A stretch of 63,772 nucleotides of DNA, filler included, from an uncultured Methanosarcinales archaeon (lineage in GTDB: Archaea; Nanobdellota; Nanobdellia; Woesearchaeales; DSVV01), in the NCBI GenBank assembly GCA_964593285.1. It is 4 parts of 4 records of this genome, joined end to end, with 100 filler letters (N's around TTAATTAATTAA, not from the genome) between each part and the next. Parts side by side here need not be neighbours in the genome. Positions count along the whole stretch, not along the records: positions 1 to 21,772 come from CAZQHZ010000019.1; 3 more parts are not named here. One strand, 5' to 3'. Made by a program: the position numbers and the translations under genes. Every line of letters begins with the position of its first letter. The stretch's first letter is position 1. The notes beneath the pieces are model-generated. The model saw nothing but the letters and a program-made list of their open reading frames with translations, was not told where the DNA came from and searched no databases. Below, piece by piece: positions 1 through 63,772 of this stretch.

Positions 1-55
1 CCTGGTTTTTTGTCCATTTCAAGAGTACATGCATTGATTAATAAAATAACTATGA
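1..55. repeat. 55-nt exact terminal direct repeat, copy 1 (probable k=55 assembly overlap)
   Basis: Identical to 63718-63772. Confidence 0.97.
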
Positions 56-98
56 AAAGAAAAAACACACATATAAATTTTTGATGTAGTTTAACCAT
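1..98 (-). CDS. N-terminal part (signal peptide + lipobox) of the large lipoprotein whose body lies at 61533-63772
   Basis: Minus-strand ATG at 98 reads MVKLHQKFICVFFLFIVILLINA-C-TLEMDKKPG. The end MDKKPG is the start of ORF 61533..63734, and the 55-nt terminal overlap keeps the frame. Confidence 0.85.
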   Translation of the reverse strand, partial: MVKLHQKFICVFFLFIVILLINACTLEMDKKP

Positions 99-266
99 TT
101 TTTTTTAAAATTTTAAAATTAGTTAATTTAATCTATTTAAAAAGTTTATTTTTAGTTTATAAATATAAAAAATAAAAAAAAATTAGTTAATAAATTTATT
201 TCTCACTTTTAAGTAAATAAGACGTAGAAAATTTTATAAATAAATTTACTTTTTGTAAATTTTATT

Positions 267-1676
267 ATGGAAATAATAGATTATAAAGAAAAATATGAAT
301 CTATACAAAAATTTAATAGAGAAATAAAAAATTCATTTAAAAATATAAATAAATTAGTAAAAGACTCAAATAAAACCTTAGATGATGTCCTTGAAGCCAT
401 AACAAATGAAGTTAGGGTTATTGATAAATCTACTGTTCATTCTAGATTATATGAGGTATGTGAGATTTCTAATGAAATTAAAGATAAAATTATTTTTTCA
501 GGTTTAAAGCTTAGAAGTGAAGAGAAGGTTTTAAAAAGATTGTATGACTCAAGAAATAATCCACGAGATACTGATACAGGAATTTATCTTGCAATAGAAG
601 AAGATTCAGTTACAGGAGATGCATTTGAAAATAAAATGCCAATTGTTTCATTAAATAAAGAATTTTTTAATTTTAATGAATTTATTGAAGGGGTTCATTA
701 TAGCACTGAATATGATACTGGAAGATTTTATCCTTATATACAAAATAGAGCTGCATTTCCAATTATTAATAAATTTTCAAAAGAAGTAAATTATGTATTA
801 ATTATTGATAAAGAAAAAGGACTGCCCTTGCGAGAGATGGATATTGCATCAATTCAATCTTTTGTAAATCTTGCTGAGGAAGAAATTTATAATAAAAAAG
901 AAAGAATTAAACAAATCAATACAAGAGAAATACTTCATAATATAAAAGGGCCATTAGCAGTTATTGGAATGCAGCAAAAAAGAGAACTAAATTTTTATAA
1001 AAAATCGAGTGAAACTAAAAATAATGCAATAGAAATGCTTGAAAAATTACAAGATGACCCAAGATTATTATTAAATAAAAATTTTGTTTGTTCTCTAAAA
1101 GATTTAATCACTAATATATATCCTGAAAATAGATATAAGGAATTAGAAAGTTCTTTTGAAGTTTACAAAAGACTAGAAAAACCAATGAAAGAGATAGGTC
1201 TTGGTGAATATATATATAATTTTAAAAGTGTGGATATAAATGATTTAATTAAATCTAAAGTTACTGAAATATCTACATTAGAATATGATAAAAATTTAAA
1301 TATAGAATTGTATTTAGATTCAAATTCACCAAAAGTAAAAATAGATCCAGATTCATTCTTATCTCATGCACTCGAAAATATGTTTAGAAATTCAAAAGAA
1401 GCAATTAAAGATAATGAATGTAATATATACTTAGCGACAAAACAAGAAAATGATAAATTATTGTTTACATATAAAGATAATAATGGTGGAATGCCAAAAG
1501 ATATATTTGAAAAGATAATAAATCAAGATTATTGTACAACTAAAACTAATGGAACTGGCCTTGGAATTAGAAGTATTAAAAAAACTCTTGAAAATCAAAA
1601 TTGCATCGTTACAATGAATAACTATCAAGGAAGTGGTCTTGAATATGTTATAAAAATTCCTATAGATAAAGACTAA
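267..1676 (+). CDS. Soluble sensor histidine kinase (GAF-like N-terminus, HisKA, HATPase)
   Basis: H-box REILHNIKGPL, N-box ENMFRNSKEA, G1 DNNGGM, G2 TTKTNGTGLG. No transmembrane segment is evident. Confidence 0.85.
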   Translation: MEIIDYKEKYESIQKFNREIKNSFKNINKLVKDSNKTLDDVLEAITNEVRVIDKSTVHSRLYEVCEISNEIKDKIIFSGLKLRSEEKVLKRLYDSRNNPRDTDTGIYLAIEEDSVTGDAFENKMPIVSLNKEFFNFNEFIEGVHYSTEYDTGRFYPYIQNRAAFPIINKFSKEVNYVLIIDKEKGLPLREMDIASIQSFVNLAEEEIYNKKERIKQINTREILHNIKGPLAVIGMQQKRELNFYKKSSETKNNAIEMLEKLQDDPRLLLNKNFVCSLKDLITNIYPENRYKELESSFEVYKRLEKPMKEIGLGEYIYNFKSVDINDLIKSKVTEISTLEYDKNLNIELYLDSNSPKVKIDPDSFLSHALENMFRNSKEAIKDNECNIYLATKQENDKLLFTYKDNNGGMPKDIFEKIINQDYCTTKTNGTGLGIRSIKKTLENQNCIVTMNNYQGSGLEYVIKIPIDKD

Positions 1677-1739
1677 AAATAATTCTAATTAATTAAAATA
1701 AGAAAAATATAAAAACAAATAAAATATTAACTCATTAAA

Positions 1740-2930
1740 ATGGAAAATATTAAAACACTAAAAGATTTTGATTTTAAAGATAAACGAGTATTAATTAGAA
1801 CAGATTATAACGTTCCAATAGATTCAAATGGAAAAATTACTAATTCTAAAAGAATAATTGATTCAGTTAAAACAATTAAATATTTACTTAAAAATAATGT
1901 AAAACAAATAACAATTATTACACATTTTGGACGACCAAAAAATAGAGACGAAAAATTAAAAACAGATGTAATTGCAAAAAAACTAACTGAAATTTTAAAT
2001 ATTAATGTGAAAAAATTAAATTCTTGGGAAAAAAATGAAAATGAAGATAGTAAAATTGTAATGTATGAAAATTTAAGATTTAATGATTTTGAAAAACATG
2101 AAGATGAAGAAAAACGAGATGAATTTGCAAAATTATTAATTAAAGGAAATGATATTTTTGTAATGGAAGCTTTTTCTAATATGCATCGCAAGAAAGAAGC
2201 TTCAATGTCATCAATTATAAAATTTATTCCATCATGCATTGGTTTTTTAGTTGAAAGAGAAATTAGTACAATTAATAATGCACTAAATCATCCAAAAAGG
2301 CCGTATATAGCAATAATTGGAGGATTAAAAGGTGATAAAATAGATTCAATTGAAAATATTATGCAATATGCAGACAAAATTATTGTTGGTGGAACCCTTG
2401 GTTTTTTATTCAATCATGTTATGGGAATAAATATTGGAAAAACAAAAATAGATTATGAAAAAATAAATAAAGCAAAAGAATTAATTAAAAATGATTTTGA
2501 TAATAAATTAGTTATTCCAATTGACTGTGTAATTGCAGATAGTTTTTCTAATGATTCCAATTTTAGAGAAGTTAATATTGATAATATTGATGATGATTTT
2601 ATGGCTTTAGATATTGGCAGAAAAACAATTAAGTTATATTGTGATTTACTAAGTAATTCAAAAACAATAACATGGAATGGGCCTATTGGTGTTTTTGAAT
2701 TTGAAAATTTTTCAAATGGAACAAAAAAAATTTCAGAATCAATTGTAGATGCAACAAAAAATAATGCAATTACAATTATTGGTGGTGGAGATAGTGCTGC
2801 TGCAATTGAATTATTTAATTATCAAGATAAAGTTAGTTTTGTTTCAAGTGGTGGTGGTGCATCACTAATGATGTTTGAGCGAAAAGAATTACCCATATTA
2901 AAATTGTTAAAAAAATATTCAAATAATTAA
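1740..2930 (+). CDS. pgk: Phosphoglycerate kinase
   Basis: RVLIRTDYNVP, THFGRP, ENLRF, LDIG, WNGPIGVFE, GGGDS, VSSGGGASL. Confidence 0.97.
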   Translation: MENIKTLKDFDFKDKRVLIRTDYNVPIDSNGKITNSKRIIDSVKTIKYLLKNNVKQITIITHFGRPKNRDEKLKTDVIAKKLTEILNINVKKLNSWEKNENEDSKIVMYENLRFNDFEKHEDEEKRDEFAKLLIKGNDIFVMEAFSNMHRKKEASMSSIIKFIPSCIGFLVEREISTINNALNHPKRPYIAIIGGLKGDKIDSIENIMQYADKIIVGGTLGFLFNHVMGINIGKTKIDYEKINKAKELIKNDFDNKLVIPIDCVIADSFSNDSNFREVNIDNIDDDFMALDIGRKTIKLYCDLLSNSKTITWNGPIGVFEFENFSNGTKKISESIVDATKNNAITIIGGGDSAAAIELFNYQDKVSFVSSGGGASLMMFERKELPILKLLKKYSNN

Positions 2931-2932
2931 AT

Positions 2933-4858
2933 TTATTTTAATTCATTTACTGCAATTATTTCAGGCATTTCTCTAATTTTTGAAATAGTTTCTTTAATTT
3001 TAGAATTAGAACTAGTTTCAATTTTTAATGTAATTAATGCATGTTCTTTATTTGTATCAGATAAAATATGAGTAATATTTACATCTAAATTTGAAATGAG
3101 TTTTAAAATATCTACAAGCAAACCAACTCTATCATTTACACTTATTTTTAATGTTGTGTATTTTTTTTTAGATATATTTTTCCATTTTAATTTTATATTT
3201 TTTGGATTTTTTACTGCATGAATATTTGGACAATCTTTTTTATGTACTGTAATTTTTTTATCTTTTGTTAATAAACCTAAAATATCATCATTTAATTTTG
3301 GAGAACAACATTTTGAAAGTTTTAGTGGATAATTTATTTTTTTATCTAAAATTTCTAAATTCTCAAGAATTTTACTATCTGATAATTCTTCATTTACTGA
3401 TTGTTTTTTTAAATCTATTGGATCAATTTTTAATTTACTTCGAATTTTACTTCTAGCCTTACTAGTTTTAATAAAAGTTAACCAATTTCTTGAAGGTTTT
3501 GCATCTTTTGTTGTAATTATTTCTACAACATCACCTGGCATTAATTTTGTATCAAGCGTCATTAATTTTGTGTTAACTAAAGCTTTTGAACATTTATCGC
3601 CTAAATTTGAATGAACTTGATATGCAAAATCTATAGGTGTTGAATTTTCAGGTAAAATTATTGGATCGCCCCTAGGAGTAAAAACAACAATTTCCTTATC
3701 AAATAAATCAAACTTTAAATCTTCAATAAATTCATTTGCATCAACTGATGATTGTTTCCATTCAAGTAATTGTTTTAACCATGATATTTTTTTATCAAAT
3801 CTTTTATCACTCTGGCTTCCTTGATATTTCCAATGAGCAGCAATCCCATCTTCAGCAATTTTATGCATATCTTCTGTTCTAATTTGAATTTCTAAAATTT
3901 TACCATGACTTCCAACAACAGCAGTATGCAATGACTGATAACCATTAGCTTTTGGTGTTGCAATATAATCTTTAAATCTTTTTGGAAAAGGCCTCCACAA
4001 TTCGTGTATTGCACCAAGTGCACTATAACATTCTGGAATTGTTTTAGTAATAATTCTAATTCCAATTAAATCATATATTTCATTAAAATCAACTTTCTTT
4101 TTAATCATTTTTTTGTAAATACTATAAAAATATTTAGCTCTACCATATACTTGTGCATTAATATTTAATTTCTTTAAAGCAGATTTAATTGTTTTAATCA
4201 TCTCTTTTGTTGATTTTTCACGCTCATTTCTTTTTTCATTAATTTTTGCTCGCAAAAATGCATAAGTTTCAGGTTCTAAATACCGCAAAGATAAATCTTC
4301 AAGTTCGCCTTTTATATGCCACATCCCTAATTTATGAGCAATCGGTGCAAATATATCTTTAGTTTCAGTTGCAATTCTTTTTTGTTTTTCTTCTCTAAGG
4401 GTATTTAAAGTTCTCATATTATGCAATCTATCAGCTAATTTTATTAAAATAATCCTTATATCTTTTGTTGTTGCAAGAAGCATTTTTCTAATATTTTCAG
4501 CTTTATATTCATTTAATGAACCAAAATTAATTTTATCAATTTTAGTCATTCCCTCAACAAGCATTGCAATTTCTTTGTTAAAATCTTTTTCAATATCTTT
4601 TAGAGTTACATTAGTATCTTCGACAACATCATGAAGCAGTGCTGCACAAATTGTGGTTGAACCAGATTTTACATCAGTTAAAATCATTGCTGTTTCAAAA
4701 GCATGCAAGAAAAATGGTTCGCCTGAAACTCTAGTTTGTCCTTCATGAAATTTTTTTGCATAATTATATGATTTTTCAATTATATCTAATTTGGCATTTG
4801 GATTATAAGAAATAATTTTGTTCTTTAAAATATTAAATGAAAATTCGTTTTTTTTCAT
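2933..4858 (-). CDS. rel: Long bifunctional (p)ppGpp synthetase/hydrolase (HD-SYNTH-TGS-ZFD-ACT)
   Basis: AALLHDVVED, KLADRLHNMRT, RFKDYIATPKANGYQSLH, EIQIRT, GIAAHWKY, VFTPRGD (TGS), KCC..H..C (ZFD), DRVGLL (ACT). Confidence 0.95.
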   Translation of the reverse strand: MKKNEFSFNILKNKIISYNPNAKLDIIEKSYNYAKKFHEGQTRVSGEPFFLHAFETAMILTDVKSGSTTICAALLHDVVEDTNVTLKDIEKDFNKEIAMLVEGMTKIDKINFGSLNEYKAENIRKMLLATTKDIRIILIKLADRLHNMRTLNTLREEKQKRIATETKDIFAPIAHKLGMWHIKGELEDLSLRYLEPETYAFLRAKINEKRNEREKSTKEMIKTIKSALKKLNINAQVYGRAKYFYSIYKKMIKKKVDFNEIYDLIGIRIITKTIPECYSALGAIHELWRPFPKRFKDYIATPKANGYQSLHTAVVGSHGKILEIQIRTEDMHKIAEDGIAAHWKYQGSQSDKRFDKKISWLKQLLEWKQSSVDANEFIEDLKFDLFDKEIVVFTPRGDPIILPENSTPIDFAYQVHSNLGDKCSKALVNTKLMTLDTKLMPGDVVEIITTKDAKPSRNWLTFIKTSKARSKIRSKLKIDPIDLKKQSVNEELSDSKILENLEILDKKINYPLKLSKCCSPKLNDDILGLLTKDKKITVHKKDCPNIHAVKNPKNIKLKWKNISKKKYTTLKISVNDRVGLLVDILKLISNLDVNITHILSDTNKEHALITLKIETSSNSKIKETISKIREMPEIIAVNELK

Positions 4859-4980
4859 TAGATTATGTAAATAGAGGTTATTTTTAAACTTTTGTTTTAA
4901 AAAAGCGTATATATTTTAAAAAAATATATAAATATTAAATAATATACATTAAATACTTAAGTCTAAAAATTAGATTTTTA

Positions 4981-5190
4981 GTGGGGTGAAATAAATGAAT
5001 GAAGCAGATTTAATTGCAATGATTATGGGAATGTCNNNNNNNNNNNNNNNNNNNNNNNNNNNNNNNNNNNNNNNNNNNNNNNNNNNNNNNNNNNNNNNNN
5101 NNNNNNNNNNNNNNNNNNNNNNNNNNNNNNNNNNNGTGGGGTGAAATAAATGAATGAAGCAGATTTAATTGCAATGATTATGGGAATGTC
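4981..5190. other. Scaffold gap (100 N, 5036-5135) flanked by an exact 55-nt duplication; assembly artefact
   Basis: 4981-5035 equals 5136-5190. This is the same length as the terminal overlap. Confidence 0.9.
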
Positions 5191-5554
5191 TGTATTTTTT
5201 GGTATTTTTGGAATTGCTATATATGTTTATATGTCTCTTGCTTTTATGGCAATTGGTAAAAAAACAAATTATAAAACACCAGCTCTTGCATGGATTCCTC
5301 TTGTGGGTCCATCATTAATTGCATCAAGTGCTGCAAAAATGCATTGGTGGCCAATCTTATTACTTTTAGGTATGATTATTCCTTTTTTAGGTGGTTTAAT
5401 GGTTTTGGCATTTTGGGTTTTTTTCATAATATGGATGTGGAAAACTTTTGAAGCTGTTGGAAAACCTGGCTGGTGGTCAATATTTCAAATAATACCAATT
5501 TTAAATATAGTATGGTTTATATTTTTAGGTATTGCTGCTTGGTCTGAAAAATAA
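5150..5554 (+). CDS. Small multi-pass membrane protein (DUF5684-like)
   Basis: SD GGGGTGA upstream. Repeated AWIP / GKPGWW..IP motifs in a hydrophobic sequence. Confidence 0.7.
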   Translation: MNEADLIAMIMGMSVFFGIFGIAIYVYMSLAFMAIGKKTNYKTPALAWIPLVGPSLIASSAAKMHWWPILLLLGMIIPFLGGLMVLAFWVFFIIWMWKTFEAVGKPGWWSIFQIIPILNIVWFIFLGIAAWSEK

Positions 5555-5559
5555 TTTTT

Positions 5560-6147
5560 TTATTTTTTATTTTTTCCAAACAAAAACACTTTTTTTAAAT
5601 GTTTATTTGCCTTTTCTTTAGATAAATTAGTCATAGAACCAAATAGAGTAGTTTTTACTTTATTAAACCCACAAAATTTTAATAATCCATTTTTAATCAT
5701 TTTAACTGAAATATTTCCAAAAATCTTATAATAAAACCAAGGGCCGCCACTAGTTACAATTAATCTTGCAGTTTTACCTTTTAGAAAACCTCTTGGAATG
5801 CCATTTATGTATTTAAATGCAAATCCTGGTAAAAATACTCTATCAATAAAACCTTTAAATAAAGCAGGAACACTATGCCACCATATAGGATAGATAATTA
5901 CAACATGTTCTGCCCATTTTATTAATTTTTGAGCATTTACTAAATCTTTTTCAAGTGGCTGTATTTCACTATATCCCTTCCATAAAATTGGATCAAATTT
6001 TAATTTTGAAACAGAAATTGTTTTAACTGTTGCATTTGCTTTTTTTGCACCATTTATATATTTTTTAAATAATTCACCACAAAAAGAGTCAATATTTGGA
6101 TGACCTAGTATTACCAATATTTTTTTATTATAATTATTTTCATTCAT
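5560..6147 (-). CDS. NAD(P)H dehydrogenase (quinone), flavodoxin-2 fold
   Basis: ILGHPNIDSF, YPIWWHSVPALFKGFIDRVFLPGFAF, LKGKTARLIVTSGG. Confidence 0.9.
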   Translation of the reverse strand: MNENNYNKKILVILGHPNIDSFCGELFKKYINGAKKANATVKTISVSKLKFDPILWKGYSEIQPLEKDLVNAQKLIKWAEHVVIIYPIWWHSVPALFKGFIDRVFLPGFAFKYINGIPRGFLKGKTARLIVTSGGPWFYYKIFGNISVKMIKNGLLKFCGFNKVKTTLFGSMTNLSKEKANKHLKKVFLFGKNKK

Positions 6148-6237
6148 TTTATTTAGTAAAATTTTTTAAAATAAAAAGATTGTTATAAAAATTAGAATAT
6201 TTATAATAATTAAAAATTTAATTTAATAATAAGGATA

Positions 6238-7440
6238 TTATTTATATTTGATTTCTTCAATTACTTTTTTATTATGTGTAGATATTATATGAAAATATCT
6301 GTCTTGAGGAATATGAATATATGGCACATCTTCTTCATTTCTAAACATAAAACAAGATAAAATTGCTCTATTTACAGCTTGATGGCCTATTATTAAAATA
6401 TCATTTCCACCATCTGACAAATATATTGCTTTTCTTAAACCTAAATATACTCTTTTTTTAAGATCTTTATAACTTTCACCATTAATATATTGATAATTAT
6501 ATTTATCTTTTGTTCTAGATTTATATTCATTATAATAATTCTTTTTTATATCATTATATGTCATTGAATCAAATATCCCACAATTTATTTCATTAAATTC
6601 AGATAATTTAATTATTTTTATATCCTTTTTATTTTGAAAAAATTCTGCAAAATTAATGCTTCGTTTTTTAGTACTTGTAAATATATATTTTATTTTTTTA
6701 TTTTTAAGATTATTATATAATTCTAATGCTTGCTCTTTTCCTTTTTTTGTTAATGATGAATTTCCTCCAATTTTTCCTTTTTGATTAAATAAAGTTTCAC
6801 CATGTCTTGCAAGAAAAAGATTGGTAATATTATCTGATGTTAAAATATCTCTTATTCTTGAATAAAAATAAAAATGATCTGTTATTTTTTCATTAATTAT
6901 TTTATTTGAAAATGAATCAATCTTAATCATATTATTTTCATCTAATCTTTCAAAAGACTTTTCATAAAAAGAAATTCTTTTTTTAAAACTATTAATTGCA
7001 TCTTTTTGATCCATACTTTTAAAATCAGATATTTTAGATTTATTAATTATTGAAAGTTTTAATATTTTAAAATTATTATTTACACATTCAATGAATAACG
7101 TGTTATGTTTTATTTTTTTTTTAATTAGTTCTCGTCTTTTAATTGTGGAATTTGTAGCATCAAGTATTGCTATATTGCCTTTTTTATTTAAAAATGATGA
7201 TGCAGAATTAATATTTTCTTGTGCAATTAATTCTCTAATATTTTTTCCTTTTTCATTATTATTATCAAAAAAATCAGGTGATGCACCATTATTTAATCGA
7301 TTTCTTCTAACTTCACCATTATTAAAAATTTTAACATTTAATCCATAACTAATTAAACTATTTTTAATTTTGTTTGCAATTATAGATTTACCTCGAGCAG
7401 GAAGTCCAACCATAACTATGCATATTTTTTCAGTTTTCAT
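6238..7440 (-). CDS. Bifunctional 6-phosphofructo-2-kinase/fructose-2,6-bisphosphatase homologue (PFKFB-like)
   Basis: Kinase half: MVGLPARGKS, FNNGEVRR, DATNST..RR, FIEC, F..RI..YE. Phosphatase half: RHGE, GKIGG, NEI..G, GESY.DL, HQAV.R. Confidence 0.88.
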   Translation of the reverse strand: MKTEKICIVMVGLPARGKSIIANKIKNSLISYGLNVKIFNNGEVRRNRLNNGASPDFFDNNNEKGKNIRELIAQENINSASSFLNKKGNIAILDATNSTIKRRELIKKKIKHNTLFIECVNNNFKILKLSIINKSKISDFKSMDQKDAINSFKKRISFYEKSFERLDENNMIKIDSFSNKIINEKITDHFYFYSRIRDILTSDNITNLFLARHGETLFNQKGKIGGNSSLTKKGKEQALELYNNLKNKKIKYIFTSTKKRSINFAEFFQNKKDIKIIKLSEFNEINCGIFDSMTYNDIKKNYYNEYKSRTKDKYNYQYINGESYKDLKKRVYLGLRKAIYLSDGGNDILIIGHQAVNRAILSCFMFRNEEDVPYIHIPQDRYFHIISTHNKKVIEEIKYK

Positions 7441-7529
7441 TTTTTGTTTAATTTATAGAATAATAATATATAAAAAAATTAATTATTTAATAAATTTTAG
7501 GTATAAAGCATATTTAAATGTAGCATAAA

Positions 7530-9233
7530 TTATATTACATCTTTTCTAGTATATGTGGTATGTAATAATTTATGTGCTTTCTTGCCACCATATTCGCCCA
7601 AATATTCTTTATATAATTTTATTACAGATGGATTTTTATGTGATAAACGTATATTTTTTCTTGAATCTAAATCATTTAATAATTTTATACGTTTTTCAAT
7701 TTTCTTTTTATTAGTATGTGGCTGTCCACCACCACCAATACACCCACCATAACATGCCATAACTTCAATAAAATCATATGTGCAAGTATTATTTTTAATC
7801 TGCTCCATTATTTTTCTTGCTTCACCTAAAGTGTGAACAACACAAACATTTAATGTTTTTTTACCAAAATTTATTTTTGCCTCCTTTAGAGTTTTCATAC
7901 CATGAATTTTATTAAAGTTTATTTTTTTAAAATCTTTAACACCAAGCCAATCTGCAGCTGTTCTAAGAGCAGCTTCCATAACACCACCGCTTCTTCCAAA
8001 AATAGCAGCAGCACCACTGCTTTCACCTAAAGGATTGTCAAATTCACTATCTTCTAAATTTTCAAAATCAACATCCAATTGCTTTAATAATTTTGCAAGT
8101 TCTATAGTTGTTAAAACATAATCTGCTTCACCAAAAAATTCAGGTCTTAAGATTTCATATTTTTTTGCAGTGCATGGCATAATATCTACCAAAATAATAT
8201 CTTTTGGATTTATTTTCATTTTTTTTGCAAAATAAGTTTTTGTAAGAGATGCTAGTATTGCTTGTGGACTTCTGCATGAAGACATATGATTTAATTGATC
8301 GTAAAAAAATTGTTCACCAAATTTAATCCATGCAGGACAGCATGTTGTAATCATTGGCATATTTTCATTCTTTTTGAATCGTTTAATAAATTCAGTTGCT
8401 TCTTCAACAATTGTAATATCAGCTGCAAAATCTGTATTAAAGACTTTGTTAAATCCAATTTCTTTTAATGCAGTCACCATTTTTCCAGTAACCGTTCTTT
8501 TTGTTAAATTAAAACACTCACCTAGTGTTGCTCTAATTGAAGGTGCGGTTTGTACAATTAAATATTTATCAGAATTTAATGCATCAATTACATGCGAAAT
8601 ATCAGATTTTTGAGTTAATGCACCAGTTGGGCATGAAATTACACATTGACCACAATTAACACAGCTACTTTGATCCATGTTTTTTTCAAAAGGTGGTTTT
8701 ACAACTGTTTTAAAACCTCGGTTTTGAAGTCCTATTGCATAAACAGTTTGTATCTCATTACAAACTCTAATGCATCGTTCACATAAAATACATTTATTAT
8801 TATCTCTCCTAATAGAAACACTAGAATTGTCAACATCTTCATGTCTTTTTTCTCCAAAATATCGTAAATCTTTTATCATAAATTCTTCTGCATACATTTG
8901 TAATTTACAATCTCTATTTCGCTCACATGTAACACAGTTTAAATCATGATTTGCAAATAATAATTCTAAATTAATTCGTCTAGCTTCTAAAACTTTTGGT
9001 GAATGTGTATTTACAATAATTCCCTCGCGCACAGGAGTACAGCATGATGCAAATAATTTATTTGAATTATTAATTTCAACAACGCATAATCTACAAGCAC
9101 CAATTCGCTCAAGTCTTTCATCTAAACATAAATGAGGAATATGAATTTTATTTTTTTTTGCAACATCTAAAATCATTTCTCCATCTTTTGCAATGATTTC
9201 TTTTCCATTAATTGTTAATTTTATTTTTTTCAT
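7530..9233 (-). CDS. hydA: [FeFe]-hydrogenase catalytic subunit, group A (2Fe-2S, His-ligated 4Fe-4S, 2x4Fe-4S, H-cluster)
   Basis: L1 TTCCPAW, L2 MPCTAKKYE, L3 EVMACYGGCIGGGGQP. Also GACRLC, HDLNCVTC, CILCERC, CVNCGQC and C-terminal LLHT.Y. Confidence 0.95.
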   Translation of the reverse strand: MKKIKLTINGKEIIAKDGEMILDVAKKNKIHIPHLCLDERLERIGACRLCVVEINNSNKLFASCCTPVREGIIVNTHSPKVLEARRINLELLFANHDLNCVTCERNRDCKLQMYAEEFMIKDLRYFGEKRHEDVDNSSVSIRRDNNKCILCERCIRVCNEIQTVYAIGLQNRGFKTVVKPPFEKNMDQSSCVNCGQCVISCPTGALTQKSDISHVIDALNSDKYLIVQTAPSIRATLGECFNLTKRTVTGKMVTALKEIGFNKVFNTDFAADITIVEEATEFIKRFKKNENMPMITTCCPAWIKFGEQFFYDQLNHMSSCRSPQAILASLTKTYFAKKMKINPKDIILVDIMPCTAKKYEILRPEFFGEADYVLTTIELAKLLKQLDVDFENLEDSEFDNPLGESSGAAAIFGRSGGVMEAALRTAADWLGVKDFKKINFNKIHGMKTLKEAKINFGKKTLNVCVVHTLGEARKIMEQIKNNTCTYDFIEVMACYGGCIGGGGQPHTNKKKIEKRIKLLNDLDSRKNIRLSHKNPSVIKLYKEYLGEYGGKKAHKLLHTTYTRKDVI

Positions 9234-9248
9234 TTTAAAACCTAAAAA

Positions 9249-11045
9249 TTATTCTTTTGTAATAGCTTTAATTGGGCAAACATTAAAACATGAACCACAT
9301 TTTATACATTTTTCTTGATTTATTGTATGTTTTTTTTTTAATTCACCACTAATTGCATCACTTGGGCATACTTTTTTACAAGCGCCACATCCTATGCAAT
9401 TTTTAGTTATTTTAAAATTTAAAAGTGAATTACAAACACCTGCTTTACATTTTTTATCCTTGATATGTTCAATATATTCTTTTTCAAAATATCTTAGTGT
9501 TGACAAAACTGGATTTGGTGCCGCTTGGCCTAAACCACATAAAGAATTATTTTTTATAAAATTAGCTAAATTTTTCATTTTTAAAATAATATCTAAATCA
9601 GCTTTACCTTTTGTTATAGATTCAAGCATTTCAAGAAGTCTTTTTGTTCCTTCCCTACAAGGAGTACATTTACCACAGCTTTCTTCTCCAGTAAAATTCA
9701 TAAAAAATCTTGCAATATCAACAATACATGATTTTTCAGATATTACAACAATTCCACCAGAACCCATGATTGAACCAAGTTCTAACATATTCTCATAATC
9801 AAGTTTAGTGTTTAATTTATTTTTTGGAATGCATCCACCAGCAGGACCACCTGTTAATAAGGCTTTAAAATCTTGATCATTTTCAATTCCACCACAAATA
9901 TCATAAACTATATTTTTAAGTTTAATACCAATTGGAACTTCAACAATACCAGTATGTTTAACATCACCTGTAACACATAATACTTTTGTACCTTTTGTTT
10001 TTAAAGTTCCAATTTTTTTAAATTCGTCTGCACCTTCACTCATAACAATTGAAACATGATCTAGTGTTCCAACATTATTTACATTTGTTGGCATGCTAAA
10101 TAAACCTTTTTGTGCAGGAAATGGTGGTCTTGGAATTGGCGAGCCACGCTTTCCTTCCATTGATTTTATTAATGCAGTTTCTTCACCACATACAAATGCT
10201 CCAGCACCCATTTTAATAGATAAATCAAAATTAAAATCTTTTATTCCAAGAATATTTTTTCCAAGTAAATTATTTTTATATGCAATCTCTATTGCTTTTT
10301 GCATAATTTTTATAGCTAAAGGATATTCTGCCCGTGTATAGATAAATCCTTCAGTTGCATTTGCTGCAAATGATGCAATTAATAAACCTTCTATTATACT
10401 AAATGGATCGCTTTCCATTAAAGTTCTATTCATAAAAGCTCCAGGGTCTCCTTCATCTCCATTTCCAATTAAAAATTTTTTAGATTTTTTATCTGCAATA
10501 AAAGACCATTTTTTTCCAGTTGGAAAACCAGCTCCACCCCTGCCTCTAAGACCAGAATCTAAAACTTCTTGTATTGTTTTTTTTGGACCTAAATTAAACG
10601 CATTAACTAAACCACTAAACCCACCATATGCTATATAATGATTTATGTTTGTTGGATTAATAAAACCACTTTTTTTAGTTACTATTCTTTCTTGTTTTTT
10701 ATAAAAATCAATATTTTCTAATTTTTCTGAAATGAAATTGCTTTTAAATATTTCATTTTTTTTAATTGCATCGATTAATCTATCAACATTTTCAATGGTT
10801 ATTTTTCCATATATTGAATTTTTATTATTTTGTTTAACAGTCACAATAGGCTCATTATAACACATTCCAGAGCAACCAACAATATCTATTGGAATATTTA
10901 ATTTAGCTTTTTTTAATGCTTCATATACTTCATTTGCACCAGCAGAAATACCACAAGTTGCCATTCCAATAGTTAATCTATCTGAATTTAGTTCATCTAA
11001 TGTTTTCTTAACATTTTTTTTTTCAATTAAATCTTTAAGTTTCAT
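9249..11045 (-). CDS. hydB: NADH/FMN-binding diaphorase subunit (NuoF-like) with N-terminal 2Fe-2S and C-terminal 2x4Fe-4S
   Basis: GRGGAGFPTG, NGDEGDPGAFM, FVCGEETAL, ESCGKCTPCREG, CIGCGACKKVCP, CIKCGSCFNVCP. Confidence 0.93.
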   Translation of the reverse strand: MKLKDLIEKKNVKKTLDELNSDRLTIGMATCGISAGANEVYEALKKAKLNIPIDIVGCSGMCYNEPIVTVKQNNKNSIYGKITIENVDRLIDAIKKNEIFKSNFISEKLENIDFYKKQERIVTKKSGFINPTNINHYIAYGGFSGLVNAFNLGPKKTIQEVLDSGLRGRGGAGFPTGKKWSFIADKKSKKFLIGNGDEGDPGAFMNRTLMESDPFSIIEGLLIASFAANATEGFIYTRAEYPLAIKIMQKAIEIAYKNNLLGKNILGIKDFNFDLSIKMGAGAFVCGEETALIKSMEGKRGSPIPRPPFPAQKGLFSMPTNVNNVGTLDHVSIVMSEGADEFKKIGTLKTKGTKVLCVTGDVKHTGIVEVPIGIKLKNIVYDICGGIENDQDFKALLTGGPAGGCIPKNKLNTKLDYENMLELGSIMGSGGIVVISEKSCIVDIARFFMNFTGEESCGKCTPCREGTKRLLEMLESITKGKADLDIILKMKNLANFIKNNSLCGLGQAAPNPVLSTLRYFEKEYIEHIKDKKCKAGVCNSLLNFKITKNCIGCGACKKVCPSDAISGELKKKHTINQEKCIKCGSCFNVCPIKAITKE

Positions 11046-11047
11046 TT

Positions 11048-11647
11048 TTATTTTAATTTTGAAATTTTATTTTTAATATTATTATTTGTTACATTACCAT
11101 ATACTTTATTATTGATTGTTATAGCTGGTGCTTTTGCACATGCACCAATACAATTTACGGTTTCTAATTTAATTAAATTGTTTTTTGTTGCCTCATTTGG
11201 TTTAATACCTAAATTATCACAAATAAAATCAACTAATATACGTGAACCTTTAACATGACATGCAGTTCCAGTACAAACAGAAATTAAATATTTTGCAGGT
11301 TTATTTGTTTTAAATTGAGAATAAAATGATGCAACTGAGAAAATCTCGGTTCCAGGAATATTTTCACTTCTTGATAATTTTTCTAATTCTTCTATTGGTA
11401 AGTATCCTTTTTTTTCTTGAATTTTTTGTAAAATAACAATTAAATTTGATTGATTTAAATTTTTTTTATAATTATTATTTTTTAAATTTAATAAAAATTT
11501 TTCCTTTTCTTTTTTTAATTCACTAGATGTTGGTTTTGTTTTTCCTAAGTATTTACTAACTTTTTTATACTTTTTCCCGTCACGAATTGTATGATACAAA
11601 TAATAGTAACTAACATTATTTTTTTTTAATTCTTTTAGATAAGGCAT
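11048..11647 (-). CDS. hydC: 2Fe-2S subunit (NuoE-like) with an extra ~60-aa basic N-terminal domain
   Basis: VASFY, CTGTACHVKG, CIGACAKAP. N-terminal extension MPYLKELKKNNVSYYYLYHTIRDGKKYKKVSKYLG. Confidence 0.9.
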   Translation of the reverse strand: MPYLKELKKNNVSYYYLYHTIRDGKKYKKVSKYLGKTKPTSSELKKEKEKFLLNLKNNNYKKNLNQSNLIVILQKIQEKKGYLPIEELEKLSRSENIPGTEIFSVASFYSQFKTNKPAKYLISVCTGTACHVKGSRILVDFICDNLGIKPNEATKNNLIKLETVNCIGACAKAPAITINNKVYGNVTNNNIKNKISKLK

Positions 11648-11826
11648 TTTATTTATTTTTTTATAATTAAAGTTTAAAAATCTTTCTAATTTTTAATATA
11701 TATAACACTTTTAAATTTTTTTTATTTTCTTCACTACTATAGCATAAAAATCTATTTAAATAATCAATTAATTCAATAAAATAATAGTAAAATTTCTTAA
11801 AAATTATCTATGTGGAGGAATTATTA

Positions 11827-12826
11827 ATGGTTACAAAAAAAGATTTATTAAGCAATGAATTGATGAAGCAAATAATGCATATACGGCTAGATAGTTTATG
11901 GAAAATGATTGGACTTCGAAAATAAAATGCCTAAAATTGATGAAGAAGGAGCAACAGGTGAGTTTGATAATAAAGGGGCGATGTTTTTGCAAGGCGGATT
12001 TATTTACGAAGATAGTGATAAAAATCCAATCGAAAAAGAAACTTATAAAGAATTGAATACAAAAGAGTTTAGAAAGATAATAAAAAAATCTATGAATCAT
12101 GACAATGCAACACTTCTCTATCCTGATGGCTTTGCTTATGGAATTAATCTAGATAATGGATTTTTTTCAGAAATTGCAGGAAATGTAATTGGACTAAAAC
12201 AAGCTGCTCATAAACGAAGCCCAATTCTAAGAAAAGAACCACCAAAAAAAATTAATTCAAATGATATAACAAAAAGTTATTCACCAACTTATATAAAACC
12301 GCCATATGGCTCGCGTACAAAATTGAGTTCTTGTGTTGCAACATGTATGACTGAACCTAGGATGTATTATATGCTTAGTAGAAGTATGCTTGGACTTAGA
12401 GGAGATTATCAGGAAGAGTTGTGGAAAGATATTAAATCTGCACAAAAACCTATGAAATATAATGGTGGACCAACATTAACACCACCATATTTAGTTGTAT
12501 GTCACAATACTCGGTATAAAAAAGAAATAATGACTGGTATTACTCGTATTTTAGGATATGGTAAATTTGGAGAATTTTCAAATATTACATTAGAAGAATT
12601 AACTCGCGATTTAATAAATGATTTATCTGAAAAACCAAAAGAAAACCATATTATTGCAAAATATGATAATAAAAATTATGTTGCACTTCTACGTGAATAT
12701 TCAAAAACAACTCCTGGGAAGCGAAGACAAAAAACTAATAATTATCTTTTGTATCCAAAAAAGGATTTTAATTTAAATATTAATGAAATTGAAAAAAAGG
12801 CAAAAGAAAGATATAAAATTTTATAA
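11827..12826 (+). CDS. Uncharacterised protein with degenerate DAC (DisA_N)-like motifs, apparently split by a +1 frameshift near 11920
   Basis: SD GGAGGA then ATG 11827 opens a 32-aa ORF ending CGA AAA TAA (11925), which overlaps the long +1-frame ORF. Motifs KGAMFL, HDNA, GSRT. Confidence 0.5.
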
Positions 12827-12828
12827 AA

Positions 12829-13326
12829 TTAATTAATACATTTATCTAAAGTATACAAACTATCTTTGATAACTACATCATATGACACACAAATTTCATC
12901 ATTGTTATATAATAAGCATTCAACCTCAAGTTGTCTGCACTCATCTAATGATCTAAACCATTTCATATCCAAACATGAATTAGACCTTAAATTATTACAC
13001 CATTCAACTAATCTTTTTTCCTCAAATCTTAATTCTTGGTCATTTCTAACTTTTGTCCTAGCAGTTTCTATTTGCTCTATTGCTTCTCTATCTTGTTGTT
13101 CTTTTTTCCATTTTTCATATAAATCATATTCTTTTGAATGATTAATTGTAGTTATCTCCATTTTATGACCATCAATGTTTTCAACTTCAAAAATTTCAAA
13201 TTCAAAATCGGCTGGCATTTTAAATTCAGATTTTGAAATTTTATCTTCACTACTGCAGCCAAAGCTAAATAGAATAAATATAAATAAAAAAACAAAAATA
13301 ACTATTTTATTAATTTTTTGTGACAT
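12829..13326 (-). CDS. Putative lipoprotein, Cys-rich C-terminus
   Basis: Hydrophobic signal followed by FSFG-C. Confidence 0.7.
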   Translation of the reverse strand: MSQKINKIVIFVFLFIFILFSFGCSSEDKISKSEFKMPADFEFEIFEVENIDGHKMEITTINHSKEYDLYEKWKKEQQDREAIEQIETARTKVRNDQELRFEEKRLVEWCNNLRSNSCLDMKWFRSLDECRQLEVECLLYNNDEICVSYDVVIKDSLYTLDKCIN

Positions 13327-13388
13327 ATTATTACTAGGTAGTAATAAATTATTTATAAATTTTTTGGTTTTTAATTAAAAAGAAAAAA

Positions 13389-13982
13389 TTATTTTTTTTT
13401 TAAATATTCAATTGAAACATATAAAATGGTTAGCGAAATTGCACTAATTATTATCCAAAAACCAACACTTGGTTCATATGTAAAAGAACTTGCTGTAGTA
13501 GTTAAATCTTGTGAATTTACCATAACTTGCATTGTATCTGTTTTGGCTAAAGGTTCTAATTCTGTAGCTTGATTAGAAAATTTATATTTAAAAGTGTTAT
13601 AAATTTCATATAAAAAACCAACAGATGCTAAAATTAAACTTGATGGTAATATTTTTTTTATAATTGATTTTAATCCACGCTCTTTTTTTGGAGCAATTAT
13701 TATGTATTTGTTTGCTAATTTATAATGCAAAATTTCTCTGCCTTTTTTACTATAATGATATTCATCAGCTTCAACTAATCCTGCATTAATTAATTGTTTC
13801 ATATTATAATTAATTGTTGATGCTGGAATTTTTAAATCTTCACTTATTTTAGATTCTGTTGCTACATTTTGCGTTGCCAAATAATCTAAAATTTTTTTAC
13901 ATGATGCATTACTTACAACATTTGCAACCTTATTTATTTTATCATCATCTAACGAGAGCATTAAAAAATTTTTTTTTGACAT
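13389..13982 (-). CDS. ArsR-like winged-HTH regulator with two C-terminal hydrophobic helices
   Basis: KILDYLA..TESKISEDLKIPASTINYNMKQLINAGLV, then two hydrophobic stretches. Confidence 0.8.
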   Translation of the reverse strand: MSKKNFLMLSLDDDKINKVANVVSNASCKKILDYLATQNVATESKISEDLKIPASTINYNMKQLINAGLVEADEYHYSKKGREILHYKLANKYIIIAPKKERGLKSIIKKILPSSLILASVGFLYEIYNTFKYKFSNQATELEPLAKTDTMQVMVNSQDLTTTASSFTYEPSVGFWIIISAISLTILYVSIEYLKKK

Positions 13983-14069
13983 AAAATATGCAATATTAAT
14001 TGATATATAAATATTTTATGTTTACTTTAAACTATTTTAAAGTTATCATAATAAATAGAAATAAAAAAA

Positions 14070-16823
14070 TTAATGTATTTCAAGCCTAATTCCATTCATG
14101 TTTGCTTGTTCTTTCATTTCACTTTTAATAAGCAATTTAACAATTTCTGTAACTATAATAACTAAGCTACTAATAAATAAAATAATTACCCAATAACTAA
14201 ATGGCAAAGGCACAGTTCCAAATATAGATTGCCCAATACTGGTATAAATCACAGACATCATTAAACTAAATGAAATTGCAATTGATAAAAATATATAAGG
14301 GTTTGAAAAAAAGTTTTTATTAAATATTGATGAATGTAGCGATCTAACATTTAATGCATGCATTAATTCAAACATGATAATTGTTGCAAAAGCAAGTGTT
14401 TGTGCAAATGCTGTAGCTTCAGGATTTGCTCTAATTTCCCACACAAATAAAGCAAAAGTTCCAAAAAACATAATTGGAACAACAGATAATAATTTAAATA
14501 CAATATATGAGGATAATAATCTTTCTTTTGGATTTCTTGGTCTTTGTTTTATAACTTTTGGATTCATTGGTTCAACACTTAATGCAAGTGATGGGATAAC
14601 GCTTGTAATTAAATTAATGAATAAAATCATCAATACAGTTAATGGAGGAATTAAACCAAGTAAAATGCATACAGTAATTAGTAACAATTCAGTCATGTTA
14701 ACTGACAACAAATAAAAAATAAATCGTCTAATATTACTATAAATTGTTCTACCTTCTTTTACAGCTTTTACAATACTACTAAAATTATCATCTGCTAAAA
14801 CCATTTTAGAAGACTCGCGTGCAACATCAGTACCATTTAATCCCATGCTAATTCCAATATCAGCTCGTTTTAATGCAGGTGCATCATTTACACCATCGCC
14901 AGTCATTGCTACAATTTCATCTTTTCGTTGTAATGATTTTACAATCCTTAATTTATGTTCAGGGCTACTTCTTGCAATTATTGCAACTTTTTCAATTAAT
15001 TCATCTAATTCATCATCTGTTAATTTATCAATCTCATTTCCTTCAATAATTAAATTATGTTCTTTTCTAATTAAACCTAGCTGACAGCCAATACTTTGAG
15101 CAGTACTTTTATGATCTCCTGTAATCATAACTACACGAATTCCTGCATCATTACATTCTTTAATTGACTGATACACTTCTTGTCTTATTGGATCTTTTAT
15201 TGCAACTAGTCCTTCAAATACGTAACCATTTTTTAACAAAGAATTAGATTTTTTCTCATCCCATTTTTGTAAAAATTTTGTTGCAAAACAAAGTACTCTA
15301 TAAGATAAATTAGTATTTTTATGTACTAATTTAAAAAAAAAATCTTTATCTTTTTTTGTTAATTTTTTTATTTTTCCACTTTTTAATCTAAAATGACTAC
15401 ATTTATCAATAACTTTTTCAGCAGCACCCTTAAGATATGCATAATTCTTTTTATCTTTATTTACAGTGATCATGTATTTTTTTTCTGGATCGAATGGAAT
15501 TTCAAATATTCTTGGATTATCTTCTCTTAAAACTTCTTCATCAAAACCAGAAGATTTTGCAACTGCAAGAATTGAACCTTCAGTTGGCTCGCCATCTAAT
15601 TTCCAATCAACTTCTTGAAAATTTAATTCTGCATTATTGCATAAAATCGCGCCTTTTAATAAAAATTGAGTTTGTTTATTATTTTTTTTAATATTTATAG
15701 ATTTACCATCTAATTTAAATTTTGCATTAGGCTCATAACCTTTTCCAAAAACTTCATAAATAGTACCATCAGCTAAAACAATTTTTTCTACAACCATTTT
15801 ATTTTGTGTTAGTGTTCCAGTTTTATCTGTACAAATAACAGTTGTTGTTCCAAGAGTTTCAACAGAATTTAAATCTTTTATAATGGCATTTTTTTTTGCC
15901 ATCTTTTTAACACCATAGGATAATGTCATTGTTAGTGCTAAAGGTAGGCTTTCTGGAATTGCAGATACTGCAACCGCACTTACCAAAATTAATGCTAAAA
16001 GCATATCATAATCATTGTTTAATAAATAAATAAACAACAATATACAAACTGTAATAACTACCAATGAAATTCGCCTGCCCATAACATGCATTTTTTTTTG
16101 TAATGGACTTACTCTTTCTTTCATGGTTGTTAATTCTTTTGAAATTTTACCAATTTCTGTTTCAAGACCAACATCAATAACAACACCAATCCCAGTTCCA
16201 CCAGTAACACTAGTTCCACTAAATACAATATTGTTTTGCTCTGCTATATGTAAATCTTGTTTGTCTATTCGCTTAGCATGCTTAAATTTTTGAACTGATT
16301 CTCCTGTTAAAATAGATTCATCTACACTTAAACCATTTGATTCTAAAATCCGTAAATCTGTTGGAACAATCATTCCTCGCTTCAAAGAAACTATATCTCC
16401 TTTAACTAAATCAATAGAATCAATCTCACACCACTTATTATCTCGTAAAACATTGACTTTTTTTGCCGTAAGTTTTGATAATGCATCAATTGATTTTGCA
16501 GCATGATATTCTTGAAAAAAACCAGATAACCCAGTAATTAAAATAATTGCTAAAATAACAAACCCTTCAACATAGTGCTCTGGGCCTGATAAAAAAGAAA
16601 TAATCATACAAAAAAATAAAACAAGAATTAAAATATTTTTAAAATTTCTAAATAAAATTTTTATAAATCTAAAATCTTCTTCTTTTGCTAATGTATTTAA
16701 ACCATCTTGATTTAATCGCTTATTAACTTCAGTTGATGTTAATCCTTTTAGTGAAGTTTTAAGTTCATCTAAAACTTCTTTCCGCGAACGTAAATACCAA
16801 TACTTTTCTTTTAAATTTGACAA
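14070..16823 (-). CDS. Type II P-type cation-transporting ATPase
   Basis: TGES, PESLP, ICTDKTGTLT, KGAAE, MITGD, TGDGVNDAPAL. TTG start with a GGTGG SD. Confidence 0.95.
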   Translation of the reverse strand: MSNLKEKYWYLRSRKEVLDELKTSLKGLTSTEVNKRLNQDGLNTLAKEEDFRFIKILFRNFKNILILVLFFCMIISFLSGPEHYVEGFVILAIILITGLSGFFQEYHAAKSIDALSKLTAKKVNVLRDNKWCEIDSIDLVKGDIVSLKRGMIVPTDLRILESNGLSVDESILTGESVQKFKHAKRIDKQDLHIAEQNNIVFSGTSVTGGTGIGVVIDVGLETEIGKISKELTTMKERVSPLQKKMHVMGRRISLVVITVCILLFIYLLNNDYDMLLALILVSAVAVSAIPESLPLALTMTLSYGVKKMAKKNAIIKDLNSVETLGTTTVICTDKTGTLTQNKMVVEKIVLADGTIYEVFGKGYEPNAKFKLDGKSINIKKNNKQTQFLLKGAILCNNAELNFQEVDWKLDGEPTEGSILAVAKSSGFDEEVLREDNPRIFEIPFDPEKKYMITVNKDKKNYAYLKGAAEKVIDKCSHFRLKSGKIKKLTKKDKDFFFKLVHKNTNLSYRVLCFATKFLQKWDEKKSNSLLKNGYVFEGLVAIKDPIRQEVYQSIKECNDAGIRVVMITGDHKSTAQSIGCQLGLIRKEHNLIIEGNEIDKLTDDELDELIEKVAIIARSSPEHKLRIVKSLQRKDEIVAMTGDGVNDAPALKRADIGISMGLNGTDVARESSKMVLADDNFSSIVKAVKEGRTIYSNIRRFIFYLLSVNMTELLLITVCILLGLIPPLTVLMILFINLITSVIPSLALSVEPMNPKVIKQRPRNPKERLLSSYIVFKLLSVVPIMFFGTFALFVWEIRANPEATAFAQTLAFATIIMFELMHALNVRSLHSSIFNKNFFSNPYIFLSIAISFSLMMSVIYTSIGQSIFGTVPLPFSYWVIILFISSLVIIVTEIVKLLIKSEMKEQANMNGIRLEIH

Positions 16824-16911
16824 AATACCACCTATTATTAAATTAAATATTATTTTTTAAAAGTATTTACTATATAAATAATTGTAATTTTTAAAAAGTA
16901 GTTAAGAAAAA

Positions 16912-17586
16912 TTATTTTTTAAATAAGTTTGGATTTTTTTCAACAAATTTTTTAACTAAAATTTCAAAAAACCTAGATCTTTTTTCTTTTAAATATAAAA
17001 AACCAAAAAATGATGCAACTAGTGCACCAATTGCATCAACTATCAAATCAAACATTGTATCAGTAAGTCCTGAGGGATCTGCAAACATAGATTTTTGCAT
17101 ATTAAAACCAAACAAAGTATCCATACTAAATTCAAATATTTCCCACAATCCACCCATTGCAAGTGCAAAACAGAATGAAAAAAATACTATAATAATTGGC
17201 TTTGCTTTTAATTTATTTTCATATACCAAAGTATATAAAAATAAAAATCCAATAAAACCTAAAACAAAACCAGAAAATGTATGAAGCATTAAATCCCACC
17301 ACCAATACCTAAAATAATAATCTTTTGTTTCACCAAGAAAAATAGAAGCATAAATAAATAAACTCATAATGAATTGAAATTCTATTGGAAGATATATTTT
17401 GAAATTTTTTTCAATTATTTTTGGAATTAAAGTGAAAATTAATGCAAGTGTTGATACAAATAAAAGTAGCCATCGTTGATTGTACATAGAAACTATCATA
17501 GCTATTAAAAAACTAAGTTGTATAAAATAAGAAGTATAGATTAAAATTTTTTTTGTTATTGGAATTTTATCTTTAAAAAAAGGCAT
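16912..17586 (-). CDS. Multi-pass membrane protein (DUF2238-like)
   Basis: WWDLMLH, WEIFEF..D, DTMFDLIVD..G. Confidence 0.7.
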   Translation of the reverse strand: MPFFKDKIPITKKILIYTSYFIQLSFLIAMIVSMYNQRWLLLFVSTLALIFTLIPKIIEKNFKIYLPIEFQFIMSLFIYASIFLGETKDYYFRYWWWDLMLHTFSGFVLGFIGFLFLYTLVYENKLKAKPIIIVFFSFCFALAMGGLWEIFEFSMDTLFGFNMQKSMFADPSGLTDTMFDLIVDAIGALVASFFGFLYLKEKRSRFFEILVKKFVEKNPNLFKK

Positions 17587-17666
17587 AATTATTTGAATAA
17601 CTTAAATATTTTTTAATCTTTTGCTTTTAAAAACAGAAAATAAGAAAATATTTTTAAAATAGATAT

Positions 17667-17683
17667 CGAAACTTTTTTAAATA
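17667..17683 (+). promoter_or_regulatory. BRE/TATA promoter of tRNA-Phe
   Basis: CGAAA-CTTTTTTAAATA ending ~28 nt before the tRNA 5' end. Confidence 0.65.
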
Positions 17684-17710
17684 GCATATTAATTCTAAAA
17701 CATAATCTTT

Positions 17711-17856
17711 GGGGACATAGCTCAGCCTGAGGAAAAATTTGCTTTTCCGGCTAAGGAGAGCACTAGACTGAAGATAAACATCAAATGATCTGATGAGGCA
17801 AAAGCCAATGATTATTAGAGATCTAGGTGTCCGGGGTTCAAATCCCCGTGTCCCCA
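17711..17856 (+). tRNA. tRNA-Phe(GAA) with two BHB introns (D-loop 17730-17754; 37/38 17774-17820); CCA not encoded
   Basis: Spliced sequence GGGGACA TA GCTC AGCCTGGGA GAGC A CTAGA CTGAAGA TCTAG GTGTC CGGGG TTCAAAT CCCCG TGTCCCC A forms a full cloverleaf. Anticodon at 17770-17772. Confidence 0.95.
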
Positions 17857-17909
17857 TTTTTTATAATTTTTTCTTAAATGTTACTTAATAGTAACAAATT
17901 ATTTAAATT

Positions 17910-19274
17910 ATGAAAACAAACCATCTTTTTATGGATAAAATTTTAACACAAAAAGATAGAAAAAAAAGATTAAGTGTTTTAAAAAAAGTAATAAATTCAA
18001 ATACGCCTTATTTTAAATATATATCAAAACTTGAAAATGATTCCTATTTTAAATTAGAAACCGATAGCTTATTTTTAGAGCATGTATTAAATTCTGTTGA
18101 TATAAATATTAACTCAAAGAATAGAAGAATTTATGAAGAACTTGAAAATTGGGATAGAAGATACTTAGTTAATTTATGCGACAACTTAGAAAATTTAATT
18201 GATTCTAACGAAAATAAAGAAAAACTAAAATATATAATAACAAAATCCATGGAAAATGATTTAACAGAAAGTTTAGCTAGAGCAAATTTAACAGATAAAT
18301 TTAGTAAATATAATATTCACGTATTAAATAATCTTGAAAAATTAAACATAAATGTTGAAAATTGGCTTGATAAAACAAAAAGGATACATTTAAATTCATT
18401 AAATCCAAATAACTATTTTGGCTTAAAAATAAAAAAATGGAGCCAGGATTTTAGAACTTCATACTCAATTGGTAATATTTCAGATTGCTGTATTTCTTTT
18501 GATAAAAATAAAGAATTCATACCAATGAAACCTGTTTTACTTGATTATTTTTTAGATTTATCAGTACAAATTGCACATCTTAGACGAATAAAAGGTGCTG
18601 AAAAAGAAGAAAAAATTGGACAAATTTATTTTTTAGGATTAAATTGTTTACATCCAAAAAAAAAACAAAAAAACTTTAGTAAACGTTCATGTCTTGGATT
18701 AACTAGTGTTGAGATAAAAAATAAATATAAAAAAGATTTAGATTTAGTTCCATTAATTTCTGAATCTATTATGGGATATAATGGATTTAAAAATCATTTT
18801 AATTATGATTCTGCATTATTTGGACATAGATTTAACTTATTTGATCAATACATAATTTCAAGAAAAAATGAAATAAAAGGATTAATACATTTTCTAAAAC
18901 AAAAAAGACAAAACTATACTGCAATAAGAAGAGATTTAAAACATCATGGACATGAAATTAATGAAATTAGCGATAAAATCAAATCAATTGATGAAGAAAT
19001 ACCAATAATTTCAGAAATTGTTGATGATATTTATAAATCTAAAAAATATTTTGTGAATAAAATTGGATTAATTGATGCAATTAATGCAAATGAATCATAC
19101 CTTGGGACAAATTACTTAGATTTATTTCAACAAAAAAGCCAACATGATGGATTTTTTAATGCTGAAAATAAAAAATATCAAGTTGAAGGATATTTATTAA
19201 ATGAAGTTGGAATTTTTGAAAAGATAGAAAAAACACTAAATTACTTAAATCAAAAATATAAAAAAAAGAAATAA
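17910..19274 (+). CDS. Hypothetical protein
   Basis: 454-aa ORF. GNISDCCIS segment; no family recognised. Confidence 0.7.
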   Translation: MKTNHLFMDKILTQKDRKKRLSVLKKVINSNTPYFKYISKLENDSYFKLETDSLFLEHVLNSVDININSKNRRIYEELENWDRRYLVNLCDNLENLIDSNENKEKLKYIITKSMENDLTESLARANLTDKFSKYNIHVLNNLEKLNINVENWLDKTKRIHLNSLNPNNYFGLKIKKWSQDFRTSYSIGNISDCCISFDKNKEFIPMKPVLLDYFLDLSVQIAHLRRIKGAEKEEKIGQIYFLGLNCLHPKKKQKNFSKRSCLGLTSVEIKNKYKKDLDLVPLISESIMGYNGFKNHFNYDSALFGHRFNLFDQYIISRKNEIKGLIHFLKQKRQNYTAIRRDLKHHGHEINEISDKIKSIDEEIPIISEIVDDIYKSKKYFVNKIGLIDAINANESYLGTNYLDLFQQKSQHDGFFNAENKKYQVEGYLLNEVGIFEKIEKTLNYLNQKYKKKK

Positions 19275-19277
19275 AAA

Positions 19278-19406
19278 TTATTTTTTGGTTTTTTTATTTT
19301 TATCAGCTAAACTTAAAAGATAAATAAAAACACCAAGACACATTAAAAAAATACCAACTCCAAGGGGAGAGCCCCAAGCTTCTGGACTTAATAGCGCTTC
19401 TAACAT
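19278..19406 (-). CDS. 42-aa single-TM small protein (absent from the ORF track)
   Basis: GGTGA SD; MLEALLSPEAWGSPLGVGIFLMCLGVFIYLLSLADKNKKTKK*. Confidence 0.75.
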   Translation of the reverse strand: MLEALLSPEAWGSPLGVGIFLMCLGVFIYLLSLADKNKKTKK

Positions 19407-19505
19407 ATTTACATCACCAACTATTAAATTAAAACATTAAATATTTAAAATTTTTTATATTGAAACAATTAAATATTTAAATACAAGAATTTAAAAATTC
19501 TAAAA

Positions 19506-20095
19506 ATGTTTGAAATATTAATACCTTTAATTATTTTATTTATATAATAATAGATTCACCACCAAGTTTTGTATTTTTTATTGCAAATACTTCTAAATTA
19601 ACAAAAAAAGAAAAAAGAAAAATTGCATATCTTGTAATGTTAATTGCTTTTTTTATATCATATTTATTCTTATTTTTTGGTGATTCACTAATAAATTTAT
19701 TTAATTTAGAATTAAATGATTTAAGAGCTAGAGGAGGAATTATTTTGTCTATTCTTCAAGCAAATATGGCACTTGGTTTAACTATATTAAAAAATTTAGG
19801 TAATAAAAAAGAAAAAGATGCAAATAAAGCATTAGCTACAATTATTGTAGCGCCTCTAATTAGCCGACCTAGAATGCATTACAACAATTATAATTTCTGC
19901 AATGGAATATGGAAAATTAATAACTAAAATTGCCCTAACAATTGTTTTAGTTTTAACTGCAAGTCTTTTATTTATATCTGTTTTTGTTAAAAAAAACACC
20001 TTGGAGATACTGGAATTAAAGTTTTTACAAAAATTATGGGTTTAATTACATTAACTTTTGGTATACAATTTATTATGTATAGGCTTGAATTTTAA
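19506..20095 (+). pseudogene. marC: MarC-family membrane protein pseudogene
   Basis: ATG 19506 hits stops after 13 codons. MarC-like FG..L..LF.L, GGIIL and PLI..P segments are spread over several frames. Confidence 0.7.
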
Positions 20096-21156
20096 TTTTT
20101 ACTATACCACTTTAAGAAAGGTTTTTTTAGAAAATGACAAATTGCATTTTGCCTTAAATTTAAATATTCTTCCTTATTTTTATATTTCCATTCATCATGT
20201 TCTAATTCATAACCTTTAACATTTAATTGATGCATTAATTGATAATAAATTCCTCTTCCTGGAGCCATATTAATATCACCTAAGCAAACCCAGCTATCTT
20301 TATCTTTAACAAAATCAATGCCAATAGATTGCATGCCATAATTACTACAAAATTCACCAATTTTTGTAGAATAATAAATTAATTCAAAAGGAAGTCTATC
20401 ATCAATTTCAAGTTTAAAAAGTAATTCATTATCTTTTTTTGAATTATTTTTATTTTCAAAACCATAAAATGGCAGTGGAATAAATTTACTATAATCTAAA
20501 TTTAAAATTTTTTTAGATTTTTTATCAATTCTAAGACATGCTGCAGTAATTTTACCAAAATCAACATTCATTCTAACACAATATGGAAAATTTAAAACTG
20601 AAGTTATTTCTTTTTGTGCAACATAGTGTTTTTTCCAATCATTTAACGAATTATCATAATTAAATGAATTAGTATAAAAGATATTTTTACTCATTCCTCC
20701 CCTTGCATGTTTTACAAATGCAGATTCACCTAATTTTGCTTCCCTTGGTACTGGAACGTTTAATTTATGTAAAAAATTTTGAGCATTAATTTTATCAGTT
20801 AAATCAAATTTATATAAATCTCCTGTTGGTTTTACTTGTGCTGTTTTATTTGGATTTAGTGATGAAGAAATCATTCGCTCGATGTGAGAGCGCCCGTTTG
20901 ATAAAAAATTTTTTTTGTCAATGTTAAAATTTGCTTTACTATCTGGATATGAAATATTTTTTTGCTTATACATTTGTAACTGAAAATCTAATGCATCATG
21001 AACTGTAAAGTTATCAAATGTAAAATCAGAAAAACACATATCATTAATTTCATTATTAGTAAATATACTATATTTTTCACCAATATCTTTAATCAAATGT
21101 AACATAGTTTTACCATGTGTTGTTTTTGAATGCTCAGGATTAAAAGTGAATTTCAT
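20092..21156 (-). CDS. Divergent ATP-grasp-fold protein
   Basis: DK...FL..L.VPVP, FVKHARGGMSKNI, VAQKEI, GIDFV, DINMAPG. Confidence 0.6.
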   Translation of the reverse strand: MKFTFNPEHSKTTHGKTMLHLIKDIGEKYSIFTNNEINDMCFSDFTFDNFTVHDALDFQLQMYKQKNISYPDSKANFNIDKKNFLSNGRSHIERMISSSLNPNKTAQVKPTGDLYKFDLTDKINAQNFLHKLNVPVPREAKLGESAFVKHARGGMSKNIFYTNSFNYDNSLNDWKKHYVAQKEITSVLNFPYCVRMNVDFGKITAACLRIDKKSKKILNLDYSKFIPLPFYGFENKNNSKKDNELLFKLEIDDRLPFELIYYSTKIGEFCSNYGMQSIGIDFVKDKDSWVCLGDINMAPGRGIYYQLMHQLNVKGYELEHDEWKYKNKEEYLNLRQNAICHFLKKPFLKWYSKN

Positions 21157-21233
21157 ATTTTTTTTAGAAAAAAAGATTAATTTATAAACTTTATTATTTT
21201 TGTTATTAAATAGTAGTAATTAACTTATAAAGT

Positions 21234-21447
21234 GTCAAATGTCGGTTACATATCTCACACTCGTCATTCATGGCTCATGTGTGTGACGACCTTTATTTTC
21301 TAAATTGGGTCACTTTCTTTTCTTGACTCTAAAAAGCCTGAAACTCAGAATTTTTAGATTGTGAGTGTCTTTAAATGTTTTATAAATTTTGTCAAAGAAA
21401 AATGGCTTAAGGGAGTTTCTCACTGGACATTTTGACCTAAGCTATTT
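21234..21447. other. Structured intergenic element (candidate ncRNA or MITE)
   Basis: Nested inverted repeats, e.g. gtcaaatgtc/gacattttgac, tcgtca/tgacga, tctaaaaa/tttttaga. Higher GC than the flanks. Confidence 0.35.
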
Positions 21448-21473
21448 ATAAAAAATATATAATAGTATCAAAT

Positions 21474-21772
21474 ATGAACAAAATTTCAGTTAAAGGAACA
21501 TATATTTCAATTATTGAATTTAATAATGAAGATTATATTTCTCTAACAGATATGCTCAAAGCTAAAGATGGCTATTTTTTTATTTCAGATTGGCTTAGAA
21601 ATCGAAATACAGTGGAATTTCTAGGGATATGGGAAAAAGTTTATAATCCAAATTTTAATTATGGCGAATATGCCACAATTAGAAATCAAGCAGGATTGAA
21701 TAGCTACAAGATTAGTATAAAAGAATGGGTCAAAAAAACAAATGCTATTGGTCTAAAAGCTACTACAGGAAG
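21474..21772 (+). CDS. KilA-N domain protein, truncated at segment end
   Basis: DYISLTDM, WLRNRNTVEFLGIWE..YNPNF, AGLN, WV..TNAIG. Confidence 0.85.
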
Positions 21773-21872
21773 NNNNNNNNNNNNNNNNNNNNNNNNNNNN
21801 NNNNNNNNNNNNNNNNTTAATTAATTAANNNNNNNNNNNNNNNNNNNNNNNNNNNNNNNNNNNNNNNNNNNN
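21773..21872. other. Artificial joining spacer N44-TTAATTAATTAA-N44
   Basis: Six-frame stop linker. The identical construct occurs three times. Confidence 0.95.
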
Positions 21873-23269
21873 TATTACCTCTTTTGTTTTTATTTAATTT
21901 ACTTATCCTAATTTATTTAATTTTTTTAAATAAAAATATTTTGATTAAATTATTTAAGAAAGTTGATCTTAAATGCTGGATTATTTTATTTTTAATAATT
22001 GCTTTAGCATTAATAATACGTTTACAAAGCCCTGTATCTCATAATATGTTTATCGATGAACATATTTATACTGAAACCGCAAAAAATTTATTAGAAAATT
22101 TTGAAAATAATCATGACAGACTTATTGGTTGGCCAATGATATTAGCATTTGTGTTTTTTTTTACAGGAGTTGATAACATAATTGCAATTTATGTAGGCTT
22201 ATTTTTTGGAATTTTAATTATTCCTTTATTATTTTTTTTCTTTTTAACTATTTTTAAAAATAAATATTTAAGTTTATTTGCAACATTTATTTTTTCATTA
22301 TTTCCATCTTTTATTAAATGGGGATTTTCAGCTGAAACAAATATTTCAGCATTATTTTTTTTAATTCTTGCTTTTTGGTTTTCTATTATTTATTTAAATA
22401 ATATACATAATAAAAATTTACTATGGCTCTCTTTAATTTCTATTTCTTTTGCATCACATTTTAGACCAGAAAATATATTTTTAATAATTATTTTTTTTAT
22501 TGGTTGTTTTTTATATATAAAAAAAATTAAATCCTTTTTTTTAACTAATAAATTTATTTTTTTTTATTTTTTTTTATTAACTTTTTTTAATTATATAAAA
22601 GTATTTTATTTTTATCTTTTAATTGAGAAAGCAGATTTTAATTTGTTAATTGAACATACTTCTTTTAATCTATTATTTCTATATCCTGAATATATCTTTT
22701 CTCAAATGAATTTTTTTACTATTAAATTTATTTTTATTATACTACTTATTTTCTCTTTAATTGGTATTTTTTATATTTACAAATTTAATGATAAAAAATT
22801 ACTTTATTTACTTTTGAGCTGGTTTATAATATATTATATTTTTATAATTGCAATGAGCCCTGGACAAATTTTAGAAACAGGAGCAATTGATAGATTTACT
22901 ATGTCATTACTACCTATTTTTTCTATTTTTTTAACTTTTGGAATTTATTACATTTTTAAAAAAATTAAAAAATTTAAAATCATACAAATTTTATCTTTTA
23001 TATTTTTAATAATTCTTTTTGGATTTTATTTTAATTATTTTAATTATTTTAATTATCATGACAACCAAAAGGCACATTTATTAACCCATATTTATAAATT
23101 TGCTGAAAAAGATTTTTCCCATAATTGTACAATTATGGCTTTAGAACCTATTATTTTTATTTCAACAGATTTTAATATGCTTAATGTGCACGATTTATAT
23201 TTTAATCTTAATGATTTAGAAAAAATTTTAAAAAATTTAGATACAAAGTGTTTATTATTTTTTGAAGAT
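21873..23269 (+). CDS. GT-C (ArnT/PMT-like, GT39-type) membrane glycosyltransferase, partial at both ends
   Basis: LIIRL...DE..Y...AKN, FRPE, many TM helices. Bounded by the spacer and an N gap. Confidence 0.75.
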
Positions 23270-23371
23270 NNNNNNNNNNNNNNNNNNNNNNNNNNNNNNN
23301 NNNNNNNNNNNNNNNNNNNNNNNNNNNNNNNNNNNNNNNNNNNNNNNNNNNNNNNNNNNNNNNNNNNNNAA

Positions 23372-24010
23372 TTAAATTTTACCATTTTTTAGAAAATTTT
23401 CCATTTCTCTCTCTGATAAATGATTTGTTCTTTGAAATCTACGTCTAAATCTTTTACTTTTTTTCCAAAAATAAAGACCAAATAAAATTCCAGAAAACAT
23501 CCCTGCAAGATGTGCAAAATGAGCAATTCCAGGAATTATTTGTAAAAAATCTAGTATTACAAGTAAAATACCAGCAACCCAAAGAGGCATTGGAATTACA
23601 AACATTAATAAAATTTTCAAATTAGGCATTAAAATAATTAATGCACCAATAACACCAAAAATTGCACCTGATGCACCAAGTGCTGCAGGATAAATTAAAC
23701 TTGAAATAAATGATGCAAAAATCCCACAAGTTAAATATAATGATAAAAATCTTTTACTTCCAATCTTACTTTCAAGTAATCCACCAAACATATAAAGAAT
23801 ATACATATTAATTAATATATGAAATAAACTACCATGTAAAAAAATTGAAGTTAATAAAGTCCATGGTCTATTAAAATAATCACCTTTTGCAACGAAAAAT
23901 AATTCAGTAAATCCATCAAAATTTTGTAAAAGAAAACAAATTATATTTATCACTATAATTATTGGAATTATCCTATTTATTCCTAATTTTCTTAAAAATC
24001 TATTTAACAT
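23372..24010 (-). CDS. Rhomboid intramembrane serine protease
   Basis: PWTLLTSIFLH, HILINM, GASGA, AHLAG. Confidence 0.93.
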   Translation of the reverse strand: MLNRFLRKLGINRIIPIIIVINIICFLLQNFDGFTELFFVAKGDYFNRPWTLLTSIFLHGSLFHILINMYILYMFGGLLESKIGSKRFLSLYLTCGIFASFISSLIYPAALGASGAIFGVIGALIILMPNLKILLMFVIPMPLWVAGILLVILDFLQIIPGIAHFAHLAGMFSGILFGLYFWKKSKRFRRRFQRTNHLSEREMENFLKNGKI

Positions 24011-24178
24011 AATTATTTGAAATAAATAAAACTTTTTAATATTATTGTTTTTATACTTTAATAAAAAAAGGAATATTTTGAAAAAATTTAATTAAATGTT
24101 TTTAAAACTTTGTTATAAATTATGCCAAAAAATTAATAAATGATGAATCCTTCTAATAAAATTAAAGGAGTTGATAAA

Positions 24179-24607
24179 ATGAAAATTGAAAATGGAAATA
24201 AAGTAAAAGTACACTATGTTGGCACTTTTGATGATGGTACAAAGTTTGATTCTTCAGAAGGAAAAGAACCATTAGAATTTACTATTGGTGAAAAAAAAGT
24301 AATTCCAGGTTTTGAAAATGCATTAATTGGAATGGAAAAAGGCGAAGAAAAACAAATTAAACTTCTTGCAAATGAAGCATATGGAGAAAAAAATCCACAA
24401 ATGGTGCAAGAAATTCCAAAAACAAGCTTGCCAAAAGATCTTGAAGTAAAAGAAGGTATGATGTTAATGCTTAAAACACCAGAAGGACAACAATTACCAG
24501 CAAAAGTTGTTGAAAATAAAGAAACCACAATTATGCTAGATATGAACCATCCTTTAGCTGGAAAAAATTTAAACTTTGACTTAAAAGTTGAAGAAGTTGT
24601 ACAATAA
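24179..24607 (+). CDS. slyD: FKBP-type peptidyl-prolyl isomerase (SlyD/SlpA-like)
   Basis: VHYVG..DDG..FDSS, IPGFE, EAYG, DMNHPLAGK.L.F. AGGAG SD before ATG 24179. Confidence 0.9.
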   Translation: MKIENGNKVKVHYVGTFDDGTKFDSSEGKEPLEFTIGEKKVIPGFENALIGMEKGEEKQIKLLANEAYGEKNPQMVQEIPKTSLPKDLEVKEGMMLMLKTPEGQQLPAKVVENKETTIMLDMNHPLAGKNLNFDLKVEEVVQ

Positions 24608-24611
24608 TTTT

Positions 24612-25472
24612 TTATCTTTTACTTTTTTTATTATTTTTTTTTTGTGTTTTTCTTTTTGAATTTGTTAAATCTGAATTTACATATTCATTAAAACCAGATT
24701 CTTTTGAGAAAAATTTAACAACTTTAGGATTTGGTAGTTTTGTTAAAATTCTAATACCTCTTAAAATTTTAATCGCTCTAAATAATTTAAAGAATCTAAA
24801 AAATGTTTCAAATACCATAATTGGTGGAAATGTTGCTAATATATCTAACCAACCTGTTTTTAAAAATAATTTAAAATTACCAACTTTATAATAAATAAAA
24901 AATAAATCTGCTAAAAAAATAAACCAAATAAAAAAATCTAATGCATTTAATAAAATGATAAAATTATTATTTAAAAATTCTAAAAAAAAAGATTTTAAAA
25001 CAAAAATAATAAAAATAAATGCTACACTTATCAACACAATTTGATTCCACATATAATTAAATGATTTTTCTTTTTTTACAGTTTCTTTTTTTGTAAAATT
25101 TAATTCTAAATCTGTTTGTGAAGCACTTTTTAAAATGATTTTAAATGAAACAATAAATGCTGCTGCTGAAATTAAAAAAACAAAATTGAGAATAATATTT
25201 CCTAAAATTCCTTTTAAATTATATAAAAAAAATAATTCATCCACCAAAAATATTTTAAAAACTAATAGAGAAATTATAAAAACAACTGAAGATAAAAGAA
25301 AAGATTTTTGTTGTTTTACTGAAATATTAAAAAAACCAACAAATAACCCCGTAAAAATAATAAGTAATATTAAAAAATTTTTCAATTGATCATCTAGATA
25401 AAAACTTCCCCCAAATAACGCAAGTAAACTACCTAAAAGGAAAAAAAACATACTAAGTTTTTTAATCAACAT
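24612..25472 (-). CDS. Membrane protein: 4-TM N-domain plus voltage-sensor-like (S1-S4) domain, no pore
   Basis: IF..DL (S2), GWLDILATFP (S3), RFFKLFRAIKILRGIRIL (S4). No TVGYG or S5-S6 follows. Confidence 0.7.
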   Translation of the reverse strand: MLIKKLSMFFFLLGSLLALFGGSFYLDDQLKNFLILLIIFTGLFVGFFNISVKQQKSFLLSSVVFIISLLVFKIFLVDELFFLYNLKGILGNIILNFVFLISAAAFIVSFKIILKSASQTDLELNFTKKETVKKEKSFNYMWNQIVLISVAFIFIIFVLKSFFLEFLNNNFIILLNALDFFIWFIFLADLFFIYYKVGNFKLFLKTGWLDILATFPPIMVFETFFRFFKLFRAIKILRGIRILTKLPNPKVVKFFSKESGFNEYVNSDLTNSKRKTQKKNNKKSKR

Positions 25473-25570
25473 TAATTAATACACCTCTTTTTATAAATTA
25501 TACAAACAATATTATTTAAATGTTTTGTCAATTTTTAGCAAATGAATAAGTAAATAAATAAATAAATAAA

Positions 25571-26896
25571 TTATTTTCTTCCAATTCCTTCGTATGTAAA
25601 CCCCATTTCATTTAATTCTTTTGACTCATAAATATTTCGACCATCAATAATTAAATGATTTTTCATATTTTTCTTTATTAAATTAAAATCAGGATTTCTA
25701 AATATATCCCATTCTGTTAATAATAAAAGAGCAGATGAATCTTTTATTGCATCTATTTCTGAAGTTGAAAATTCAATTTTTTTAAATAAATTTTCATCTA
25801 ATGTTTCTTTTAATAATTTTTTTGAATTATCCATTGCAATTGGATCAAAAACTTTTAAATTTGCACCTAAATCCAACAATTTTATTATTACTTCAATTGA
25901 AGGTGCATCACGTATATCGTCTGTTTTTGGTTTAAACGAAATACCCCAAAGAGAAATAATTTTATCTTTTACATCAATATGATTTAATAATTTATCCACA
26001 ATTAATATTTTTTGTCTTTGGTTTATCAAATGAACACTTTCAAATAATTCATTTGGACAGTTATTTTCTTTTAAAGTTGAAGTTAATGCTAATACATCTT
26101 TTGGAAAACAACTCCCACCATAACCAACCCCTGCTTGCAAAAATCTTGAACCAATTCTTGAATCAAGACCCATTCCTCTAGCAACTTCTTTTATATCTGC
26201 ATCAACCTTATCACATAAACACGATAACTGATTCATAAAACTAATTCTTGTTGCAAGCATCGCATTTGATGCATATTTAGTTAATTCTGCACTTTTTATA
26301 TCAGTAAATACTATTGGCCTAGTTGATCTTTCAATATCTTTATATACGTTAGACATTAATTCTTTTGCTTTTAAACTATCAACACCAATAACAATTCTGT
26401 CTGGAGCAGAAAAATCTCTAATTGCCATACCTTCTTTTAAAAACTCAGGATTTGATACTACATCAAATTCAAATTTTTCATTTAAATTATCTTTAATTGT
26501 TTTTTTAACTTTTGATGCTGTTCCAACAGGAACAGTGCTTTTATTAACTATTATTTTATATGAATTAATATGTTTTCCTATATTTTTTGCAACATCTAAA
26601 ACATATTTTAAATCAGCATCACCATTCATTGAACTTGGAGTTCCAACTGCAATAAATATAATTTCTGAAGATTGTATAGCATTTTTTGTATTAGTTGTGA
26701 AAAAAAGCCTTTTTCCAATAAAATTTCTATCAACTATTTCTTTTAACCCAGGTTCATATATTGGAATAATTCCTTCATTTAATTTTTTTATTTTTTCTTC
26801 ATCTATATCTAAACATATTACTTCATGTCCTAAATCAGATAAACATGCACCTGTAACTAAACCAACATATCCTGTTCCAATAACTGTTATTTTCAT
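25571..26896 (-). CDS. ugd: UDP-glucose 6-dehydrogenase
   Basis: GTGYVGL, AVGTP, KSTVPVGT, SNPEFLKEG, GYGGSCFPKD, FKPKTDD.R, DGRN. Confidence 0.95.
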   Translation of the reverse strand: MKITVIGTGYVGLVTGACLSDLGHEVICLDIDEEKIKKLNEGIIPIYEPGLKEIVDRNFIGKRLFFTTNTKNAIQSSEIIFIAVGTPSSMNGDADLKYVLDVAKNIGKHINSYKIIVNKSTVPVGTASKVKKTIKDNLNEKFEFDVVSNPEFLKEGMAIRDFSAPDRIVIGVDSLKAKELMSNVYKDIERSTRPIVFTDIKSAELTKYASNAMLATRISFMNQLSCLCDKVDADIKEVARGMGLDSRIGSRFLQAGVGYGGSCFPKDVLALTSTLKENNCPNELFESVHLINQRQKILIVDKLLNHIDVKDKIISLWGISFKPKTDDIRDAPSIEVIIKLLDLGANLKVFDPIAMDNSKKLLKETLDENLFKKIEFSTSEIDAIKDSSALLLLTEWDIFRNPDFNLIKKNMKNHLIIDGRNIYESKELNEMGFTYEGIGRK

Positions 26897-27047
26897 TAAA
26901 TACACCTTTTATTTTTTATTAATAATTAAAAATTAAATTAATTAATATTATAAAAAGATTATGTTTTATTTTTTTCTATATAGAAAATAAATCAATTATT
27001 TTGTTAAAAACCATAATATTTATAAATAAATCAAAAAACCAATATAA

Positions 27048-27164
27048 TGTGAACGGTCATAGTGAGCTGGTAACACCCGTACCCATTTCGAACACGGAAG
27101 TTAAGAAGCTATACGTTCCAAGTTGTACTGCGCTTAGCGCGGGAAACTTGGTTAGCTGTTCACA
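27048..27164 (+). rRNA. rrf: 5S rRNA, stand-alone (no 16S/23S adjacent)
   Basis: Terminal helix tgtgaacgg/ctgttcaca, conserved CACCCGTACCCATTTCGAACACGGAAGTTAAG, GTACT and GGGAAA. TATA at ~27019 and a T-run after the gene. Confidence 0.95.
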
Positions 27165-27246
27165 CTTTTTTTATAATTCTAATTAATATATGTAAAATTA
27201 ATATAAAAAAGTTAATTATTTAAATATTAAATAATATAAAATTTTT

Positions 27247-28038
27247 ATGATTAAAAATAATTTTAGAAATTTGTTTTTTAAAACAAATTCTAAGCAAAAT
27301 AAAATTTTTGATATTGTTTTATCAATTTTAATTATTCTTAGTATTTTTGTAATTATTATTGAAAGTGTAGATGAAATTACTACAAAATATTATAAAATTC
27401 TTTTGGGACTTGAAATTTTTTTTACATTAATTTTTTCAATAGAATATTTATTTAGAATATATTTTGCAAAAATTAAAAAAGATTATATTTTTAGCTTTTA
27501 TGGAATAATTGATTTTTTATCAATTATACCTTTATATATTAGTTTAATTATTCCTGGTGCTAAAATTTTATTTACATTAAGAATATTAAGATTATTTAGG
27601 CTACTTAGATTATTTAAAACATTTAAAATATTAGAAAAAACGTTTAATTTAACAAAATTAATTAAAAAAAGTATTCCAATAATTATTTTATTCATTATAT
27701 CGGTTTTATTTACAACAATTATTTTTGGATCAATTTTATCAGCTGTTGAAAAAAATGAAGATTTTGATAATATACCAAAAGGAATTTATTTTGCAATTAT
27801 TACAATTTCAACTGTTGGATATGGTGATATAACACCTGAAACTTTTTTTGGAAAAATAATAGCATCAGTTATTATATTTTTAGGATATGGAATAATTGCA
27901 ATTCCAACAGGTGTTTTAATTCTTGAATTAATTAAAAAAAATAAAACCACAAAAAAAATAAAATGCAAAAAATGTAATTATTCAATTGATAAAAATTCAA
28001 AATATTGTAAAAATTGTGGAATAAAAATTAAAAATTAA
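27247..28038 (+). CDS. 6-TM voltage-gated K+ channel with C-terminal Zn ribbon
   Basis: S4 LRILRLFRLLR, selectivity filter TVGYGD, CKKC...CKNCG. Confidence 0.92.
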   Translation: MIKNNFRNLFFKTNSKQNKIFDIVLSILIILSIFVIIIESVDEITTKYYKILLGLEIFFTLIFSIEYLFRIYFAKIKKDYIFSFYGIIDFLSIIPLYISLIIPGAKILFTLRILRLFRLLRLFKTFKILEKTFNLTKLIKKSIPIIILFIISVLFTTIIFGSILSAVEKNEDFDNIPKGIYFAIITISTVGYGDITPETFFGKIIASVIIFLGYGIIAIPTGVLILELIKKNKTTKKIKCKKCNYSIDKNSKYCKNCGIKIKN

Positions 28039-28598
28039 TTTTTAAAAACCATTTCTATTTTATATGTAATTATTGCATCATAATCTTCAAAACATTTACC
28101 ATAAACTTGAAAATTACAATCTGGATCTATTGTTTTATCACAAGAAGTACTAGTTTTTGTTTCATAATATTTAACATCACCTGTTGCAATAATTTTATCA
28201 TCTGTTTTATGTATTATATTAAAACCATCCATATGTGGCCCATATTTTTTTGTTTGACAACCAAATGAAAAATCAGCACCACCAGTTGATTTTTTAGATG
28301 TTTGTAAATTTAAATTATTACCAACAATTTTTGATGAATCGCAAAAAAAACAATTTTTTAAAATTGATTCATTTAATAATTTTAAATCTTGATTTAATTC
28401 TAAACACTTACCAGATAAAGAATCAATTATTACTTCAATTATTTTTTCAGTATAATCATTTATTGTTGAATTAAAAAATTGATTAATTGTAATTCATTCA
28501 TTATAATTATTATGAATATTATGATCCATTATATCACAACCACAAAGAAAAATAATTAAAATTAAACTAAATAAATATTTTTTATTTAAATTACCAAT
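28035..28598 (-). pseudogene. Lipoprotein pseudogene (ATT instead of ATG, one in-frame TGA at 28494-28496)
   Basis: Frame of ORF 28035..28232 extends upstream to a signal peptide KKYLFSLILIIFLCG-C, interrupted by one TGA. Confidence 0.6.
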
Positions 28599-28605
28599 TT
28601 AAAAA

Positions 28606-29175
28606 TTAATAATCATGCCCAGGGCATAATATTTTATAATTTATTTTTTTTAAATTTTTTAATGTTTTTTCCATTTCCATATTACAAGAAGTTGGTAAGT
28701 CTGTTCTTCCAATATAACCATTATTAAATATTGTATCTCCTGAAAATAAAATTTTTTCTTCTTTTAAAAATAAACAAATACTACCTAATGTATGCCCGGG
28801 TGTATTTATAATTTTTAAATTTAAAATTTTATGATTTAATTTTTCTAAATTTATTTTTTTTAAATTGTTTGCAATTTCTTCATTTAAAACAGTTTTATTA
28901 GAATTTTTGTTAAATAATTCTATTTCTTTTTCTGATGCATAGAATTTAGCATTTTTAAATAAATCAAAATTACTACAATGATCATAATGTAAATGAGTAA
29001 ATATTACTTTTTTTACATCATCTAAATTAATTATTTTTTCTAATTCCTTTTTTAATAATTCTTTTTGTGAATTTATTCCAAGATCAATTAAAATAATTTC
29101 ATGATTCATTATTATATAAGTATTTGAAAATAAACTAATTTTGTAAATTTTGTCAGTTATTTTTTTTATTGCCAT
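28606..29175 (-). CDS. MBL-fold hydrolase (glyoxalase II-like)
   Basis: THLHYDH, TPGHT.G, FSGD, GRTD, PGH. Confidence 0.9.
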   Translation of the reverse strand: MAIKKITDKIYKISLFSNTYIIMNHEIILIDLGINSQKELLKKELEKIINLDDVKKVIFTHLHYDHCSNFDLFKNAKFYASEKEIELFNKNSNKTVLNEEIANNLKKINLEKLNHKILNLKIINTPGHTLGSICLFLKEEKILFSGDTIFNNGYIGRTDLPTSCNMEMEKTLKNLKKINYKILCPGHDY

Positions 29176-29183
29176 TTTTAAAA

Positions 29184-29594
29184 TTAAATATCTAATGAAA
29201 CTTTTGCATAAAAACCTTTATTTGTTTTTTTAAATTCAAAATCATAATATGTTACTGCTTTAACAACGGTTTTTCCAAGTTCTATTTTAAAATCATCACC
29301 ATAACAAATTGCTTTTAAATTATTTTCATTTATTGAAACAATTTTAAAATCAGAATAAAATTTTTCTTCAATATCAACTAATGCAATTAAATAATTAAGC
29401 CAATTTATGTATAATTCTTCTAAATTATCTGATTTTAATTCAACATTTGTTTTTTTTGTTTGTTTTATCATATCAATTTCACAAATAATTGAGAATAAAG
29501 CTTTTGCAGAATCAATAAATAATTCTTGAATTGTTTTTGAATTAACCTCAAATACAACATCTGATGTTAAACCTTTAATGATTTTATAACTCAT
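29184..29594 (-). CDS. Archease (RtcB cofactor)
   Basis: TSDV, ELF..SA.A, WL..LI, VKAVTY, C-terminal LDI. Confidence 0.85.
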   Translation of the reverse strand: MSYKIIKGLTSDVVFEVNSKTIQELFIDSAKALFSIICEIDMIKQTKKTNVELKSDNLEELYINWLNYLIALVDIEEKFYSDFKIVSINENNLKAICYGDDFKIELGKTVVKAVTYYDFEFKKTNKGFYAKVSLDI

Positions 29595-29627
29595 TTAATA
29601 AAAGCAATTTAAAAATATATAAAAATG

Positions 29628-30155
29628 TTAGTATTTTTTTAATAATCCAGGAATTGCAGCTCCAATTGTACATGGAAATGAAACTAAAATTATTAAATTT
29701 CTAATAATTTCAAAATTATTTGCAATTAATGGATTATTATTAACATTTAATAAAAAAATTAAAATTAATGTTACAAATAATGATACAGAATATAAAACAA
29801 TAAGTCTTTTAATTACAAAACTAACTACTTTTCTTTCTTTTTTATTTGGAACTCGCAAATATGAAATAAATAAAATTTGAAAAACTAATATTAATAAAGT
29901 CACAAATACTATTAAGACTAAATGAGTATAAGTTAAATTTATTGCAAGCTCAATTAATCCTCCTTTAAATACAAATGTTAATCCAATTAATAATGAACCA
30001 AAAAAAGAATTAACTACATCTTTAATTGAAAATTTAGATGGTGTTTTAAAAACAAGTGTCTTTTTTAAATAATCAATATTTTTTTCCAAAACACATAATT
30101 CTTTTTTTTCTTCGTCTAATTCTCTTTCAATTTTGTAAATAATTTCTTCGTCCAC
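29628..30155 (-). CDS. Membrane protein (DUF2391-like)
   Basis: FS.KDV...FFGS, C-terminal GAA..LL; four TM segments. Confidence 0.6.
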   Translation of the reverse strand: MDEEIIYKIERELDEEKKELCVLEKNIDYLKKTLVFKTPSKFSIKDVVNSFFGSLLIGLTFVFKGGLIELAINLTYTHLVLIVFVTLLILVFQILFISYLRVPNKKERKVVSFVIKRLIVLYSVSLFVTLILIFLLNVNNNPLIANNFEIIRNLIILVSFPCTIGAAIPGLLKKY

Positions 30156-30287
30156 CTTTTAGTTTATAATAAACAACATTTTTAAAGTTTTTGAGTCCTT
30201 TTAAAGTTGTAACTTTAAAATTTAGTAATATAGATTAAATCTTTATGCAAATTTAACTTAACTTTAGAATGTAGATAAAATAAAAAA

Positions 30288-30857
30288 TTAATTCTTAAAT
30301 TTTAATAAAATTTTATTTGCTATTTTTTCAATATATTCTTTAGCCTCAATTGAACCTTTAGAAGTTATATGGATTAAAAATAAATCGTTAGTAAACCAAA
30401 GATGATAATAATGAACATTTTCCTCATTAAATTCTCCACCATAATCTTTTTCACTATTAACTCTAAATACACTTTGATCTCCATAATTATCTTTACTTAT
30501 TAAACCCTCACTACTAAATAAATGACTTGAAGAATATTGATATGTCCCATTTAAATCATGTAAATTAGTGTATTTTTTAAATTCAATAATAATTTTGGTA
30601 TTATTTAATTTTTCAATTGTATAATTACAAAAAGCATATTGTTTTAAAGGTGAAAATTCACTGGTATTATAATTTTCAATTTTACATTCAGAATTTTTTT
30701 TAAAACCTAATTTTAATAGATCATTTTCATTTAATACTAATTCATCAACATCTGATATATTAGTTGTTTTTTCAATTTCATCATATTTATCAATTGAACA
30801 TCCAATAAAAAATACTAAAATAATTACAAACATTATTGATTTTAAAAATTGTTTCAT
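30288..30857 (-). CDS. Putative lipoprotein
   Basis: Signal peptide with FIG-C. Confidence 0.75.
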   Translation of the reverse strand: MKQFLKSIMFVIILVFFIGCSIDKYDEIEKTTNISDVDELVLNENDLLKLGFKKNSECKIENYNTSEFSPLKQYAFCNYTIEKLNNTKIIIEFKKYTNLHDLNGTYQYSSSHLFSSEGLISKDNYGDQSVFRVNSEKDYGGEFNEENVHYYHLWFTNDLFLIHITSKGSIEAKEYIEKIANKILLKFKN

Positions 30858-30977
30858 AATAATTTAAAAAATATTATAATATTTAAAACTACTTAAAAAC
30901 AATAAAATAAAAAAAATTATTTTAATCACAAATAATTAAAAACCTTTTTATATAAAAATAAAAAATATATAATTAAT

Positions 30978-32246
30978 ATGGAAACAATTGCAGATTTACA
31001 TATACATGGAAAATATTCTAGAGGTTGCTCTAAACAATTAATTTTTGAAAATTTAGAAAAATATGCAAAAATTAAAGGAATCAATTTACTTGGAACAGGT
31101 GATTTTACACATCCAAAATGGTTTAATGAGATTAAGACAAAATTAAAAAATGATGGAGAAGGAATTTATAGAACAAAAACCAATTTTCCATTCATTCTTC
31201 AAACAGAATATTCTTTAGTTTATACGCAAAATAAGAAAGGTAGAAGGATTCATTTAGTTATTTTAGCTCCAAATTTAGAAATTGTAGAACAAATAAATGA
31301 AGAAATGAAAAAAATTGGACGTGTTGACTATGATGGAAGACCTATTTTTAATTTAAACTGTGTTGAATTCACAGAAAAAATGATGAATATTAGTAAAGAC
31401 ATTATAATAATTCCTGCACATATTTGGACACCTTGGTTTAGTTTATTTGGAAGTAAATCAGGATTTAATTCATTAAAAGAATGTTTTATGGAACAAACAA
31501 AAAATATTCATGCAATAGAAACAGGACTTTCAAGTGATCCACAAATGAACTGGAGAATTAAAGAATTAGATAAATATTCTATATTATCTTTTTCTGATAG
31601 CCATAGTTTTTGGCCATATAGAATTGGAAGAGAGGCTACAATTTTTAATATTAAATTAAGTTATAAAAATTTAGCTAATGCGATAAAAAAACAAAAAAAT
31701 ATAAAGGAAACTATTGAAGTTGATCCAAATTATGGAAAATATCATTTAGATGGACATAGAAAATGTAATATTAAGTTTTATCCAAACCAATCTAAAAATA
31801 ATAATAATATTTGTCCTGTGTGTAAAAAACCTTTAACTATAGGAGTATTGCAACGAATTGAAGAACTTGCAAACCGAGATGAAAAATATATTGATAAAAA
31901 TAGACCTAAATTCAAAACATTGATGCCACTGCAAGAAATTATTTCAAATATTAAAAATAAAGGAATTTTAACAAAAACTGTATGGCAAGAATATTATAAA
32001 ATTTTAAAAATTGGAAAAAATGAAAATGATGTTTTATTAAATGTTTCAAAAAAAGAATTATTAAAACAAACTGATGAAAAAATTGCTGATGCAATTATTT
32101 TAAATAGAGAACAAAAAATTATTGTAAGTTCTGGCTATGATGGAGTTTATGGAAAACCATTATTTACTAAAGAAGAAATCAAAAAAAATGAAGAACAAAA
32201 AATTCAATCAATTTTTTCAAAACAAAAAACAATTAATAATTTTTAA
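30978..32246 (+). CDS. endoQ: Endonuclease Q family (PHP domain + Zn finger)
   Basis: ADLHIH, GTGDFTHP, PAHIWTPW, ETGLSSD, SDSHS, GKYH..GHR.C, CPVC, GV..RI..LA, GYDG.YG. Confidence 0.9.
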   Translation: METIADLHIHGKYSRGCSKQLIFENLEKYAKIKGINLLGTGDFTHPKWFNEIKTKLKNDGEGIYRTKTNFPFILQTEYSLVYTQNKKGRRIHLVILAPNLEIVEQINEEMKKIGRVDYDGRPIFNLNCVEFTEKMMNISKDIIIIPAHIWTPWFSLFGSKSGFNSLKECFMEQTKNIHAIETGLSSDPQMNWRIKELDKYSILSFSDSHSFWPYRIGREATIFNIKLSYKNLANAIKKQKNIKETIEVDPNYGKYHLDGHRKCNIKFYPNQSKNNNNICPVCKKPLTIGVLQRIEELANRDEKYIDKNRPKFKTLMPLQEIISNIKNKGILTKTVWQEYYKILKIGKNENDVLLNVSKKELLKQTDEKIADAIILNREQKIIVSSGYDGVYGKPLFTKEEIKKNEEQKIQSIFSKQKTINNF

Positions 32247-32620
32247 TTGTTAATTTCGAGTAATTCTTTTACTTTTTCACCCAATTCAAAGCCATCAAAA
32301 GGTTTTGTAATATAAGCAACAGCTCCAACATCAATTCCTTCTAAAATATCATGGTCCTCTTTTTTAGCAGAAACCATAGCAATTACAATATTTTTTGTTT
32401 TTGGATTTGCTCTTAATTTTTGACAAACTTCATAACCATCCATACCAGGCATCATGATATCTAATAATATTAGATTTGGTAATTGTGTTTTTGCTTTTTC
32501 TAATGCATCAAAACCATCATATGCTTCAATAAAGTCATAACTTTCTTCTCCAAGCATTAATTTAACTAAATCAACAATTTGTGGTTCATCATCAACAATT
32601 AATATTTTTTTTTTATCCAT
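32243..32620 (-). CDS. Stand-alone response-regulator receiver domain
   Basis: ILIVDDE, LLDIMMPGMDG, VSA, YITKPF. Start placed at MDKKK. Confidence 0.92.
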   Translation of the reverse strand: MDKKKILIVDDEPQIVDLVKLMLGEESYDFIEAYDGFDALEKAKTQLPNLILLDIMMPGMDGYEVCQKLRANPKTKNIVIAMVSAKKEDHDILEGIDVGAVAYITKPFDGFELGEKVKELLEINN

Positions 32621-32733
32621 TAAATATTGTAATAATACTAAGTTTATATATTTTATTGAATTTTTTGTTTTTATTTCTATTTTAATAATTATTAACAATA
32701 TTTTTTTATATTAAGTTTATATTCTTTATTTTA

Positions 32734-34017
32734 ATGTATAATTTAAATGAAATTTTAAATTCAAAAGAGATAAATAAAGAAGATAATTATTTAAAATATA
32801 AAGATTTGATACGACCAAATTCTTTATTTGAACTTCAAGAAAAACTTTTTAGTAATAATTATAATTCTATAAAAAATAATCAAAAAAAATTTCTTTTTTC
32901 ACCAAAAGATTTAATGAATTACAAAAATTTAAATCAATATGAAGTATCTAATATTTTTCTTAAAAATAAACAAAGATACATTCAACTCTCAAATGATATA
33001 GACACTCATTTTTTTATTGATGAGGGTATTTTTAATAACAATTTATACAATAATATATCAGAAAATGAAGATTTAGAAATTAAATTATCTAAAGAAAAAA
33101 GCGATATTGATAATTTTCTTAAAATAAAAAATCAAAGAAATAAATGGCTTATTGAATATGGAATTTATAATGATAAAATATTTGAAACATTAATTAAATA
33201 TTTTAAATCAAATTTAAATACAAATTCTAATAATTATTCAAATATTATAACATCAAAAAAATTTTTTACAAAAGATGAATTTTTAAAATTAAATTTTAAA
33301 TATAATGAATATTCAAATAAAATTACAAAGTTTGCAGAAATAATTTTAAAAAATAATATGAATTTTATTAAATATTTTGCACATAAAGCAAGAAAAGAAA
33401 ATCCAAATAATGAACTTGATGATTTAATTCAAGAAGGTTCAATTGGTTTTTTAAAAAGTTTATATGAGTTTGATAAAAATGTTTCTTCACTTTCTACATA
33501 TGCATCATATCGCATTAAAGCCAACATTTATAGCTATTGTAAAAAAAATACTAAAATTAAATATCCTATAAGACATTTTTCAAATTTTTATAATGTTAAG
33601 TCTGCAATTAATGAATTGAATACAAATGAATCTTTAAAAATTTCTAATTATACTGGAATTTCATTAAAAAAAGTTAATGAACTAAAAAAAGAAGAATTTC
33701 ATTATATCTTTTCATTAGATGAACCAAATGAAACAAAAAATAATTATCATGAATTAATACCATCTAATTCTTTTTTAGACCCATTTATAGAAGAAAAAAA
33801 TAATTCAAATAAACGTTTGATTAAAAAAATAATAGAGCCCATTCCACAAAAGAATAAAAATATTTTTAAAAAACATTTTTATGAAAATAAAAGTTATAAT
33901 GAAATCGCAAGAGAATACAACATCACAAAACAACGAGTTGATCAAATTATTCAAAAAACATTACGAAAAATAAGAATTAAAATCAAATCTAATGGATTAA
34001 AAATAAGTGATTTTTAA
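32734..34017 (+). CDS. Sigma-70 family protein (regions 2, 3, 4) with divergent N-terminal half
   Basis: DDLIQEGSIGFLKSLYEFD, LSTYASYRIK, FSLDEP, SYNEIAREYNITKQRVDQIIQKTLRKIR. Confidence 0.85.
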   Translation: MYNLNEILNSKEINKEDNYLKYKDLIRPNSLFELQEKLFSNNYNSIKNNQKKFLFSPKDLMNYKNLNQYEVSNIFLKNKQRYIQLSNDIDTHFFIDEGIFNNNLYNNISENEDLEIKLSKEKSDIDNFLKIKNQRNKWLIEYGIYNDKIFETLIKYFKSNLNTNSNNYSNIITSKKFFTKDEFLKLNFKYNEYSNKITKFAEIILKNNMNFIKYFAHKARKENPNNELDDLIQEGSIGFLKSLYEFDKNVSSLSTYASYRIKANIYSYCKKNTKIKYPIRHFSNFYNVKSAINELNTNESLKISNYTGISLKKVNELKKEEFHYIFSLDEPNETKNNYHELIPSNSFLDPFIEEKNNSNKRLIKKIIEPIPQKNKNIFKKHFYENKSYNEIAREYNITKQRVDQIIQKTLRKIRIKIKSNGLKISDF

Positions 34018-34042
34018 AAAAAAAGAAAAAAAAAGAAATGAT

Positions 34043-34234
34043 TTATTCTTTAGAAACATTAACTGCTTTTGAACCTCTATCTCCTTGCTCAACATCAAAT
34101 TTAACTGAATCATTTTCATTAATTGCAACACCATCATTTAATCCTGTTTGATGCACAAAATATTCTTTTCCATCTTCACCAACAATAAAGCCAAATCCTT
34201 TCATGTTGTTAAAAAATTTTACTGTTCCTTCCAT
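34043..34234 (-). CDS. cspA: Cold-shock protein
   Basis: GTVKFFN..KGFGFI, FVH, G..A.NV. Strong SD GGAGGTGA. Confidence 0.95.
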   Translation of the reverse strand: MEGTVKFFNNMKGFGFIVGEDGKEYFVHQTGLNDGVAINENDSVKFDVEQGDRGSKAVNVSKE

Positions 34235-34409
34235 AGTTTTTCACCTCCGTTCATTATTTTTAAGTAGAATCATTTTTATTATATTAAAATTCATTTTTTT
34301 ATAAAATTTAATAAGAAATTCTTTTGTAATAATAAATAAACTTTCACTCATAATTTAATTGTACCTTTATTTTTTTATATTTGATTATTGAAAATTAAAA
34401 AAATTAAAA

Positions 34410-35081
34410 TTAATTTTTTTCTTCCGTTTTTTTATTTGTTTTTTCTTTTGTTTTTTCTTTTGTTTCTTTCTTTGCTGTTGTTTCTTTTTTTAAATCTTTG
34501 TCTTTTGCATCTAACTTTTCTTCTGTTTTATTTTTAGATGTTGTTTCCTTTTTTAAATTTTTCTCTTTTATATCTGCTATTTCTTCTTTTTCGTTCTTTA
34601 ATGTTTCTTTTTTTAATTCTTTTTCTTCTGTATCTACTTTTTCTTCTGCTTCTTTATTAGATGTTTCATCATCTTTTTTTTTACTATCTGTTACTGGTTT
34701 GTATGTTTGAGTTAAATCTTCTTTTTCTTTTTGTTTTAGGCCGATTCTTTCAGCTACTGATTCTTTTGTCTTTTCTTTCTTTTCTAATTCTATTTCTTTT
34801 CCAAATATTTCTGCTCTAACTAATCCTTTATCATCTTTAATTGCATTAATTTTAACATGATGTGGTGGATTTTGAATTCCATTTTCCCATATTTTTTGAT
34901 TTAAATGTTTTCCAATTTTTACATTTTCAGATTTCATATGTTTTATTAAAAAATGTTTTAATGCACTCAAAGCTCTATTTGAACGTTTGTATTTTGGTGC
35001 TTTTACAAAATCTCTTCTTAATGGAACATTATATGTTCTTTCAAGAATAACCTTTGATTTAGTTTCTTGTACTTTAGCCAT
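34410..35081 (-). CDS. rpl31e: Ribosomal protein L31e with ~120-aa Lys/Glu-rich C-terminal tail
   Basis: ERTYNVPLR, R..RA...LK.F..KHMK, LNQKIWENGIQNPP. Confidence 0.92.
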   Translation of the reverse strand: MAKVQETKSKVILERTYNVPLRRDFVKAPKYKRSNRALSALKHFLIKHMKSENVKIGKHLNQKIWENGIQNPPHHVKINAIKDDKGLVRAEIFGKEIELEKKEKTKESVAERIGLKQKEKEDLTQTYKPVTDSKKKDDETSNKEAEEKVDTEEKELKKETLKNEKEEIADIKEKNLKKETTSKNKTEEKLDAKDKDLKKETTAKKETKEKTKEKTNKKTEEKN

Positions 35082-35086
35082 GTTAA

Positions 35087-35260
35087 TCATCCTTTTATTT
35101 TTGTCCTTCTCCAGTTTCTTTTAACTGTTGTATGTCTTCCTGGATGAACTTTTCTTGTTTTACCGTATATTTTTGGTACTGTCCAAAATGGAGCCCATCT
35201 TGTTCTTCTACCAAATTTACCCAATCTTATTTTTCTACTTAAATGAATATATTTTGCCAT
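35087..35260 (-). CDS. rpl39e: Ribosomal protein L39e (absent from the ORF track)
   Basis: MAKYIHLSRKIRLGKFGRRTRWAPFWTVPK...KRNWRRTKIKG*, located between S19e and L31e. Confidence 0.9.
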   Translation of the reverse strand: MAKYIHLSRKIRLGKFGRRTRWAPFWTVPKIYGKTRKVHPGRHTTVKRNWRRTKIKG

Positions 35261-35286
35261 TTTTTTAAACCTTTTATAAAATAATT

Positions 35287-35748
35287 TTATTTTTCTTGAT
35301 TTTGTAAGTTTTTTGTCTCAATATTTTTTGCAACAGTATTTAATAAAGAAACCCCTTTACCTGTTATTACTTTCCCTTTATGTCCTGATTTTACATCTTT
35401 TTTTATTAATTCTGCTTTTTCTAATTGTTGCAAAATTTTTCTAATAATATTACCTGATGCTTTTCTAAATTCATTTGGTTTATAACCTCTTCGTTTTTTT
35501 CCACCATATTTAACTCTTAATTTAGATACACCAATTGGACCTAAATTTAAAACTTTTATTAAAATAGATGCACTTCTAATATACCACCAATCATTTTGTG
35601 TAGGTGGTCTTTCTTTATTAACACCAGTTTTAACATACTCTGCCCAACTTGTAGGTTTTATTTCATCAACTTTTTTTAATTCTTGTGAAGTAAGATTAAT
35701 TAACTCGTTTTTTTGTGAATTGAATATTTTATTCATTTTTTCCTCCAT
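35287..35748 (-). CDS. rps19e: Ribosomal protein S19e
   Basis: WAEYVKTG..KE.PP...WWY.R.AS, YGG..RRG, RKILQQLE.A. Confidence 0.95.
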   Translation of the reverse strand: MEEKMNKIFNSQKNELINLTSQELKKVDEIKPTSWAEYVKTGVNKERPPTQNDWWYIRSASILIKVLNLGPIGVSKLRVKYGGKKRRGYKPNEFRKASGNIIRKILQQLEKAELIKKDVKSGHKGKVITGKGVSLLNTVAKNIETKNLQNQEK

Positions 35749-36066
35749 TGAAAGGTATTTAATTGATTAAACACCTAAATAAGCATTATTAAACCCTAAA
35801 ATTATCTCTAAACCCTTAATTAATTTTATTATTATAAATAAAACTATTTATTGAGCAATAACAAACAATTTAAAAAGATTTTGGTTTTTCACTATAAAAT
35901 TAGATATATTTCCTAAATTTTTGTATAATAATTAATAAATATAACTTATATTTTTAACTTTTAATAATATATAAATTTAAATAACATATAAATTTTTAAA
36001 TAGATAAATAAATATTATATTATTTATATAAATATATTTTAATAAAATAAATAGTATTAAGTTAAA

Positions 36067-36858
36067 ATGCAAACAAAATTATTAGAAATAATCTTTAATA
36101 AAGATGAAATAACTTGGCAAGCCTTAATTTATAAATTTGTTAAAGAAGAAGGAATGAACCCATGGGATGTTAATATTAATTTATTATCTAAAAAATTTTT
36201 TGAAATGATTGAATCACTAAAAGAAATGGATTTTAGGATTTCTGGAAAAATAATTCTTGCTGCAGCAATATTGCTTAGAATTAAATCTAAAAGATTAGTT
36301 TTTCAAGATTTTGATAATTTAAATAAATTAATTGCTATGGGTGAAGAGGAAGAAGATGATTTATTTTTTGATGAATTAGATGAAAATTATGTTAATGATG
36401 CAGAAAATAATCAAATCAATAATAGTGATACATATTCTTTGATTCCAAAAACTCCTCTTCCACGAAAAAGAAAAGTTTCTGTGTATGAATTAGTTGATGC
36501 ATTACAAAAAGCACTTGAAGTTAAAAAAAGAAGAAAAAATAGAATTAATTTTGAAGAAGAACATAATGTGAAAATACCTACTAAAAAAAAAGATATGACA
36601 ATAATTATTCAAGAAATATATAATGAAATTAAAAAATATTATATTAATAATAAAAAAGATAAAATTTCTTTTTCAACTCTTCTTCCAGAAAATTCAACAG
36701 CAATTGAAAAAGTTTCAACATTTATTCCTTTGCTCTATTTAGATAATCTGCGAAGAATTAATTTATTTCAAGAACAACATTTATCAGAGATTGAAATACA
36801 TATTAATAAAGAAAATATAAACAAAGAATTTATTAAAAAAAATATTGAACAATTATAA
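36067..36858 (+). CDS. scpA: Segregation/condensation protein A (kleisin)
   Basis: MNPWDVNI..L, G..ILAAAILLRIKS..L, L..AL, V.TF.PLL.L. Confidence 0.88.
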   Translation: MQTKLLEIIFNKDEITWQALIYKFVKEEGMNPWDVNINLLSKKFFEMIESLKEMDFRISGKIILAAAILLRIKSKRLVFQDFDNLNKLIAMGEEEEDDLFFDELDENYVNDAENNQINNSDTYSLIPKTPLPRKRKVSVYELVDALQKALEVKKRRKNRINFEEEHNVKIPTKKKDMTIIIQEIYNEIKKYYINNKKDKISFSTLLPENSTAIEKVSTFIPLLYLDNLRRINLFQEQHLSEIEIHINKENINKEFIKKNIEQL

Positions 36859-36859
36859 G

Positions 36860-37573
36860 ATGCTACTAAACATACCAATTGAATTATTTTTAGGTATTAT
36901 AATTTCATTAATTGGCTTAATTAGTGGTTCAATAACTGATTTAAAAAAAAGAGAAGTACCTGACTGGATTAATTACTCCCTTGTTTTTTCTGGATTTTTT
37001 TTAGCATTAATTGTTTCAATAATAAAAAATGATTTTTTAATATTACTACATAGTTTATTTGGATTTTTGTTTTTTTTTATAATTGGTGTTTTAATGTTTT
37101 ATACAGGTCAATGGGGTGGTGGAGATAGTAAAATGTTAATGGGGCTTGGTGCATTAATTGGAATTAATATTATATTACCAATAAAAGATAATATAACTAA
37201 TTGGATAAATAATCCTCCACTTATACTTATCTTTTTAATCTTAACTTTATTGGTTGGAGCAATTTATGGAATTTTTTGGTGCATTGGGCTTGCAATTATT
37301 AATAGAAAACAATTCCTTATTGAAATTAAAAAAATTTTAATAAAACCAAAAATAAAAATTGTTAAAATTATATGTTTTATAATAATGGTTGTTTTATTTA
37401 CATTATCTTTTTTTATAAATGATAAATCAATTAGTTTAATTTTAATTATTTTTGCATTTTTGTGTGGATTTTTATTTTATATGTCTATATTTGTTAAAGC
37501 AATAGAAAAAACATCAATGATTAAAAAAATAAATCCAAAAAAATTAACTGAAGGAGACTGGATTGCAGAAGAC
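36860..37573 (+). CDS. A24 prepilin/prearchaellin peptidase, truncated at segment end
   Basis: S.TDLKKREVPD, WGGGDSK, C-terminal L.EGDW. Confidence 0.85.
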
Positions 37574-37673
37574 NNNNNNNNNNNNNNNNNNNNNNNNNNN
37601 NNNNNNNNNNNNNNNNNTTAATTAATTAANNNNNNNNNNNNNNNNNNNNNNNNNNNNNNNNNNNNNNNNNNNN
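37574..37673. other. Artificial joining spacer N44-TTAATTAATTAA-N44
   Basis: Same construct as 21773-21872. Confidence 0.95.
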
Positions 37674-37974
37674 TTAATTAATTCCAATTTCATTAAAAAT
37701 TACTTCTTAATATAATTAATTAACAAAATACAGAAAAATTTTCAATAAACAAAGAAAAATTTCGATAAAAAGTTAATATCTTTTTAAAATAAAAAAATTA
37801 TTTTATAACTTTTAGATAATAAAATAAATGTAATCTTATTTATTTTATATATAAAAAAAATTATGTTTTTTCACTAGACATTTGGCTTTGAGGTTTTTAT
37901 ATTAGTTAGTAATATTTATTAAAATGCTTATAAAAACAAAAACTTTAAATATATGTTGTCACTTATTAGTAAAT

Positions 37975-38042
37975 AATTACAATCAAAAAGGGCAGAATTA
38001 TACTACCTCACCCCTCTTTTTTAAAAATCTGCCCTTTTTTTT
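37975..38042 (+). ncRNA. Candidate hairpin sRNA with C-rich (anti-SD-like) loop
   Basis: 12-bp stem aaaaagggcaga/tctgcccttttt, loop containing CCTCACCCCTC, TATA-like CTTTAAATA at ~37943, and a T-run end. Confidence 0.45.
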
Positions 38043-38183
38043 ATATTTATAATGGTATACAAAAATGAAAATTTTAAAATTAATATGTGGGTTATTTAAA
38101 CCAAAAATTGTTTATTATTGGTATGGACGAACAAAGAATCCTTTAGAAAATTTTGGTGTTAAAAGTTTTAAAAATTCAAAAAA

Positions 38184-38903
38184 TTAAATTATTTTTTGAT
38201 TTTCATTTAATTTAATTAATTCTTGTCTAATTTTTTCTTTTAATTCACTATTTGCTTCAATTTTTATTAAATCATATGGTAATTTTAATACTCCTGGTCT
38301 ATGTAATAAATTTATTATCCAGTCAATTGTTTGCTCTTTTTTAAATTCAACGAATTTTTGAAATTTTTCTTGAGAAAATCCACCTGCATGAGTTCTTCGA
38401 ATTTCTCTTTCTTTATTTAGACAAATTCTTTTTTTAGAATTAACCCATTCAATTACATTAATTCTTTTTACATCTGTACTAATGTATAAAAGTTTATTGT
38501 TATTTTTTATTTCTTCTATTGTAAATGGTTGTTTTTTTGTTTTTATTTTTCTTGTAAATTGATTATCTTTTTTATCATTTTCTATTACTAAATTTTTATC
38601 TTCTTTATCATTATCATCACTATATTTTTTTAATAATGCTTTTTTTGTTTTTAATTTTTGTTTAATTTTTTGTTTTTCTATTTCTTGTTTTAATTTTTTA
38701 TTTGCTAAAATTTCATTTATTTTTTTCCTTTGTTTTTTTTCTTCTTGCCTTTTTTTTAAATATTCTTCTTTTTTTTTAATTATATTTTCATTTTCTTGTT
38801 TAGTTATATTATAGCAATTTTCACAATATAATTTATTTTTAATCTCTTTTTTTTTTGTAAATAATAAAAATTTATTACATCTAAAACATTTTTTAAAAAT
38901 CAT
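38184..38903 (-). CDS. Zn-ribbon + coiled-coil protein with Vms1/aeRF1-like GGFSQ loop
   Basis: CFRC...CENC, K/E-rich helix, RRTHAGGFSQEKFQKF. Confidence 0.6.
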   Translation of the reverse strand: MIFKKCFRCNKFLLFTKKKEIKNKLYCENCYNITKQENENIIKKKEEYLKKRQEEKKQRKKINEILANKKLKQEIEKQKIKQKLKTKKALLKKYSDDNDKEDKNLVIENDKKDNQFTRKIKTKKQPFTIEEIKNNNKLLYISTDVKRINVIEWVNSKKRICLNKEREIRRTHAGGFSQEKFQKFVEFKKEQTIDWIINLLHRPGVLKLPYDLIKIEANSELKEKIRQELIKLNENQKII

Positions 38904-38988
38904 AAAACTTGCCTTTAAATTTACTTTTAAGATTTATTTCGCATTTTTTTGAATATGGTAGCTTCATTTTTTGTAAATTTATTTTCAA

Positions 38989-40620
38989 TTAATATTCAGG
39001 CATTCCTCCTTGTGGCATTTGTTGTCCTGGTTGCTGTGAACTTTCTGATGAAATAACATCATCTATTCTAAGAATCATTTCACTAACTTCAGATGCAGAT
39101 TCAAATGCCTGTGTTTTAACTCTTAATGGTTCAATAACACCATTTTTCCAAGCATCCATAATTTTTCCAGTATATACATTAATTCCTGCCCATTTATTAC
39201 CTTTATCATGTGCTGATTTTATTTCTGTGATTACATCAATTGGGTCTAGTCCTGCATTTTCTGCTAGGGTTTTTGGAATAATTTCACAAGCATTTGCAAA
39301 AGCTTTAACTGCAAGTTGTTCTTTTCCACAAAGCGATTCTGAAAATTTTCTAAGTTTTAATGATAATTCAATCTCGCAAGATCCAGCACCTCCAACAGCA
39401 TATCCATTTTTTAAAACAGTTCCAAGGTCTCCTATAGCATCTTCAACAGCTCTTTTAATTTCATCAACAACATGTTCAGTTGAACCTCTAATTAGTATTG
39501 TTACTGATTTTGGATTTTTACACTCCTTTATGTATGTCATATTTTCACTGCCCACACTAACTTCTTCAACAATTCCAGCACCACCTAAATCTTTTTTTGT
39601 TAATTCATTAATTTGTGTAACTATTCTTGCATTTGTTGCTCTTGATATATTTTCTAAATCGCTTTTTTTAACTCTTCTAGCTACATATATTCCATTTTTT
39701 GCAAAAAAATGTTGTGCTATATCATCTATTCCTTTTTGACAAAATAATACATTTGCACCTGAATCAATTATTTTATCAACCATCTTTTTAATCATTTCTT
39801 CTTCTTTTTCTAGGAATGATTGTAATTGCATTGGATCTGTTATTTGAATTTTTGAATCAATTTCAGTGTTTTTTATTTCAATTGCAGAATCAATTAATGC
39901 AATTTTTGCATTAGTTATTTTTGCTGGCATTTGGCTGTGTACTTTTTCTTTATCTATTATTACACCATTTATTAATTCTGATTCATTATATGGTGCACCA
40001 ACTTTTTTTTCAATTTTAATATTTTTTTTATCTATTTTGATTTTGCTTTCTTCTTTTGAAATTATTTTTTGTATTGCTTTTACTGCAATTTCACTTAATT
40101 GTTCTTTTGCAGATTCAGCACCTTTACCGGTCATTGCAGTAGTTGCAATTAATTTTAGTGTTTTTGTATCATCTTCTTTAATTTTTTGTGCAATTTCTGT
40201 TAAGATTTCTTTTGCTTTAATTGCAGCGGTTCTATATCCTTTTGCAATTATTGTTGGATGTATGTTCATGTCTAATAATTCTTCAGATTTTCGTAAAAGT
40301 TCTCCTGCAATTACAACTGCAGTAGTTGTTCCATCACCAACTTCCTCTTCTTGTGTTTTTGCAACTTCAACTATCATTTTAGCAGTTGGATGTTCAATTG
40401 AGATTTCTTTTAGTATTGTAACTCCATCATTTGTAATTATTACATCTCCTAAATTATCAACTAACATTTTATCCATACCTTTTGGACCAAGTGTTGTTCT
40501 AACTGTTTCTGCAACTATTTTTGCAGCTTCAATATTCATTCTTTGAGCACTTTTACCTGTAGTTCTTTGAGTTCCTTCAGGCATTATATAAATTGGTTGT
40601 ACTTGATTATTGTAATTCAT
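38989..40620 (-). CDS. ths: Thermosome (group II chaperonin) subunit
   Basis: [37 protein letters not shown]. Confidence 0.97.
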
Positions 40621-40785
40621 TTTTCCCCTCCATTATAAGAATTGTATTATAATTAATTTTTTATAAATTTATAGAAAAAAATAGGTTTATTTAAAGATTT
40701 TTGTTATTTTAGTATAAGTTTGTGTTTTTTTATTTTTAAATAACAAATATTTATAAATTTAGATTGTTTATTAACAATTTTAAGG

Positions 40786-41064
40786 GTGTTTTTTATGAAA
40801 ATAAAATATATTTTTTTGATATTTTTTGTTTTTGTTTTATTAGTTAATTTTTCATATTCTTTATCTGATGAAGATAAACAACGGTTAATTGAAGATGCAA
40901 AAAATGAAAAAGACAGAATTATGAAAGACTGTATTGAAGATCCATATAATTGTCCATGTGAAGATATTGCATGTGAAGAAATTTTAGAAAGTGATGATTC
41001 TGATAAAACAATAAATGATAAATATTTTTGTTATAAAAAACATATACTAAACGATATAATTTAA
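40786..41064 (+). CDS. Small secreted Cys-containing protein, possibly truncated
   Basis: Signal peptide and a C....CPC....C cluster. The start could be ATG 40795. Confidence 0.55.
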   Translation: MFFMKIKYIFLIFFVFVLLVNFSYSLSDEDKQRLIEDAKNEKDRIMKDCIEDPYNCPCEDIACEEILESDDSDKTINDKYFCYKKHILNDII

Positions 41065-41083
41065 GATTTAATAATTAAAAAAA

Positions 41084-42010
41084 TTATAAACTGCTAACAT
41101 AATGTGTTGGGCCAGAGAATGGAAAACCTGGTGTTTCGTTTTCTAATTGATAAACTTTTGAATTATTTTTTAGTAAACTCATCTTTAATGTTAAATAAAT
41201 ATTCATTGCACTAATTAGTCTTGTTTTTGTATTATTAGAGCAATCAAGTTTTCCAGTAAATTTATAGTCTCTAATGGTTCTATGATATTTTGCAATTTTT
41301 TGAATAGTTTTATCATCAAAAAAACCATTAATCGTTTCATTTTTTGGTATGTTTGATAATGGCATTATAATATAGTCAATATTTTTTTGTTTAGAAATTG
41401 CTTCATCAAACATAGGCAATAATTGAAAAACTCTGGATGAATATAATATGATATTTTTATTTTGTTTTGCATAATCAATTATTATATCTGTTGTAATTTC
41501 TTTATTATGAAAATTGATATTATCTAAATTATTTTCTTTGTATAAATTATTAATTGTATTTTGATAGTTTTTTTGAAAAAGCGTTTCTTTTTTTAATTTA
41601 CAGATTTTTGGATTTTTATTATTAAATACAAATTTTGGAATCATATCAAGTTTTGCTGGGTTATAGACATTAACTTTTGCTGATTTATTATATTTTGCAA
41701 TGAATAATCCAAAATGTTCGCCACAAAAACTTGCAACATCTAAAACAACAGGATTTTTCATATTAATTATTTTTTCAATTTTGTTTTGTAGTGGCTTTTT
41801 TGTAAAATTATTATTAATATTTTCAAAATTTATTTTATGAAACTCTATTTTTTCAATATCATTCAGATTATATATCTTTAAATTTAGTCCCTTAATATCT
41901 ATTCCATTGTAAAAATAACTAAAATCATTTTCTTTTTTGTTGTAGATATATTCTTCTAAGTAATCATCAAGATATTTTTTTGTTTGGTTTAGTAAATCTA
42001 GATTGTTCAT
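41084..42010 (-). CDS. Hypothetical protein with weak SAM-methyltransferase motif I
   Basis: VVLDVASFCG..GL..AK...AKV..Y. Confidence 0.5.
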   Translation of the reverse strand: MNNLDLLNQTKKYLDDYLEEYIYNKKENDFSYFYNGIDIKGLNLKIYNLNDIEKIEFHKINFENINNNFTKKPLQNKIEKIINMKNPVVLDVASFCGEHFGLFIAKYNKSAKVNVYNPAKLDMIPKFVFNNKNPKICKLKKETLFQKNYQNTINNLYKENNLDNINFHNKEITTDIIIDYAKQNKNIILYSSRVFQLLPMFDEAISKQKNIDYIIMPLSNIPKNETINGFFDDKTIQKIAKYHRTIRDYKFTGKLDCSNNTKTRLISAMNIYLTLKMSLLKNNSKVYQLENETPGFPFSGPTHYVSSL

Positions 42011-42100
42011 ATTAATAGAAAATTAGTTCAATTTTTATATTTTGTTATTGTATAGTGGTGTTTGGGGCAAAAAAATAATAAAAGGATTTTTAGCACTTTT

Positions 42101-43099
42101 TTAATATATTTGATTGTTATTGTCTTTGTTATTTGATAGAATTTCTGTTTTTGGAATGTATGTGTTTTTTAAAATATTACTTGAATCACAAACAATGTAA
42201 TCATAAAATTTAAATTCCGCTCTTAATTGATTTAATGTATCGCTATAATTTTTAAAGCTTTCAATTCGCAGTAATAAATTATATACTCCAAGTAGCTTTG
42301 TTAAACTTGTAACTTCATTGAGACTTTGAGCAAAATTAACCATTTTATTCATGACATTAGGAGTTTGGTTATGCATTTTTATTAAAACATTTGCAACAGA
42401 AATATTTAATTTTTTATAGTTTATTATGATTCCATAATTTCTAATTATTTCATTTTTTTCTAGAATTTTTATTTTGTTAATAATTGTTCTAACATTAAGT
42501 TTTGTTTTTTTTTCAATATCTGTTATTTTTATGTTTGGATTTTCAATTAAACATGATAAAATTTGTCTTGAATTTGTGGAAAGGTTTATTTTTTCTCTAT
42601 CACCAGATAAAATAATATCTTTTGAAATTTTGCTTCTTTTATTTAGAAATTTTTGTGAAAATTTGTGTTTTACTATTACTGGATACATCCCTATAACTTT
42701 AATTTCATTATTATATTCTTCTATAAATCGTGTATGTATTTTATTGAAAAATGAAAGGTTTGGTATTGTATATTCTACCATTAGATCTGCTTTATGTGAT
42801 GTTTCATCAATATAGGTTACATAATCATTTTCAAATAAAAATTCTTTAATTTTTTTTTGTTTTTCTTTTTCAAAAGTTGTATAAACTATAAATACTAAAA
42901 CATTTATAAGTCCTAGTTTTGCTGGATCTATTTTTATTTCATAATTACTAATTATTTTTTGCTTAAACATTTTATCCACTGCATAATTTATTAATTGTGG
43001 ACTTATATGTAGTTTTTTTCCAATATCTTTTTTTTTAAGTCTTGAATTATTTGTTAATTCAAAAAGTAGTTTATCTTGATATGAAAATTTTTGTTTCAT
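42101..43099 (-). CDS. Tandem (double) Lrp/AsnC-family regulator
   Basis: Two HTH + RAM-like repeats: D.LL.EL..NSR....IGKKL..S and IL..L..NP....TDI..KT.L..RT...KI..LE. Confidence 0.85.
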   Translation of the reverse strand: MKQKFSYQDKLLFELTNNSRLKKKDIGKKLHISPQLINYAVDKMFKQKIISNYEIKIDPAKLGLINVLVFIVYTTFEKEKQKKIKEFLFENDYVTYIDETSHKADLMVEYTIPNLSFFNKIHTRFIEEYNNEIKVIGMYPVIVKHKFSQKFLNKRSKISKDIILSGDREKINLSTNSRQILSCLIENPNIKITDIEKKTKLNVRTIINKIKILEKNEIIRNYGIIINYKKLNISVANVLIKMHNQTPNVMNKMVNFAQSLNEVTSLTKLLGVYNLLLRIESFKNYSDTLNQLRAEFKFYDYIVCDSSNILKNTYIPKTEILSNNKDNNNQIY

Positions 43100-43252
43100 T
43101 TTATTTTCAAAAGTTGTATTATGTATATAAATTTTTCTTATTTTATAAAAATTATTTACTTATATATTTTATATATAACTTAATACTCTTAATATAATAT
43201 CTTATTTTTTAAAGTAGGTGTGTAAAATAATTAATATAAAAAATAATTTAAA

Positions 43253-44461
43253 ATGGAATGTAAAATTGGGCTGGAACTTGAACTTAACCTTATTGATGAA
43301 AAGGGTAAACTTTCAAATAGTGCTGACGATATTTTGTTAAATTCTAAAAAAAATAATTATATAATTGGTGAATTATCTAAATCAATGATTGAAGTTATTG
43401 GTGCTCCTTCTGCTGATGTTTTAGAAGTTGGTAGAAATTTTGGAAAAAATCTTTTATTACTTGATGATATTGTAAAAGAATATAACCTTATGCTTGTTCC
43501 ATCATCTACTGTTGGAAATGATGCAAAACCAATGTCTAATGATTCACAAAGAATAAGAGGAAATAGAAAAAGAAAAATACTTGGTAATTATCTTCGCGAT
43601 CTTGAACATCATATTTGTGGTACACATGTACATATAGATCATTTATCTACTATTGAAAAAACATACAAGCAATATCTTGTAATGCAGGCCATGGATTCTA
43701 TGTTTAGTTTAATGTCTTCAACACCTTTTTTTCTTGGAAATAATACCAAAAAAGATTATCGTGTAGATATTTATAGAAATATTATTTTTAAAGATTTTCC
43801 ACTTCAAGGTCAATTAATTGATTATCCAAAATCATATGAAGATATATTTAAGAATAGAGAGAAAGGTTTTAAACAATGGGTTTCTTTAGATAATTACAAT
43901 GGTTTTGATGGTTTTAAACCAGAAGATACTAGCTGGGGTCCTATAAGGCTTTGTAAAAAAACTGTAGAATCAAGATGTGCTGATGCAAATTTATTTTCAA
44001 AAGTATTAGCTCTTGCAACACTTTATCAAGCAGCATCTCATTTTATTGAAAATGAAAATCCAAAAATAACAATAAATAACTATGTGGGCTTTTCTCAAAA
44101 AAATTTTTTTAATTATAAAAAAAAGGAACTTATTTTGCCAAATTATGATTTTTTAAAAAAATGTGAATATGATGGAATAAATAAAGGGATTTCTTCAGAG
44201 ATATTAAATCCATATTTAAGTAATATAATGAATACTTTAAAAACATATATTAAAAATAAAGATTTAACATATATTGATTCATTTTTAGAATCTCTTAAAA
44301 AAAAAGAAACATTTTCTGATAAAATAATCTCGTATGCTAAGAAAAATAATCTTGAAAAAAATCATCAATTAAAAGAGTCATCTGCAAAAGAAATTCGTCA
44401 TTATATTGCATCCGAATATAATAAGGATCTTAATATAATGAAAAAAAATTTGAGATTATGA
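43253..44461 (+). CDS. Glutamate-cysteine ligase family 2 (GCS2/YbdK-like) carboxylate-amine ligase
   Basis: IGLELE.NLID, ELSKSMIEV, CGTHVH, SSTPF, W..IR....TVE.R..D. Confidence 0.85.
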   Translation: MECKIGLELELNLIDEKGKLSNSADDILLNSKKNNYIIGELSKSMIEVIGAPSADVLEVGRNFGKNLLLLDDIVKEYNLMLVPSSTVGNDAKPMSNDSQRIRGNRKRKILGNYLRDLEHHICGTHVHIDHLSTIEKTYKQYLVMQAMDSMFSLMSSTPFFLGNNTKKDYRVDIYRNIIFKDFPLQGQLIDYPKSYEDIFKNREKGFKQWVSLDNYNGFDGFKPEDTSWGPIRLCKKTVESRCADANLFSKVLALATLYQAASHFIENENPKITINNYVGFSQKNFFNYKKKELILPNYDFLKKCEYDGINKGISSEILNPYLSNIMNTLKTYIKNKDLTYIDSFLESLKKKETFSDKIISYAKKNNLEKNHQLKESSAKEIRHYIASEYNKDLNIMKKNLRL

Positions 44462-44465
44462 TAAA

Positions 44466-45392
44466 TTGAGGCTTGTTAGAATGAATTCAGAAGATATTAT
44501 AATGAAAAAAGGAAATTCGCCAGATCCTATTAAAGTACTATGTTATATGAATAAAAACATGTATGGTGTTTATGATGATTCTTCTAGTTATTTTTTAGAA
44601 AATATGTTTAAAGATTCTGAGTTAGAAGTTACAGTTAGTTTTAAACCAGAACCTAAATTAGCAGAAGATAATGATGTTATATTTACAAGATTTGAAATTC
44701 CAATAAAATATGATTTTTTAACTAAATTAGAAAAATATGATGATGGTTCTAGAATTTTTATTAATTCTCCAAAAGCTAAAAAGAAATATTGGACAAAAGA
44801 TTATATGGAACTTTTTTTAGATTTTGGTTATTTTCCACCAACATGGGTTAGTAATGATTCAGAAGAATTAGCAAAAGCATCATTAGATTATCAAGATAGG
44901 ATGATTGTAAAACCTCTTGATTTAAATGGAGGTAAAGGGATTGAAGATATATATCCTCTAAAGCATTCAAAAGAAGAATTAATAAAATATTTCAATAGAT
45001 TTACAAATGAGGGTAAAAAAAAAGTAATATTACAATCATTTATTGAAGGTGTTGAAAAATATGGCGATAAAAGAATTAATGTTTTATTTTATGAACCATG
45101 TTCTGCATTTTTGCGTTATCCAAAAAAAGGTTCATATATTTGTAATATTTCTGCAGGCGGAAAATCTGCTGAAGCTGATATAAATGAGAGAGATTATGAA
45201 GTAGTTAAAGGACTTGAATCTTTTTTTAAAAATAATGGTATTACTTGGGCTGGAATTGATATGATTGGACCTTATCTTTCAGAAATAAATGTAGCATCAC
45301 CTGGTGGATTATATGATGCAGATTATTATAATAATAATACCAAAGGACTAGACCATTTAATCTCTTCAATTAAAAAGATAAAATTTAAATAA
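44466..45392 (+). CDS. GshB-like ATP-grasp ligase
   Basis: DVIFTR, INSP, KPLD..GG.GI, Q.FI.....GDKR, NISAGG, GIDMIG.YLSEINVASP match the bacterial glutathione synthetase pattern. The N-domain is shorter, and the start may be ATG 44481 or 44502. Confidence 0.8.
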   Translation: MRLVRMNSEDIIMKKGNSPDPIKVLCYMNKNMYGVYDDSSSYFLENMFKDSELEVTVSFKPEPKLAEDNDVIFTRFEIPIKYDFLTKLEKYDDGSRIFINSPKAKKKYWTKDYMELFLDFGYFPPTWVSNDSEELAKASLDYQDRMIVKPLDLNGGKGIEDIYPLKHSKEELIKYFNRFTNEGKKKVILQSFIEGVEKYGDKRINVLFYEPCSAFLRYPKKGSYICNISAGGKSAEADINERDYEVVKGLESFFKNNGITWAGIDMIGPYLSEINVASPGGLYDADYYNNNTKGLDHLISSIKKIKFK

Positions 45393-45411
45393 ATTTGTAC
45401 ATAAAATAAAT

Positions 45412-46140
45412 TTGGTGAAAAAAATTATAATTGATATTCATACACATATTGGAAAAGATATAGATGGTGAAAAATATTCTTTAAAAGACTTAAAAAAATC
45501 TATGAAAAAATGGGGTATTTTAAAATCAGTTGTTTTTCCATTTAATACTTCTGATGAGAAATTAATTATTGAATCAAAAAAATTACTTAAAATTTCAAAA
45601 AAGGATAATTCAATAATTCCGTTTTTAAGGTTTAATCCAAAAAATATAACTTCAAATGATTTAATTTCCTTGCTAAATCTTGGTTTTTTTGGTGTTAAAC
45701 TCCATCCATCAGCACAAAAATTTGTATTGGATGATAAAAAACTTTACAAAGTGTATGAAATTATAAATTCTTATAATATTCCAATATTATTTCATACAAA
45801 TGCACAAGATTTAAAATATTCTAATCCAATTAAAATTTTAAATATTGCAAAAAAATTTCCAAATTTAAAAATAATCATTGCTCATTTTTTTGGAAATGAT
45901 TTATCTTTAATTGAAAAATTTAAAGGTTTTAAATCAATATATGTTGATATTTCTATTAATTCTCGAACGCTTAGAATTGAGCAAGCAGTAAATGTTGGTA
46001 TTAAACTTGTTTTTGGTAGTGATGCACCATATGATAGTCAGGGAATTTCTAAACTTAAAATAGAAGAAAGTAATATTTCAAGAAAACAAAAAAATAAAAT
46101 TTTTTATAATAATGCAAAAGAATTGTTAAATTTGAAATAA
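45412..46140 (+). CDS. Amidohydrolase (amidohydro_2-type TIM barrel)
   Basis: IDIHTH, GVKLHP, PILFH, IIAH, FGSD.P. Confidence 0.88.
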   Translation: MVKKIIIDIHTHIGKDIDGEKYSLKDLKKSMKKWGILKSVVFPFNTSDEKLIIESKKLLKISKKDNSIIPFLRFNPKNITSNDLISLLNLGFFGVKLHPSAQKFVLDDKKLYKVYEIINSYNIPILFHTNAQDLKYSNPIKILNIAKKFPNLKIIIAHFFGNDLSLIEKFKGFKSIYVDISINSRTLRIEQAVNVGIKLVFGSDAPYDSQGISKLKIEESNISRKQKNKIFYNNAKELLNLK

Positions 46141-46149
46141 TTTTTAAAA

Positions 46150-46235
46150 AAATAAACAAAAGCTCCTTTATTCTTTAGTTGTGGGGGGTGGGTTAAGAAT
46201 CAAGCAAAGGAGCCTTTGTAATTCTTTTTGTATAT
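46150..46235 (-). ncRNA. Candidate hairpin sRNA with C-rich loop (second copy of the type at 37975)
   Basis: 13-bp stem 46157-46169/46206-46218 needs a G-U pair that forms only on the minus strand. Inner stem attctt/aagaat, loop CCCACCCCCCAC, TATA TTTATATA at 46260-46267, T-rich end. Confidence 0.45.
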
Positions 46236-46469
46236 TAATTAAGGTATAACATTACTAGTATATAAATGTTATTATTTTGTATACTAAAGTAATAATTTGT
46301 TTGTCTTTATATTTTTGTAAAAATATTTTTTTTTGATATGTTGTAGTTAAATTTTCAATTTTAAAACAATATTTTTAAATTATGTTTTTATCCAAAATTA
46401 TAGTTTATAAATATAAATAATCTTTTAGCATTATATGCAAAAATTTGATTAATTTTAAATAATTTAAAA

Positions 46470-49010
46470 ATGGAAAAACTAACACCTGCAATGAAACAGT
46501 ACATGGATATAAAAAATAAATATCCTGATTGTATAGTTATGTTTAGGATGGGTGATTTTTATGAAATGTTTTTTGAAGATGCAAGAATTTGTTCAAGAGT
46601 TTTAGAAATTACTTTAACAAAACGAGGTCATATTAATAGTAAAAGCATTCCACTTGCAGGAATTCCTTATCATGCACTTGAGCCATATCTTGCAAAATTA
46701 ATCAAAAATGGTTATAAAGTAGCTATATGTGAGCAAATTGAAGATCCAAAAAAAGCAAAAGGTGTTGTTAAACGAGATGTAACTAGAGTTGTAACTCCTG
46801 GAACTGTTATTGAAGAAAAAATTCTTGAAAGTTCTTCTAATAATTATTTAGCTTGTGTTTATATTGAAAATAAAAATGTTGGAGTTAGTATTGTTGATAT
46901 TTCAACTGGGGAATTTTTTGTTTTTGAAACTGATTTTGATAATTTTAAAGAAGATTTGCTTAGATTTAGGCCTTCTGAAGTTATTATACAAGGTAGTTTT
47001 TTAGAAAAATTAAATGAATTAAAAAATTATTTTTTTATTAGTTCATATAGTGATAGACATTTTATTCATGATTATGCTAAAGAAAAGTTATTAAATCATT
47101 TTAATATTTTAAATCTTAATTGTTTTGAAATTGAAAATAAAAAAATAATAATCAGTTCGGCTGGAGCTTTAATTGATTACTTACAAGAAACACAAAAAAA
47201 TACTCTATCTTTTATTCGAAAAATAAAAAAGTTTAATAAAAATAATTATATGAAACTTGATTTTAATACAATTAGGAATTTAGAATTAATTGAAAATTTA
47301 AATGATAAATCAACTAAACAAACTTTGCTTAGTATTTTAAATAAAACAAAAACTTCACTTGGAAGGCGTTTAATTAATAAAATTATTTTGCAGCCTCTAT
47401 TAAATATTGATGAAATTAATTATAGATTAGATGGTGTTGAAGAATTAATTAATAATGTAATTTTAAAAGAAGAGATTAAAGAAGTGCTACGAGAAATTTT
47501 TGATATTGAAAGAATTTTTTCAAAAATTAGTTATGGAAATTCAAATGCAAGAGATTTAATTATGCTAAAAAAATCATTAATTGCATGTAGTGATATTAAA
47601 AAATTAATTGCTAATTTAAATACTAAAATTATGTGCGATATTAAAAATATTTCTGATTTTTCAAATTTAGTAAATTATATAGATTCTGCAATTGTTGATG
47701 AACCGCCAATTTTACTTAGGGATGGTGGTTTTATTAAATATGGATATAATAAAGAATTAGATGAATTGTATGATTTATCAAAAAATAGTAAAAAAGTACT
47801 TAAAGAAATTGAAGTAAAAGAAAAGCAAAAAACAAAAATTAAAACATTAAAAATAAAATATAATCGTGTGTTTGGATATTTTATTGAGGTTTCAAAAACA
47901 CAGTTATCTTTAGTTCCAGAGCACTATATTAGAAAGCAAACAACTGCTAATTCAGAGCGTTATATAACTGAAGAATTAAAGGAAATTGAAAATAAAATTT
48001 TAAATGCAGAGGAAAAAATTTGCGAAATTGAATTAAATTTGTATTTAGAAATTGTAAATGATATTGTTAAATATGGAAGTGAAATTCAAAATAGTTCTAA
48101 TTTAATTGCAATACTTGATTTATTAGTAAGTTTTGCTGATGTTAGTTTATCTAATAATTATGTAAGACCAATTGTTACTAATGATTATGTTTTAGATATT
48201 AAAAAAGCAAGACACCCTGTAATTGAAAAAAATACTTCAAATTTTATTGAGAATGATATTTTTATGGATGAAGAAAATAGAACTTTTATTATTACTGGAC
48301 CTAACATGGCAGGTAAATCAACTTTTATGAGACAGAATGCATTAATCATTTTAATTGCACAAATTGGTTGTTTTGTTCCTGCAGAATTTGCAAAGATTGG
48401 AATTGTTGATAGAATTTATACAAGGGTTGGTGCAAGTGATGATATTTCATCAGGGCAATCTACATTTATGATGGAAATGATGCAAACTGCAGTGATTTTA
48501 AATAATGCAACTAGGCGAAGTTTTATTATATTAGATGAAATAGGTCGTGGTACTAGTACTTTTGATGGTGTTTCTATTGCATGGAGCGTTGCAGAATATA
48601 TTACAAAAAATTTACAGTGTAAGACTTTATTTGCAACACATTATCATGTTTTAAATGAATTATCTAGTAGAATTAAAGAAGTTAAAAATTATAATGTTAG
48701 TGTGTATGAAAGTGATGATGAAATTAAATTTTTACATAAAATTAATGAAGGTGGAACTGATAAAAGTTATGGGATACATGTTGCAAAAATTGCGGGGCTA
48801 CCTGCTGATGTAATTTTAAATGCGAAAATTATTCAAAAAAATTTTGAAAAAAACGATTTAAATAAAAATTTATTAAAAAGTAATGATTTTAATAATTTAA
48901 ATAATCAACAAAAAGATGAAAAAAATAATTATAAAAAAAATGATGATGGAAAATTAAATAAAAAATTTAAAAATATAAATCAAAAAAGTTTAAATGAAAT
49001 TTTTGATTAA
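46470..49010 (+). CDS. mutS: DNA mismatch repair protein MutS (MutS1)
   Basis: TPAMKQY, FRMGDFYEMF, TGPNMAGKST, STFM.EM, DEIGRGT, ATHY. Confidence 0.97.
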   Translation: MEKLTPAMKQYMDIKNKYPDCIVMFRMGDFYEMFFEDARICSRVLEITLTKRGHINSKSIPLAGIPYHALEPYLAKLIKNGYKVAICEQIEDPKKAKGVVKRDVTRVVTPGTVIEEKILESSSNNYLACVYIENKNVGVSIVDISTGEFFVFETDFDNFKEDLLRFRPSEVIIQGSFLEKLNELKNYFFISSYSDRHFIHDYAKEKLLNHFNILNLNCFEIENKKIIISSAGALIDYLQETQKNTLSFIRKIKKFNKNNYMKLDFNTIRNLELIENLNDKSTKQTLLSILNKTKTSLGRRLINKIILQPLLNIDEINYRLDGVEELINNVILKEEIKEVLREIFDIERIFSKISYGNSNARDLIMLKKSLIACSDIKKLIANLNTKIMCDIKNISDFSNLVNYIDSAIVDEPPILLRDGGFIKYGYNKELDELYDLSKNSKKVLKEIEVKEKQKTKIKTLKIKYNRVFGYFIEVSKTQLSLVPEHYIRKQTTANSERYITEELKEIENKILNAEEKICEIELNLYLEIVNDIVKYGSEIQNSSNLIAILDLLVSFADVSLSNNYVRPIVTNDYVLDIKKARHPVIEKNTSNFIENDIFMDEENRTFIITGPNMAGKSTFMRQNALIILIAQIGCFVPAEFAKIGIVDRIYTRVGASDDISSGQSTFMMEMMQTAVILNNATRRSFIILDEIGRGTSTFDGVSIAWSVAEYITKNLQCKTLFATHYHVLNELSSRIKEVKNYNVSVYESDDEIKFLHKINEGGTDKSYGIHVAKIAGLPADVILNAKIIQKNFEKNDLNKNLLKSNDFNNLNNQQKDEKNNYKKNDDGKLNKKFKNINQKSLNEIFD

Positions 49011-49029
49011 ATAAATTTTGGGATTAAAA

Positions 49030-49788
49030 ATGAAATTAACAATACTTGGATGTAATACATATGAACCAATTGCTGATAGAAATTGTTCGGGGTATTTAAT
49101 TCAAACAAATAATAAAAATATAATCTTTGATTTAGGTAGAGGAACATTCAATGAATTATTAAGGATGAATTTTGACTATAGAGATATTGATGCAATTTTT
49201 ATTTCACATGGTCATGCTGATCATTTTACAGATTTAGCATTATTTTTACATGTATCAATTTATGAACCTTATAATATGTTACGATATAAAGAGTTAAAAA
49301 TATTTGTTCCAAAAGGATTTAAAAAAAATATTGAAAATATATTAGATGGATTTAATTTTGATATTAATTTTACAAAAAATAAAATTAGTGTTTTTGAATT
49401 TGAATTAAATGAAATTAATATTGATAATGTTTTTATAAAACCACATTTAGTAAATCACTCAGATAAATTTGATTGTTATGGTTTTAGATTAAAGAGTAAT
49501 GATAAAATATTTTCATATACTGGGGATTGTAGTTATAGTGATTCATTAATAAAATTAGCAGAAAATTCAGATTTATTTTTAAGTGATGCTACTGATTGTG
49601 ATGAAAAAAATAAGGGAAATCATTTATCTGGAAATGATGCTGGAATTGTTGCCAAAAATTCAAATACAAAACATTTAGTTTTAACGCATGTTAGAAATTA
49701 TTATAAAAAAGATGTAGTAAATGATGCAAAAAAAGAGTTTGATGGTAAAATTACTCTTGCAAAAGATTCAATGGAGATTGATATTTAA
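49030..49788 (+). CDS. RNase Z/BN-like MBL-fold metallohydrolase
   Basis: MKLTILG, SHGHADH, YTGD, HL....A...A......LVLTH. Confidence 0.85.
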   Translation: MKLTILGCNTYEPIADRNCSGYLIQTNNKNIIFDLGRGTFNELLRMNFDYRDIDAIFISHGHADHFTDLALFLHVSIYEPYNMLRYKELKIFVPKGFKKNIENILDGFNFDINFTKNKISVFEFELNEINIDNVFIKPHLVNHSDKFDCYGFRLKSNDKIFSYTGDCSYSDSLIKLAENSDLFLSDATDCDEKNKGNHLSGNDAGIVAKNSNTKHLVLTHVRNYYKKDVVNDAKKEFDGKITLAKDSMEIDI

Positions 49789-51590
49789 TGGCTATAAAAT
49801 TACTTGATGAAAAGACAATTAATAAAATTGCTGCAGGTGAAGTTATTGAAAGACCATCATCTATTGTTAAAGAATTAATTGAAAATTCAATTGATGCAAA
49901 TTCTAAAAATATTCAAATAACAATTAATGATGCAGGTAAAGAGTTAATAATAATTGAAGATGATGGAATTGGTATGAATGAAGAAGATTTAATACAAAGT
50001 GTACTACGGCATGCAACTAGTAAGATTTTAGATTTTAATGATTTATTTAATATAAAAACAATGGGTTTTAGAGGTGAGGCTTTAAGTAGCATTGCCGCAG
50101 TTTCAAAATTAACAATTATTACTAAGCAAAAAAATAATGATTTAGGAGTAAAGATTGATGTTTTAAATGGTAAGATAATAAATAAAGAATATGTTGCATT
50201 TAATCATGGAACTAAAATTATTGTTAAAGATTTATTTTATAATGTTCCTGCACGGAAAAAATTTTTAAAAAATACACTAACTGAAAAAAAATTAGTAATG
50301 GATATTGTTGTTCGTTATGCATTAATTCATAATGGTTTAAAAATTTCATTAAATGATGAAAAATCTAATTTATTAAATAAACCAATTACAAATAATTTAA
50401 AAGAAAATTTAGCATATGTATATGGTCATGAAATTGCAAAGGAAAGTATTAGTTACAGTGATAAATTTATTGATTTGGTTTTAGTTAAACCAACGATAAA
50501 TAGATCAACAAAAGATTATATTTCAGTTTATGTTAATCAAAGGTTTGTTAAATCAAAAATTATTGAAAATGCAATTATTGATTGTTTGAAGACTTTTTTA
50601 TTTCATGGTAAATTTCCAATTGTAGTGATTAATTTAAAAATAGATCCAAAAAAAATAGATGTAAATGTTCATCCATCAAAAAAAATAATTAAGTTTGATG
50701 ATGAAGTATTTATTTATCAAGAAGTTTTTGATGTTATAAAATCAGTTATTGAAAAAAATGATTTGTTTTCTTCATATATTAAAGGAGATAATTCTAAAAA
50801 GGAATATTCTAAAAATTTTTTTAATTTAGATAAAACAGAAAATTTTAAATTAAATAAAAATGATTATAATAAAAGTTTTGATAATTTAAAAAGTAGTTAT
50901 TTTTCTACAAAAAAACCAATTCAAAAGGTATTTGATCCAATAACAAATTATGATGTTAATTTTAAATCAGGTGTTTCTAAAAATAATTTAGATATTAGTA
51001 ATGTTTTTGTTAAAAATTATAATGTGCTAGGACAAGTTCATAAAACTTATATTGTGATAGAAACAGATGAAGGTTATGAATTAATTGATCAACATGCAAT
51101 GCATGAGCGAATTATGTATGAAAAATTTAAAAAACAAATAAATAATAAAAAAGTGATAAAGCAAAATTTGCTCAGTTCTATTACTCTTGATTTTGATTTT
51201 AAAGAATTTTTATTAATAAAAGAAAATATTATTGAATTGAAAGAATTTGGATTTTATCTTGAAGAGTTTGGAAAAAATAGTTTTATTTTGAGAAAAGTTC
51301 CATATGATTTATTAGTTGATAAAAAAGAATATCATAATTTGATAATTGAATTAGCAGAGAAATTGTCAAATAAAAGAAATGTACCTTTAAATGAACAATG
51401 TGAAAATGCATTAAAGTATATGGCTTGTCGAAGTGCTATTAAAGCTGGAAAGGAATTGAGCATTGTTGAGATGAATAAATTAATTGATGAGTTATTTACT
51501 GTTGAGAATAAATATACATGTCCTCATGGACGACCAACAATTATAAAGTATCCAATTTCTAAAATAGAAGAACAATTTAAAAGAAAGTAA
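49788..51590 (+). CDS. mutL: DNA mismatch repair protein MutL
   Basis: KIAAGEVIERP, ATSK, GFRGEAL, DQHAMHERI.YE, ACR.AIK, CPHGRP. Confidence 0.97.
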   Translation: MAIKLLDEKTINKIAAGEVIERPSSIVKELIENSIDANSKNIQITINDAGKELIIIEDDGIGMNEEDLIQSVLRHATSKILDFNDLFNIKTMGFRGEALSSIAAVSKLTIITKQKNNDLGVKIDVLNGKIINKEYVAFNHGTKIIVKDLFYNVPARKKFLKNTLTEKKLVMDIVVRYALIHNGLKISLNDEKSNLLNKPITNNLKENLAYVYGHEIAKESISYSDKFIDLVLVKPTINRSTKDYISVYVNQRFVKSKIIENAIIDCLKTFLFHGKFPIVVINLKIDPKKIDVNVHPSKKIIKFDDEVFIYQEVFDVIKSVIEKNDLFSSYIKGDNSKKEYSKNFFNLDKTENFKLNKNDYNKSFDNLKSSYFSTKKPIQKVFDPITNYDVNFKSGVSKNNLDISNVFVKNYNVLGQVHKTYIVIETDEGYELIDQHAMHERIMYEKFKKQINNKKVIKQNLLSSITLDFDFKEFLLIKENIIELKEFGFYLEEFGKNSFILRKVPYDLLVDKKEYHNLIIELAEKLSNKRNVPLNEQCENALKYMACRSAIKAGKELSIVEMNKLIDELFTVENKYTCPHGRPTIIKYPISKIEEQFKRK

Positions 51591-51685
51591 TGTTTTTGTA
51601 AATCCATAAACGGTTTTTAATTACTTGTTAGTAAAAATAAAAAAAAGAAATTTTTAGTAAAATATTTAAATGGTAATCTATTATT

Positions 51686-51785
51686 NNNNNNNNNNNNNNN
51701 NNNNNNNNNNNNNNNNNNNNNNNNNNNNNTTAATTAATTAANNNNNNNNNNNNNNNNNNNNNNNNNNNNNNNNNNNNNNNNNNNN
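51686..51785. other. Artificial joining spacer N44-TTAATTAATTAA-N44
   Basis: Same construct as the other two spacers. Confidence 0.95.
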
Positions 51786-52014
51786 TATAAATATATACTT
51801 CTTTATTATCTTTTGTTTTGGTTTTATATATTAAATCAGTGAAATGCTCTTTTAATTTAGTATCAACAAAGCTATCTTTTATTGGTTTTAAGTAATTTAA
51901 ATCAATTAAAGGAATTATCTCTTTTGGGAGATAATTTTCTAAAAAGCTTTTTGCAGTTTTTATTTCTCCTAAAATTGATTTAATATATTTGTCATGAATA
52001 TTATCTTTTTTCAT
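51786..52014 (-). CDS. Rpn/YhgA-like (transposase_31) nuclease, N-terminal part only
   Basis: HD...K..L.....A.SFL..YLP......D...L....SFVD..L.....DL.Y. Confidence 0.85.
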
Positions 52015-52212
52015 TAAATAAATTATTAATTACTCCTTAATATAATTAATTTTAAAAAAACAGAAAATCTTTCAATAAAATTGAAGATATTTTTTAGAAA
52101 TTAATTTTTAATTTATTTTTTTTGCAATTTCTAAAGATTTTTTGGAATGTTTTATTAAATTTTTATATAAATAAATTTCGAAAAATTTATTAATAAATTA
52201 ATAATTATATAC

Positions 52213-52300
52213 AATAGCAATGCGCTTAGGCGTTTCACCTTAAGTGGTGGGACAAATAAGGATACAGTTCCCAAAAGGGGAACTCTGGTTGCTATTTTTT
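52213..52300 (+). ncRNA. Candidate ~85-nt multi-hairpin ncRNA
   Basis: Closing stem aatagcaa/ttgctatt around three hairpins. G-U pairs favour the + strand. GC-rich island followed by a T-run. Confidence 0.5.
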
Positions 52301-52569
52301 TCTTATCAATTCTTTTAATTCATTTATATTTATTTTGACAATTATATCATTTGTATGTGTAATTTTACTTCTAAATCTTTTTGTAGCACTATCTATAAAA
52401 CTTGGTTTATTAAATTTAGCTTGCACTATATCTTCTTTTATCTATTTTTTAAATTATCAAAAATCACCCTCAAAATCATTAAATAATTCAATTGCTAATT
52501 TATCTTCTAAATTAGTTGATTTTAAAATTAAATATATTATTATAGCTGTGTGAAATCTTAAAATAAATC

Positions 52570-53330
52570 TTTTTTCATCATAATTTAATAAGCAATTTCT
52601 TTATTTTTTGTAGCAACTATAGAATAATTTTGTTCAAATATTCTGTTTTCCAAAATTTATCAATTTGTAATAAAATAATCATGGTTTCCTACTGAAAGTC
52701 TATATTCTTGTCCTAAAGATGCAAAATCTTTGCCAAATTCAAGCACAAAATTTTTTAAATTTTTCGTTAGACCTTGTTTTAAGTCATTTTCGGAATGATT
52801 TTTTGGGAGATTCAAAAAATCCAATACATATGTGTCTTTAAATAGTAAAGAAACAGGGGAAGGTTTACTTATATTAGATAATATAGTCCTTTCGAAAATT
52901 CCACTATCAATCTGACGTTCAAGTTCTCTTTTAGAATACCTCTCTTTGATAGATAGATAAATATAAAATTCTTTCTCTCTAATATCTTTTGTTTTAGATA
53001 AAATAACAGATTATTTGTCCAAGATAATTGTCTCACCAGTGGTGAGAGTTTTTTATTGTTATTATATGTTTCATAAAATTGCCTCATTCTCCAAAGATTT
53101 TTATCAGAATATCCTTTTAAATCAGGAAATTTATTTAATATATAATCTGCAAGCTCTTTAACAACTGATTTACCCCATTCACTATTTTTAATTTTATTAC
53201 TAATATATTTTCCAATATTCCAATACAAGTTAATTAATTGAGTATTTACATAATCAAATGTTTCTTCTTTTGCTTTTTTAATTAAATTAATAATATTAAG
53301 AAATTCTTTTTCTTTTTTTTTAATTTTCAT
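52570..53330 (-). pseudogene. YhcG/DUF1016 PD-(D/E)XK nuclease pseudogene
   Basis: LYWNIG, WG, NLWRMRQFY, LSWT. A frameshift near 53003 continues as RELERQI...FKDTYVLDFL...EYRL, with TGA at 52660-52662 and degraded sequence beyond. Confidence 0.85.
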
Positions 53331-53836
53331 AATAACCTCATTAATTCTATGAAAAAGACGAAATATTACTCTTTAATATGTTTGTTGTTTTAAAAATTAA
53401 AATTATTTCAAAGAAATCAGAATACTTTCAATAATAACAAATAATTTTTACAAAAATATCTAGTTTTCAAATAATTTTCAATAAATTGAAGATATTTTTT
53501 AGAAATTAATTTCCAATTCATTTTTTTATTAATTAAATAATAATTTAAATCTGTTTATTCCACTAGTGTGTTTACCAGTGGTTTAGCTTAGTAGAATAAT
53601 CAGACAACGAAAATTTGCAGTAATTCTTTACAGGTTCGCATTTAACCTTCAAAGGAAAATTAACTAAGCCAGAAAGTTGCGAATAAGCTAATCAGTTTAT
53701 TAAAAAATAGTGTCGATTTTTGATTGATGTTTTTTAACATTTAAGGAAGATCGTTTTAATATGATAAATTAAATAAAATTTGTTAAGTTTAAAATTCACA
53801 TATATATTGTATTTTAACATTTAAATTGAAAAACAA

Positions 53837-54418
53837 TTACTGAATTATTTTTCTCAATTCTATATTAAATCTTCTTGCTCTATCTAATGATGTTTTTGCT
53901 TTTGATTTAAGAACAATATCTTTAGTTTTGTATGTGAATGTTGCTCTTTTTCCTTTCTCAAAAAAATATTCTTCCATAAGTAAATCAGCTTTTTCTTTAC
54001 CTAATATTTTTGAGGCGTCTTCAAGACTCTCTGCTAAATCTTCAACAAGTTTTTTCTCTAACTTACCATTTAGATAGAAAAAATTAATTACAGAATCAAA
54101 TGTGATTGAATGAATTGAAACTTCAGATTTAATCTTAATTCCTTCAGACTCAAGTAAAGCTCTTGCCATATAAAACATTGAATAATAACAAGAATTAACA
54201 ACCCAAAGAAAACCATCAAAATCAAAATATCCTGTTTTCTCTTGCATATTTTTATCGGTTGAAAGGTCATACAATGCATTAGCACTATTAAGAGATTTTT
54301 CTGCGTTTGATAAAAAAAAATCTACAAATTCTGTCTTTTGTTTTGTATTTACAATGCCTTCATTAATATATCTTTTTACTCTTGTTTGAATTTCTTTTAA
54401 CTTTTTATCGTCTAGCAT
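53837..54418 (-). CDS. HEPN-domain protein (toxin partner)
   Basis: A..SL..A, YYSMFY.ARALL...G, H, KRATFTY. Confidence 0.8.
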   Translation of the reverse strand: MLDDKKLKEIQTRVKRYINEGIVNTKQKTEFVDFFLSNAEKSLNSANALYDLSTDKNMQEKTGYFDFDGFLWVVNSCYYSMFYMARALLESEGIKIKSEVSIHSITFDSVINFFYLNGKLEKKLVEDLAESLEDASKILGKEKADLLMEEYFFEKGKRATFTYKTKDIVLKSKAKTSLDRARRFNIELRKIIQ

Positions 54419-54419
54419 T

Positions 54420-55034
54420 TTACTCTCTCCCTTTCTTGATTAATTTATAGAATAATTCCCCTCCATATAAGATTAAGTGTTTGTTTAAAACTTCAGTCAT
54501 TACATTCTTATCTTCTCTTGGAGCAAGCATTTCATAAACACTTTCAAATGAAATAACAATTGAATGAATTGAAATTTTATAATTTTTCGTAATATTATGT
54601 ATATATTTTTCGGCCTTTTCAATATCTTCTGTTTTTTCAATTATTATTAATAAATCTAAATCTCGAGGTTTGTTAGTTGTTAGAGTTGAACCAAATATTA
54701 ACAATACAAAATAGCCAAAAGGAAATTTTTGTATTATATCTTCTCTTAGTAAAGATATCTCTTTATTTTTTTTAAGAAGTTCTTTTGTTCTTAAATGTTC
54801 AAAATAAGCTAACTCTTGATGATGATCTTTATAATTTAATCTATACTTATCATCATCTTGTATAATAAGTTTTTTTTCTATTAATTCTTTACATGAACGA
54901 TATGTTAAAGCTTGATGAATACCTAATTCTTTGCCAACTCCTCTAATACTAAACCTAGTTGTAATTTTTGATACAAAAAGTTTCATTATTCTAAATTGTG
55001 TTTTAGTTAACATTTTATACTTTTTAATATTCAT
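54420..55034 (-). CDS. wHTH + minimal nucleotidyltransferase (MNT) antitoxin-like protein
   Basis: SIRGVGKELGI....TY...KEL, FGS.......DLDL, LYG.E..Y. Abuts the HEPN gene. Confidence 0.8.
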   Translation of the reverse strand: MNIKKYKMLTKTQFRIMKLFVSKITTRFSIRGVGKELGIHQALTYRSCKELIEKKLIIQDDDKYRLNYKDHHQELAYFEHLRTKELLKKNKEISLLREDIIQKFPFGYFVLLIFGSTLTTNKPRDLDLLIIIEKTEDIEKAEKYIHNITKNYKISIHSIVISFESVYEMLAPREDKNVMTEVLNKHLILYGGELFYKLIKKGRE

Positions 55035-55215
55035 GTGAATACTATTTAATATAAAAAGGTTTTGGTTATAAAAATTTTCAATATATTAAGTTTATTTGCC
55101 AACAGAAAAAGAGTTAGAACAAGAATTATTAAAAGAAAACTTAAAATAAAATTAGTTGCTTATTATTAATAAAATAGTGCTTTTTAAAAAAACGAAAATT
55201 TTATCTAAAGTTAAA

Positions 55216-56223
55216 TTAATTCTTTAATAAATCTTTTACTTGGTTCATAAGTAACTTTTTACTTGGTAAATATAACATATATTTAGACACAAAGACTTTA
55301 TTTAAAATACCAAAAGTTGCATACTCAACAGAAACATCATGCTTATCTGTGCATAAAATAATACCAATTGGATCATTATCATCTTTATTATTAACTTCTT
55401 TTTTTATATAATTAAGATAAAAATTCATTTGACCTGCATCTTTATGATTAAATCTAGAAGTTTTGAGTTCAACAACCACATAACATTTAAGATAAATATT
55501 GTAAAAAAGTAAATCAATAAAATAATGCTCATTATCTAAAGTGAATCTTTTCTGCCTTGCAACAAAGCTAAAGCCTTGTCCTAACTCTAATAAAAAATGT
55601 TGTAATTTACTTAATACTTTTCTTTCAAGTTCTTTTTCAGTATAGATTGATTTTTCTTCTAAATCTAAAAATTCTAAAATATATGGATCTTTAAAGACTT
55701 CATTTGTTTTTGAAGGCATAAATGACTTTTTTTCATATTTTATTAATGATTTTTTGTCTTTGCTCATAAGAAGCCTTTCATAATGCAAGGAATTAATTTG
55801 TCTTTTTAAATCTCTTACACTTAAATTTTCAATAATAGCATATTTTTCAAAATATGTTCTTTTATAACCATCTTCAATTTTTATTAATTCACAATAATGT
55901 GTCCAAGATAATTTAAAAAATTCGTCAGTCAATGACTGACAAATCTTATTCTGATATATTTTATAAAACAATCTCATATTCTTTAAAGAAGTGCTACTAA
56001 ATCCTTTTCCAAATTCTCTTTTTAATTGCTTAGATAATTCATCTATTAAATATTTTCCATAATCTGCTCTTTTTTTTCCTTTTTGTTCTTCTTCTACTAT
56101 TTTTCTTCCAATTTCAAAATATGCCTTAAGCATTTCTTTATTTACAGAATAATATGCAGACTTTCTTGCTTTCATTATTACTTTCTTAATATCAGCAAAA
56201 AAATGATTATTGATTAAATTCAT
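55216..56223 (-). CDS. YhcG/DUF1016 PD-(D/E)XK nuclease, intact
   Basis: LSWTHY, KDPYILEFL, LELGQGF.FV.RQ, IDLLFY, ELK, GQMNFY, IGIILC, SKY.LYLP. Confidence 0.92.
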   Translation of the reverse strand: MNLINNHFFADIKKVIMKARKSAYYSVNKEMLKAYFEIGRKIVEEEQKGKKRADYGKYLIDELSKQLKREFGKGFSSTSLKNMRLFYKIYQNKICQSLTDEFFKLSWTHYCELIKIEDGYKRTYFEKYAIIENLSVRDLKRQINSLHYERLLMSKDKKSLIKYEKKSFMPSKTNEVFKDPYILEFLDLEEKSIYTEKELERKVLSKLQHFLLELGQGFSFVARQKRFTLDNEHYFIDLLFYNIYLKCYVVVELKTSRFNHKDAGQMNFYLNYIKKEVNNKDDNDPIGIILCTDKHDVSVEYATFGILNKVFVSKYMLYLPSKKLLMNQVKDLLKN

Positions 56224-56364
56224 AATATTTTTTAAACATAACTTCTTAATATAACTATCATCAAAAAAAATGAAAAACTTTCAAAAAAATTAATGGAATT
56301 TTCAACTAATTAATTAAATATTTATGAATAATTTTATATAATCAAAATAAAAACACAATTCTTA

Positions 56365-57834
56365 ATGAAGAATAAATATTTATTAATTGTAATATTATTA
56401 ACAATCATTGGTTTTATTTTAAGGATTTATAATATAACAGTGCAAAGCTACTGGATAGATGAAGGATACACAATAAATGCAGTATTAGCTATCTTAAAAA
56501 ATGGTTATCCTATTTTAGAAACAGGAAATTTTTATGGTTTTAATTATTTAGTATATTTGTATTTAACTTCTTTTTTTGCATTAATTTTTGGATTAAATGA
56601 ATTTTCTCTAAGAATTGTATCAGTAGTTTCTGGAACATTATTAATTCCATTAATGTATTTTTTTGCAAAAAAAATAACTAATGAAAAAGCTGCAATATCT
56701 GCAGCATTTATTACAACTTTTTTTACAATATTAATTGCATGGAGCAGGCAATCTAGAACATATATGCTTGCAATATTTTTATTTGTATTAGCTTTATATT
56801 TTTATTCTAAATTTATTGAAAAAGATAGTGTAAAAAATTTAATTTATTGTTTTATTATAACAGTTCTTGCATTTTTTACTCATCCATTAACTTATTCACT
56901 AGTTTTTATATACATAATTCATTATTTAATAAATAACCTTTTTGAAGATATTTATATTAAAAAAAATATTATAAAATTTTTTAATAAAATAAAAATAATA
57001 ATTACAAAAAACTACATAATTTTTTTATTACTTGGAATAATTGCTGTTTTTTTTATTTTCTACAAACAAAATTATATTATAAATATACTACAAACAAATG
57101 CAAATTATGCATTAAATTATTACTCTTTTTTTAAAATTGAATATTTTTTATTATTTAATTTTGCTGCTGTTGGTTTATTATTTACTAAGTCTTTGCGGAA
57201 AAGTATTTTTTTAGCATTGTGTTTTTTAATACCATTTTATTTTGTTAGTTTTCATCAAAAATTATTTCATTTTAGGTATTTATTAATTGCATACCCTGCA
57301 TTTATTATTTTAGCATCCTTGTCAATGTATTATTTATTCTCATTTTTTAAAAATAAATATTATAAAATAATTATAGTATTAATAATAATCATATCATTAA
57401 ATCCTATTATGTCATATTATCCACAAACATTTTATTCTCTAGAAAAACAAACTCCAATGCCAGATTTTAAATCAGCATATGAATTTATAAAAAATAATGA
57501 AAAAGAAATTTTAATTAGTTCATATACACCAATTGCAAAAATTTATTATAAAGATTCAGATTATGCTCTAGATTTTAGTTTATCAAATATAAAAGGAACA
57601 AATATGAAAATTTCAAATGAAATTTTAAAAGATAGATATAGAAATATTGATTTAATAGAAGATAAAAATCATTTTTTAAAAATAATCAATAATACAAAAG
57701 GCCACATTGTTTTAGATTCACTTAGCATGGATAGAATAGATAATGATTTACGAGAAGAAATTTTAAAATTAAATCTAACATATCATAAAAGTAATGGTTT
57801 TTGGAATGAGATATATGTTTATTCATGGAAATAA
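56365..57834 (+). CDS. GT-C (ArnT/PMT-like, GT39-type) membrane glycosyltransferase
   Basis: LRIY.I...SYWIDE, FG.NE.SLR, SRQ.R.Y, RY....P. Confidence 0.85.
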   Translation: MKNKYLLIVILLTIIGFILRIYNITVQSYWIDEGYTINAVLAILKNGYPILETGNFYGFNYLVYLYLTSFFALIFGLNEFSLRIVSVVSGTLLIPLMYFFAKKITNEKAAISAAFITTFFTILIAWSRQSRTYMLAIFLFVLALYFYSKFIEKDSVKNLIYCFIITVLAFFTHPLTYSLVFIYIIHYLINNLFEDIYIKKNIIKFFNKIKIIITKNYIIFLLLGIIAVFFIFYKQNYIINILQTNANYALNYYSFFKIEYFLLFNFAAVGLLFTKSLRKSIFLALCFLIPFYFVSFHQKLFHFRYLLIAYPAFIILASLSMYYLFSFFKNKYYKIIIVLIIIISLNPIMSYYPQTFYSLEKQTPMPDFKSAYEFIKNNEKEILISSYTPIAKIYYKDSDYALDFSLSNIKGTNMKISNEILKDRYRNIDLIEDKNHFLKIINNTKGHIVLDSLSMDRIDNDLREEILKLNLTYHKSNGFWNEIYVYSWK

Positions 57835-58025
57835 TTTTTTTTATACATTAAATTAATAACACCTAAAAATAAAACAACATATAACAATAATTGTAAATTA
57901 AAATAATATTTTATAAAAAAAGGAAAATTTGTTTCAATTATAACTAATATTAAAAAAACAAATGCTAAATAAAAAAAAGTTTCTTTGTTAAATTCTAAAA
58001 ATTTATGTAATAATTTTTTAATCAT
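57819..58025 (-). CDS. Small 2-TM membrane protein
   Basis: 68-aa hydrophobic ORF. Confidence 0.55.
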   Translation of the reverse strand: MIKKLLHKFLEFNKETFFYLAFVFLILVIIETNFPFFIKYYFNLQLLLYVVLFLGVINLMYKKNYFHE

Positions 58026-58114
58026 AATTTTAAAAATTATCTTAATTATTTAAATGTTTTATTAATTAAAAAAACAGTTAATTTTTTAAATAATATAAAA
58101 TTACTTACTATAAA

Positions 58115-59047
58115 GTGGTTTATATTTCAATAGTTGTTCCTGTATTTAATGAAGAAAAAAATGTAAAACTTCTTCATCAAAAAATATTAGAGGTAGTGTT
58201 AAAAATAAATAAAAAGCATGAAATAATTTTTATTGATGATGGTTCAACTGATAATACTTTTTATGAATTAAAAAAATTAAAAGATGTAGTGATTGTTAAA
58301 TTTAGAAAAAATTTTGGGCAAAGTTCTGCAATGCAAGCAGGTTTTAACATTGCAACGGGAAAATACATTGCATCACTTGATGGTGATTTACAAAACGATC
58401 CAAGATCAATTCCATATATGATTGAAAAATTAAAAAAATATGATTATGATGTAATTTGTGGCTGGAGATTTAAGCGTAAAGATAGTTTTTTTAAAAAAAT
58501 ATTCTCAAAATTTGCAAATTTATTTAGAAATTTATTGATAAAAGATCCAGTGCATGATTCTGGATGTAGCCTTAGGGTTTATAAAAATGAATGCGTTAAG
58601 GAATTAGATTTAATGGGAGAGATGCATAGATACATTCCATCATTATTAATTTTAAATGGTTATAAAATTGGAGAATTGAAAATAAAACATCACAGGCGAA
58701 AATTTGGATTAACAAAATATAATTATTCAAGATTACTAAAAGGCTTTATTGACTTAATTAATGTTTGGTTTTGGAGAAAATATTCATCAAGGCCATTACA
58801 TATATTTGGTTTTTTGGGTTTATTTCTTGGAATTTTTGGTTTTTTAGTTTTAAGTTATGCAGCATATTTAAAGATTTTATATAATGTCAATTTATCAAAT
58901 ACATTTCTGCCACACATTGGATTTTTTTCATTAGTTTTAGGAGTACAGTTTTTTATCTCAGGATTAATTGCTGATATTTGTATTAAAAATTATTTTAAAG
59001 CATCAAATAAAAAACCATATTCTATTAAACAAATAATTAGAAAATAA
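58115..59047 (+). CDS. GT2 polyprenol-phosphate glycosyltransferase (GtrB/ArnC-like)
   Basis: SIVVPVFNEE, DDGSTD, NFGQ, DGDLQNDP, D.GC, HRYIP, two C-terminal TM helices. Confidence 0.92.
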   Translation: MVYISIVVPVFNEEKNVKLLHQKILEVVLKINKKHEIIFIDDGSTDNTFYELKKLKDVVIVKFRKNFGQSSAMQAGFNIATGKYIASLDGDLQNDPRSIPYMIEKLKKYDYDVICGWRFKRKDSFFKKIFSKFANLFRNLLIKDPVHDSGCSLRVYKNECVKELDLMGEMHRYIPSLLILNGYKIGELKIKHHRRKFGLTKYNYSRLLKGFIDLINVWFWRKYSSRPLHIFGFLGLFLGIFGFLVLSYAAYLKILYNVNLSNTFLPHIGFFSLVLGVQFFISGLIADICIKNYFKASNKKPYSIKQIIRK

Positions 59048-59369
59048 TTAATTCAAAATTCTATATCTAGTAATAACTAAATAAATCAATAATAAAGTAA
59101 TCATAGCGTTATTTATTTTCTATATAGAAAATAATTAAATTTATTATAACTCAAAATAAAATACCAATACAATAAAATACTAAATAGTAAACACTTATTT
59201 ACTAAAAAAATTATACAAATATATTTAATTTAATTTTTCATTTAATCATTTTATTTTCTTGTTATTTATAAAATACGCATTATCTTTTGAAAATAAGAAT
59301 AATTTTTTTAAAATATTTTCGATTTTTTCTAAGTAAATTATTTTAAGAAGATATTTTCTACATATTAAC

Positions 59370-60254
59370 ATGAATTCAAAAGAAATAATTTTGTCAAATA
59401 ATGTAATTAAAAATAAAATATATACAATCAGAGGAAAACAAGTAATATTAGATAGAGATTTGGCTGAATTTTATGATGTTCAAACAGGGCAATTAAATAG
59501 AGTCGTAAAACGAAACAAAGAAAGATTTCCAAATGATTTTTGTTTTCAATTGAATAATGAAGAATTTTTTAATTTGAAATGCCAAAATGGCATATCAAGT
59601 TTTAATACAAAAAAAATAGGCGGTACTAGAAAATTACCTTATGTATTTACTGAATATGGCGTTGCCATGCTTTCTGGCATATTAAAGAGCAAAATAGCTA
59701 TTCAAGTTAGTATTAGTATAATGAAAGCATTTGTTGCTATGCGTCATCTTCTTTTAGAAAATGCTAATATTTTACAAAAATTTCAGCAAATAGACCAAAA
59801 GCTCATTGACCATGATGGAAGCATAAATAAAATATTTAATTTAATTGAAGAAAAGTATATTACACCAAAACAAGGCATATTTTTTGAAGGTCAAATATTT
59901 AATGCACATAAGTTTATTGTTAATTTAATAAAACAGGCAAAAAAAGAAATTATTTTAATTGATAATTATGTTGATGAAAGTGTTTTAACACAATTATCAA
60001 ATAAAAAAAAAGGTGTATTTATAACAATTTATACAGCAAATCTAACTGATAAAATTATTTTAGCAAAAGATAAATTCAATAAACAATACAACAATTTAAA
60101 AATAAAAAAATTCAATAAATCTCATGATAGATTTTTAATAATTGACAAACAAGCATACCATATTGGAGCATCCATTAAAGATGCAGGAAAAAAATGGTTT
60201 GCCTTTAATAAAATAGAAAAAGAAAGCATTAAAATACTTGATAATTTAAATTAA
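59370..60254 (+). CDS. ORF6N-domain DNA-binding protein with C-terminal PLD-like segment
   Basis: IYTIRG.QV.LD.DLA..Y, RN..RFP.DF.FQL, PY.FTE.GVAMLS, IDNY.D, HDRF.IID. Confidence 0.88.
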   Translation: MNSKEIILSNNVIKNKIYTIRGKQVILDRDLAEFYDVQTGQLNRVVKRNKERFPNDFCFQLNNEEFFNLKCQNGISSFNTKKIGGTRKLPYVFTEYGVAMLSGILKSKIAIQVSISIMKAFVAMRHLLLENANILQKFQQIDQKLIDHDGSINKIFNLIEEKYITPKQGIFFEGQIFNAHKFIVNLIKQAKKEIILIDNYVDESVLTQLSNKKKGVFITIYTANLTDKIILAKDKFNKQYNNLKIKKFNKSHDRFLIIDKQAYHIGASIKDAGKKWFAFNKIEKESIKILDNLN

Positions 60255-60508
60255 TTGATGTATTTGTTTACCAAACTAAGTTAAGTTTATTATTATAAAA
60301 GAAAAATTAAAAAATAAAATGATATCTTCTGGTTTATAGCATAATAAAATATCTTTTAATTTTTTAAAATCTTTATCTATTGAAATTATTGGATGTAAAA
60401 ATTTATTGCTAGAATATTTTTAGTTTTAGCAAGTTTTTTGTAACTAAAACTATTTGTTTAATAATTACTTATTAATAAAACAATTTTAAAAGAAACATTT
60501 TAAAAAAA

Positions 60509-61531
60509 TTATTTTTGTTTTTTTTTATTAGAAAAACTATCAGTTTTTTGTTTAACTTTTGCTTTTAACTCTTTTGCTTTTGGAATTACTTTTTCATGGT
60601 ATGTTTTTTTGATTTTAATAGCTAAATTTTTAGCATGTCTTTTTGTATGCAAACTTAATTTCTTTGCATTTGGAATTATTGTTTCATGATATGTTTTTTT
60701 GATTTTAATAGCTAAATTTTTAGCATGTTTTTTTGTATGTTCAGTTAATTTTTTTACATTTGGAAGAATTTTTTGATCATAAGTTTTTTTAGCTTTTTTT
60801 CTAAAATCTTTAGTTTTTGTTTCATAAAGAATATATGCTTTTTTCCGTTTTTTATCATCTTTAAAATAAAAAATCAAATAAAAAATTATTAATAAAATTA
60901 TAATTAATAAAAACCAATTAAATTTTGATTTTTTTTCTTTTTTTACATCATCTACTAAAGTAAATTCAGAAAATTCATCAATTTCATCATTTGTAATTAA
61001 CCCTTCATCAATTGCATCTGTTACTAAATCTTCTGTTTCTTCATACATCGATAAAAGTACTGAGTTAAAATATGATTCTTGATTCATTTTATTAACAAAA
61101 AGAGTTTGTAAGATTGTATATCTTAATTTAACATCATTATTGTCTTTTGTGAAAATTGCAACTAAATCTTGATCTATTTTAATATTTTTACCATCTATCT
61201 TCCCATTAGCATTTAAATTATAAAATATTGATAAGCTATTAATATCTTCTGTATAATATTGAAATTCTATTTTATAGTCATTTAACTGCATTGATTCAAA
61301 CATTTCTCTAAAAAAAGTTTTATATTCTTTTCCATAAATATCAATTAAATATTTTTCATCAAATAAATTTGAATATGAATTTACATCTTTTTCTTTTGTA
61401 TATAAATAAAATTTGTCTATTGCATCTTTTGCATTATCTATATAATTTGCATAAACTGAATTTGTAAATATAATTAAAATTAAAACTAAAAAAAACAATT
61501 TCATTTTTTTCATTAAATTTTTATTTTCCAT
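60509..61531 (-). CDS. Secreted/membrane-anchored protein (NTF2-like ectodomain, TM helix, basic 30-aa repeats)
   Basis: Signal peptide, WFLLIIILLIIFYLIF TM helix, repeated KKTY..IIP..K.L..HTK.HAKNLAIKI. Confidence 0.7.
   Translation of the reverse strand: MENKNLMKKMKLFFLVLILIIFTNSVYANYIDNAKDAIDKFYLYTKEKDVNSYSNLFDEKYLIDIYGKEYKTFFREMFESMQLNDYKIEFQYYTEDINSLSIFYNLNANGKIDGKNIKIDQDLVAIFTKDNNDVKLRYTILQTLFVNKMNQESYFNSVLLSMYEETEDLVTDAIDEGLITNDEIDEFSEFTLVDDVKKEKKSKFNWFLLIIILLIIFYLIFYFKDDKKRKKAYILYETKTKDFRKKAKKTYDQKILPNVKKLTEHTKKHAKNLAIKIKKTYHETIIPNAKKLSLHTKRHAKNLAIKIKKTYHEKVIPKAKELKAKVKQKTDSFSNKKKQK
60575..60790. repeat. 90-bp period coding repeat (~2.5 copies)
   Basis: atgtttttttgattttaatagctaaatttttagcatgt at 60601 and 60691. 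Confidence 0.9.
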
Positions 61532-61532
61532 T

Positions 61533-63772
61533 TTAATTTAATTGATGATATGCAATTTGAAATACATACATTTCTTGAGTTGTCCATCCTGATATATCTT
61601 GTGCTGTAACTAAAATTGGTGCTGGAAAAAATAATTCTTCGGCTCGCTCGATTTTTTCAGATTGTGCAATATATTCAAAATTTGCTTTCCATATATTAGT
61701 TGCTGCGCTAAATGCAGTATCAAATTTTGTAGTCATTTTTTTTACTATTGGAATTTTATTTGGAATTAATGTTGCAATACCAACACCTGTTTGAAGTGCA
61801 GAAATACCTGCAATACCAAATTCAGCACCTCGCTCAATCCAGCCCGCTTCAACTGATCCATCTTTTGCTCCAGTAGCGGTTTTTCCATCTTCAAAAACAT
61901 CAGATAAACCACTTGGTAAATCTTTAATTGAAGTTAAATCTGAATAACCACTATAAATATCAGCAAAATCTTTAACTCGTTTGTTATATTTACCAGCTTC
62001 AGCTAATTTAGCAGCTTTATCGATTTGTCCTCCAACATATGAACTCATTGCATCTGAAACAATTTGTTTTGCTGCTGCTTTTTGTAATTCAACCATTGAT
62101 AATGAAGATAACGCACTACCAATATCAAAATTTCCAAGTTCTGGTGCATGATATGCAATGCTTATTTCACTATTTTTTGGCATACTCTCTAAAATCCAAT
62201 CAGTTTTAAAATCATCACCACTAGCTCTTATTTTTCCAGGACCAAGCAATGTTGATTTTGTAATTACTTTTGGTGTAGTTCCACCTTTAATTTCTATATT
62301 TAATACACCGCTGCTTCCTTGATGTACTTGATTTGAATTTGCATTTAGATTAATTTTAAATTCATCAGGTGGAAGTAATGATAAAGTTTTTTCTTCATTT
62401 TCTAATAATTTCTCATCAATAACAATTTCAAATTTTATTTTTTGTTCAATTTCTTTTGCATCCTCAAAAAATTTCTTTTTACTATTTGGTGAAACAATGA
62501 AAATTCCTCTTTCATTTTCTTCCTCTAAATTAAGTGTCCAATTATTTAATTTTTCCCGAACATCAGTTACAAATCCATTTGTAAATCCACTGTAAATATT
62601 TTCTTCATCTTCTAGTATTTCTGCAAAAATCATCGCATTTAATCCAGGTTCTTTTAAATCACAATAATTAATTTCTTTATTTTTATAAAATAATTTAATA
62701 TTTGGATAAATTCTAAAAACAGAAAGCTCTGTAATTGCATTTAATATTTCTTCTGATGGTTGTTCTATTTTTAAGTCCAGTTCAATTTTTACATCTTTTG
62801 GATTAATTGCATCTTCTTTTTTAATGCAAAGACCACATGCACCACATATATAATCATCACCACATGCACCACAGTATGTTCCTACACTTTGTTTTCCAGA
62901 TTTACCACCTGAAGTAATTTTAAAAGTTTCAACATTATTAAGTAATTCATTTTCTTGTGCTTTTTTTAATGACGCAGAACTACTTTTTGAAACTTCTTGT
63001 TTTTTTTCAATATTAAATTTCACATAAAATTGTGGATAAAATTTAATTGCAAAAATTTCGCTGTTAATTCTTGTTGTTTCATCATCTATATCAGATTCCC
63101 TACTTACAATAAAATAAAATATTTTTAATCCATCGCTACTTGTTTGTTTATATTCTTTATGAGTTGGTGGTGCTTCATCTAAATATAATGATTCATAATC
63201 TGGGTTGCTGTGAAACCAAGGATCTTTTCCATTATTAACTCTGTATGGGTATGGGCTTTGACTAATTCTAAAAGATTTATCATTTTCGTTGGCATTTCTT
63301 ATATAAAGTTTATCAAGATTTGATAATTCTTGATGAATTTGTCCTAAATTATGATTAACTGAAAAATCATTTAATTTAACATCAAATTCAACTTCATTTA
63401 TAGTGCTTGAAAGAGTAAAAGAATCGATAACATTTCTAAATCTTATATTACATGTCCTAATATTTAAATCATCTTGTTCAATAGAAAAAGGAGATACTGC
63501 CATTTTTAATGTAATTTCTTCTTCTCCATCATATTTTGTATAAGCCCGTGTTCCAATCCTTGGAACTTTATCTTCATCTCCTTCTCGAAGCTCTCCTTCA
63601 AGAAAAATACAAGGAGCTGGAACATATAAATAATTTGCACCAACACCTTTTGCTTTAATTGTAACTTCAAACGGCTCTACCCTAGAAATGCTTTCTGGAG
63701 CAATTATTTCAACTTCTCCTGGTTTTTTGTCCATTTCAAGAGTACATGCATTGATTAATAAAATAACTATGA
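61533..63772 (-). CDS. Large lipoprotein (~760 aa including the part at 1-98)
   Basis: Open to the window end. Beta-rich segments, CGACGDDYICGACGLC, and an Ala/Gly-rich helical C-terminal region. Confidence 0.8.
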   Translation of the reverse strand, partial: IVILLINACTLEMDKKPGEVEIIAPESISRVEPFEVTIKAKGVGANYLYVPAPCIFLEGELREGDEDKVPRIGTRAYTKYDGEEEITLKMAVSPFSIEQDDLNIRTCNIRFRNVIDSFTLSSTINEVEFDVKLNDFSVNHNLGQIHQELSNLDKLYIRNANENDKSFRISQSPYPYRVNNGKDPWFHSNPDYESLYLDEAPPTHKEYKQTSSDGLKIFYFIVSRESDIDDETTRINSEIFAIKFYPQFYVKFNIEKKQEVSKSSSASLKKAQENELLNNVETFKITSGGKSGKQSVGTYCGACGDDYICGACGLCIKKEDAINPKDVKIELDLKIEQPSEEILNAITELSVFRIYPNIKLFYKNKEINYCDLKEPGLNAMIFAEILEDEENIYSGFTNGFVTDVREKLNNWTLNLEEENERGIFIVSPNSKKKFFEDAKEIEQKIKFEIVIDEKLLENEEKTLSLLPPDEFKINLNANSNQVHQGSSGVLNIEIKGGTTPKVITKSTLLGPGKIRASGDDFKTDWILESMPKNSEISIAYHAPELGNFDIGSALSSLSMVELQKAAAKQIVSDAMSSYVGGQIDKAAKLAEAGKYNKRVKDFADIYSGYSDLTSIKDLPSGLSDVFEDGKTATGAKDGSVEAGWIERGAEFGIAGISALQTGVGIATLIPNKIPIVKKMTTKFDTAFSAATNIWKANFEYIAQSEKIERAEELFFPAPILVTAQDISGWTTQEMYVFQIAYHQLN
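63718..63772. repeat. 55-nt exact terminal direct repeat, copy 2
   Basis: Identical to 1-55. Confidence 0.97.

Follow-up and report, generated by a model that had tools for sequence, protein, structure and literature searches.

The closest described relatives of the protein studied here are the animal enzymes PFKFB1-4 and the PFK-2/FBPase-2 homologues of Desulfobacterota. Structures have been solved for the former, including 1BIF/3BIF from rat testis, 2AXN and others for human PFKFB3, 5HTK for PFKFB2 and 1K6M for the liver enzyme. In the available portions of recent papers, control by fructose-2,6-bisphosphate (Fru-2,6-P2) is still called eukaryote-specific, with one exception in Desulfovibrio (PMC12873801, PMC9721465), and a pfkfb3-like function is assigned bioinformatically to a gene of Methanobrevibacter ruminantium (PMC7772410). 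The portions of the literature searched, which included parts of PMC9721465, PMC12873801, PMC7772410, PMC12965863 and PMC11793985, gave no measured activity for any member of the prokaryotic clade described below. Nor did these portions yield an experimentally studied archaeal PFK-2/FBPase-2. The bacterial exception is reportedly that of Desulfovibrio desulfuricans, said to go back to Rider et al. 2004 and Michels & Rigden 2006. In this study, we describe an archaeal gene whose product is an addition to this known, biochemically uncharacterised prokaryotic PFK-2/FBPase-2 family. We consider it likely that the protein is an intact prokaryotic-type PFK-2/FBPase-2, predicted to make and to hydrolyse Fru-2,6-P2.

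The window is the whole stretch of DNA that was analysed (63,772 nucleotides), and its positions 1-21772 are an entire contig (C19) from the genome of a DPANN archaeon (G000; 1.18 Mb, 38 contigs, 95.9% complete). Beyond position 21772 it consists of further contigs linked by N. A 400-codon open reading frame at 6238-7440 on the minus strand encodes a two-domain protein of 400 aa (P0001). The features of the locus were as follows.

1740-2930, plus strand: pgk, 3.3 kb from the PFK-2/FBPase-2 gene
5560-6147, minus strand: Flavodoxin_2-type NAD(P)H oxidoreductase (Pfam/NCBIfam), 90 nt downstream of the PFK-2/FBPase-2 gene
6256-6819, minus strand: His_Phos_1 histidine-phosphatase (FBPase-2-like) domain, residues 208-395 (Pfam 117.5 bits, cut-off 21.7, E 8e-34)
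6871-7437, minus strand: 6PF2K kinase domain, residues 2-190 (Pfam 143.3 bits, cut-off 27, E 9e-42)
7441-7529, minus strand: spacer of 89 nt from the hydA stop to the ATG of the PFK-2/FBPase-2 gene
7530-9233, minus strand: hydA, [FeFe] hydrogenase catalytic subunit, group A (NCBIfam 771.6 bits, cut-off 765)
9249-11045, minus strand: hydB-like, NuoF-like flavoprotein subunit (Pfam/NCBIfam)
11048-11647, minus strand: hydC-like, NuoE-like 2Fe-2S subunit (Pfam/NCBIfam)

Along the minus strand the order is thus hydC-like, hydB-like, hydA, the PFK-2/FBPase-2 gene and the Flavodoxin_2-type gene. An earlier note on this DNA had placed the gene codirectional with hydCBA across an 89-nt gap and about 3 kb from pgk; the gap is exact, and the distance to pgk, which lies on the opposite strand, is close to that figure.

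The same note had described both domains in the eukaryotic order with four motifs, and Pfam and the translated reading frame confirmed all of them. A single chain carries the kinase domain at its N-terminus and then the phosphatase domain, both above the Pfam cut-offs, with the Walker A motif GLPARGKS at residues 12-19, DATNST..RR at 94-103, RHGE at 212-215 and HQAV at 353-356. The NCBIfam scan of the protein returned no equivalog model at cut-off, and the names given to its relatives at NCBI vary, including 'histidine phosphatase family protein' and 'bifunctional nucleoside/nucleotide kinase/histidine phosphatase'. In the public gene call (P0002), a product of 391 aa begins 9 codons further on, at Met10, a start that would remove the strand preceding the P-loop. 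We believe that the 400-codon reading is better, because the relatives align from residue 1-5.

The Fru-6-P pocket of PFKFB3 is formed by Arg74, Arg75, Arg98, Asp124, Thr126, Arg132, Arg189, Tyr193 and Thr48 (PMC3177832). None of these Fru-6-P-binding positions has been lost in the archaeal protein: eight of the nine residues are identical (R45, R46, R69, D94, T96, R102, R155 and Y159), and S19 replaces Thr48. The mapping was taken from the printed alignment to human PFKFB3 (6iby), with an offset of 18 confirmed by the spacings Thr48-Arg74-Arg98-Asp124-Thr126-Arg132-Arg189-Tyr193. From the domains, their order and these intact residues, the protein is a bifunctional PFK-2/FBPase-2 homologue, as had been proposed. 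The catalytic set of the phosphatase, by alignment to PFKFB3, is H213, E284 and H353, whose counterparts in PFKFB3 we take to be His253, Glu322 and His387, the positions agreeing in the alignment. The sugar-phosphate ligands in the phosphatase domain of the liver enzyme, presumably the Asn after RHGE, the Arg of KR, Tyr, Arg, Lys, Tyr, Gln and Arg, are kept as well. The pocket and catalytic residues were invariant across the 22 clade members of a 22-row alignment.

The best solved relatives were the rat testis enzyme and human PFKFB2/3, with E values from 7e-58 to 7e-55 over residues 6-387. The AlphaFold model of the protein had a pLDDT of 88.3, and the first 25 rows listed by Foldseek for this model were all PFKFB chains (E about 1e-34). 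The modelled phosphatase domain fitted 1tip with a TM of 0.90 and an rmsd of 2.0. The whole-chain fit to crystal structures gave a TM of about 0.5 and an rmsd of about 17, because the domain arrangement in the model differs from that in the crystals, and we treated this difference as a probable effect of monomer prediction instead of a finding. In the contig of a second study (X2), each of the five listed variants that fall within the gene was synonymous, two further differences in the stretch lying beyond those listed, and among the listed variants the gene is under purifying selection. The conserved pocket and catalytic residues, the confident model, the PFKFB fold and the synonymous variants led us to take the enzyme as functional; it is probably an active Fru-2,6-P2 kinase/phosphatase, an activity that we infer from these features.

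Compared with animal PFKFB1-4, the archaeal protein has the same domain order, Walker A motif, Fru-6-P pocket, His/Glu/His phosphatase set and fold of each domain, but the identity is about 32-33%, it falls in another clade, and no known target enzyme was found in the genome. It also has no N- or C-terminal regulatory extensions: its 400 aa are the core only, and the match spans residues 36-414 of the 520-residue PFKFB3 chain. The likeness to the Desulfobacterota homologues is closer, since these are also two-domain proteins of about 400-410 aa, with 41-50% full-length identity, the same invariant residues and a shared clade supported at 100/100. Unlike them, the protein belongs to a DPANN archaeon with a genome of 1.18 Mb and 23% GC, and its HQAV motif has Gln354 as in eukaryotes, whereas most members of the prokaryotic clade have Arg.

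A word-indexed protein search returned 1321 clusters at E <= 0.001 (8000 scored). The best 120 of these 1321, apart from the protein itself, shared 45-51% identity with it, were mostly about 400-430 aa long and carried both domains, and every source name among them that stated an organism was bacterial. An exhaustive search of representatives, through which alone fused relatives of >700 aa were covered, yielded 8391 proteins at E <= 0.001, of which 256 reached 1e-30, and the nearest Atlas clusters (339, 182 and 92 members) were mostly bacterial. Among bacterial contigs taken at one genome per species, at least 598 candidate stretches matched and at least 536 encode a relative. The best 80 of these at least 536 relatives (41-50% identity) came from Desulfovibrionales, Desulfobacterales, Desulfatiglandales, Syntrophales/Smithella, anammox Planctomycetota (Scalindua, Brocadiaceae), Bacteriovoracaceae and unclassified 'Deltaproteobacteria', and no archaeon was named in their titles. 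The bacterial relatives are mostly Desulfobacterota. Metagenome contigs, searched for closer relatives, contained none above 49% identity, and the GC scan found low GC in only 1 of 160 relative loci, a locus of 1.8 kb. Prokaryotic homologues had been called rare and poorly characterised; with at least 536 bacterial species genomes and 1321 clusters, the rarity is not supported. They are apparently uncharacterised in the literature searched.

Within DPANN, such complete copies are rare. In the phylum sample, full-length copies were found in 2 of 401 genomes (G000 itself and G369), the other matches being stand-alone phosphatases of about 200 aa; two unpublished genomes (G273 and G419) enter only the denominator of this sample. 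In the order sample, 3 of 401 genomes had full-length copies (G000, G369 and G516), and the copy of G516 is identical to NCBI MGM5487830.1 ('Nanobdellota archaeon'). With a further carrier from the family sample (G010), there are four archaeal carriers altogether. The copies of G010, G369 and G516 are likewise bifunctional, about 400 aa long and from small archaeal genomes, but they share 46% identity with the protein of G000 and are no closer to it than the bacterial ones.

Phylogenies were built with FastTree (116 rows) and IQ-TREE (51 rows, LG+C20+F+G4 PMSF). Most eukaryotic rows, and any representative that was fragmentary or multi-stretch, were excluded from the 51-row tree; this selection was fixed before the tree was viewed, except for one row (P0289) that was added later. 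In both trees, the 24 bacterial and 4 archaeal sequences formed one clade with 100/100 support on a long stem. The rows looked up on the opposite side of this branch were fungi, a bird, a green alga, an amoebozoan, holozoans and a labyrinthulid, and this side also held a separate group of marine-metagenome proteins of roughly 408 aa. The label 'eukaryote-type' given earlier therefore does not fit a protein that sits in the prokaryotic clade across a long 100/100 branch and has no eukaryotic regulatory tails. The bearing on the origin of PFKFB that had been suggested is weak, and little is added on this question, because the archaeal copies, including that of G000, show no special affinity to the eukaryotic sequences.

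The protein of G000 branched first within the prokaryotic clade (next node 96/61). Its row was flagged for unusual composition, so this basal place is possibly an artefact; an archaeal origin would give the same first-branch position, as would a composition artefact. The copies of G369, G010 and G516 grouped with one protein from a Thermodesulfobacteriota MAG (98/95), and G516 paired with that protein at 100/99. A single archaeal clade appeared in 0 of 200 bootstrap trees. The AU test did not reject a tree in which the archaea were held together with that Thermodesulfobacteriota row (p 0.32). From the distribution, which alone gives the direction, we infer that the gene was probably transferred from bacteria into DPANN archaea, once or possibly more often.

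The genome's own PFK/PFP had been proposed as the enzyme to be activated, and this target was not found. Profile searches of G000, at 95.9% completeness in 38 contigs, gave no match to PF00365, PF00316, PF01950, PF04587 or PF03320, and thus no PFK/PFP, no ADP-PFK and no FBPase of class I, class II (GlpX) or class V. Because of this completeness and the number of contigs, a PFK may be hidden from the assembly. PF00365 had no match in any of 24 family relatives either, and neither PF00365 nor PF00316 had a match in G010 (88% complete) or G369 (91%), so that 0 of the 3 archaeal carriers examined have them. In contrast, both were present in all five bacterial carriers tested, namely Fundidesulfovibrio agrisoli, Ca. 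Scalindua rubra, and MAGs titled 'Deltaproteobacteria bacterium', Desulfatiglandales and Bacteriovoracaceae. According to the available part of one study, pfk is commonly absent from Woesearchaeota, which carry trimeric group A [FeFe] hydrogenases (PMC8421398). It is strange for a signal to lack its known receivers, and this counts against our main reading.

The genome of G000 encodes two PGI-like proteins and a class II FBP aldolase, so Fru-6-P is plausibly present, and Fru-6-P and Fru-1,6-P2 are probably both metabolites of this archaeon; no enzyme could be recognised for their interconversion. Neither a DeoC-type aldolase nor a transaldolase was found in the genome. For its PfkB-family kinase, the best matches were ribokinase-like and stayed below every cut-off; an IMPase/FBPase-like protein likewise reached no cut-off, and the pyruvate kinase was above the TIGR01064 cut-off. 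In the contig coordinates of G000, the pyruvate kinase is at C13:16239-17192, the PfkB-family kinase at C1:87425-88234, the IMPase/FBPase-like protein at C1:62320-63069 and the class II aldolase at C2:94294-95190. Pyruvate kinase was present in G000 and G010 and not found in G369, three carriers being too few for evidence.

For the mechanism, the N-terminal P-loop kinase domain is predicted to convert Fru-6-P and ATP to Fru-2,6-P2, and the C-terminal domain is predicted to hydrolyse Fru-2,6-P2 back through a phospho-histidine at H213. Fru-2,6-P2 would then signal allosterically to a target other than the canonical ones, and the genome encodes candidates for it in pyruvate kinase, the PfkB-family sugar kinase and the IMPase/FBPase-like phosphatase. 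Going further, we may speculate that Fru-2,6-P2 signalling operates in DPANN archaea that have no PFK-1, PPi-PFK or FBPase-1, through a receiver not previously linked to it outside eukaryotes, and governs how much sugar carbon enters ferredoxin-linked fermentation and goes to H2; candidate receivers would be pyruvate kinase or the enzymes interconverting Fru-6-P and Fru-1,6-P2. We regard this picture, with its receivers, as tentative and on the whole doubtful.

Another explanation is that the fold is the same and the chemistry is not, so that the prokaryotic clade acts on a different furanose phosphate or a nucleotide-like substrate, for example a pentose phosphate feeding the RuBisCO-linked nucleotide salvage that these archaea possess. 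That searches of three archaeal carriers gave none of the canonical Fru-2,6-P2 targets would fit this, as would the form III-like RuBisCO encoded in G000 and G010, the Arg that most clade members have after the second catalytic His, where eukaryotes and the protein of G000 have Gln, and the generic naming at NCBI. However, the Fru-6-P pocket residues of the kinase domain are all kept, with Ser for Thr only at S19, and presumably the residues that bind the sugar phosphate in the phosphatase domain are kept too. Moreover, the bacterial carriers have PFK and FBPase-1, which fits the classical role. We consider a different substrate unlikely, and a Fru-2,6-P2 kinase/phosphatase the better reading of the gene.

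The place of the gene beside the hydrogenase genes had suggested a coupling to H2 output, in which the gene would work as one component of the hydrogenase unit and a sugar-phosphate signal would tie glycolytic flux to H2 production. The shared direction with hydCBA across 89 nt speaks for it, as does the carrier G010, in which the homologue has adenylate kinase on one side and, 85 nt downstream, porGDAB on the other, with ADP-forming acetyl-CoA synthetase beyond. On the other side, the gaps within hyd are 2 nt and 15 nt, whereas 89 nt and 90 nt lie before and after the PFK-2/FBPase-2 gene. The 89-nt spacer contains a T7 run (7472-7478) and then a TTTATATA box (7467-7474), 26 nt upstream of the ATG. 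These may be a terminator/promoter pair of the gene's own, and the TTTATATA spacing hints at an archaeal TATA box with a leaderless transcript; such motifs are weak evidence, because the DNA has 22% GC. The gene may be transcribed independently of hydCBA.

The synteny comparison, set beforehand as the test of this coupling, showed that the linkage to hyd genes is not conserved. A hyd neighbour was found in 1 of 4 archaeal carriers, G000 itself; the homologue follows a U32 peptidase gene in G516 and lies on a 2.8-kb contig with a VWA protein in G369, and G010 has the POR operon. For the bacterial neighbours, two ORFs on each side were called in the 41 of 80 loci with usable flanks, and 134 ORFs from 34 loci were scanned, seven look-alike loci being left out. 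These 134 ORFs contained no hydrogenase and no PFK. The recurrent neighbours were Bax1-I (9 loci), M48 peptidase (3), acetyl-CoA hydrolase (3), hexapeptide transferase (3) and Maf (2), and single cases were a transketolase with ribulose-phosphate epimerase and an IMPase. By tblastn, HydA, HydB, HydC, the flavodoxin-like protein and PorA/B/G and Adk of G010 were searched against 160 loci (80 from genomes and 80 from metagenomes, 96 of them >= 8 kb). HydA-like pieces occurred in 2 of the 160 loci, both >6 kb from the gene, and one of these two also had a HydB-like piece; HydC, the flavodoxin-like protein, PorA/B/G and Adk gave 0 of 160, and hyd genes were adjacent to the relative in none of the bacterial and metagenome loci. 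A HydA-side synteny search of metagenome contigs gave 401 stretches that fit the patterns, none of which was confirmed as a close HydA relative. Fru-2,6-P2 is also not known to regulate hydrogenase or POR allosterically. A role of the gene in the hydrogenase unit is thus quite improbable. As a weak lead, 2 of the 4 archaeal copies lie beside ferredoxin-linked fermentation modules (hyd and por).

The archaeal host that had been named was confirmed. For the 16S gene of the genome (contig C10), the archaeal model gave a score of 1449 bits and the bacterial model one of 1105.6 bits. The contig of the gene carries a 146-nt Rfam tRNA match with two insertions by eye, which was not called by ARAGORN; archaeal tRNA genes can carry such insertions. 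The contig also encodes a TrmB-type regulator. The GC content is 22.9% for the genome, 24.8% for the contig and 20.3% for the PFK-2/FBPase-2 gene. The locus was present in microbial-mat metagenome runs of two studies: a contig of one run (X1) bridges 5581-10206 with the flavodoxin-like gene, the PFK-2/FBPase-2 gene, hydA and hydB, and the contig of the second study spans 5581-7204, with the flavodoxin-like gene adjacent there too. A bacterial host, suspected from other bacterial-type genes on the contig (RelA/SpoT, histidine kinase and HydABC), was ruled out by the 16S scores and the intron-bearing tRNA. The archaeal 16S, the tRNA, the matching GC and the recovery in two studies indicate that the gene is not an obvious binning artefact. 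That it is a recent transfer without a role, or part of a mis-binned bacterial contig, is very improbable: the DPANN distribution is very patchy and the contig has those other bacterial-type genes, but the gene's GC matches the host instead of the 41-60% expected for the kind of genome its bacterial relatives come from, the contig has the archaeal-type tRNA, the locus was recovered twice, and the gene has only synonymous variants among the five listed and intact catalytic residues.

These results indicate a large, apparently uncharacterised prokaryotic branch of PFK-2/FBPase-2, which the window extends to archaea. The point of interest is the role of a Fru-2,6-P2 system in an archaeon without its canonical targets. 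The archaeal carriers are natural experiments, in which an apparently functional enzyme is kept under purifying selection without the classical receivers, and they could either bring to light a new receiver of Fru-2,6-P2 or show that the prokaryotic branch as a whole acts on another substrate.

The window joins several contigs, and the joins consist of a TTAATTAATTAA linker flanked by N's (for example, 21773-21872). The stretch contiguous with the gene for the PFK-2/FBPase-2 homologue is window 1-21772 only, and the following features lie on it:

267-1676, sensor histidine kinase
2933-4858, minus strand, full-length RelA/SpoT protein of bacterial type (TIGR00691 score 700 bits, cut-off 499)
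17711-17856, plus strand, tRNA match of 146 nt (Rfam, 47.1 bits)

The RelA/SpoT protein of this DPANN archaeon carried HD, synthetase, TGS and ACT domains, and its gene adjoined pgk. Among archaea, long RSH enzymes are uncommon. ARAGORN called no tRNA at 17711-17856. Read by eye, this match looks like a tRNA-Phe(GAA) that is interrupted twice, in the D-loop region and again after the anticodon, and the two insertions resemble those of archaeal multi-intron tRNA genes.

Another contig of the source genome (C5) held the following feature:

C5:38256-39230, form III-like RuBisCO large-subunit match (Pfam)

This match consisted of two Pfam pieces within a single 493-codon open frame and was split in the same way in genome G026, which may reflect an insertion in the domain.

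The neighbourhoods of other copies of the homologue were also described. In a related archaeon (G010, L011:4413-11891), the homologue lay in a compact fermentation block with adenylate kinase, porGDAB and ADP-forming acetyl-CoA synthetase, the last on the opposite strand. In the archaeal carrier G516 (L135:6647-7849), the homologue was immediately preceded by a codirectional U32 peptidase gene, and the homologue of a Desulfovibrionaceae MAG (L095:5891-7867) likewise directly followed a U32 peptidase gene of the same orientation.

Within the prokaryotic clade, the copy of G516, a Nanobdellota archaeon (P0125), and that of a Thermodesulfobacteriota MAG (P0289) were sisters with support of 100/99 and an identity of only 49%. 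This pairing reflects either transfer between a bacterium and an archaeon or mis-binning in one of the two MAGs. The copy of the archaeal genome G369 (L102:169-1344) had RHEET, whereas all other clade members had RHGET; its catalytic His was retained.

A second group of short bifunctional PFK-2/FBPase-2 proteins (397-414 aa) comprised P0159, P0161, P0135, P0149, P0168, P0216, P0221 and P0223. Most of these came from marine metagenomes, and one bears the name Methylobacterium sp. This group clustered in the trees with the eukaryotes and not with the Desulfobacterota-type clade, and it may inform the origin of PFKFB more than the protein of the window does.

Follow-up and report, generated by a model that had tools for sequence, protein, structure and literature searches.

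What does a sigma-70-family protein do in an archaeon whose own genome encodes archaeal RNA polymerase subunits only, together with TBP and TFB? The phenomenon is not new, as sigma-70 in Woesearchaeota has already been published: the accessible part of the report by Castelle et al. (2021) describes sigma-70 genes in DPANN archaea, excludes mis-binning, and finds no anti-sigma factors (PMC8204110). The role of sigma in archaea without a bacterial polymerase has been an open question since 2021; a second question is which hosts Woesearchaeota live on. We analyzed one such gene in a window of 63,772 nucleotides (the whole stretch of DNA under study). The gene belongs to this published and unexplained family, has long been resident in its genome, and is under selection. 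We propose, at somewhat less than an even chance, that its product, P0001, works on the polymerase of a bacterial partner and not on the archaeon's own. The first-pass annotation had offered either a DNA-binding regulator or a factor acting on a bacterial partner's polymerase; the second, which it called speculative, fits the residue evidence described below somewhat better.

The gene and its locus

The window consists of four contigs (C19, C22, C23, and C26) joined by N-linkers at 21773-21872, 37574-37673, and 51686-51785, so that neither the thermosome gene nor any gene past 37673 is linked to the sigma gene. Past that point lie a GCS2 (glutamate-cysteine ligase)-like ORF (43253-44461, + strand), a weak Pfam match barely over the cut-off, and, divergent from it, a double Lrp/AsnC-type regulator (42101-43099). 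The sigma gene (32734-34017, +), an ORF of 427 aa without internal stop, shares one gap-free stretch of C22 (23370-37573) with the genes for archease (29184-29594, -), endoQ, eL31, and eS19. Its divergent neighbor is a stand-alone receiver of 125 aa identified by Pfam (32243-32620, -), 113 nt from the sigma ATG, followed by a TIGR00375-family gene (30978-32246, +; 210.8 bits, below the cut-off of 326.6), a family that we take to be EndoQ. On the other side, a bacterial-type cold-shock domain protein found by Pfam (34043-34234, -) is directly convergent with the sigma gene and is followed by the ribosomal genes eS19, eL39, and eL31 (34410-35748, -). Pfam matches identify archease, eL31, and eS19; the 57-aa ORF between the last two gave no match in a Pfam search and is presumably eL39 by its position and motif. 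The first-pass description of a sigma-70 protein on a gap-free stretch with archaeal genes, divergent from a receiver across 113 nt, is thus accurate, and the endoQ and eL39 that it named are supported, the former by a match under its cut-off and the latter by position and motif only. The eL31 gene (34410-35090, -) encodes 226 aa with a long Lys/Glu-rich C-terminal tail, the Pfam match ending at aa 82.

Misassembly at the flanks, an objection raised at the outset, was rejected leftward and across the sigma gene, as 29000-34419 is spanned, at 42 differences, by a 5,867-bp contig from run X2 of study P2, which is independent of the likely source run; this contig joins the sigma gene to archease and endoQ. 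This spanning contig was not returned when reads were compared again under stricter settings. Contigs from X1 and X2 both break in a low-complexity repeat (34427-34476) within the eL31 tail, and the link of eL31 and eS19 to the sigma gene therefore comes from the genome assembly only. All runs containing at least half of the stretch are metagenomes of microbial mats, from two studies, and no RNA run is among those listed.

The genome is 1.18 Mb in size, 95.9% complete and 0.12% contaminated, and contains one sigma match over cut-off. Its size and gene content point to a DPANN archaeon of the Woesearchaeota type. Codon usage of the sigma gene (GC3 0.077) is close to that of adjoining genes (0.087-0.111). 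An archaeal TATA-like box (32705-32711, +) lies 29 nt before the sigma ATG, and TTTAWAW heptamers peak 28-33 nt ahead of start codons genome-wide. As the DNA is AT-rich, one such site is modest evidence, and the box is likely the promoter of a leaderless sigma transcript.

Domains and residues of P0001

The gene encodes an intact sigma-70-family protein. Regions 2 and 4 occur in sigma-70 order and both exceed curated cut-offs in the Pfam search that had been suggested for them (Sigma70_r2 over aa 208-274, 35.6 bits against 24; Sigma70_r4 over aa 371-414, 36.8 bits against 24.1), and the general sigma-70 profile TIGR02937 scores 87.5 bits (cut-off 42.9). An AF2 model of aa 191-427 adopts the sigma 2-3-4 fold at pLDDT 94, from a 105-row sigma alignment that itself favors this fold, and the Foldseek matches listed for the model are sigma chains and polymerase-sigma complexes. 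The full-length fold, predicted from 3 sequences, is of low confidence ahead of aa 280, with pLDDT <50 in the N-terminal domain.

When aligned to E. coli RpoD, region 2 (33319-33579, +; aa 196-282) retains the region 2.2 core-binding set D230, Q233, and E234 (E. coli D403, Q406, and E407), along with Y256 at Y430 and K262 at the R436 position, and places Y259-R260 at W433/W434, as the first-pass annotation had observed. Region 3 (33580-33768, +; aa 283-345) has a shorter 3.0 helix-turn-helix, a conserved S-L-D-x-P entry to the 3.2 finger, and a finger less acidic than that of RpoD. In region 4 (33769-33993, +; aa 346-420) the -35 helix is remodelled, R584/E585/R588 being replaced by K399/Q400/D403 while Q589 is kept. 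The -10 reader is also changed (Q437 to A, R441 to S), and with both elements remodelled the RpoD consensus is unlikely to be the target of P0001.

Like RpoD, RpoS, and RpoH, P0001 carries regions 2, 3, and 4 in order, a DLIQEG core-binding motif, and the 3.2 linker. Unlike RpoD and RpoS, it lacks the group 1/2 marks (the W433-W434 dyad, Q437, R441, and the RERIRQ -35 helix) and gives no significant match to region 1.2, and its genome is without a bacterial core enzyme. Most of its archaeal relatives are of the RpoD/RpoS type, with the WW dyad in 69 of 104 and region 1.2 in 71 of 103.

The replacement of WW by YR could be read as a sign of repurposing, an argument that does not stand. In the accessible part of a study of P. 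aeruginosa sigma-28, I79/R80 occupy W433/W434; this Arg is a conserved group 3 residue, stacking on the flipped base is provided by Y76, and R82 contributes to melting (PMC12784957). The corresponding pair in E. coli FliA is Q-R. P0001 bears this group 3 mark, with R260 at W434 accompanied by Y256 (Y430) and K262 (R436). YR is therefore a known working arrangement that gives no argument for repurposing, and a loss of melting was rejected since sigma-28 with this configuration melts DNA. Group 3 sigma-28/FliA (E. coli FliA, Aquifex 1rp3, P. aeruginosa FliA) also provides the best solved-structure match of P0001 (E 3.5e-14) and, as FliA/WhiG (TIGR02479), its top NCBIfam subfamily. P0001 differs from these proteins in scoring 75.7 bits, under the subfamily cut-off of 189.6, in its very long branch, which does not group with FliA in trees, and in having an extra N-terminal domain and no adjoining flagellar gene.

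The first ~200 aa had been called unrecognizable. This is correct for about 165 aa, which have no assignment, and incorrect beyond them, as whole-length sigma profiles begin matching at aa 163-168. The N-terminal domain (32734-33228, +; aa 1-165) gave no match in Pfam and no usable match in Atlas searches, and a region-1.2 profile scores below shuffled sequences on P0001. The domain is common only to a 99% identical twin (P0003) and an orthologue (P0096), which sets P0001 apart from the published sigma family; conservation of 35 of 81 residues with the orthologue over aa 20-100 indicates a domain and not junk.

Twin and orthologue were the only two close relatives recovered when 1.84 billion representatives were searched with aa 161-427, P0096 scoring 245 bits and the next match 81 bits. 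P0096 (441 aa) is 41% identical to P0001 over 414 aligned residues and has in common with it the D-x-x-Q-E-G motif, the YR pair, and the N-terminal domain, so that the idea of P0001 as a singleton, allowed for in the first-pass annotation, was rejected. The two proteins are far apart in amino-acid composition, with GC-rich ratios of 0.14 (P0001) and 0.74 (P0096), a fivefold difference. Their conservation is highest in regions 2.2 and 2.3-2.4 (14/23, 10/17, and 12/20 identities, compared to 14/35 in region 4.2). The DNA encoding P0096 was not found, including among 401 genomes of the phylum, nor was that of the twin in metagenome_contigs.

Distribution and evolution of the archaeal sigma genes

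A check of distribution, as the first-pass annotation had advised, recovered sigma-70 proteins above the TIGR02937 cut-off in 22 genomes out of 28 from the family and in 114 of 301 sampled from the order; the profile also passes in all 10 bacterial controls and in none of the 4 archaeal ones. The order survey scored 11 candidates per genome, such that genomes called sigma-not-found may include misses, and its tallies, like those of the 401-genome search for the P0096 DNA and of the lytic transglycosylase comparison below, include unpublished genomes (G131, G150, G194, G216, G218, or G299). The frequency in the order matches that of the published family fam00359 in Woesearchaeota, 39% of 196; the accessible text also gives 38% for both Pacearchaeota and Aenigmarchaeota, 15% for Micrarchaeota, and a signalP value of 0.0 (PMC8204110). 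P0001 resembles fam00359 in being a sigma-70 gene beside archaeal markers in a DPANN genome, likewise without a signal peptide. The same accessible text contains no residue-level analysis, polymerase comparison, or proposal of a bacterial polymerase as the target. Our literature search, which fell short of most subscription papers, returned nothing further on DPANN sigma-70 beyond Castelle et al. 2021, and no proposal of a bacterial-polymerase target for a DPANN sigma.

Better-scoring matches yielded 104 archaeal region 2-4 cores after six duplicates and one fragment were dropped, with ECF-type copies, which do not match the seed, outside the set; six of the cores come from unpublished genomes (G131, G150, and G194). 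The residue classes (core-binding, melting, -35, and -10) follow the E. coli literature and are in part borne out by PMC8321222. Relative to E. coli RpoD, the cores retain core-binding residues D403 (92/101), E407 (78/103), and Q406 (68/103), melting residues Y430 (96/104) and W434 (86/104), and -35 residues E585 (89/103) and R588 (87/103), figures that are inflated because cores were chosen by sigma-profile score. The 32 most diverged cores (mean identity 28%) kept 59% of core-binding, 54% of melting, and 58% of -35 residues, but 22% of -10 readers. Some of the kept residues (G408, L384, V387, and perhaps D403) may be structural.

Sigma genes elsewhere in the order have no common genomic context. 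Among 143 of 158 neighboring ORFs scanned, with rows from the present locus and repeats dropped, archaeal housekeeping genes are frequent and receivers absent. The genome of P0001 itself holds 12 receiver matches (on C4, C5, C7, C9, C10, C14, and C22). A sigma-receiver module was rejected on these two counts, and the neighboring receiver is not a conserved partner. Some sigma paralogues lie in tandem, at most four together, as in an array of four diverged copies (L063; G064:C3:14500-23500) and another of three (L064; G203:C6:7000-14000); the N-terminal parts of two paralogue pairs in these arrays have dN/dS of ~1.1-1.2. Several sigma proteins are very long, from ~890 to >1,050 aa (L003 460-3678, L011 502-3672, L038, L096, and L100), with large N- or C-terminal additions and one open frame of 1,763 aa; those of L003 and L011 adjoin a tRNA splicing endonuclease.

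Best placed among the alternatives is a protein that no longer needs a polymerase, namely a DNA-binding regulator inside the archaeon in which region 4, with region 2 or 3, would sit on operators near TATA boxes while the N-terminal domain senses a signal or dimerizes. Such a regulator would need no export and would suit the single copy of P0001 in its genome and the remodelled -35 and -10 readers, partly remodelled in the same way in P0096. However, what P0001 and its orthologue keep best is regions 2.2 and 2.3-2.4 and not region 4.2, core-binding residues outlast -10 readers across the family, and no gene neighbor is conserved. Overall we consider this regulator unlikely, though worth serious consideration.

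Selection on the sigma cores is purifying but loose. In four same-site pairs of congeneric genomes, all published, core dN/dS was 0.49, 0.18, 0.13, and 0.50, compared to 0.31, 0.008, 0.058/0.097, and 0.098/0.060 for adjacent genes at the same pairs. The dN/dS comparison called for in the first-pass annotation gives core values <1 in all seven pairs with finite dS and evolution faster than that of the adjacent genes; the raised dN/dS fits relaxed selection equally well. Strain differences listed for P0001 affect at least 3 codons non-synonymously and at least 2 synonymously, too few to judge. In one pair of genomes (L004 and L012; G024 and G020), the sigma genes, flanked by Kae1 on one side and a glycosyltransferase on the other, encode proteins of 56% identity and have a dS of 2.9, whereas the adjoining Kae1 is 95% identical with dS 0.44, which suggests gene replacement in place.

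Identity of the copies to E. coli RpoD varies between 19% and 68%, P0001 at 19% being the most diverged of the 104. One copy is 79-84% identical to bacterial RpoD, nearly all acidobacterial, and sits on a 9.7-kb contig with no archaeal marker seen. In a 274-row tree, archaeal copies are scattered among bacterial ones, and a single archaeal clade was rejected in a 33-row tree (p-AU 4e-10), but not in a quick tree of marker-flanked sigmas only (p-AU 0.063). The 274-row tree includes six cores from unpublished genomes; two of these are in alignment A2, in the 33-row tree, and in another tree that also places P0001 apart from FliA; the marker-flanked tree includes none. Repeated capture of sigma from bacteria is therefore likely, though not proven; the very long branch of P0001 itself has no sure position. 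Two subgroups are distinguished by their region-2.1 motif (L053, L061, L076, L064, and L096; and L083, L070, L069, L093, and L081), motifs reminiscent of sigma factors of the PVC group and Bacteroidota, and such distinct motifs are possible donor markers.

The genes could also be weakly selected passengers from bacterial DNA that drift for a long time and are then lost, having no consistent function. Their patchy occurrence without synteny, their high dN/dS, and some truncated or split copies (L018, the first copy of L057, L022, and one match with an internal TGA) would agree with this. We regard it as improbable for the family, given that the region 2-4 profile is covered in full by 99 of the 104 cores (the other five include two clear truncations and one core that runs off the fetched sequence), core dN/dS stays below 1 in every pair with finite dS, P0001 and P0096 retain their identity despite the shift in composition, and codon GC3 of the gene is fully host-like.

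The polymerase on which P0001 may act

In bacterial polymerase, beta-prime R275, E295, and A302 are essential for binding of sigma region 2.2, according to the accessible part of PMC8321222. The archaeal clamp has I, L, and H at these positions and G, D, E, E, W, and D in place of the basic residues R270, R271, R281, R293, K296, and R297, although it keeps R278 and several hydrophobic positions; its net charge is -5 compared to +1. Comparison of 28 sigma-bearing with 29 sigma-not-found genomes revealed no difference in any coiled-coil column; one variable column outside the coiled coil reached p = 0.015 among 104 columns tested. In the genome of P0001, the flap tip is 7 residues shorter than in bacteria and without the helix motif seen there. 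A search of 36 sigma-bearing genomes gave no second polymerase: 34 have one largest-subunit match, two have none, and none has two; this count and the clamp comparison draw on published genomes. A complex prediction of sigma region 2 with the archaeal clamp scored 0.02 and is not read either way. Judged from these alignments, the archaeal enzyme shows no adaptation to sigma. Since the sigmas keep docking residues whose counterparts are missing from the archaeal clamp, they look built for a bacterial enzyme.

Promoter sequences were also examined. In each of the six archaeal genomes examined, the upstream regions of genes are dominated by TATA-type hexamers. A -35/-10 spacing test gave no clear excess in five sigma-bearing genomes, with a borderline E. 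coli control (p = 0.064-0.073); one of three settings of this weak test gave 1.15-fold in the genome of P0001, again against the borderline control. A role in initiation by the archaeon's own polymerase, as an alternative factor that reads bacterial-type promoters such as those of acquired genes, would need no export, would suit lineages with archaeal hosts, and could draw on a homologous clamp coiled coil that keeps R278 and several hydrophobic positions and on the core-binding and melting residues kept in the sigmas, but it is highly doubtful in view of the changed equivalents of R275, E295, and A302, a more acidic clamp that is alike with or without sigma, the missing flap-tip helix motif, the TATA-type upstream regions, and the presence of TBP and TFB.

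The reading that we tentatively prefer thus places P0001 on the polymerase of a bacterial partner, and beyond the retained docking residues every step of it is one that we infer. The faster evolution of the sigma cores, their tandem paralogues, and the likely repeated capture from bacteria also speak for it. The sigma gene would be expressed via TBP and TFB from its archaeal TATA-like box in an archaeon living on a bacterial cell, and the protein, which has no signal peptide, would move through a direct cell-to-cell connection. There it would compete with host sigmas, the bacterial beta-prime coiled coil receiving region 2.2 and the flap tip receiving region 4. From its sigma-28-type melting set and remodelled -10 and -35 readers, P0001 is predicted to direct a narrow, non-housekeeping class of promoters or to act mainly by sequestering core enzyme, whereas RpoD-like relatives would instead keep housekeeping promoters firing. 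If the proposal is true, an archaeal protein acts on bacterial transcription and offers a sequence-based pointer to hosts, as the donor lineage of each copy would point to a present or past host; if not, P0001 is one more case of a published oddity. The mismatch between sigma and clamp makes both the role of these sigmas and the hosts of Woesearchaeota testable with bacterial core enzyme.

Phage sigma factors such as SPO1 gp28 and T4 gp55 redirect the polymerase of their host. P0001 resembles them in that the gene belongs to a genome without a bacterial polymerase and would be used on the enzyme of another organism. It differs in that phage genes are expressed inside the host, whereas the archaeal protein must cross between cells; the phage matches listed (the best 12 of 20) are 22-30% identical.

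A generalization, in which Woesearchaeota-type archaea capture, duplicate, and diversify bacterial sigmas and deliver them into bacterial hosts to take over RNA polymerase, as cross-domain transcription effectors, is possible, at a chance well short of even. Several results count against action on a bacterial partner's polymerase. The lineages with fam00359 include Aenigmarchaeota and Micrarchaeota, whose cultured members have archaeal hosts, and we know of no delivery route across a bacterial wall. A hydrophobic N-terminal export signal is absent from 92 of 93 sigma copies, one having a hydrophobic stretch. Three secretion-type ATPases are over cut-off in the genome of P0001. In the accessible parts of these sources, some Woesearchaeota are suggested by Castelle et al. 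to have bacterial hosts, in favor of the proposal (PMC8204110), and another paper repeats the wall-cutting argument with no mention of sigma (PMC10936187). Against it, one preprint abstract says that all cultivated DPANN need an archaeal host (10.1101/2023.02.24.529834). DPANN are described as forming cytoplasmic bridges and nanotubes with archaeal hosts (PMC11329633), the only hosts for which these sources report them. In its support, two lytic transglycosylase matches are present in the genome of P0001 (C3:27850-28185 and C10:21720-21875), one of them in a large protein. Against it, across 301 genomes lytic transglycosylases are not associated with sigma (59/115 versus 97/186, p = 0.91). At one locus (L073 1121-1930; G095), a lytic transglycosylase abuts a tandem sigma pair, the sole case among the 143 neighbors.
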